Origin: Leucoraja erinacea | Taxonomy: Eukaryota | DNA length: 45,644 nucleotides | Direction: 5' to 3' | Assembly: GCF_028641065.1 (NCBI RefSeq) | Contig: NC_073394.1 | Coordinates: 186,001 to 231,644, forward strand | Shown here: piece after piece, positions 1 to 45,644 of the stretch | Layout: every line of letters starts with the position of its first letter | How positions within the stretch are numbered: position 1 is the first letter of the stretch | Program-made: the position numbers and the translations under genes | The notes under the pieces: generated by a model | The model's database searches: none | Told to the model about the DNA's origin: nothing | What the model saw: the letters and a program-made list of their open reading frames with translations, nothing else

Positions 1-166
1 ACTGGAATCTGCGCAAAGGATGGAGACCCAACAATTGTAAAGTGCACGGCAGCCACTGCACTGGTGAATGGCAATAACCTGATTGGACCCATTGTTGGGA
101 ACTTCTGCATGGAACTTGCCATCGCAAAGGCCAAGCAAGTGGGAATAGGCTGGGTGTCAGCTTACG
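1..166 (+). CDS. Ldh_2-like exon (partial) TGICAKDGDP...GIGWVSAY
   Basis: Frame 1 open; donor G|GTGAGT at 167. Confidence 0.9.
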
Positions 167-3100
167 GTGAGTGACTGAGTTACATGCAAAAAGAATTACA
201 GCGAGGGACAAAATCTGCCTCAACACCTCCTTTCAAGACTATTCCATTTTGTGATTTCCTGGTCCACTATTCCCCAACCATCCTCCTTTTTACTATAGTT
301 TCCCATCCAATCACAACCTTTGTCCTTTCACCTCTTCTCACCATCTATGAATAGATCCCAAAACCCTACACCTTGCACTTATCTGCATTAAACTCCACTA
401 ATTATTTCTCAGCTCGCCTATCCAACCGATCAAAATCCTGCTGCAATTTTTTATAATTATCTTTGTTATCTATGATGCCATGCATGATCCACCCTGCTGC
501 CATCAGCAATATATTTAATGGCCTCAGTTGTTCAATGTGTCTGAATCTCATTACAGGTTCTAACCACTTTGGCATTGCTGGATTTTATTCCATGCAAGCT
601 CTGAAATGTGGTCTCATTGTGAGTAACATTTGCATCAAAATTGATTTAGTACTTTAATCCGTTACACACACACACACACAGTTCATGATAGTATTTTGTA
701 TTTGTAACCAATAGGGGATGTCTTGTACCAACACCTCTCCACTGGTGGTGCCAACCCGAGGAAAGGAGGTAAAGTATTTGCAAACCAACATTCCTATGAC
801 GATGTTCATTATCCAGCATTTAGTGCACAGGGCATTCTGCTCACATGGTGTCACAAAGAATGCCTCGTGTTCAAGGGATTAATAGAATATGTAATAAATA
901 AGAGCGGGAGTTGATCTGCCATTCAGTAAGTTCATGGCTGACCTGAATCATGTAAGAATAGCACAGGATCAGGCCCTTCGACCAACCGAGCATTTGCCAA
1001 TCATCTATTGACATTAATCCAAACAATTTGATTTCCTTATTACCGACTTTCTGCCTGTTCCCCAGAAAACAGAACATCACAGGAACAGGCCCTTCAGAAC
1101 ACCATGTCTGAGATGACAAAGATGCCAAACTAATCTAATTCCATCTTCCTGAACTGACTGAGAATGCAACTCAAACACTATTATGCTATCTGCTTCCACA
1201 ACCTCCCCTGACAGTGCTTTCAATAGACAATAGGTGCAGGAGTAGGCCATTCAGCCCTTTGAGCCAGCACCGCCATTCAATGTGATCATGGCTGATCATC
1301 CCCAACCAGTACGCCGTTCCTGCCTTCTCCCCATATCCCCTGACTGCTATTTTAAGAGCCTATCTAGCTCTCTCTTGAAAGCATCCAGAGAACCTGCCTC
1401 CACTGCCCTCTGAGGCAGAGAATTCCACAGACTCGCCACTCTCTGTGAGAAAAAGTGTTTCCTCGTCTCCATTCTAAATGGCTTACTCCTTATTCTTAAA
1501 CTGTCGCCCCTGGTTCTTGACTCCCCCGACATCGGGAACATGTTTCCTGCCTCTTGCGTTTCCTGGCATCTTCCACTCTCTGTAAAACAAAACTTGCTTT
1601 GGACATCTCCCTCACACTTTAAACGTGCGTCATCTAGAATTTGACACTTCTATACTGGAAAAAAGACTGACCATCCTTGACTTTTGTGGTTTAAGTGCGT
1701 GCATCCTCACTGGTTGTATGGTTTATTTATTCTCACGTGTACCAAGTTACCGTGAAATACTTGGTTGTTCTGTTCGGCATACTTTAAGATAACCATTCAA
1801 CTACCTCTATCTATTTTCCAGTGTACTCTGGGAACCAATCCTATCAGTGTGGCAGCTCCAGCCCTGGATGGAGATAGCTTTGTGTTGGATATGGCCACAT
1901 CAGCAGTGGCTTTGGGAAAGGTAAGGCATACTTTCACCATGTTAATTTCGATGTAAGTAGTATAATTACATTTGGACAAGGTGTAATCACCAGATATATT
2001 TTACACTCCCTCCTTTTTCCCAATCCAAAGGAATAGATTATTTCACAACCCCCTGGTCAGCTCTTTCATCTGCACCAAACAGTCCCCTGTCTGCAGCAGC
2101 CCCCTCTGCAACTGCAGGAGATACAACATTTTGCTTTCACCTTTTCCCTTCCCACCTTTCCAGAACTCAGACAGTCTTTACAGATGTGTTGTGATTCACT
2201 TGCACCTCTTCGACTTTAGAATTCTGCATGCAGTGCTTGTGGTGTGATCTCTACATTGGAAAAGCAAGTGCTCATTGGATGCCCACTTTGCAGAGTCCTT
2301 GTTTTCAGACTTGGGTAGGAAGATCGATGAGATCCTGCAGAATTAATATGGGGATGCAAGCAGCAGGACCTCTAGGATTGTAACCTCTGTATTATTCCCT
2401 GTGTCATGTGTTAATGAGGGCAGAAATAGGAGAGATTAGTGGCTGAGAAACCGATGCAGGCTGAAGGGATTTAATTTCATAGTTACATCACGTGGAAACA
2501 GGTTCTTCGGCTCAACTCATCCAAGCTGCCTACCTGATCTTGTCTCATTTGCCTACACTTTACCCATATCCTTCTAAATGTTTCCTATTCATGTACTGTC
2601 CACATGTTTTTAAAATGTTGTAATTGTGCCATCCTCTACCACTTACTTGGTAGCTCATTCCATACATTCATTGTGTGAAAAACGTGCCCACCAGCACTTT
2701 GACACAATGATGATGCCACAGGGGAGGCACCGTGGCACAGCAGTAGAGTTGCTGTTTTACTTATGAACAGGGCTGGTGACCCGGGTTCAATATGGGTGCT
2801 GTCTGTACAGAGTTTGCACGTTCTCCCTGTGACCATGTAGGTTTTCTTTGGGTGCTCTGGTTTCCTTCCACACTCCAAACATGTACATGTTTGTATTTAA
2901 TTGGCTTCTGTAAATTACAAATTGTAAACATGTAAATTACATGTTAATTGGCTTCTGTAAATTGCAAATTGTTCCTAGTGTGTAGAATAGTACTAGTGTA
3001 CGTAGTGATCGCTGGTTGGCACAGATTTGTTCGGTCGAAGGGCCTGTTTCCATTCTGTATCTCTGACGTCTTTAAGTCCGACTTGGTTTTAGACAATAGA

Positions 3101-6100
3101 CAACAGGTGCAGGAGAATGCCATTCGGCCCTTCGAGCCAGCACTGCCATTCAATGTGATCACGGCTGATTACCCACAATCAGTACCCTGTTCCTGCCTTC
3201 TCCCCATATCCCCTGACTCCGCTATTTATGAGCCCTATCCAGCTCTCTTGAAAGCATCCAGAGAACCTGCCTCCACCGCCCTCTGAGGCAAAGAATTCCA
3301 CAGACTCAACACTCTCTGTGAGAGAAAGTGTTTCCTCGTCTCCATTTTAAATGGCTTACTCCTTATTCTTAAACTGGTGCCCCTGGTTCTGGAGTCCCCC
3401 AACATCGGGAACATGTTTCCTGCCTCTAGCATGTCCAAACCCTTAACAATCTTATATGTTTCAATGAGATTCCCTCTCAACCTTCTAAACTCCAGAGTGT
3501 ACAAGCCCAGCCGCTCCATTCTCTCAGCATATGACAGTCAATTTTTAACGATCAATTGTCAATAATGTAGGTGGTAGATTAGGTGGTAGATATAGTGAAT
3601 GAGTCGCCAGAGGAAGCAGCTACGGCTGATACAATTGCAACATTTAAATTATCATTTGGTACATGGATAGGAAAGGTTTAGAGGGATATGGGCTAAAAGT
3701 AGACAAATGGAACATGGCTAACGAGACATCTTCGTCAGGACAGAACGCCACAGGAGATCCTTATTCCCTGTGGCTATCAAACTTTACAACTCCTCCCCCT
3801 TCTGTTGTGGGGTAGACTGAGACTGACATCCCTCCCCCCCCCACCTCCTCAATCTTTGCACTTCCCCAAAACCTTACCACTCGTCACTTTATTTTTATGT
3901 TTCATGTATTTTGTGTTTTTTATGACTGTTGGCAAATTAATTTACCTCCTGGGATAAATATTCTATCATATCGTAATGATGAGCTTTCAAGATCTATAAC
4001 TCCAATGGTTTGTAAAACACTCAACCTTTCTTTCCTCCTGTTAAATCCTTCTTAAAACCTGTCCTTTTAGGCAAGAATTTAGTCACCCTTCATCTTCATA
4101 TGGTCTGATGTCAGTTTGGTTTTAATGAAGTTTCTGTGAGGTTTTACAGGGATAAAGGTACTTCTGAAATGCAAGGTGGGTGGAAGCCCCCTGCTACCAA
4201 GGCCTGCTTATCGATCTGTAACATCCTGTAACATGAACATGAGATGTTACTGATCAACAATCTATCTTTCCCTCTCAACCCCATTCTCCTGCCTCTCTTT
4301 AGATAGAATTTCAACACAGACGTGGAGAGGAGGTTCCGGTAGGATGGGGCTGTGATCCTGATGGCAAGGACACCACTGATCCAGCAAAAATTTTGAGTGG
4401 AGGGGGTCTGCTGCCTCTGGGAGGAAACGAGGCTACAAGTAAGAATTGTATTTACCTTTTGTAAGGGTGTTTATGAGGGAGATTCCAACCCTCATCTCCC
4501 TTTGTTGGATCACTTCTCACTTTAATGATTTAAGTTTGCTTTAAAGGATTAATATTCCTCACTATCCCTCAGCCACCGGGCTCCTCCACCTTTTTCCTTT
4601 CTTCTCCCCGCCCCCATCCTCCATCAGTCTGAAGAAGGGGTTCGGCCCAAAACATTGCCTATTTCCTTCGCTCCATAGATGCTTCTGCACCAGCTGAGTT
4701 TCTCCAGCATTTTTGTGTACCACCAATTTATATGTCATCCTTCCACATACAAGGCTGAATTATAGACAATAGGTGCAGGGGTAGGCCATTCGGCCCTTCG
4801 AGCCAGCACTGCCTTTCAATGTGATCACAGCTGATCATCCACAATCAGTACCCCGTTCCTGCCTTCTCCCCATATGCCCTGACTCCGCTATCTTTAAGAT
4901 AGCTATCTAGCTCTCTCTCGAAAGCATCCAGAGAACCGGCCTCCGCCGCCCTCTGAGGCGGAGAATTCCACAGACTCACAACTCACTGTGAGAAAAAGTG
5001 TTTCCTCGGCTCTAAACGTTCTAAATGGCTTATCCCTTATTCTTAAAATGTGGCCCCTGGTACTAGACTCCCCCAACATCGGGAACATGTTTCCTGCCTC
5101 TAGCGTGTCAAACCCTTAACAATCTTATATGTTTCAATAAGATCCCCTCTCATCTTTCTAAACTCCAGAGTGTAGAAGCCCAGCCGCTCCTTTCTCTCAG
5201 CATATGACAGTCCCGCCATCCCGGGAATTAACGTTGTAAACCTACGCTGTACTCTCTCAATAGCAAGAATGTCCTTCCTCAAATTAGGGGACCAAATCTG
5301 CACACTATACTCCAGGTATGGTCTCACTAGGGTTCTGTACAACTGCAGAAGGACCTCTTTGCTCCTATACTCAACTCCACTTGTTATAAAGTCCAACATG
5401 CCATTCGTTTTCTTAACTGCCTGCTGTACCTGCATGCTTACTTTCATAGACTGATGAACAAGGACCCCAGATCCCATTGTACTTCCCCTTTTCCCAAATT
5501 GACGCCATTTAGATAGTAATCTGCCTTCCTGTTTTTGATACCAAAGTGGATAACCTCACATTTATCCGCATTAAACTTCATCTGCCATGCATCTGCCCAC
5601 TCCCCCAACCTGTCCAAGTCACCCTGAAATCTCATAGCATACTCCTCTAGTTCACATTGCCACCCAGCTTTGTGTCATCTGCAAATTTGCTAATGTTGCT
5701 TTGAATCCCTTCATCCAAATCATTGATGTATATATTGTAAATAGCTGCGGTCCCAGCACCGAGCCTTGCGGTACCCCACTAGTCACTGCCTGCCATTCTG
5801 AAAGGGACCCGTTAATCCCAACTCTTTGTTTCCTGTCTGTCAACCAATTTTCTATCCATCTCAGCACTCAACCCCCAATACCATGTGCCCTAATTTTGCC
5901 CATTAATCTCCTAGGTGGGACCTAATCAAATGCTTTCTGAAAGTCCAGGTATACTACATCCACTGGCTCTCCCTTGTCCATTTTCCTAGTTACATCTTAA
6001 AAAAATTCCAGAAGATTAGTCTAGCATGATTTCCCCTTCGTAAATCCATGCTGACTCGGACCGACCCTGTTACTGCTATACAAATGTGCGGCTATTTCAT

Positions 6101-9100
6101 CTTTTATAATTGACTCCAGCATCTTCCCCACCACCGATGTCAGGCTAACTGGTCTGTAATTCCCTGTTTTCTCTCTCCCGCATTTCTTAAAAAGTGGGAT
6201 AACATTAGCTACCCTCCAGTCCACAGGAACTGATCCTGAGTCTATAGAACATTGGAAATTTATCACCAATGCATCCACGATTTCTAGAGCCACTTCCTTA
6301 GGTACCCTGGGATGTAGACCACCAGGCCCTGGGGATTTATCAGCCTTCAGTCCCATCAGTCTACCCAACACCATTTCCTGCCATGTAGATTTCCTTCAGT
6401 TCCTCCGTCGCCCCAGATCCCCTGGCCACTACTATATCAGGAAGATTGTTTGTGTCCGACTTAGTGAAGAAGGATCCAAACAACCTGTTCATCTCATCTG
6501 CCATTTCCTTGTTCCCCATAATAAATTCACATTTTTGGTCTTCAAGGGTCCAACTTTGGTCTTAACTAATTTTTTTCTCTTCACATACCTAAAGAAGCTT
6601 TTACTATCCTCCTTTATATTCTTGGCTAGCTTACCTTCGTACCTCATCTTTTCTCCCCGTATTGTCTTTTAGTTATCTTCTGCTGCTCTTTAAATATTAC
6701 CCAATCCTCTTGCATCCTGCTCATCTTTGCTACGTTATACTTCTTCTCTTTTATTTTTATACTGTCCCTGACGTCCCTTGTCAGCCACGGTCCCCTTGGA
6801 ATCTTTATTCCTCCTAGGAATGAACTGATCCTGCACCTTCTGTATTATTCCTAGAAATACCTTCCATTTTTGTTCCACTGTCATCCTTGCTAGTGTATCT
6901 TTCCAGTCATCTTTGGCCAACTCCTCCCTCATGGCCCCATAGTCCTCTTTATTCAACTGTATACTGACACCTCCGATCTACTCTTCTCCCTCTCCAATTG
7001 TAGATTAAACCTGACCATGTTATGGTCACTACCTCCTAATGGCTCATTAACCTCGAGGTCCTTTATCAAATCCAGCTCATTACATAACACTAAATCCAGA
7101 ATTACCTTCTCCCTGGTAGGCTCCAATACAAGCTGTTCTAAGAATCCATCACGAAGGCACTCTACAAAGTCCCTTTCTTGGGGTCCAGCACCAACCTGAT
7201 TTCCCCAGTCTACCTGCATGTTGAAATCTCCCACAACCACAGCATTACCTTTGCTACATGCCAATTTTAACTCCTGATTCAACTTGCACCCTGTGTCCAG
7301 GCTACTGTTTGGGGGCCTGTAGATGTCCCATTAGGGTATTTTTACCCTTACAATTCCTTAGTTCTATCCATACTGACTCCACATCTCCTGTTTCATTGTC
7401 ACCCCTTGCAAGGGACTGAATTTCATTCCTCACCAACAGAGCTATCCCACCCCCTCTGTCCACCTGTCTGTCTTTTCGAAAGGAGGAATACCCTTGGATA
7501 ATCAGTTCCCAGAATTGTTAAGACATTTCACGGATATCTGAGGGATAGGTTTTTCACAAATAGGGAAGGGAATATCTAGAACAAACTGACTGAGGAGGTA
7601 GTGAAGGCAGATACAGATACAAAGTTCAAAAGGTGTTTGGACGGGTACTTGTATAGGGAAAGCATAGGCCACTGACCTTCCTGCCTGAGTGTAGCTTTGT
7701 CCAGTTGATGTTATACACTGGCCTGAGTCCAGGTATTGCCCATGGAAGAGCAGTATATCTTTGCCCACTGTTGTCCATCTGACCAGCACATGGATGATCA
7801 GCCATGATCACAGTGAATGGCGGTGCTGACTCGAAGGGCCGAATGACTTACTCCTGCATCTATTGTCTATTGTCTATGCTGTGTTTCCCAGGTGGATACA
7901 AAGGCTATGGATTGAGTATGATGGTGGAGATATTTTGTGGAATTCTAGCGGGAGGTCATTACAGTAAAAACGTCCGCCGCTGGAAGGAGACAGACTCGGT
8001 GGCTGACTTGGTAAGCTCATGGCTCTCCCCCCATACCTACCCCTCACCTTGTGTACCCTCATCCTATGTAAACTCAGCTACTGTATCCTCTCCCTCTGCT
8101 TACCTACCCTGTGTCTTCACCTTCATCATGTGCATCTTTGCCAAGTACCCCCTCTCTGTAGTTACATGAAAGTGTGATCTGATCCCTCTCATTCACTACA
8201 TACACCCTTATCCCCAATACCATTCCTGTGTCACTGCCCTGCTATACTGCTCACTTGTCTCACACCCCCTCCAAAGTATCGTGGCCCCCTGGCTCCTGCC
8301 CTATGTGACACAGCATAGCTTCGAAGCAGGCGCTAAGGGAATGGGAAGGGTAGTTATAATGGCTAGCCACTGGGAGCAAGTCATTTTAACTTATTTTCCC
8401 ATTGCCATACATACCTTTCTCTCCTTAGCTTCCTCCACTGTCAGTATGAGGCCACGCGCAAACTGGAGGAACAGCACATAATGTTTTGCTTGGATAACTT
8501 TCAATGCAATGGCATGAACATTGAATTCTCTCATTTCAAAGAAAACCCTGACCTTCAGCCCAACCCCTGCATCGCTGCCAGTTGTTGCATTCTCCATGGA
8601 CTTGCCACTATATTCCTGCTCCCTGTATCCTCTGCCCTAGCTCCCTGCGTCCGTACCCATTTCCCTGCTCCCTGTATCCTCTCCCCTAGCTCCCTGCATC
8701 CGTACCCATCTCCTTGCTCCCTTTACCCCATCCCTTCTTGCTCACCCTCTCCTCTCTCTGCTTCCTCTCTCTGCTTCCTCTCCCTGCACCCCCACCCTGT
8801 ACCCCACACCCCCCCCCTGCCCCCTGCACCCCACACCCTCTCCCTGCACCCCACACCCTCTCCCTGCACCCCCACCCTGCACCCCTCACCCACACCCTGC
8901 ACCCCTCACCCCTATCCTCAACCACACCCTACACCCCTCACCCCCAACCTTACCCTACACCCACACCCTGCACCCCTCACCCCCAACCTTACCCTACACC
9001 CACACCCTGCACCCCTCACCCCCAACCTTACCCTACACCCACACCCTGCACCCCTCACCCCCAACCTTACCCTACACCCACACCCTGCACCCCTCACCCC

Positions 9101-12100
9101 ACCCTGCACCCCTCAGCCCCACCCTGCACCCCTCATCCCCAACCTTACCCTACACCCACACCCTGCACCCCTCACCCCCAACCTTACCCTACACCCCCAC
9201 ACCCTGCACCCCTCACCCACACCCTGCACCCCTCAGCCCCACCCTGCACCCCTCATCCCCAACCTTACCCTACACCCCTCACCCACACCCTGCGCCCCAC
9301 ACCCTGCACCCCTCATCCCCATCCTGCACCCCTCATCCCCACCCTGCACTCCTCACCCCTATCCTCAACCACACCCTACACCCCTCACCCCCACCCACAC
9401 CCTGCACCCCTCACCCTGCACCTCTCTCCCTGCCCCCTCTGCCTGCACCCCTCACCCTCTCCCTGCTTGCACCACATCCCCCTCCATCCTGTACTCTCGC
9501 TCCCTCTGGTGTTTAATTATAAGTAATGTTGTTGAATTTTTAATGAAATATCTTTAGGTTTATTTTTCATATCTCAATGACGTAGAAGGCTTGCCCCCTA
9601 TCTCCGCACTGCCACTTTCTGAACTTCCTGTACCCACTACTCCCTGCACCCGAACACCGTGTTCCCATGCCCCTTCCCCTAACTACACATAAGGTTCACT
9701 CCCTTATATCCTTGCCCTTGGATACCAGCACCCTGACACCTTTTACCCACCCTGTGTGCTGCTGTGTACCCCTGATCTCTAGATCCCCATTCCTTTGCTT
9801 CTCTATGTGGCCACTGGAGCTGGTCACAGGCTAGGGGTGGTACGGACGTAACTCTCCTAACACCCCTATACCCACCCACCAACTAAAGGTCTAGGTCAGG
9901 AATATGAAGGTACACAGGATGATTGCAGCGTCAACGACTTAAACAGCACAACCCCCTACAGGACATAACAGCTGGATACCATCACAACATTAACTCACTC
10001 CACAAGCAATGCACAGTAGCAGAAGTTCCCTTCCCTCTCGTACCACCCCCACCCCGGGCACTTTCCCTTGCAACCGCAAGAGATGCAACACTTGTCCCTT
10101 TACCGCCCCCCTCGACTCCGTTCAAGGACCCAAGCAATCGTTCCAGGTGCAACAGAGGTTTACCTGCATCTCTTCCAACCTCATCTATTGCGTCCGCTGC
10201 TCTAGATGTCAGCAGATCTATATCGGTGAGACCAAGCGGAGGTTGGGCGATCGTTTTGCCGAACACCTCCGCTCGGTCCGAAATAACCAAGCTGACCTCC
10301 CGGTGGCTCAGCACTTCAACTCCCCCTCCCACTCCGTCTCCGACCTCTCTGTCCTGGGTCTCCTCCATGGCCACAGCGAGCAGCACCGGAAATTGGAGGA
10401 ACAGCACCTCATATTCCGTTTGGGGAGTCTGCATCCTGGGGGCATGAACATCGAATTCTCCCAATTTTGTTAGTCCTTGCTGTCTCCTCCCCTTCCTCAG
10501 TCCCCCTGCTGTCTCCTCCCATCCCCCAGCCTTCAGGCTCCTCCTCCTTTTTCCTTTCTTGTCCCCGCCCACCCCCGCCCCCGATCAGTCTGAAGAAGGG
10601 TTTCGGCCCGAAACGTTGCCTATTTCCTTCGCTCCATAGATGCTGCTGCACCCGCTGAGTTTCTCCAGCTTTTTTGTCTACCTACTGAGATACCTGCCTG
10701 ACCCGCTGAGTTACTCCAGTGCTCTGTGTCCACCAGTGTCCAGAGGTAGCTGAAGATGTCAGGCACTATTCCCCAAAAGAGCAAACCCCTCATGTGGTCA
10801 TGTAGGCTTGGACTGCACCAGAAGCTAGCAGCACATACACATCATGAACGATCACAGCACAGCAAGATCCCACACGGCCACCCCTGGGAGATTTCTGGAA
10901 CTTTCCCTTTAGTGCCTGGTGGTGTTCCTGTGATCACTCGTCACTGCAGCTTAGCTGGGTAGTGCTGATGCACTCACTAATCCCACTACTGTGCTCACAT
11001 TCTCCAGGGACAGAGTTTCTTTGCCTTGGATCCAGAATGTTTCGCTCCAGGTTTCGAGTCGAGGATGTCAGATCTGCTCAAACTGCACAGAAACCTGGAA
11101 CCGGTCAGTTTTATCAGCAACTCTTACATATTGTATTATCCATGCAGACATACTGGTGGTGGCTAAAGTAAGATAACCATCATCAGATTTACCATTTTAA
11201 TACTAACAGATATCACTCTTTATCTGATCAATGGTTTTTGAGATCACCCAGAACAACCTGGTTGCAGATGTTTCTCACAACTCAGCAGCCCATGAGTTTA
11301 ATATTAATAGTGCTCAGAAACTGAGGGAGATCGCCAAGGCATAGCCAAGAACCAGATGACCTGGCATTGACCAGAAACAACATGGTCTCAACAAACAGTT
11401 CACCAGGAGGGCTGAGCTCAAGAACCTTTAGAACAGAGGGTTGTGAATCCACAAGATTCTCTTCCCCCAGGGAGTGGGAGTGATAATGGTAGAACATTTT
11501 ATTGTAAGAGGGGTGGGGACTGGGGTTTCTGTGCCCCCCCCCCCCCAGGCCTTGCACCATTCTGGAAGTAAATGACTGTTCCTCCATCGTTGGTGGATTG
11601 GGGACAGACGCTGAGCTAAGGCAGCCTGTGTTTTTCCTGCAGAGCGAGCCTGGGCTGGGTGTCCTCGTGCCCGGAGACCCGGAGCAGCAGCACATGGCCG
11701 AGTGTGATCGTCACGGCGCCATTCCATACCATGTCAACGTGGTGGACCACATGGTGAGAGCAGCTCTCCCCCAACATGGTGCCCCAGACTCGGCCCCTGG
11801 CCCCGACTCCCAGCCCCGGCCTAGACACGGCCCCTAACTCGGCTCCCAGCCCTCGACCCGGCCATAGGTTAGCTCACGGCTCCAGGGGGAGGTGGGCGGG
11901 AAGCGGGTGCAGAGCCTTGTGTGTCAGTATCGGAAACATGGGATCCGGCATTGAGACTCCAGGAAGAGGATTGGGAAAGGGGGAGATGTTGGGGAGAGGA
12001 GAGTAGAGGGTGGTGAGAGAAGGTATATCTGAGTACACAAGGGATGGGGAGAGTACACGGAGGGGACGAAGTGAGGGGAAGGGTGAGTGAGTGGGGGAGG

Positions 12101-12297
12101 GGAGAGTGGAAATAGAGGGAATGTGTAGAGGAGTGTGAGGGAGGGGAGAGGGGGAAATGGGGTAAAGGGGGAGGTGTGTAGGGCAGAGTATAGAGCCGCT
12201 ATAATCGGGACATTTCTGTCATGGTGTTTTGCAGAACTCGATGGCGAGGGAGCTGGGGGTTGAGCCGCTGCCGACAACCCGCACTATTGACCCCTAG
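1..12297 (+). CDS. Ldh_2-family oxidoreductase (YjmC/AllD/malate-L-lactate dehydrogenase type 2-like), 5'-truncated gene model: join(<1..166,557..618,715..768,1822..1920,4303..4438,7892..8010,11008..11103,11643..11753,12235..12297)
   Basis: Nine exons with GT-AG ends and compatible phases splice into one ORF carrying the family motifs SNHFGIAG, GTNPI, DMATS, LLPLGG..GYKGYGL and PGDPE; stop TAG at 12295-12297. The N-terminus lies upstream of the window. Confidence 0.92.
557..618 (+). CDS. Ldh_2-like exon (G)SNHFGIAGFYSMQALKCGLI
   Basis: ttacag| acceptor, |GTGAGT donor, SNHFG motif. Confidence 0.9.
715..768 (+). CDS. Ldh_2-like exon GMSCTNTSPLVVPTRGKE
   Basis: aatag| acceptor, |GTAAAG donor, phase 0-0. 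Confidence 0.9.
1222..1556 (-). mobile_element. CR1 LINE 3' fragment
   Basis: RT C-terminal ...FFSQRV..LWNSLPQ..VEA peptide and (CTATTGT) tail on the minus strand. Confidence 0.85.
1822..1920 (+). CDS. Ldh_2-like exon CTLGTNPISVAAP...DMATSAVALGK
   Basis: ttccag| acceptor, |GTAAGG donor, GTNP and DMATS motifs. Confidence 0.93.
2724..3075 (+). mobile_element. HE1-like V-SINE (tRNA-derived head plus V domain)
   Basis: gtggcacagcagtagag A-box-like head, gggttcaat B-box-like motif, V-domain gtttgcacgttctccctgtg...ggtgctctggtttccttccacactccaaa, LINE-like tail. Confidence 0.7.
3089..3539 (-). mobile_element. CR1 LINE 3' fragment
   Basis: [23 protein letters not shown] peptide plus the same 3' tail. 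Confidence 0.88.
3725..3975 (+). mobile_element. Rex1/Babar-type LINE 3' end
   Basis: RTERHRRSLFPVAIKLYNS resembles the C-terminus at 30010-30125. Confidence 0.5.
4303..4438 (+). CDS. Ldh_2-like exon IEFQHRRGEEVPVGWG...LLPLGGNEAT
   Basis: ctttag| acceptor, A|GTAAGA donor, LLPLGG motif. Confidence 0.92.
4762..7503 (-). mobile_element. CR1 LINE ORF2 (APE endonuclease to RT to 3' tail), degenerate with internal deletions
   Basis: VVGDFN, LDLVL, GSDHN (endonuclease); [23 protein letters not shown] (RT); multiple frameshifts. Confidence 0.92.
7790..7877 (+). mobile_element. CR1 3' tail abutting an exon acceptor
   Basis: ggatgatcagccatgatcac...ctattgtctattgtctatg. Confidence 0.8.
7892..8010 (+). 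CDS. Ldh_2-like exon (S)GYKGYGLSMMVEIFCGILAG...SVADL
   Basis: ttcccag| acceptor, |GTAAGC donor, GYKGYGL motif. Confidence 0.93.
8620..9480. repeat. C-rich minisatellite (accctgcacccctcacccc.../aaccttaccctacacccac...)
   Basis: Tandem units of about 39 nt with shorter sub-units; source of the Pro/His/Thr pseudo-ORFs. Confidence 0.9.
10030..10683 (+). mobile_element. Penelope-like element 3' part with a GIY-YIG endonuclease domain
   Basis: PCNRKRCNTCP, NLIYCVRC..C...YIGETKRRLGDRFAEH, VAQHFN, LHPGGMN; the family tail tctgaagaagggtttcggcccgaaacgttgcc recurs across the window. Older copies lie near 2080-2300, 8375-8540 and 29590-29860. Confidence 0.88.
11008..11103 (+). CDS. Ldh_2-like exon GQSFFALDPECFAPGF...RNLEP
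   Basis: ctccag| acceptor, |GTCAGT donor, 96 nt phase 0-0. Confidence 0.9.
11643..11753 (+). CDS. Ldh_2-like exon SEPGLGVLVPGDPEQQHM...VVDHM
   Basis: tttttcctgcag| acceptor, |GTGAGA donor, PGDPE motif. Confidence 0.9.
12235..12297 (+). CDS. Ldh_2-like terminal coding exon NSMARELGVEPLPTTRTIDP*
   Basis: ttttgcag| acceptor; LGV.P C-terminal pattern typical of the family; in-frame TAG. Confidence 0.82.
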   Translation, partial: NSMARELGVEPLPTTRTIDP

Positions 12298-12392
12298 TCT
12301 GCAGCCGCTGGCACGACCACCTCGCTCTCCCAGAGAGTGGCGGTGGGGCAGGACCAGGTCCACATCCTCGCGTGTTCCTGCCGGTGCCTCGG

Positions 12393-14466
12393 TTAGGTCA
12401 TAAGTGATAGGAGCAGAATCAGGCCATTTGGCCCATCAAGTCTACTCTGCCATTCAACCATGGCTGACCTATCTCCTAACCCCATTCTCTTGCCTTCTCC
12501 CCATAACCTCTGACACCTGTACTAATCAATTATCTATCTATCTCCATGCTTAAAAATATTCACTGACTTGGCCTTCACAGCCGACTGGCAAATAATCCCA
12601 CAGATTCACCACACTCCGAGTAAAATTCCTCCTCATCTTCTTCCTATAGGAACATCCTTTAATTCTTAGGCTGTGTCCTCTGGTCGTAGACTCTCCCACT
12701 AGTAAAAACATCCTCTCCCACTCTATCCAAGCCTTTCACTATTCTGTAAGTTTCAATGAGGTCCCCCCTCACTCTTCTAAACTCCAGTAAGTACAGGCAC
12801 AGTGCCGTCAAACACTCATCATAGGTTAACCTACTCATTCCTGGGATCATTCTTGTATACCTCCTCTGAACCCTCTCCAGATCAAGCACATCCTTCCTCA
12901 GATATGGTGCCCAAAATTGCTTAAAATACTCCAAATGCGACCTGATCAGCGCCTTATAGAGCCTCAGCATTACATCCCTGTTTTTGTATTCTAGACATCT
13001 TAAAATAAATGCTGGCATTACATTTGACTTCCTTACTAACGATTGAACTTGCAGATTCATTTTTTGGGAATCCTGCCTCAACACTCCCAAGTCTCTTTGC
13101 ACCTCCGATTTCTGTATTTTCTCCCCATTTTGAAAAAAGTCTACGCCTTGATTCCTACGACCAAAATACATGACTCCACACGTTGTTACACTATATTCCA
13201 TCTGCCACGTCTCTGCCCACTCTCCCAACCTGTCCAACTCCTTCTGCAGAGTCCCTGCTTTCTCTACACTACCTGGCCCTCCACCTATTGTCGTATCATC
13301 CGCAAACTTGGTCACAAAGTCTTCAATCCCCTCGTCCAAATCATTAATATACAACGTGAAGAGCAGCGGCCCCAGCACCAAGCCCCAGAGTTCCGCTAGT
13401 CCCTGGAAGCCAACCAGAAACAGACCCCTTAGGTCATAAGTGATAGGAGCAGAATCAGGCCATTTGGCCCATCAAGTCTACTCTGCCATTCAACCATGGC
13501 TGACCTATCTCCTAACCCCATTCTCTTGCCTTCTCCCCATAACCTCTGACAGCTGTACTAATCAATTATCTATCTATCTCCATGCTTAAAAATATTCACT
13601 GACTTGGCCTTCACAGCCGACTGGCAAAGAATCCCACAGATTCACCACCCTCCGAGTAAAATTCCTCCTCATCTTCTTCCTATAGGAACATCCTTTAATT
13701 CTTAGGCTGTGTCCTCTGGTCGTAGACTCTCCCACTAGTAAAAACATCCTCTCCCACTCTATCCAAGCCTTTCACTATTCTGTAAGTTTCAATGAGGTCC
13801 CCCCTCACTCTTCCAAACTCCAGTAAGTACAGGCACAGTGCCGTCAAACACTCATCATAGGTTAACCTACTCATTCCTGGGATCATTCTTGTATACCTCC
13901 TCTGAACCCTCTCCAGATCCAGCACATCCTTCCTCAGATATGGTGCCCAAAATTGCTTAAAATACTCCAAATGCGACCTGATCAGCGCCTTATAGAGCCT
14001 CAGCATTACATCCCTGTTTTTGTATTCTAGACATCTTAAAATAAATGCTGGCATTACGTTTGACTTCCTTACTAACGATTGAACTTGCAGATTCATTTTT
14101 TGGGAATCCTGCCTCAACACTCCCAAGTCTCTTTGCACCTCCGATTTCTGTATTTTCTCCCCATTTTGAAAAAAGTCTACGCCTTGATTCCTACGACCAA
14201 AATACATGACTCCACACGTTGTTACACTATATTCCATCTGCCACGTCTCTGCCCACTCTCCCAACCTGTCCAACTCCTTCTGCAGAGTCCCTGCTTTCTC
14301 TACACTACCTGGCCCTCCACCTATTGTCGTATCATCCGCAAACTTGGTCACAAAGTCTTCAATCCCCTCGTCCAAATCATTAATATACAACGTGAAGAGC
14401 AGCGGCCCCAGCACCAAGCCCCAGAGTTCCGCTAGTCCCTGGAAGCCAACCAGAAACAGACCCCTT
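12393..14466 (-). mobile_element. Tandem duplication (2 x 1036 bp) of a CR1 RT 3' fragment
   Basis: ORFs 12659-13381 and 13695-14417 are nearly identical (FADD RT motif); offset 1036. Confidence 0.93.
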
Positions 14467-14704
14467 TATTGCCACTGCCGGTGGGGGAAGATAGTGGGGG
14501 TGAGGGGGGTGTCAGTGGACTGGGTAGTGGAGGGAGGGAGGGGGGGGGGTGACTAGTCATCGCCCTGTGGCCAGAATGAGCGCTGCAGATGTTGGCTCCA
14601 TTGCTTCCACTTTTCTCCCCATCCAGCTGTTTTCATTGTGGTTTGTGCTTCGGAATACGGCATTAATTTAAATCACATCGCCATTTATTTGGGAGATTCT
14701 TCTA

Positions 14705-14992
14705 ATTTAGTTTAGAGCTACAGTGTGGAAACAGGCCCTTTGGTCCTCCGAATCTATGCCGAACAGCGATCCCCGCACACTAATTCTATCCCACACACAC
14801 TAGGGACAATTTACCGAAGCCAATTACCCTACGAACCTGCGCATCTTTGGAATGTGGGGAGAAACCGGAGTACCCGAAGGAAACCCACACGGTCACGGCG
14901 AGAACGTACAAACTCCGTACAGACAGCACCCTTAGTCAGGATTGAACCCGTGTCTCCGACGCTGTAGCAGCAACTCTACCGCTGCGCCACCC
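14705..14992 (-). mobile_element. HE1-like V-SINE
   Basis: Reverse complement of the same family as 2724-3075. Confidence 0.72.
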
Positions 14993-15611
14993 CTTGGGAA
15001 ATACATTCCGTCCCCGTTTAGGGTTAGGGCCGAACCCGTGCCTTTGCAGAAACCTAATGGCCGCGGGGGGCTCGGCCTCTCGGCAGCGAGAGAAAGCTCG
15101 ATGCCTGAGCAGGGCTCTGTTAGAGTGATTCCCAGAAGATCAGGGCAACATTAGGTGTGACTTAGACTTGGGGAGAATTGCCAACATTTGCAGCAACTCC
15201 TTGGTCGGGACAAACAGGGTTCCAGACACTGGGAGACGTGGAGGGGCTGAACAATCTAGTTCTGTCAATGGCGGGAAAGGAGCCTGGGAATAAAGTGGTG
15301 TTGCACTAAACCCGTTATGGGGTGTATATTGAACATGCGTTAAACCCGGAGCAGATCAGGAGCGGAACTGTAACGCGAGTATCGGCTCGTCACCAAACAC
15401 GAGGTCATGTCGACAGCTGCCCAGACAGTCAGTCCCTCCAATCAGACCGGCGCCAGTTACTGCCCTTACACGGTAATAACCAGCCAGTCACGGTAATACC
15501 CGCTCCAGCTGGTACGGGGAAAGTCTGCCAGGAGGGATCTGAGATCCCTCCACGCCTTTGCCGCCGACCTTGGTCCCTACCCGCCCGCCAGTCCGGCTCA
15601 TTGTGCGGGAG

Positions 15612-18600
15612 ATGTGGAGAGTGAGGCGCCCTGCTGCCCGGGCCCTGCGGCTGTTGTTGCCGCCGCTCCAACAGCGTGTCCCAGCCGCCAGGATCGTATC
15701 CAAAGTCAGCAGAGCATCTGACGGGGATGGTGAGAGTCACAGTCGTTCCGGGGTGAGGCAGCAGGGCTTCCTCCAGCTGTTCAGACAGCTGTTTTCCATG
15801 CGGGTGTCAACCCTCACTCCAGCTGTTTACTCCCATGAGGGAAGTGCCTTGTAAGAAAAGTGTGAGTCTTTGGCTCGAGCCTTCGGCGAGGAGACTGCCA
15901 AAAGTTGGAGGACGGGACGCAGTGAAGATACGATGGGTAAGCTGATTCAGTATGAGACTTGCAGGATGTGGGAGGTCAGGGACACTGATGATGCCTCTGA
16001 CTGCTACAACTGTGGAAACTGTGTCCAGGTTCAGCTCCTGAAGGACCGTGTGGGGATACTGGAGATGCAACTTGACCTCGGAAAACGAGCTTCCTGGACA
16101 GGACCTACAGCAAGATTGTTACACCGAAGATACCGGATGACGATGGGAAAGGACAGGAAGCTTGGAGTACAGGAGATCCCAGGGGATGTACCTCTTGAAA
16201 ACAGGTTCACCCTCTTGGAAGCTGTCGGGAGAGAAGACACTGCCATTATGAGCAGGGGACAGGTCTGCGAGTCAAAACCAAAGAGACAGACTTCAGGCAG
16301 AGCCGTGGAAGTCGACTCCATTGGAAAGGTACAGACGGGTTTATGCAGCAACAGGTGGGAGTCAAGGATGGTGTGTTGCCTCCCTGGTGCCAGAATCCAG
16401 GATGTCACGGACCGATTGCAGAGCATCCTCAAGGGTGAAGGTGAGCAGCCGGAAGTGGTAGTGCATGTCGGCACAAATGACGTTGGTTGGAAGAGAAGAC
16501 AATCTGCAGCATGACTTCAGAGAACTAGGAAGAAGGCTGAAAAGCAGGACCTCCAAGGTGGTTATCTCTGGTTTGCTTCCAATTCCACGAGCTGGTGAGG
16601 GCAGGAACAGGGAGATAGACTAATAGATGATCTGAATATGTGGCTGAGGAGCTGGGGCGGGAGGCAGGCATTTCGATTCTTAGACCACTGGCATCTGTTT
16701 TGGGGGAAGGGTACATTGTACAAAAAGGACAGGTTGCGCCTTAACAGGAGGGGGATCATCATTCTGGCAGGTTTGCCACTGCCATACAGGTGGGTTTAAA
16801 CTAAATAGTGGGGGAGCAGACAAACTGGAGATAAGGCTGGAGTTAAAGGGAAAGAGAATATAGGAAAAGTTAAGAAAAATACCACAATTAACGGGGCAGA
16901 AAGCTCACGAAGGGATAGGAGAGTAAGGCCAAATGAAATTGGAATTGATGTGAAGGGTGAGGGGAGTAATGGATTAAAAGTATATATGAATGCACAGAGT
17001 ATGGGAAATAAAGTGGATGAGCTTAAGGCTCAGTTAGAAATTGGCAAGTATGATGTGGGAATTACAGAGACATGGCTGCAAGAGGACCAGAGCTGGGAAC
17101 TGAATATTCAGGGGTATACGTACAGTCAAAAAGGCAGACAGGTGGGCAGAGGGGAAAGGATAGCTCAGTTGGTGAGGAATAAAACTCAGTCCCTTGCAAG
17201 GGGTGACATGGAATCAGGAGATGTAGAGTCAGTATGGATAGAACTGAGAAATTGGGAGTTATGCTATAACTATGCCCCAGAACTGTAGCCTGGATACAGG
17301 GTGCAAGTTGAATCAAGTTAAAATCGGCATATCACAAAGGTGTCAGCATTATAGTTGAACAAAGGGGACTATGCAGCCATGAGGGAAAGCTGGCCAAAGT
17401 TGACTGGAAAGATACCCTAGCAAGGATGGCAGTGGAACACCAATGGCAGGTATTTCTGGGAATAATACAGAAGGTGCAGGATCAGTTCATTCCAAAGAGG
17501 AAGAAAGATTCCAACGGGGGTAAGGGGCCACCGTGGCTGACAAGGGAAGTCAAGAACAGTATACAAATAAAAGAAGTATAACAACAAAGATGAGCGGGAA
17601 GCCAGAGGATTGGGTAACTCTTAAAGAACACCAGAAGATGACTAAAACAACAATACAGGGAGAAAAGATGAGGTACGAAGTTAAACGGCTAGAATATAAA
17701 GGAGGATAGTAAAAGCTTTAGGTATGTGAAGAGGAAAAAATGGAAGAACTGAAGGAAATCCACATTAGGCAGCAAATGATGTTGGCAGACTGCTGGGACT
17801 GAAGGTTGATAAATCCCCAGGGCCTGATGGTCTGTATCCCAGGGTACTTTAGGAAGTGGCTCTAGAAATCATGGATGCAATGGTTATCATTTTCCAATGT
17901 TCTATAGATTCAGGATCAGCTCCTGTGGATTGGAGTGTAGCTAATGTTATCCCACTTTCTAAGAAAGGAGGGAGAGAGAAAAAGGAATTATAGACCAGTT
18001 AGCCTGACATTGGTGGTGGGGAAGATGCTGGAGTCAATTATAAAAGATGAAATAGCCGCACTTTTGGGTAGCAGTAACAGGATCGGTCCAAGTCAGCATG
18101 GATTTACAAAGGGGAAATCATGCTTGACTAATCTGGAATTTCTTGAGGATGTAACTAGGAAAATGGACAAGGGAGAGCCAGTGGATGTAGTGTACCTGGA
18201 CCTTCAGAAAGCATTTGATAAGGCCCCACACAGGAGATTAGTGGGCAAAATTAGAGCACTTGGTATTGGGGTTAGGTACTGACATGGATAGAAAACTGGT
18301 TGGCAGACAGGAAACAAAGAGTAGGGATTAACAGGTCCTTTTCAGAATGGCAGACAGTGACTAGTGGGGTACCGCAAGGCTCAGTGCTGGGACCACAGCT
18401 GTTTACAATATACATCAATGATTTAGATGAACGGATTCTAAGTAACATCAGCAAATTTGCAGTGTGAACTGGGAGGAGGATGCAAGGTGACTTGGACAGG
18501 TTGGGTGAGTGCGCAGTTGCAGTATAATGTGAATAAATTTGAGGTTATCCACTTTGGTGGCAAAATCAGGAAGGCAGATTAGTATCTGAATGGTATCAAG

Positions 18601-19474
18601 TTGGGAATGGGGAAGTACAAAGAGATCTGGGGGGTCCTTGTTCGTCACTCATGCAGGTATAACAGGCAGTGAAGAAAGCTAATGGCATGCTGGCCTTTGC
18701 AAGAGGAGTTGTGTATAGGAGCAAAGAGGTCCATCTGTAGTTGTACAGGACCCTAGTGAGACCACACCTGGAGTATTGTGTGCAGTTTTGGTCTCCAAAT
18801 CTGAGGAAGGACATTCTTGCTGTTGAGGGAATAGGTTCACGAGGTTAATTCCTGCAATGGCAGGACTGTCATATGTTGTTTGAATGGAGCAGCTGGGCTT
18901 GTATACTCTGGAATTTAGAAGGATGAGAGGGATTATTATTGAAACATATAAGATTATTGAGGGATTGGACAGGCTAGATGCAGGAAACATGTTCCCGATG
19001 GGGGAGTCCAGAACCAGGGGCCACAGTTTAAGAATAAGGGGTAGGCCATGTAGAACGGAGATCTGGAAAAACTTTTTTACCCAGAGCTGTGAATTTGTGG
19101 AATTCTCTGGCTCAGAAGGCAGTGGAGGCCGGTTCTCTGGATGCTTTCAAGAGAGTTAGAGTTCTTAAAGATAGGGGATATGGGGAGAAGGCAGGAACAG
19201 GGTACTGATTGTGGATGATCATCCATGATCACAGTGAATGGCAGTGCTGGCTCGAAGGGCTGAATGGCCTACTCCTGCACCTATTGTCTATTGTGCGATT
19301 CCAGCTGTTTACTCCGAGTGGAATTCCAGTTGTGCATGTTGCCCTCATTGCAGCTGTTTGCTGCTACAGGAACAGACCATCGGCTTCACAGTGATTACCA
19401 CCACGCTGATGATCCCCTGCAGTTGTATCCTCGCCCACCTGAAGCTGCACCACCGCCTGACAAAGGCCAAGTGA
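15612..19474 (+). CDS. COX8B: Cytochrome c oxidase subunit 8B (COX8H)-like, two exons, divergent and possibly decaying: exon 1 15612..15729 (or ..15752), exon 2 19370..19474
   Basis: Exon 1 encodes an Arg/Leu/Ala-rich mitochondrial-presequence-like [31 protein letters not shown]. Exon 2 encodes [34 protein letters not shown], matching the COX8 EQxIG...P..W.LAHL pattern. AATAAA follows about 50 nt after the stop. The position next to PSMD13 matches the known Cox8b/COX8BP locus. The ancestral-looking donor at 15730 is out of frame by 1 nt. Confidence 0.72.
15834..19299 (+). mobile_element. Near full-length CR1 LINE (ORF1 with zinc-finger and SGNH esterase-like domain; ORF2 endonuclease plus RT; internally deleted) in the COX8B-like intron
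   Basis: ORF1 CRMWE...[10 protein letters not shown] and [12 protein letters not shown]...VVVHVGTND; ORF2 [33 protein letters not shown]; CTATTGT tail; flanked by 16-bp direct repeats. Confidence 0.92.
19370..19474 (+). CDS. COX8B: COX8B-like exon 2 (transmembrane helix)
   Basis: ctacag| acceptor, then EQTIG...; TGA at 19472-19474. Confidence 0.75.
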   Translation, partial: EQTIGFTVITTTLMIPCSCILAHLKLHHRLTKAK

Positions 19475-19523
19475 GGAGCTCGCGAATCCAGTTGCCTGGC
19501 CGTGCTCTGCGCTGGAGCCGCTG

Positions 19524-19529
19524 AATAAA
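19524..19529 (+). terminator. Polyadenylation signal of the COX8B-like gene
   Basis: AATAAA 50 nt downstream of the stop codon. Confidence 0.7.
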
Positions 19530-20000
19530 ACACTCTGATCGCAGCCTGGAGCCATGTCCGATTCTTCACAACCCCCCTTCCCACTCTTTCTCCCCACACA
19601 CTATACCCTCTCCCTTATTTAATTGAGGGTTTTTAGGTAATCATGGTCGACGAGGGTAATGCCCCAGACATTGTTTACAGGGAATTAAACAAGGCCTTTG
19701 AGAAGCATTTGCACTGTAGCCTGATATTACATGGGATCCAGGGAGAGCGAGCCGACTGGATACAAAACAAAGCATAAATTGCTGCAGGAATATAGGTCAG
19801 GCAGCATCTGCGGAGAAAAAGGATAGGTGATGTGTTGGGTTGGAAACCTTCAGACAAAGGTAGAGAAGGCCTGGTGAATACAGGCGAGGGAGGGGGTGGC
19901 AGATGGTTAGAGTAGGTGTCAAAGGCGAGAAATGAAAAGGAAATAAAAGGGTGTCAGTTATAGAGAGAAGAGAAAAAGTAAAATTTAGTCTGAAGAAGCT

Positions 20001-20178
20001 CACCTATCCATGTTCTGCACAGATGCTGCCTGACCCTCTGAGTTACTCCAGCATTCTGAAACGTGACCTATCCATGTTCTCCACAGATGCTGCCTGACCC
20101 GCTGAGTTACTCCAGCACTCTGTGAAACATCACCTATCCATGTTCTCCACAGATGCTGCCTGACCCGCTGAGTTACTC
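20001..20178 (+). repeat. Three tandem copies of a Penelope-tail-derived unit (cacctatccatgttctccacagatgctgcctgacccgctgagttactcc)
   Basis: Direct repeats of about 65 nt visible. Confidence 0.7.
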
Positions 20179-20689
20179 CTTTTTAGTGAAATCAAAATCG
20201 GAGGGAGGGATATGGGTGGGTGAGGAAAGATAAGAGGGGGAGAATAATAGAGACGTGGTAATGGGATGGGTGATAGTTGAGAGGAGGTAATGGAGGGGGG
20301 GGGGGGCAGGGGAGAAATGTGTGCGCATTGGGGGGGGGCAGAGGGAAGAGGGTGAAACACTTGCATTTGGAAAAAACAAGGCCGGGCAGCATGGAGAGGC
20401 TGGGCAGTGTAGGACTGCATGATGTTATAGAAGTGTATAACATCATGTAGGTATAGGGTGAATGCAGCCATGTAACCAGAGTTGGGGAAATCAAGTATCA
20501 GAGGGGAAAGGTGAGAGGGGAAAGATTTATTAGGAACCTGAGGGGCACGTTTCCACACAGAGAGAGGTGGGTGTATGGAACGAGCTGGAACAGGAGTTTG
20601 TGGAGGCAGAGACTATCACTACACTCGAACAGGGAGGGGGACCGCGGCTCTGGTGTTAATTAATGAGGCATGGATCGAGAGCGTGACAC

Positions 20690-20695
20690 TTTATT
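20690..20695 (-). terminator. Probable PSMD13 polyadenylation signal
   Basis: AATAAA on the minus strand about 505 nt after the stop. Confidence 0.65.
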
Positions 20696-20914
20696 AAAAG
20701 TCTGAGATCTCACAGACGGTGAATATTAATCCCACCCACTTCATTCCTAACATCTAAAAAAACATTTTAAAAACAGGGAGCGTTACGTCCCGGGCTCTGG
20801 AACAAAGTGCAGAGGCCGAGCCAGACTGAGCCATCCACAAACCAGCAGCTGGAAATGCAGGCGGTGCAGGACAGTGACGGGGGGGGGGGTCTCAGCAACA
20901 GCCAGGCCCAGGCC

Positions 20915-21005
20915 CTGGGGACAGTGTGTCTCTGACCCAGGGGACAGTGTGTCTCTGACCCAGGGGACAGTGTGTCTCTGACCCAGGGGGCAGTGTGTCT
21001 CTGAC
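20915..21005. repeat. 23-bp tandem repeat x4 in the PSMD13 3' UTR (ggggacagtgtgtctctgaccca)
   Basis: Direct reading. Confidence 0.85.
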
Positions 21006-21199
21006 TGTCCTGGGACACTTGGCAAGGAACACAAATCAAACTAGAATTCTACACCCACCTTTGACAAGTTTGGCCCTCCCCCTCCCTTCAAGCCCCCCCC
21101 CCCCCCACCCCCCAGGCCTCTCAAGACCACCCACCCTCTCCCCCCTCCCGCGTGACCAGTTGCTTCAGGAGTTGGGACGTGAACCCCTCTGGGTGGGGG

Positions 21200-21295
21200 T
21201 CAGGTCAGGATGTCCTGAGCCTGATGCTCCACTAGTAGCGCCACATTCTTCACATCTTCACACCAGCAATCCAACCGCTCCTTCATGCCTTTAAT
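21200..21295 (-). CDS. PSMD13: PSMD13 exon 13 coding part IKGMKERL...EHQAQDILT*
   Basis: ttgcag| acceptor, TGA at 21202-21200. Confidence 0.96.
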
Positions 21296-23269
21296 CTGCA
21301 AAACAGTGCGGGGATTAGCGTCTGCGACCACAGCAGTAACGGGACGCTGGGGGTGGTAACGGGACAGATAGAACAGCGGGGAAACTAGAAGCTGCCACTG
21401 CAACATCGCCATTGTAACTCAAAGTCAGGTTTGGTGAAGTGATGGCAATGTCCACGTCCCCGGGGTTGGGCTTTATCTGTACCCCTCTCAACCCCGTCCC
21501 CACCATCCCAGGCTGGGTTTACCGGCCCCCTTGCCCAGGCCTGTGGAGAATCTCCCCCCCCCCACTTACTTGCTGCAGGTCGAGGACGCGCGGCTGCACC
21601 CACGTCATGTGCACGCGCTCATCCACCTCGTCAATGCTGCCGCGGACCAGCCCGACCGACAACGCCTTCATCACCAACAACTCCACCTGTAGATGGAGCA
21701 CAAGGTGGACGTCACTCACCCCACTGGGCAATGTACACCCCCCATCAGTAAACCCCGCCCCCGCCCCCACCCCTAAACCCCGCCCCCACCCATCACTAAA
21801 CCCTGCCCCCACCCCTAAACCCCGCCCCCCACCCATCACTAAACCCCGCCCCCCCTAACCCCGCCCCCCCATCACTAAACCCCGCCCCCACCCCTAAACC
21901 CCGCCCCCACCCATCACTAAACCCCCGCCCACACCCCCCACCCACTAAACCCCGCCCCCACCCCTAAACCCCGCCCCCACCCATCACTAAACCCCGCCCC
22001 CACACCCCCATCCCTAAACCCCGCCCCCCCACCCCTAAACCCCGCCCACACCCCCATCACTAAACCCCGCCCCCACCCATCACTAAACCCCGCCCACAGC
22101 CCCCATCACTAAACCCCCCGCCCCCCCCACCCCCATCACTAAACCCCCGCCCCCACCCATCACTAAACCCCCCCCCCACCCCCATCACTAAACCCCGCCC
22201 CCACCCCCATCACTAAACCCTGCCCCCACCCCCCATCACTACCCCGCCCCCACCCATCACAAACCCCCCCCATCCCTCACACTAAACCCCGCCCCCCCCA
22301 TCACACCGCCCACACCCCATCACTAAACCCCGCCCCCACCCCCCATCACTAAACCCCCGCACACAACCCCCATCACTAAACCCCCGCACACAACCCCCAT
22401 CACTAAACCCCCGCACACAACCCCCATCACTAAACCCCCGCACACAACCCCCATCACTAAACCCCCGCACACAACCCCCATCACTAAACCCTGCCCACAC
22501 CCCATCACTAAACCCCCGCCCACACCCCCATCACTAAACCCCGCCCACACCCCATCACTAAACCCCGCCCCCACACCCCATCACTAAACCCCGCCCCCAC
22601 CCCCATCACTAAACCCCCGCACACAACCCCCATCACTAAACCCCGCCCACACCCCCACCATGAAAACCACACCCCAACCCCTAAACACCACCCCCACCAT
22701 GAAACCCCGCCCACACCATAAACCCCGCCCACCTCATAAACCCCGCCCACAACCCCAAAACACCACCCCCACCATGAAACCCCGCCCACACTTCTAAACC
22801 CCGCCCACACTTCTAAACCCCGCCCACACTTCTAAACCCCGCCACCACCGACAACGCCTTCATCACCAACAACTCCACTTGCAGATGGAGCACAAGGTGG
22901 ATGTCACTCACCCCACGGGGCAATGCACACCCCCCATCACTAAACCCTGCCCCCACACCGCGGGACCCCCACACTCACCTCTGTGACGGGGACCTTGGCG
23001 ATGAGCGAGATTTCCTGGAAGCTGAGCTGCCGGTGATTAGCCGGGCGGGTGAAGGTCATCTACACAACAGCAACGGAGCAGCTTCAGCCGGGGATGTGAG
23101 TCAGCCCCGCCCCCCTCTACTCCCCACCCCCCCCTCCTCCTCCCCCCCCCTACTCCTCCCCACCCCCCTCCACCCCTACGCCCCAGCCTCCCTACTACCC
23201 CCCCCCCCTACTCCCCGCCCCCCCTACCGCCCCCCCGCCCCCCCTCCTCCTCCACCCCCCTACTCCCCC

Positions 23270-23311
<42 letters not shown>

Positions 23312-26300
23312 ACCCCCCCACTCCCACCCCCCCCTCCTCCTCCACCCCCCTACTCCTCCCCACCCCCCCCCTCCTCCCCCCCCCCACCACCCTCCTCCTC
23401 CACCCCCCCCCTACTCCTCCCCCCCCCCCCCACTCCCCCCACCCCCCCCACTCCCCGCCCCCCCTACTCCCCGCCCCCCCTACTCCCCCAACACCCCCCC
23501 ACTCCCCCGCCCCCCCTCCTCCCCAACCCCCTCCCACCCCCCCCCTCTCTACTCCCCCACCCCCCCGGCTCCTCCCCGTACTTTACCTCCATGAGGCAGA
23601 GCAGTTGGATTTTCTGCATTAGCCGCAGCTCGTTGGCCCTCAGGTCCGGCTACAACAAACCACACAAACCAGTCACTTTGTGGCACTCCCCCTCAAACCT
23701 TCGCCCTAACCCACACCTGTTGCCCCCACACACACACCTATTGCCCCCCACACCTGTTGCCCCCCCCACACAACCTGTTGCCCCCCACACACACAGACCT
23801 GTTGCCCCCCACACACACACACACACACTGTGCCCCCCCCACACACACCTGTTTCCCCCCACACACACAGACCTGTTGCCCCCCACACACACACACACTG
23901 TTGCCCCCCACACACACTGTTGCCCCCCCACACACACCTGTTGCCCCCCCCACACAACCTGTTGCCCCCCACACACACCTGTGTCCCCCCACCCCCACAC
24001 ACCTGTTGCCCCCCACACACACACACACCTGTTGCCCCCCCCACACCTGTTGCCCCCCCCACACAACCTGTTGCCCCTACCCACACACCTGTTGGCCCCC
24101 CTACCCACACCTGTTGGCCCCCCACCACACACCTGTTGTCCCCCACACACACACACCTGTTTCCCCCCACCCCCACACACCTGTTGCCCCCCCCACCCCC
24201 ACACACCTGTTGCCCCCCCCACCCCCACACACCTGTTGCCCCCCACACCCCCCACACACCTGTTGCCCCCCCCACCCCCACACACCTGTTGCCCCCAGCA
24301 TGTTTTCAGCGCCTGGAAGCGGTCCACGTTGCCGCTGTTAAAGGCGAACAATGTGTCGATCAGCCACTGCTTGTCTGTGGTTCGTAGCGACTCAAGGACC
24401 GGGTGCATCAACTGTGGACAGAGAACTCTCCCCGCGTCAGAGAACTCTCCGTGTCACCCACACCCTCCCCTCGTCACCCACACCCTCCCCTCGTCACCCA
24501 CACCCTCCCCTCGTCACCCACACCCTCCCTCTCACCCACACGTCACCCACCCCACACCCTCCCCTCGTCACTCTCCCCACCCACACCCTCCCCTCGTCAC
24601 CCACACCCTCCCCCTCGTCACCCACACCCCCCCCCTCGTCACCCACCCACCCCCTCACCCACCCACCCTCCCCTCGTCACCCACACCCCTCCCCTCACCC
24701 TCCCCGTGTCACCCACACCCTCCCCGTGTCACCCCACCCTCACCCACACCCTCCCCGTGTCACCCACACCCTCCCCCGTGTCACACCCACCCTCCCCGTG
24801 TCACCACCCACACCCTCCCCTCGTCACCCCACACCCTGTGTCCCCCACACCCCCTGTGTCACCCACCACTCCCCTCGTCACCCACACCCTCCCCTCGTCA
24901 CCCACACCCTCCCTGTGTCACCCACACTCTCCCTGTGTCACCCACACCCTCCCCGTGTCACCCACACCCTCCCCGTGTCACCCACCCACCCACACCCTCC
25001 CCTCGTCACCCACACCCTCCCCTCGTCACCCACACCCTCCCCTCACCCACACTCTCCCTGTGTCACCCACACCCCCACCCACACCCTCCCCTCGTCACCA
25101 CACCCACCCCTCGTCACCCACACCCTCCCTGTGTCACCCACACCGTCCCCTCGTCACCCACACCCTCCCCGTCGTCACCCACACCCTCCCCGTGTCACCC
25201 ACACCCTCCCCCTCGTCACCCACACCCTCCCCTCGTCACCCACACCCTCCCCTCGTCACCCACACCCTCCCCTCGTCACCCACACCCTCCCCTCGTCACC
25301 CACACCCTCCCCTCGTCACCCACACCCTCCCCTCGTCACCCAATCCTGCACCACTCCCCCACCAGTGGCCCCACCCCCCATCTACTCACCAGCTCCCCGA
25401 AGTTGTAGACTCCCTCCCCCAGCAGCCCGGCCAGGCCCAGTGTGAACGCTCGCTCCTGGTGCTCTGCCACTGAACACACACACACACACACACACACACG
25501 TGTTAGTCCAGACCCCGTGTGAACACACACGCGTGTTTAGACCAGACCCCGTGTGAACACACACGCGTGTTTAGACCAGACCCCGTGTGAATACACACGC
25601 GTGTTTAGACCAGACCCCGTGTGAAACCCGTGGGCGGTGGGGGTGGAGTGAGGTGGGGGCTGGGGGGAGTGAGCTGTGGGGTGGGGCAGTGAGCTGTGGG
25701 GTGGGGCAGTGAGCTGTGGGGTGGGGGGGGGGGGGGGGCAGTGAGGTTGGGCGTGGGGGGCTGTGGGCAAGTGAGGTGGGGGAGGGCTGCTGTTACCGGG
25801 CAGATCTTTGATGTCGATGCAGCCCAGGAATCGCAGGGCGTCGCGGTAGTAAGAGGCGTAGTTGCCGACGATCTGGTAGTACTTGCTGGACAGGTCGTAG
25901 AAGCGGCCGTGCACCGTGGTGATGCCCGGCAGAGCGGTCAACATCTCGTCCACCTCCTCGATCGTTTTCTGGAACAAAACCAGTGGCGTGAGGCACACGG
26001 ACACGTCACACGAACATGGACACGCACACACACGGACATGGACACGGACCCTGTCACACGGACATGTCACGAACCAACACGGACACGTCACGCACACACA
26101 CGGACACTGGTCTGACACCCGCACAAACATACATTGGGCACACAGCCCGTCACACACATGGACACACAACGAGCACGGATCCGTCTCACATGCATGAACA
26201 CGCAAACCCAGTCATACATGCATAAACACGCAACGGTCACGGGTCCGTCACACCCAACATCTGCCCTGCAAACACCCCCCCCCCCACCCCCCCGGGTATG

Positions 26301-29300
26301 GAATATGCCCTACATCTCTCCCCGCCCCCTCCCCCCACCTGCCTTCTCCTCAAAATGTTTGACACCCAGATTAAGCAAGTATCTGTCAATCTCCGCTGTT
26401 AAAATGCCCATTGCCGTGGCCACCACAGCCGTCTGTGGCAATGAATTCCAGATTCACCACAAACTACTCGCTTCACACCTGCAGCAGAAACTCGATTAAC
26501 TGACCCTGCAGCTCGTTCAGGGAACAATATCTGCTGTAACTCTACCTTGGTGACTGGGAGATCCCCCACATTCAACTTCAGCGCTCCAATGGCTGTTTTA
26601 CATAGGATCACGGCCTCATCACTCGACTTGACCTGAATGAAGAAAAGTTGGTGAAATAAATATCATAGTACTATACCTACTAAACCATGTGCAGTGGAAA
26701 GCAACAAATTCACCTTTTCTCTCGTCTTTTCCAAAAATGTCAAAGCCACATTAGGATCTGCAGTGAAACAAACAACTTCAGAAAAGTGATCAACATCTTA
26801 AGCTTTACAGGATACATAAAATTGTTAATCCTCAGCACATCCTGCTTGTGCGACACTGGTAACATGGAACAGAAGAACACCAGACCACACAGTAAACAGA
26901 AGATGCACAAACAACTCCGATCAGGCAGCATCTGTGGAGAGAGGATTAACGAGAGGGGTCAGGATTGCCGGGGATATGTAGACGAGGTTGCATTCACAAC
27001 ATCTCAAAGCCTGACAGATGTCAGTGGTTGCACACCTGGAACAGCCCAGGTGAGGGGCTCAATGTGGAGTTAGCCCACCTGGAACCAACATGGAATAGCT
27101 CACCTCCCCTCCCCTCCCCAAACTCTAACCCCTCCATTCCCCAGCTCAACCTCTCCCCAGCCTCTACCCAACCCTCCTGCCTCCACCTCCCCCCCCCCAG
27201 CTCAACTTTCTTCTCCCCCCCACCTCTCCCCAGTCTCTACCCAACCCCCCTGCCTCCACTTCCCCCCAGCACAACCCTCTCCCCCCCACCTCTCCCCAGC
27301 CTCTACCCAACCACCTGTCTCCACCTCCCACCCACCTCTCCCCTGCCTCTACCCCCCACTCTCATCTCCCCTCCCCCCACTCCAGTCACTCACCCGTCAT
27401 CTGCCGCACCACGTGTAAAACGATCTCGACGAGGGACAGAGGGTTGATCCTGTAACAGTTACAAAGGCTTTAACCCACAATATCGATTTCCCGATTGTTG
27501 CTCCCACCTGCCAAGCAACGTTGCTACGAGAAGCTGCATTTCCTGCACAGCGCTGGGAATGTGAGCTGCAGGGAAAGGGCTCAAGGACCTAGTACTCACC
27601 ACATGCACAACTGTGGCAGAGTGGTGAACATTTAGAGTGAGCTGCTTGAGAATGAAGTGGTGGCAGATACAATCACAACGTTAAAGGCATTTGGAGAGGA
27701 AAGGAGGAATGTAGAACGGTGAGTCAAGTTGAAGGATTTGGAATATTGGGAAGGTTGTTAAACAGAAGAGATTCGCCAGGATATTACCTGGGCTTGCAGG
27801 CTCAAGTTTGTGACATTTTCAATAGGCTGTTTCTTTGGAGCATTGAGGGGGGTGATCTTATCGAGGTGTACAAGATCACAAGGGGCATGGATAAAGCAAA
27901 CGCTCACAGTCTATTCCCCCAGGGCAGAGGATTCTAAAACTAAAGGGCACAGGCTTCAGGTGAGAGAGGTAGAGGGTATGGGCTATAGGAGAGAAGGGTA
28001 GAGGGCACAGACTTCAGGTGAGAAGGGAGAGATTTATGAGGATACTCGAGGGAACTTTGTCACTCATTGGGTAGTCCATATGAGTTGTTCGCGGAACTGC
28101 AGAAGCCGGTACAATTTTGATTTTTAAAAGCCTTGGACCAGATATTTGGATAGGAAGGCTTTAGAGGGATCGGGAGCAAATCCCAGTCTATGGACAAGGT
28201 GGGAACAAGAGCCTGTATAATCATCTGAACTTTAATGAGCGGCCTTGAAAAAATGGTGCAATAAATTTAAAACGGTAATATTCATGAATGAAGAGCAATA
28301 AAAGTCTCACCTGTGTTCAAATTCACCGATGAAATTCTCATACAGCTGAAAGAGAATAATTCCCAGTTACAGCGGCAACAACAGCAGGTTGGACAGGTTA
28401 GGGTCAGGGTTATGGTGGGTGACGAGGTCCTACCTTGATCAGCCCGTCACCTGTGGCGAAGCAGGTATTCTGCACAAAGGTCAGCAGTTCCACGGTCAGC
28501 TGGTGCCAGAGCCTGTGGTGCAACGGGACAGAGTGAGGGAGGCAGACACACGTGACCCACGCAGAGACGTGACACACGCAGACATGGAGCGTGACGTGAC
28601 ACACGCAGACACGGAGCGTGACGTGACACGGGCAGAGGGAGCATGACGTGACACAAGCAGACATGGAGCGTGACGTGACACACGCAGACACGGAGCGTGA
28701 TGTGACACACGCAGACATGGAGCGTGACGTGACACATGCAGACATGGAGCGTGACGTGACACATGCAGAGGGAGCATGACGTGACACATGCAGAGGGAGC
28801 ATGACGTGACACACACGGCAGACACAAGGATAGGACAACAGCCTCCCACGCATGACACATGCAGGGGACACGCAGACACAGGCTAGGACAGCAGCCATCC
28901 ACGCAGTGACCAGACACGCAGGAACACAGACATGGGACTAGGATAGCAGTTTCCACCGAGCTTGACGTGAAGCATGTGGCTGACACGCAGCAACCTCCCA
29001 CATAGGAACATGTGACACACGCAGCAGCACATGACACATGCAGGGGATACAAGACAAGGCAGCAATGTCCCACACAATGTAACATGCCACATGCAATGGA
29101 CACACATCTGCTCCGAGTAACCGCAGAGTGAACATGCCATCGACCTACAGTCCCCACTGCCAGGACAGGCCACCAGGCGGCCGAGAGACCCTGGGCCTCA
29201 TCATTTCGACAGCAGCCCCCACCTGGTCGGTGTGGTAGTTACAGCAGCCGGTCCAACATTCCCAGACAAGGCCCGGCCATGGGCTCAGCCCAGAGGCACC

Positions 29301-32300
29301 GGCCGACCAGGCCAAACGTCAGCCTGGCGATGGGGGGTGGGGGCTAGAGTAACTCGGGAGAACAGGGCCCATTAAAGTACAAAGTATTCATCCATGTGTG
29401 GAGCCACAGGAGATGGAGGAGGAAGAGTGAAGTGAATATTTGTTGTCTGTATTTACTATGTCGAAAGACATGGATACTGGGAACACCAGGATGTAAATAG
29501 TGAAGTCCACATTACAGAAGGAGGAGATCTCAGAGGACCCAGACCTGATCAAGTGAATCCTGGGCCATTGTGGGAAATGAGGGGAGAGTTTTCAGAGTCA
29601 GTGAGCCCACATGTAAACTGGGCGATGATTTTGCTGAACATCTCCGCTCAGTCCGCCTGGACCTACCTGATCTCCCAGTTGTAAACACTCTAATTCTTCT
29701 TCCCATTCCCACACAGACCATTCTGTCCTAGGCCTCCTCCATTGTTAGAGTGAGGCTAAACATAAATTGGAGGAACAGCACCTCATATTTTTCTTGGGCA
29801 GCTTACAGCCCAGTGGTATGAATATTGATTTTTCTCACCAAGTAACCCCGGCATTCCCTCTCTCTCCATCCCTCCTCCACCCGAGTCGCACTAGCTTCTC
29901 GTTTTCACCTTACAAACAGCTAACAATGGCCTATTTCCTTTGTCAGCTTTACTTTTTGGTCTATCTTACATTCATTGCAGTGTTAGCTGTGAGGAGGATG
30001 CTAGGATCCAGCTGCTACAGTCAGGCAAACACCTCCGTTGCCATGCTGTGAGAACGGAGAGGTTGAGAAGGAGTTTCTTCCCAGAGGCCATTAGGACAGT
30101 AAACTCCTACCTCACCAGGGACTAACTTTACTGTACCATTCTACTGTTTTTTTTAATATTGCTGTTTTTTCCCTTTTTCCTTCCGCCCATAATATTTAAA
30201 ATGTAAAAGAATATGTGATTCTGTTCCATTCTGTTTGTAGTTTGTTTGGTTGTTTGTCTTTTTACACAAAGTCCGCAAGCATTGCCACTTTTCATTTCAC
30301 TGCACATCTCAAATGTGTATGTGACAAATAAATTTGACTAGGAGGCTGCAAGGTGACTTGGATAGGTTGGGTGAGTGGGCAAATGCATGGCAGATACAGT
30401 ATAATGTGAATAAATGTGAGGTTATCCACCTTTGTGGCAAAAACAGGAAAGTAGACTATTAACTGAATGGTGGGGGGTGAGGGTGAGGGTGAGGGTGAGG
30501 GTGAGGAGGGTGGGGGTGAGGGTGGGGGTTAGGGTCAGGGGTAGTGTTAGGGTTAGGGTTAGGGTTAGGGTTGGGGGTGAGGGTTAGGGGTAGGGTTAGG
30601 GAGAGGTGTAGTGTGCGGGGTTGGTGGAGGGTCAGGGCGGGGGTGAGGGTGGGGGTGAGAGTGGGGGGTGAAGGGTGGGGGTGAAGGTGGGGGTGAAGGT
30701 GGGGGTGGGGGTGAGGGTGGGGGGTGAGAGTGGGGGTGAAGTTGGGGGGGGGGGAGAGAGGGGGGGTGGGGGTGAAGGTGGGGGTGGGGGTGAGAGTGGG
30801 GGTGGGGGTGAAGGTGGGGGTGGGGGTGAAGGTGGGGGGTGGTGGGTGGGGGTGGGGGTGAGGGTGGGGGTGAGAGTGGGGGAGGGGTGGGGTGTGAGGG
30901 TCAGGGTGAGGGGGGGGGTAAGGGTGGGGGGGGGGTGAAGGTGGGGTGGGGGTGAGAGTGGGGGTGAGGGGGGGTGGGGGGTGAGAGTGGGGGTGAAGGT
31001 GGGGGTGGGGGTGAGAGTGGGGGTGAAGGGGGGGGTGGGGGTGAGAGTGGGGGTGGTGGGGGTGGGGGTGGGGTGAGAGTGGGGGTGAAGGTGTTGGGGG
31101 GGGTGAGAGTGGGGGTGGGGGGGTGAGAGTGAGGGTGAGAGAGTGGGGGTGAGTGGGGGGGGGGTGTGGGGGGNNNNNNNNNNNNNNNNNNNNNNNNNNN
31201 NNNNNNNNNNNNNNNNNNNNNNNNNNNNNNNNNNNNNNNNNNNNNNNNNNNNNNNNNNNNNNNNNNNNNNNNNNNNNNNNNNNNNNNNNNNNNNNNNNNN
31301 NNNNGTGGGGGGTGAGAGTGGGGGTGGGGGGGGGGGGTGGGGGGGGTCGGGGTGGGGGTGGGGGTGAGAGTGGGGGTGGGGGGGGGGGTGGGGGTCGGTG
31401 GGGGTCGGGGGTCGGGGTCGGGGGGGGGGGGGGCCAGTGCCGGTGCGGGGTCTCACTTCTTGTTGTACAGCTCCTCCATGCTGTGCCAGTGGGGGCCGTG
31501 TCGGGGCGGGGCCGGGGGTCGGGGGCGGGGTCGGGGGTCGGGGGTCGGGGCCGGGTCGGGGGTCGGGGGTCGGGGCCGGGTCGGGGGGGTCGGGGTCCGG
31601 GTCGGGCCAGTGCCGGTGCGGGGGCCTCACTTCTTGTTGTACAGCTCCTCCATGCTGTGCCAGTGGGGGGTGTCGGGGCCGGGGTAGGGGGGTCGGGGGT
31701 CGGGGGTCGGGGGTCGGGCCGGGGGCCGGGGTCGGGTCGGGGGTCCGGGTCGGGGGTCGGGGCCAGTGCCAGTGCGGGGGCCTCACTTCTTGTTGTACAG
31801 CTCCTCCATGCTGTGCCAGTGTCGGGGCCGGGTCGGGGTCCGGGTCGGGGTCGGGGCCGGGTCGGGGGTCGGGGGTCGGGGGTCGGGGCCGGGGTCGGGG
31901 GTCGGGGGGGGTCGGGGGTCGGGGGTCGGGGTCGGGGTCGGGGCCAGTGCCGGTGCGGGGCCTCACTTCTTGTTGTTGTACAGCTCCATGCTGTGCAGTG
32001 CGGGTCGGGGGTCGGGGTCGGGGGTTCGGGGGTCGGGGTCGGGGTCGGTGCCGGGGCCCTCACTTCTTGTTGTACAGCTCCTCCATGGTGTCGGGGCCGG
32101 GCCAGTGCGGGGTCGGGTCGGGGGTCGGGCCGGGTCGGGGTCGGGGGGGTCGGGGCCGGGCCCAGTGCCAGTGCGGGGGTCGGGTCGGGGGTCGGGGCCG
32201 GGTCGGGGTCGGGGTCGGGGCCGGGCGGGGGGGGTCGGGTCGGGGCCGGGTCGGGGTCGGGGTCGGGGGTGCCAGTGCCGGTGCGGGGTCTCACTTCTTG

Positions 32301-32853
32301 TTGTACAGCTCCTCCATGCTGTGCCAGTGGGGGTCGGGTCGGGGCGGGGGTCGGGTCGGTGCCGGTGGGGGTCGGGGGTCGGGGTCGGGGCCGGGGTCGG
32401 GGCCGGTGCGCGGGGCCTCACTTCTTGTTGTACAGCTCCTCCATGCTGTGCCAGTGGGGGCCGGGTCGGTGTCGGGGGGGGCGGGGGTCGGGGTCGAGGG
32501 CCAGTGCCTCACTTCTTGTTGTACAGCTCCTCCATGCTGTGCCAGTGCGGGGGGGTCGGGGCCGGGGTCGGGTCGGGGCGGAGGGGCCGGGGTCGGGGGT
32601 CGGGGCCGGGGCCGGGGCCGGGGCCGGGGTCGGGGGGGTCGGGCCGGTGTCGGGGTCGGGGTCGGGGCCGGGTGGGGGGGGTGTTGGGGTCGGGGTCGGG
32701 GGTCGGGGGTCGGGGGGTCCGGGGCCGGGGCCAGTGCCGGGCGGGGGCCTCACTTCTTGTTGTACAGCTCCTCCATGCTGTGCCAGTGCGGGCCGAGCTC
32801 GGTGGTCTCGCGCTGCTCTGTTGCTGCTGCAGGAAAGCGCTGACATCCCGCAT
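21200..32853 (-). CDS. PSMD13: 26S proteasome non-ATPase regulatory subunit 13 (Rpn9): complement join of 32754..32853, 28434..28512, 28311..28345, 27394..27449, 26714..26757, 26546..26632, 25797..25968, 25390..25469, 24286..24411, 23587..23649, 22979..23059, 21570..21686, 21200..21295
   Basis: 13 exons with GT-AG ends; the translation matches PSMD13 throughout ([66 protein letters not shown]). It is 378 aa if one missing base in exon 1 is restored. Confidence 0.97.
21570..21686 (-). CDS. PSMD13: PSMD13 exon 12 [13 protein letters not shown]...[11 protein letters not shown]
   Basis: ctacag| acceptor, |GTAAGT donor. Confidence 0.96.
21735..22845. repeat. Minisatellite (ccccatcactaaaccccgcc..) filling PSMD13 intron 11
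   Basis: Dozens of units of about 20-27 nt. Confidence 0.92.
22979..23059 (-). CDS. PSMD13: PSMD13 exon 11 [27 protein letters not shown]
   Basis: gtgtag| acceptor, |GTGAGT donor. Confidence 0.95.
23100..23575. repeat. Poly-C/CT low-complexity tract in PSMD13 intron 10
   Basis: Direct reading. Confidence 0.9.
23587..23649 (-). CDS. PSMD13: PSMD13 exon 10 [21 protein letters not shown]
   Basis: ttgtag| acceptor, |GTAAAG donor. Confidence 0.95.
23710..24296 (-). repeat. Minisatellite made of the exon 9 3' end plus donor (GGGGGCAACAG|GTGTGTG), PSMD13 intron 9
   Basis: Roughly two dozen copies of cacacctgttgccccc and variants. Confidence 0.92.
24286..24411 (-). CDS. PSMD13: PSMD13 exon 9 LMHPVLESL...KTCWGQQ
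   Basis: ccacag| acceptor, CAG|GTGTGT donor. Confidence 0.95.
24450..25345. repeat. 20-bp minisatellite (cctcgtcacccacaccctcc) in PSMD13 intron 8
   Basis: Near-perfect units at 25210-25340. Confidence 0.92.
25390..25469 (-). CDS. PSMD13: PSMD13 exon 8 [27 protein letters not shown]
   Basis: (TG)n-ttcag| acceptor, |GTGAGT donor. Confidence 0.96.
25495..25626. repeat. About 34-bp tandem repeat x4 (gtgtgaacacacacgcgtgtttagaccagacccc)
   Basis: Direct reading. Confidence 0.85.
25797..25968 (-). CDS. PSMD13: PSMD13 exon 7 [10 protein letters not shown]...[11 protein letters not shown]
   Basis: ttccag| acceptor, G|GTAACA donor. Confidence 0.96.
26546..26632 (-). CDS. PSMD13: PSMD13 exon 6 [29 protein letters not shown]
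   Basis: ttcag| acceptor, |GTAGAG donor. Confidence 0.96.
26714..26757 (-). CDS. PSMD13: PSMD13 exon 5 [15 protein letters not shown]
   Basis: ctgcag| acceptor, |GTGAAT donor. Confidence 0.95.
27394..27449 (-). CDS. PSMD13: PSMD13 exon 4 [18 protein letters not shown]
   Basis: ttacag| acceptor, |GTGAGT donor. Confidence 0.95.
28311..28345 (-). CDS. PSMD13: PSMD13 exon 3 [12 protein letters not shown]
   Basis: ttcag| acceptor, |GTGAGA donor, 35 nt. Confidence 0.95.
28434..28512 (-). CDS. PSMD13: PSMD13 exon 2 [26 protein letters not shown]
   Basis: cacag| acceptor, |GTAGGA donor, 79 nt. Confidence 0.96.
28545..29100. repeat. CA-rich minisatellite (cgtgacgtgacacacgcagacatggag) next to the PSMD13 exon 2 acceptor
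   Basis: Units of about 27 nt, decaying toward 29100. Confidence 0.85.
30010..30340 (+). mobile_element. Rex1/Babar-type LINE 3' end
   Basis: [10 protein letters not shown]...[19 protein letters not shown] plus a T-rich tail. Confidence 0.6.
30470..31430. repeat. G-rich low-complexity tract including (TTAGGG)4 at 30547-30570 and an assembly gap (N 31174-31304)
   Basis: Direct reading. Confidence 0.9.
31430..32790 (-). repeat. Array of PSMD13 exon 1 3' end plus donor copies separated by (GGGGTC)-type spacers
   Basis: ctcacttcttgttgtacagctcctccatgctgtgccagtg starts at 31452, 31626, 31782, 31962 (variant), 32059 (truncated), 32290, 32417, 32508 and 32749 (true exon end). Confidence 0.95.
32754..32853 (-). 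CDS. PSMD13: PSMD13 exon 1 ([14 protein letters not shown].../...[15 protein letters not shown]), apparent 1-nt deletion
   Basis: ATG at 32853 in GCCATCATG context; donor AA|GTGAGG; the two halves of the exon are in different frames. Confidence 0.85.
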
Positions 32854-33032
32854 GATGGCTGCCGGAAGTGAAGGGCCCGCTTCCGCTAGCGCAGGCGCGG
32901 CGGCTGTTACCGTAATACACCCAGTGAGGGGCCGGTCCCGCCCTTGTCCATTACAGAGGCGGCCTATCAGCGGGCGCGGCGTTACTGCGTTATTACGGTC
33001 GGCCTGTTGGCACGTGACGGCCAGCGCCGCAA
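32854..33032. promoter_or_regulatory. CpG-rich bidirectional promoter of PSMD13 (-) and SIRT3 (+)
   Basis: Lies between the head-to-head genes. Contains ETS/GABP-type CCGGAAGT (32862-32869), opposite-strand CTTCCG (32880-32885), GC box CCGCCC (32938-32943) and E-box CACGTGAC (33011-33018). A shared PSMD13/SIRT3 promoter is established in human. Confidence 0.7.

Positions 33033-45644: not shown

What the first reader, a model, noticed from the sequence alone, without database searches (positions are those of the whole stretch)
23650..24296. PSMD13 intron 9 is almost entirely an amplified exon-end/donor repeat
The intron consists of roughly two dozen copies (manual count, including variants) of GGGGGCAACAG|GTGTGTG, which is the last codons of exon 9 (W-G-Q-Q) plus its donor. 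The exon 9 frame also stays open through the whole intron until the TAG of the exon 10 acceptor. This is a second, independent donor-amplifying minisatellite in the same gene, and the true donor CAG|GTGTGT is no stronger than many of its copies.
Basis: seen in the sequence. Interest (0 to 1): 0.7.

Follow-up and report, generated by a model that had tools for sequence, protein, structure and literature searches.

The report
Donor-repeating minisatellite in skate PSMD13 intron
An intron of a skate proteasome gene is almost filled by 25 extra tandem copies of its own splice-donor junction, the assembled transcripts still use the first copy, and the same layout is already known from several human genes, so this is likely a tolerated repeat expansion rather than a new device.

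Summary
Observation confirmed. Intron 9 of PSMD13 (minus strand, 24285-23650, 636 nt) is 91% tandem repeat: 26 units counting the exon-9 end itself; 22 of the 25 intronic copies keep AG|GT and 12 have the same 9-mer as the true donor. The array is probably real: a DNA run from another organism code holds both of its ends. Two RNA-type contig sets from two studies join exon 9 to exon 10 at the first donor; rare use of later copies cannot be seen in contigs. The open frame is unremarkable (open in 3151 of 10000 unit permutations), depends on G-run lengths in a locally indel-prone assembly, and ends in a premature stop. The layout matches the human F7, CBS, ABCA7 type of exon/intron-spanning minisatellite, where the most upstream donor wins (PMC1557585). 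The context explains its presence: the gene lies about 0.2 Mb from a contig end where tandem arrays are 7.5 times denser than inside. New member of a known kind; low interest.

The parts
24286..24411 (-). PSMD13 exon 9 (126 nt, 42 codons, ends W-G-Q-Q)
   Evidence: PDB match to human PSMD13 217-258; RNA-type contig covers 24286-24412 with loose ends in exons 8 and 10
24280..24288 (-). authentic donor CAG|GTGTGT (intron starts at 24285), inside the first repeat unit
   Evidence: junction in X2 and X6
23712..24296 (-). minisatellite, 26 units of 17-30 nt: G-run + CAACAG|GT + (GT)n; 22 intronic copies with AG|GT, 12 identical to the true donor 9-mer
23650..23711 (-). unique 3' tail of intron 9 with the only acceptor (TAG); presumed to hold the branch point (inferred)
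   Evidence: tail adjacent to repeat units also in DNA runs X14 and X1
23587..23649 (-). PSMD13 exon 10 (63 nt)
   Evidence: tblastn; RNA-type contig X6
22847..22947 (-). single copy of the intron-11 acceptor region plus first 32 nt of exon 12, 95 of 101 identical, acceptor AG changed to AA (context)
21200..32853 (-). whole PSMD13 coding span, 13 exons; exons 2-13 translate to 344 of 344 residues of the RNA-type protein P0034

Best explanation
Intron 9 holds a tandem array whose first unit straddles the exon-9/intron-9 junction, and it likely grew by local duplication and unequal exchange in a repeat-prone chromosome-end region and is tolerated because splicing uses the most upstream donor. 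Shown: the array, its unit, 22 spare AG|GT sites, first-donor junctions in two RNA-type contigs, presence of both array ends in a second organism, high regional repeat density. Inferred: (1) the intron was short (about 85-110 nt: one unit plus the 60-nt tail); (2) a 20-26 nt piece covering the last 11 exon bases and the GT-repeat donor was duplicated, which leaves the exon intact because every new copy falls in the intron; (3) G-run and GT-run slippage diversified the units; (4) exon definition pairs the exon-9 acceptor with the nearest donor, as shown for human F7; (5) leakage to the next three copies would shift the frame and be removed by nonsense-mediated decay; (6) the 3' tail stays unique because branch point and acceptor cannot be reiterated harmlessly. 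The open frame is a by-product of a stop-poor G/T unit.
For: First-donor junction in X2 (study P2) and X6 (study P3); nine RNA-type runs plus those two hold 0.17 of the words, about the exonic share (weak). 7 of 7 cluster members, skates and rays, are 377-378 aa with WGQQ|PDL and no insertion. 97 array blocks in the terminal 431,644 bp against 6 in 200,000 bp of interior (22.5 vs 3.0 per 100 kb). 6 of 12 PSMD13 introns are over half tandem repeat, each with its own unit. Arrays in introns 8, 9, 10, 11 stop 41-60 nt before the acceptor, and the one duplicated acceptor has lost its AG. An unnamed vertebrate read-through (P0004) has only 36 codons between WGQQ and PDL, a short intron 9. 17 of 22 spare donors, including the nearest three, would put a stop in exon 10 or 11. 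F7 minigenes: upstream site used exclusively, even against stronger downstream copies (PMC1557585). GC-rich VNTRs are 21-fold enriched near human chromosome ends (PMC7608644 abstract).
Against: Only contigs, no raw RNA reads, were available, so minor use of later donors is untested; in human 6-16, CBS and ABCA7 the next one or two copies are used. 2 of 12 PSMD13 donors are amplified against 0 of 10 neighbouring donors examined, which leaves room for a gene-specific cause though the numbers are small. The array is kept in at least two organisms, compatible with either neutrality over a short time or selection. The ancestral short intron rests on one unnamed protein and on the intron's anatomy, not on a shark or ray genomic alignment.
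Confidence: 0.8

Rival explanations
1. The array is a splicing rheostat: longer or different alleles send more transcripts to downstream donors or to intron retention, which end in premature stops, and so tune PSMD13 dose by AS-NMD, as reported for ABCA7 and CBS.
For: 22 spare AG|GT sites, 12 identical to the true 9-mer; 17 of 22 frameshift. DNA run X1 has a different unit next to the tail than the window, so alleles or close relatives differ. ABCA7 retains one VNTR unit in a minor out-of-frame isoform (PMC5954066).
Against: Only first-donor junctions seen (2 of 2 RNA-type contigs). Two thirds of random offsets frameshift anyway (17 of 22 is near that). No length polymorphism measured.
Confidence: 0.1
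2. In-frame donors or read-through yield a protein with a Gly/Val/Cys-rich insert or tail.
For: Exon-9 frame open for 211 codons; 5 of 22 spare donors are in frame (+35, +43, +51, +109, +116 aa).
Against: Openness is expected (3151 of 10000 permutations); retention ends at the acceptor TAG, three junctions before the end of the gene; a search with exon 9 plus 61 read-through codons found 6 proteins, none matching beyond 48% of the query (lengths 56-181 aa only); exact frames depend on G-run lengths, and two neighbouring coding exons show assembly frameshifts against RNA-type proteins.
Confidence: 0.03
3. The CAG|GT in every unit acts as a ratchet point, so the intron is removed stepwise (recursive splicing).
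For: Each intact unit juxtaposes an AG and a GT.
Against: Each AG is preceded by a G-run and CAA, with no pyrimidine tract; the intron is only 636 nt, while recursive splicing is typical of very long introns (recalled).
Confidence: 0.02
4. The array is an assembly artefact.
For: The region has base-level indel errors: exon 1 is 100 nt where 98 are needed, and a SIRT3 exon is frameshifted against P0035. No laid contig spans the whole array.
Against: Units are diverged, not identical. DNA run X14 (organism C) has one contig with exon 9 plus the second copy and another with the tail followed by units; X1 has exon 10, tail and the first units in one contig (it may be the source sample, so not independent).
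Confidence: 0.04

Closest known systems
Human F7 intron 7 37-bp VNTR with 5' pseudo-sites (PMC1557585; abstract and passages read)
   Same: First unit spans the exon/intron boundary; donor reiterated with identical sequence; the upstream site is the one seen in transcripts.
   Different: Skate unit is shorter (17-30 nt), more degenerate, has 22 spare sites against 4-8, includes 11 exon bases against 4, and fills 91% of the intron.
Human 6-16 (25 pseudo-sites), CBS intron 13 (15-20 units), lamin B2 and PDGF intron 4 arrays (as summarised in the introduction of PMC1557585; originals not read)
   Same: Same layout and similar copy number; the lamin B2 array is titled as covering most of an intron and reiterating the exon/intron junction.
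   Different: In 6-16 and CBS two further sites are used; here no such use was seen, but it could not be excluded.
Human ABCA7 intron 18 25-bp VNTR (PMC5954066; passages read)
   Same: About 24 units of 25 bp, 592 bp, starting at the donor; almost the same size as the skate array.
   Different: ABCA7 unit begins at the GT rather than inside the exon; length variation and splicing effects are measured there and not here.
Minisatellite-filled short introns of high-recombination regions: mouse pseudoautosomal genes (10.1101/2022.03.26.485930, passages read); human subtelomeric GC-rich VNTRs (PMC7608644, abstract read)
   Same: GC-rich genes near a chromosome end with most introns occupied by tandem repeats.
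   Different: Recombination rate was not measured here, and no telomere array was seen at the contig start, so 'chromosome end' is inferred from position.

Membership tests
Exon/intron-spanning minisatellite with 5' pseudo-sites (F7/CBS/6-16 type) | First monomer spans the exon-intron boundary | tested here: met
   Array starts at 24296, 11 nt inside exon 9
Exon/intron-spanning minisatellite with 5' pseudo-sites (F7/CBS/6-16 type) | Donor sequence reiterated in the intron | tested here: met
   22 of 25 copies keep AG|GT, 12 identical 9-mers; 22 vs 0.03 in shuffles
Exon/intron-spanning minisatellite with 5' pseudo-sites (F7/CBS/6-16 type) | Most upstream donor is the main one used | tested here: met
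   2 of 2 RNA-type contigs laid; 7 of 7 cluster proteins without insertion. Major form only.
Exon/intron-spanning minisatellite with 5' pseudo-sites (F7/CBS/6-16 type) | Copy number varies between individuals (VNTR) | tested here: inconclusive
   X1 differs in the unit after 23736; X14 differs by small gaps; no contig spans the array
Exon/intron-spanning minisatellite with 5' pseudo-sites (F7/CBS/6-16 type) | Pseudo-sites are functional when the first is lost | not testable with these tools
   Needs a minigene
Intron born from a tandem duplication of an AG|GT proto-splice site | Intron is new and both splice sites come from the repeat unit | tested here: not met
   Acceptor lies in a unique 60-nt tail; six unnamed vertebrate read-through proteins (P0002, P0004-P0007, P0012) also leave the coding frame right after WGQQ, so the intron position is old
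Recursive-splicing ratchet points | AG|GT preceded by a pyrimidine tract in a long intron | tested here: not met
   G-run upstream of every AG, 636-nt intron; definition recalled

The most novel reading that the evidence does not exclude
Skate PSMD13 carries two independent donor arrays (22 spare donors in intron 9, 8 in intron 1) whose allele length sets the share of unproductive, NMD-bound transcripts of a single proteasome-lid subunit, and the intron-1 copies, each an AG plus 24 nt plus donor after a C-rich run, act as optional in-frame micro-exons. Together with the dead duplicated acceptor in intron 11 this would be a natural experiment showing that donors but not acceptors can be amplified, and a route from minisatellite to new exon in a cartilaginous fish.
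Probability: 0.08. Interest if true: 0.55.

Novelty: new member of a known kind. Interest (0 to 1): 0.2.

Why it matters
As it stands it is one more example of a described layout, outside mammals. Its use would be as a ready-made test of first-donor selection in a cartilaginous fish (12 identical competitors within 440 nt) and as an illustration of how short introns near a chromosome end are inflated by minisatellites. It would matter more only if allele length changed productive splicing of this proteasome subunit. I found no paper on this skate locus, which cover only the open library.

Tried and rejected
Open frame as a signal: rejected by permutation (the permutation keeps total length, so it does not include the one-in-three chance of the tail's frame). 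RNA structure masking the spare donors: exon 9-intron 9-exon 10 folds less well than all 20 shuffles (z +2.81). Classical G-quadruplex motif: 0 hits in intron 9 against 30 in intron 8. Dispersed repeat origin: the 16-nt unit core occurs only in this intron among about 630 kb of fetched DNA, and a G000 search gave one locus, though it skips simple repeats. SIRT3 5' array (33023-33811) as a third exon-end amplification: 0 copies of the 14-nt probe, and a similar unit recurs in another SIRT3 intron and at L039, so not counted. Regional census of donor arrays: 14 motif candidates among 103 blocks; Pfam on 112 of 132 flanking frames (20 wrong-frame or wrong-strand duplicates in the PSMD13/SIRT3 stretch dropped) recognised only 1 of 6 known PSMD13 exons given as controls, so the census is inconclusive. 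Cross-species alignment of intron 9: no relatives are held for this genome; X13, X17 and X18 gave only short repeat-like pieces or did not reach exon 9, no conclusion. No run is on record as RNA ('no RNA holder listed'; the RNA label is the tool's guess) and no raw reads were offered. MaxEntScan was not available; identity of 9-mers was used instead. The first exon table had four misplaced boundaries (exons 1, 4, 5, 8), corrected; intron coverage figures for those introns are off by a few bases.

Full report
What is there. The window encodes PSMD13 on the minus strand in 13 exons (32853-21200). Exon 9 (24411-24286) matches human PSMD13 residues 217-258, and the nearest named protein is the little-skate PSMD13-like protein P0001 (98% over this exon), so the organism is a skate. 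Exons 2-13 translate to 344 of 344 residues of the RNA-type protein P0034. Intron 9 is 24285-23650, 636 nt, phase 0.

The array. TRF reports 23712-24296, 25.7 copies, 77% matches. It starts 11 nt inside exon 9, covers 91% of the intron and leaves a 60-nt unique tail. It splits into 26 units of 17-30 nt (G-run, CAACAG|GT, GT-run): the exon-end unit and 25 intronic copies. Of the 25, 22 keep AG|GT and 12 have the same 9-mer as the true donor, so any 9-mer scoring scheme rates them equal. A 14-nt exon-end probe finds 22 copies against a mean of 0.03 in 100 shuffles. The same probe test over all 12 PSMD13 introns finds copies only in intron 9 and intron 1 (8 copies of a different, roughly 40-nt exon-1 end), and a single 101-nt copy of the intron-11 acceptor and exon-12 start, 95 of 101 identical, whose AG has become AA.

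Is it real? No laid contig spans the array, and the region has base-level errors: exon 1 is 100 nt where 98 are needed and a SIRT3 exon is frameshifted against P0035. But run X14, coded as a different organism and differing at 1 of 126 exon-9 bases, has one contig with exon 9 plus the second copy and another with the unique tail followed by units. Run X1 has exon 10, the tail and the first units in one contig and then a different unit than the window (it may be the source sample). The array is therefore most likely real and not private to this assembly; its exact length and G-run sizes are uncertain. Runs X13, X17 and X18 were uninformative on this point.

Which donor is used? In X2 (study P2) the 1 contig laid leaves exon 9 at 24286 and continues in exon 10. 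In X6 (study P3) the 1 contig laid enters exon 10 directly from the unique part of exon 9. Both runs are RNA by the tool's guess and are contigs, which drop rare forms, so this shows the major junction only. All 7 members of the protein cluster are 377-378 aa with WGQQ followed by PDL. If later donors were used, 17 of 22 would place a stop in exon 10 or 11, including the nearest three, and 5 would insert 35-116 residues; by the usual last-junction rule (recalled) the 17 would be NMD targets.

The open frame. It is true (first stop is codon 212 of 212) but ordinary. The intron has 7 stop triplets in all frames and a second frame is open for 192 of 211 codons. The exon-9 frame stays open in 3151 of 10000 unit permutations and in 2275 of 10000 trials with G-run jitter. 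Retention would end at the acceptor's TAG with three junctions still downstream. A protein search with the read-through found 6 proteins, none aligning past 48% of the query (lengths 56-181 aa only). An unnamed vertebrate also reads through its own short intron 9 of 36 codons (P0004).

Context. The window lies at 186-232 kb of a 41.9-Mb contig. The first 431,644 bp hold 97 tandem-array blocks against 6 in 200,000 bp sampled at four interior places, 22.5 against 3.0 per 100 kb; no telomere array is present at the contig start. Six of 12 PSMD13 introns are more than half repeat, each with another unit, and SIRT3 and RIC8A next door show the same filling. Arrays in introns 8-11 end 41-60 nt before the acceptor. 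Among donors I could place, 2 of 12 in PSMD13 and 0 of 10 in SIRT3, RIC8A and an ODF3-like gene are amplified; two of those ten exon ends are inferred from sequence only. A wider census failed for lack of sensitivity.

Mechanism. Shown: array, spare donors, first-donor major junction, regional repeat load. Inferred: a short ancestral intron, duplication of a 20-26 nt piece across the donor, growth by unequal exchange and slippage, tolerance because the exon pairs with its nearest donor and leakage is degraded, and protection of the 3' tail. I put 0.8 on this, 0.1 on a length-dependent splicing rheostat, and a few percent each on a translated insert, recursive splicing and artefact.

Comparison with what is known. 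[quoted passage not shown] PMC5954066 (passages) describes the ABCA7 25-bp VNTR, 592 bp in the reference, starting at the donor, with a minor isoform retaining one unit. The mouse pseudoautosomal preprint (passages; supplements closed) and PMC7608644 (abstract) document minisatellite-filled introns and GC-rich VNTR enrichment in high-recombination or subtelomeric regions. Searches listed nothing on this skate locus; some searches were on the general layout. The skate array meets three of five features of the F7 type, one is inconclusive and one untestable; it is not a newly gained intron.

Verdict. Observation confirmed, interpretation partly supported, new member of a known kind, interest 0.2. 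The boldest reading left open is a length-tuned AS-NMD switch plus repeat-born micro-exons in intron 1 (probability 0.08, interest 0.55 if true).

Noticed in passing
window 31440-32560 (minus): Most of the 8 intron-1 copies read C-rich run, CAG, 24 nt, donor: each could be an in-frame 8-codon micro-exon repeating the end of exon 1. P0034 shows no such insert.
   Followed up: partly
window 22847-22947 (minus): 101-nt duplicate of the intron-11 acceptor region and exon-12 start, 95 of 101 identical, with the acceptor AG changed to AA; a minisatellite lies between the two copies.
   Followed up: yes
window 32754-32853 and L027:1098-1197: PSMD13 exon 1 has 2 surplus bases and a SIRT3 exon is frameshifted relative to RNA-type proteins P0034 and P0035; probably assembly errors in this GC-rich region.
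   Followed up: partly
window 33000-45644 and L027, L030: SIRT3 lies head-to-head with PSMD13 on the plus strand, followed by RIC8A and an ODF3-like SHIPPO-repeat exon. The same gene neighbourhood lies near the tip of human 11p (recalled), so a chromosome-end position may be very old.
   Followed up: partly
window about 40170-40370 (minus): A short reading frame nested antisense in a SIRT3 intron resembles the second exon of an IFITM gene (recalled resemblance, seen, not searched).
   Followed up: no
window 33023-33811, L027:3784-4461, L039:594-999: Three arrays share a similar GC-rich unit, in opposite orientations within SIRT3, suggesting a dispersed seed rather than local origin.
   Followed up: partly
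window about 30540-30600: A few degenerate telomere-type hexamer repeats inside the C-rich array of intron 1.
   Followed up: no
L017:3125-3538, L021:4259-4658, L043:8-1399: Further arrays that begin at or repeat a donor-like 9-mer (16 and 9 exact copies in the first two); no exon could be confirmed upstream.
   Followed up: partly

Follow-up and report, generated by a model that had tools for sequence, protein, structure and literature searches.

Copies of an exon end and its splice donor in intron 1 of skate PSMD13 look like exon stuttering

Introduction

Tandem repeats that reiterate a 5' splice site have long been described in human genes. In intron 7 of human F7, 37-nt units are present in four to eight extra copies; the border between exon and intron lies within the first unit, so that the real donor is followed by identical ones, and minigenes use only the most upstream donor of the set, the reiterated ones being silent (PMC1557585). 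The same paper cites IFI6 (6-16), CBS intron 13, LMNB2 and PDGF as further donor-spanning cases, and its introduction states that in IFI6 (6-16) and CBS the next two pseudo-sites are used (PMC1557585). In two other cases, the units are 81-100 nt long.

Exon stuttering, which can extend over a whole gene, was described in 2026 by Hron et al. for chicken dot chromosomes and gerbils only (PMC12954441). It was tied to the dot chromosomes of birds and to GC-rich gerbil genes, and its occurrence elsewhere was posed as a question. In chicken, the median copy is 36 nt long, the median number of copies is four and the median span is 1751 bp; dot euchromatin is without interspersed repeats, and length polymorphism within a species is one of the three main features (PMC12954441). 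The terms PSMD13, SIRT3, IFITM, shark, skate and Leucoraja are absent from the text supplement of that paper, whose figure lists may not be text-searchable. Here, an array in the first intron of PSMD13 of the skate Leucoraja erinacea is compared with both systems. The array belongs to no new class of element: reiterated donors are a long-standing observation in human genes, and stuttering across whole genes has been on record since 2026.

Results

The window, i.e., the whole 45,644-nucleotide stretch that was analysed (contig NC_073394.1, positions 186,001 to 231,644), contains on its minus strand a gene with the following parts:

32754..32853, minus strand: coding part of PSMD13 (Rpn9) exon 1, beginning at the ATG; the copied block derives from it
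28434..28512, minus strand: PSMD13 exon 2; acceptor for all nine donors
21200..28512, minus strand: PSMD13 exons 2-13; 345-codon open frame up to the stop, every intron GT-AG

Over exons 2-13, 345 of 345 residues are identical to a PSMD13-like protein of Leucoraja erinacea (P0001, an NCBI 'LOW QUALITY PROTEIN'), which contains the domains PF22037 (PSD13_N; E=1e-76) and PF01399 (PCI; E=5e-11). The exon 7 translation matched PSMD13 chains in the PDB (E=4e-27), and two shark proteins are each identical to the skate exons 2-13 at 322 of 345 residues. SIR2 exons lie on the opposite strand, so that PSMD13 and a SIRT3-like gene are arranged head-to-head, a layout known in mammals (PMC4568969). The PSD13_N and PCI domains, the orthologous sequence and the SIRT3 neighbor mark the gene as PSMD13 / Rpn9, the gene named in an earlier reading made from the sequence alone; that reading had also placed the exon 2 acceptor correctly, with exon 2 beginning at 28512 directly after an AG.

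The repeats of interest follow exon 1 in intron 1 (copy 1 being the real exon end):

31305..32753, minus strand: whole array, with C-rich (Cn-GA / Cn-GG) spacers; 79% GC, 85% tandem-repeat cover
32748..32756, minus strand: authentic donor, GAA/GTGAGG; read-through gives an in-frame TGA at 32752-32750
32507..32551, minus strand: copy 2, 39 nt of exon end, 100% identical, with donor; ATG at 32535 in frame with exon 2
32416..32463, minus strand: copy 3, exon end with donor
32289..32329, minus strand: copy 4, exon end with donor, A at +6
32058..32087, minus strand: copy 5, truncated, 24 nt of exon end with donor
31961..32004, minus strand: copy 6, degenerate (small indels, 3-nt slips), with donor; under the 42.1-bit cut-off
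31781..31821, minus strand: copy 7, exon end with donor
31625..31665, minus strand: copy 8, exon end with donor
31451..31498, minus strand: copy 9, exon end with donor, A at +6
31174..31304, no strand: assembly gap of 131 N just downstream of the array

Nine GAA/GTGAG junctions are present on the minus strand and none elsewhere in the window on either strand. Their first intron bases are 32753 (the real exon end), 32512, 32421, 32294, 32063, 31966, 31786, 31630 and 31456, so the eight extra copies reported from the sequence alone are real and their coordinates correct. Each carries the last 24-42 nt of exon 1 plus the donor, whose GT is retained in 8/8, as had been claimed. The repeated unit of about 40 nt holds for the six copies that keep the full 35-nt block, letter-perfect, and does not hold for copies 5 (24 nt) and 6 (indels). 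Likewise, all donors share GAA/GTGAG, and six of the eight copies match the real donor from -3 to +6; at +6, copies 4 and 9 have A and all others G. Donors are spaced by 241, 91, 127, 231, 97, 180, 156 and 174 nt, i.e., by no fixed unit, and a classical minisatellite was rejected on this ground. The spacers between copies are variable and G/C-rich, as described earlier (56-207 nt, 59-66% C, 21-24% G), and contain almost no T; they are made of short-unit repeats. On the plus strand, the array also contains 33 G4-type motifs.

The last 12 nt of exon 1 occur seven times in intron 1 and not once in 1000 shuffles, so that chance does not account for them. Divergence among seven copies is below 1% (two substitutions in 276 aligned bases). 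The copies carry exon sequence specific to the skate (HWHS), which differs in 4/4 sharks compared; the array is therefore either young or homogenised. A 7-nt word at the start of the copied block (32788) recurs 52 nt away, at 32736, just inside the intron. Because the array ends 152 nt short of the 131-N gap, eight copies are a minimum.

Mis-assembly of a GC-rich, low-coverage stretch could have made or multiplied the copies. The array lies in a 2.2-kb contig piece between N gaps of 131 and 177, exon 1 contains a frame break, and G4- and repeat-rich DNA has low PacBio depth in birds (bioRxiv 2025.10.17.683159). However, all eight spacers differ even with homopolymers collapsed, copies 4 and 9 share the +6 variant, copy 6 has 3-nt slips, and six of the eight cores are letter-perfect over 35 nt. 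Comparable arrays occupy the gap-free introns 7-11, and an exon 12 copy (see below) differs from its source at 9 of 113 positions. Assemblers, moreover, usually collapse tandem arrays. We therefore consider an artefact unlikely. The frame error in the contig and the N gaps on both sides of it also count against reading the array as stuttering.

Repeats elsewhere in the gene are as follows:

30475..31153, minus strand: second intron 1 repeat block, a degenerate hexamer
28550..28825, minus strand: third intron 1 repeat block, 27-nt units ahead of the exon 2 acceptor, within a 328-nt AG-free stretch
21687..25796, minus strand: introns 7-11, each with a tandem repeat of its own over 86-91% of its length
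23712..24296, minus strand: intron 9 array, last 11-12 nt of exon 9 with donor (CAACAG/GTGTG), about 25 units
22847..22959, minus strand: 113-nt duplicate in intron 11, comprising the acceptor of exon 12 and the 32 nt at the start of that exon

Intron 1 thus received at least eight copies of the exon 1 end with its donor, and two further exon edges of PSMD13 were copied as well. The junction 13-mer of intron 9 is matched with at most one mismatch by 18 copies. In the intron 11 copy, the acceptor AG is changed to AA. Its exon part (0/32) is less diverged than its intron part (9/81), with p=0.059, and this difference was not used. The idea that repeats near acceptors avoid AG was dropped, as AG-free stretches were found in introns 1 and 7 (328 and 188 nt) but not in introns 8 and 11. 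The second intron 1 block includes four tandem TTAGGG on the plus strand (30547-30570). Tandem Repeats Finder (TRF) cover amounts to 5943 of 10387 intron bases (57%), against 5% and 12% of the flanks; it is 53% in intron 1 and zero in three of the 12 introns. G4-type motifs number 9.4 per kb in the gene versus 1.3 and 0.8 in the flanks, and GC3, taken for this gene on its own, is 0.78; P0001 is listed on one contig of 41.9 Mb. The flanks are, we presume, rich in LINE-type reading frames.

The stuttering screen was run as published (PMC12954441; blastn-short, matches of at least 20 nt and above 42.1 bits). It was passed by seven of the eight intron 1 copies and by one exon 12 copy, in intron 11, while none of 100 shuffles passed (shuffle maximum, 24.3 bits); the intron 9 copies, with 11-12 exon nt, are too short for it. 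All passing matches lie in the adjacent intron and touch the exon border (they end at the last base, 100, of exon 1 or start at base 1 of exon 12). Repetitive introns, adjacent exon fragments of at least 20 nt, and a source at the exon border that includes the splice site were therefore all found. The skate array falls within the chicken ranges, with eight copies of 24-42 nt and a span of about 1.3 kb. Exon copies were seen for none of five neighboring exons (the presumed first exon of SIRT3, two of its coding exons and two exons of CD225); the borders of these segments deviated by 1-5 nt, and one of them started 15 nt ahead of the ATG. This result, the three introns free of repeat cover and the LINE-rich flanks count against the stuttering reading.

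The last exon bases and the donor read AAG-TGA in the frame of the 11-residue motif. This TGA is the first thing that read-through of donor 1 encounters, and a normal exon 1 would gain no Pro-rich insert from any downstream donor. With all eight downstream donors, the predicted mRNA stops at 32752-32750, at least 237 nt before the new junction, and the Pro-rich N-terminal inserts suggested earlier are not supported. Every copy contains an ATG that has A at -3 and G at +4 and opens a frame of eight codons. At two substitutions per 276 bases, all 16 GT bases would survive with a probability of 0.89, so that their intactness is no sign of selection. No stable RNA fold that would hide later donors was found in 32400-32900 (z=+2.27; every one of 100 shuffles folds at least as well).

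Exon 1 is 100 nt long from the ATG at 32853 and, as assembled, is out of frame with exon 2:

32816..32817, minus strand: frame break, two spare bases inside a CAG/CAA run of exon 1

Exons 2-13 are intact; the break, on which the sequence-only reading was silent, is confined to exon 1 and is probably an assembly or consensus error. The P0001 model reads across it, with the same N-terminal residues on either side; its protein record makes no mention of the array. Were the break real, donor 2 could rescue it: as assembled, ATG plus donor 1 gives 38 amino acids, while ATG plus donor 2 gives an open frame of 458 amino acids, a PSMD13 with a Pro-rich insert, this being the only one of the eight downstream donors that could yield an insert. 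An open frame at donor 2 is expected by chance about one time in three, however, since the spacers are nearly T-free. The break sits within a CAG run, donor 1 is intact and should win, 7/7 named relatives have a normal N-terminus of 31-33 residues and, as weaker evidence, the long form is absent among seven hits of 207-660 amino acids. A real, rescued break is thus highly improbable. Two protein searches with the N-terminal region (seven hits of nine candidates; none of one) returned no further batoid sequence. In practical terms, the locus flags a probable exon 1 error in the reference gene model.

Discussion

As in F7, the skate array begins with a unit that straddles the border of exon and intron, and further identical donors come after the real one. 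The skate units differ from those of F7 in their irregular and greater length (91-241 nt against 37 nt), in the larger piece of exon that they bring along (24-42 nt, with an ATG), in their position in a first intron and in the immediate stop on read-through. The accessible part of the human spl-TR catalogue (PMC10078293) holds no close case. The skate array would probably work like a classical minisatellite all the same.

With chicken stuttering, the skate gene shares exon-edge fragments that were copied with their splice site and form imperfect tandems in the adjacent intron, more than one repeat block in an intron and many affected introns in one gene; its coding sequence may likewise be GC-rich. 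It differs in that the host is a cartilaginous fish and that the locus, unlike the chicken dot setting, is an island of about 13 kb between LINE-rich flanks. We consider it likely that the array reflects local repeat instability of this kind in a GC-rich, G4-rich gene, tolerated rather than used; it looks like the repeat instability of bird genes and not like a built-in switch. A neutral repeat with use of the first donor had been the fallback of the sequence-only reading and fits best, though the same copying at other exon edges, the point of greater interest, had been missed. Passing of the same screen by the skate gene suggests that local GC and G4 richness is enough for stuttering, and the case would extend it to cartilaginous fish. 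Whether stuttering is widespread and polymorphic in skates we regard as evenly balanced; the locus matters as a taxonomic test of stuttering.

The array may have arisen by slippage or template switching, with the block starting at the recurring 7-nt word, and unequal exchange or slippage could have changed the spacer lengths later. Donor 1, proximal to the cap, would win, as among the reiterated F7 donors, and normal PSMD13 would result; the first 5' splice site is one that the cap-binding complex helps to recognise (PMC7462061). If splicing leaked to a later donor, the mRNA would carry a stop at the old junction and would presumably be degraded or poorly translated. Since IFI6 and CBS use the next two pseudo-sites, such a leak is plausible, which counts against tolerated instability as the best explanation, as do the greater unit length and exon content relative to F7. 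With nine near-identical sites in a first intron, the locus also lends itself as a natural test of how the first donor is chosen.

The functional reading proposed earlier for the array is weak, although its coupling to NMD is possible. Dosage control maintained by selection, in which leak scales with array length and leads to NMD or to reinitiation at the ATG of the last included copy, would draw on the early stops of all eight alternative mRNAs and on the copied ATGs. Reading from the copied ATG continues in frame into exon 2, and the product would be shorter by about 25 N-terminal residues but retain nearly all of PSD13_N, the Pfam match to which begins at residue 23. Yet all these features follow automatically from copying an exon end, the GT bases give no sign of selection, and the match of the copies to skate-specific exon sequence leaves deep conservation unsupported; shorter relatives were not found in a protein search either (none of one candidate, a weak point). 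We consider such control quite unlikely. It is decidedly doubtful that bird-like stuttering evolved in skates apart from dot chromosomes and made the PSMD13 array a heritable dial. If so, the share of transcripts spliced from donor 2 or a later one would grow with array length, the 33-codon first frame would act as a uORF, ribosomes would restart 214 nt later at the copied ATG, and either Rpn9 without about 25 N-terminal residues would be made or the mRNA would be lost to NMD.

Donor-like repeats are found on both sides of the presumed promoter:

32854..33032, no strand: short CpG-rich stretch between PSMD13 and the SIRT3-like gene
33023..33811, plus strand: SIRT3-side array, 12 units starting GTGAGG..AGCG; interrupted by a 177-N gap

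The CpG-rich stretch is presumed to be a shared promoter. The SIRT3-side array starts at a donor-like CAA/GTGAGG at 33033, which may be the first donor of SIRT3. Extra donors could have been kept as decoys that bind U1 and so shield the nascent RNA or raise transcription from the shared promoter, and U1 at the first intron limits early termination (PMC7462061). This is very unlikely, as the sense strand of intron 1 contains no AATAAA and a single ATTAAA (30157), and the same copying is seen far from the promoter, in intron 9 and at an acceptor.

Identity of the locus

Thirteen PSMD13 exons were mapped, with GT-AG borders in 12/12 introns, and exon 7 matched solved PSMD13 chains (E=4e-27). Exons 2-13 form an open frame of 345 codons, whose product is identical at 345/345 residues to P0001, the named little skate PSMD13-like protein, and at 322/345 residues to each of two shark proteins. 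SIR2-family exons lie head-to-head with PSMD13 on the opposite strand; SIRT3 is described as likewise head-to-head with PSMD13 in mammals (PMC4568969). Based on the P0001 identity, the shark matches and the SIR2 neighbour, the locus is PSMD13 of the little skate or of a very close skate.

Exon-edge copies in PSMD13 introns

Copies of the gene's own exon junctions were found at three places and were absent from the remaining nine PSMD13 introns:

31456-32753, minus strand: intron 1, nine occurrences of the exon 1 end/donor junction word
23712-24296, minus strand: array of intron 9 (intron at 23650-24285), in which the donor and the final 11-12 nt of exon 9 recur in tandem, with 18 close junction copies
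22847-22959, minus strand: intron 11, a 113-nt copy covering the acceptor and start of exon 12

The intron 1 donor array is real in the assembly. When the whole window was scanned, its junction word was absent outside this interval, and the GT was retained in 8/8 extra copies, which bears out the eight intact donors claimed in the sequence-only reading. The unit said to be shared was found complete, as an exact match to the last 35 nt of exon 1, in 6/8 copies; copy 5 retains 24 nt of the exon end and copy 6 carries small indels. The last 12 nt of exon 1 occur seven times in intron 1, versus none in 1000 shuffles. Donor-to-donor spacings are 241, 91, 127, 231, 97, 180, 156 and 174 nt, and the spacers (56-207 nt, T 1-5%) are Cn-GA and Cn-GG runs; the array contains 22.8 G4-type motifs per kb. 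Since N gaps adjoin (131 N, 152 nt from the last donor, and 177 N upstream of PSMD13), the copy number is a minimum. An assembly artefact is a less likely origin of the array: no two spacers are alike, copies 4 and 9 have a variant in common, and similar copying is seen in gap-free introns.

Of 10387 intron bases, 5943 lie in tandem repeats, which make up 86-91% of introns 7-11; coverage in the flanks is 5% and 12%. PSMD13 has a GC3 of 0.78 and 9.4 G4-type motifs per kb, compared with about 1 per kb in flanking sequence. At 30547-30570 (plus strand), a degenerate hexamer array of intron 1 ends in four tandem TTAGGG units, which may be a telomere-like insertion.

On read-through, intron 9 stays open up to its last codon, where the first stop lies, and 5/23 AG|GT sites within it are frame-keeping; unlike intron 1, it could therefore give in-frame inserts rich in Gly, Val and Cys, or be retained in full. 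The acceptor AG reads AA in the intron 11 copy, whereas copied donors keep their GT; this single case would fit selection against an upstream acceptor.

Exon 1 frame and coding potential of the downstream donors

From the ATG at 32853, exon 1 is 100 nt long, while seven named relatives imply 95, 98 or 101; spliced as assembled at donor 1, the authentic donor, it yields a product of 38 aa. Two spare bases lie at 32817-32816, inside a CAG run. NCBI flags P0001 as LOW QUALITY PROTEIN, a label for gene models corrected for an indel, and the Gln-run-Arg pattern read in the frame after the break is shared by the sawshark protein. An assembly error is the simplest reading; protein searches with the N-terminal region found no independent skate sequence confirming it.

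Read in the proper frame, the donor and the two exon 1 bases before it give AAG TGA, so a stop at 32752-32750 ends translation of all eight alternative mRNAs, no less than 237 nt ahead of the new junction. The Pro-rich N-terminal inserts suggested earlier are thus excluded on a normal exon 1 (8/8 mRNAs). An open 458-aa frame exists via donor 2 only, and only if the exon 1 break is real; the spacers being almost stop-free, it would arise by coincidence about one time in three. Every copy has an ATG in good context with eight codons after it; in the last copy included, this ATG shares the frame of exon 2. A restart there would cost about 25 residues of PSMD13; the PSD13_N match begins at residue 23, so the restarted protein would keep almost all of it.

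Seven copies (copy 6 was omitted for its indels) carry 2 substitutions in 276 bases. At this divergence, all 16 GT bases survive by chance with a probability of 0.89, and the intact donors are therefore no sign of selection. The stop, the copied ATGs and the reading frames come free with copying and likewise show no sign of selection. The proposed switch role of the extra donors is unsupported. The copies share residues that differ in 4/4 sharks compared, so the array is young or homogenised.

Possible origin and relation to known systems

The first duplication probably arose by template switching or slippage: a 7-nt word marks the start of the copied block and is found again 52 nt away, immediately within the intron, although this second occurrence may be no more than an abortive copy. 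The G4-prone spacers would then have expanded and contracted. During splicing, the first donor would win, and leaks to later donors would be lost via the premature stop. NMD follows a 50-55 nt rule, and the stop-to-junction distance would expose leaked mRNAs to it; stops near the start codon, however, often escape NMD. RNA folding of 32400-32900 revealed no donor-masking structure.

The array belongs to a known kind of feature. Exon stuttering (Hron et al. 2026, PMC12954441) denotes imperfect tandem copies, in the following intron, of exon edges together with their splice sites; 236 chicken introns are reported, 190 of them on dot chromosomes. When the screen of that study was rerun on skate PSMD13, the exon 12 copy passed, as did 7/8 copies in intron 1, versus 0/100 shuffles. 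The third feature described there is within-species length variation; skate PSMD13 shares the sequence criteria and is known here from one assembly. In the literature searched, which left out most subscription journals, stuttering reports concerned birds and none was found for sharks or rays. The value of the finding is that a process hitherto linked to birds and gerbils has a match, by its sequence criteria, in a skate gene; this is a candidate case from a single gene of one imperfect assembly.

The real donor of human F7 intron 7 is followed by four to eight identical donors, described as functional yet idle unless the upstream site is disrupted (Borensztajn et al. 2006, PMC1557585). As cited there, only the first site is used in LMNB2 and PDGF, and two more sites are used in IFI6 and CBS. 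The cap-binding complex is reported to help recognition of the first-intron donor (PMC7462061). In sharks, GC is described as higher on short chromosomes and at chromosome ends, and simple repeats as more abundant on short chromosomes (PMC10620051).

SIRT3 side and remaining window

Twelve donor-like units form a further array on the SIRT3 side, beginning 180 nt upstream of the PSMD13 ATG. Exon-edge copies were found in 0/5 SIRT3-side and CD225 segments, which counts against a general effect. Other features are:

32854-33032: about 180 nt between the PSMD13 ATG and the SIRT3-side donor-like site; CpG o/e near 1; two ETS-type words and one E-box
37363-38319, plus strand: a 16-nt unit x56, ending about 50 nt before a SIRT3 acceptor; a purely intronic stutter outside PSMD13
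about 40209-42075, minus strand: a two-exon CD225 (IFITM-like) gene nested in a SIRT3 intron on the opposite strand
about 11640-11752 and 12236-12300, plus strand: another gene, represented by two exon-like segments
12392-14465: LINE-like sequence containing a direct tandem duplication of 1038 nt (99.4% identity)

Both CD225 exons match PF04505 above cut-off; in mammals, the IFITM cluster lies near, yet outside, SIRT3. The two exon-like segments are reminiscent of the C-terminal part of a type 2 malate/lactate dehydrogenase; the segment at about 11640-11752 had no Pfam match. The 1038-nt duplication is either a recent event or an assembly overlap.
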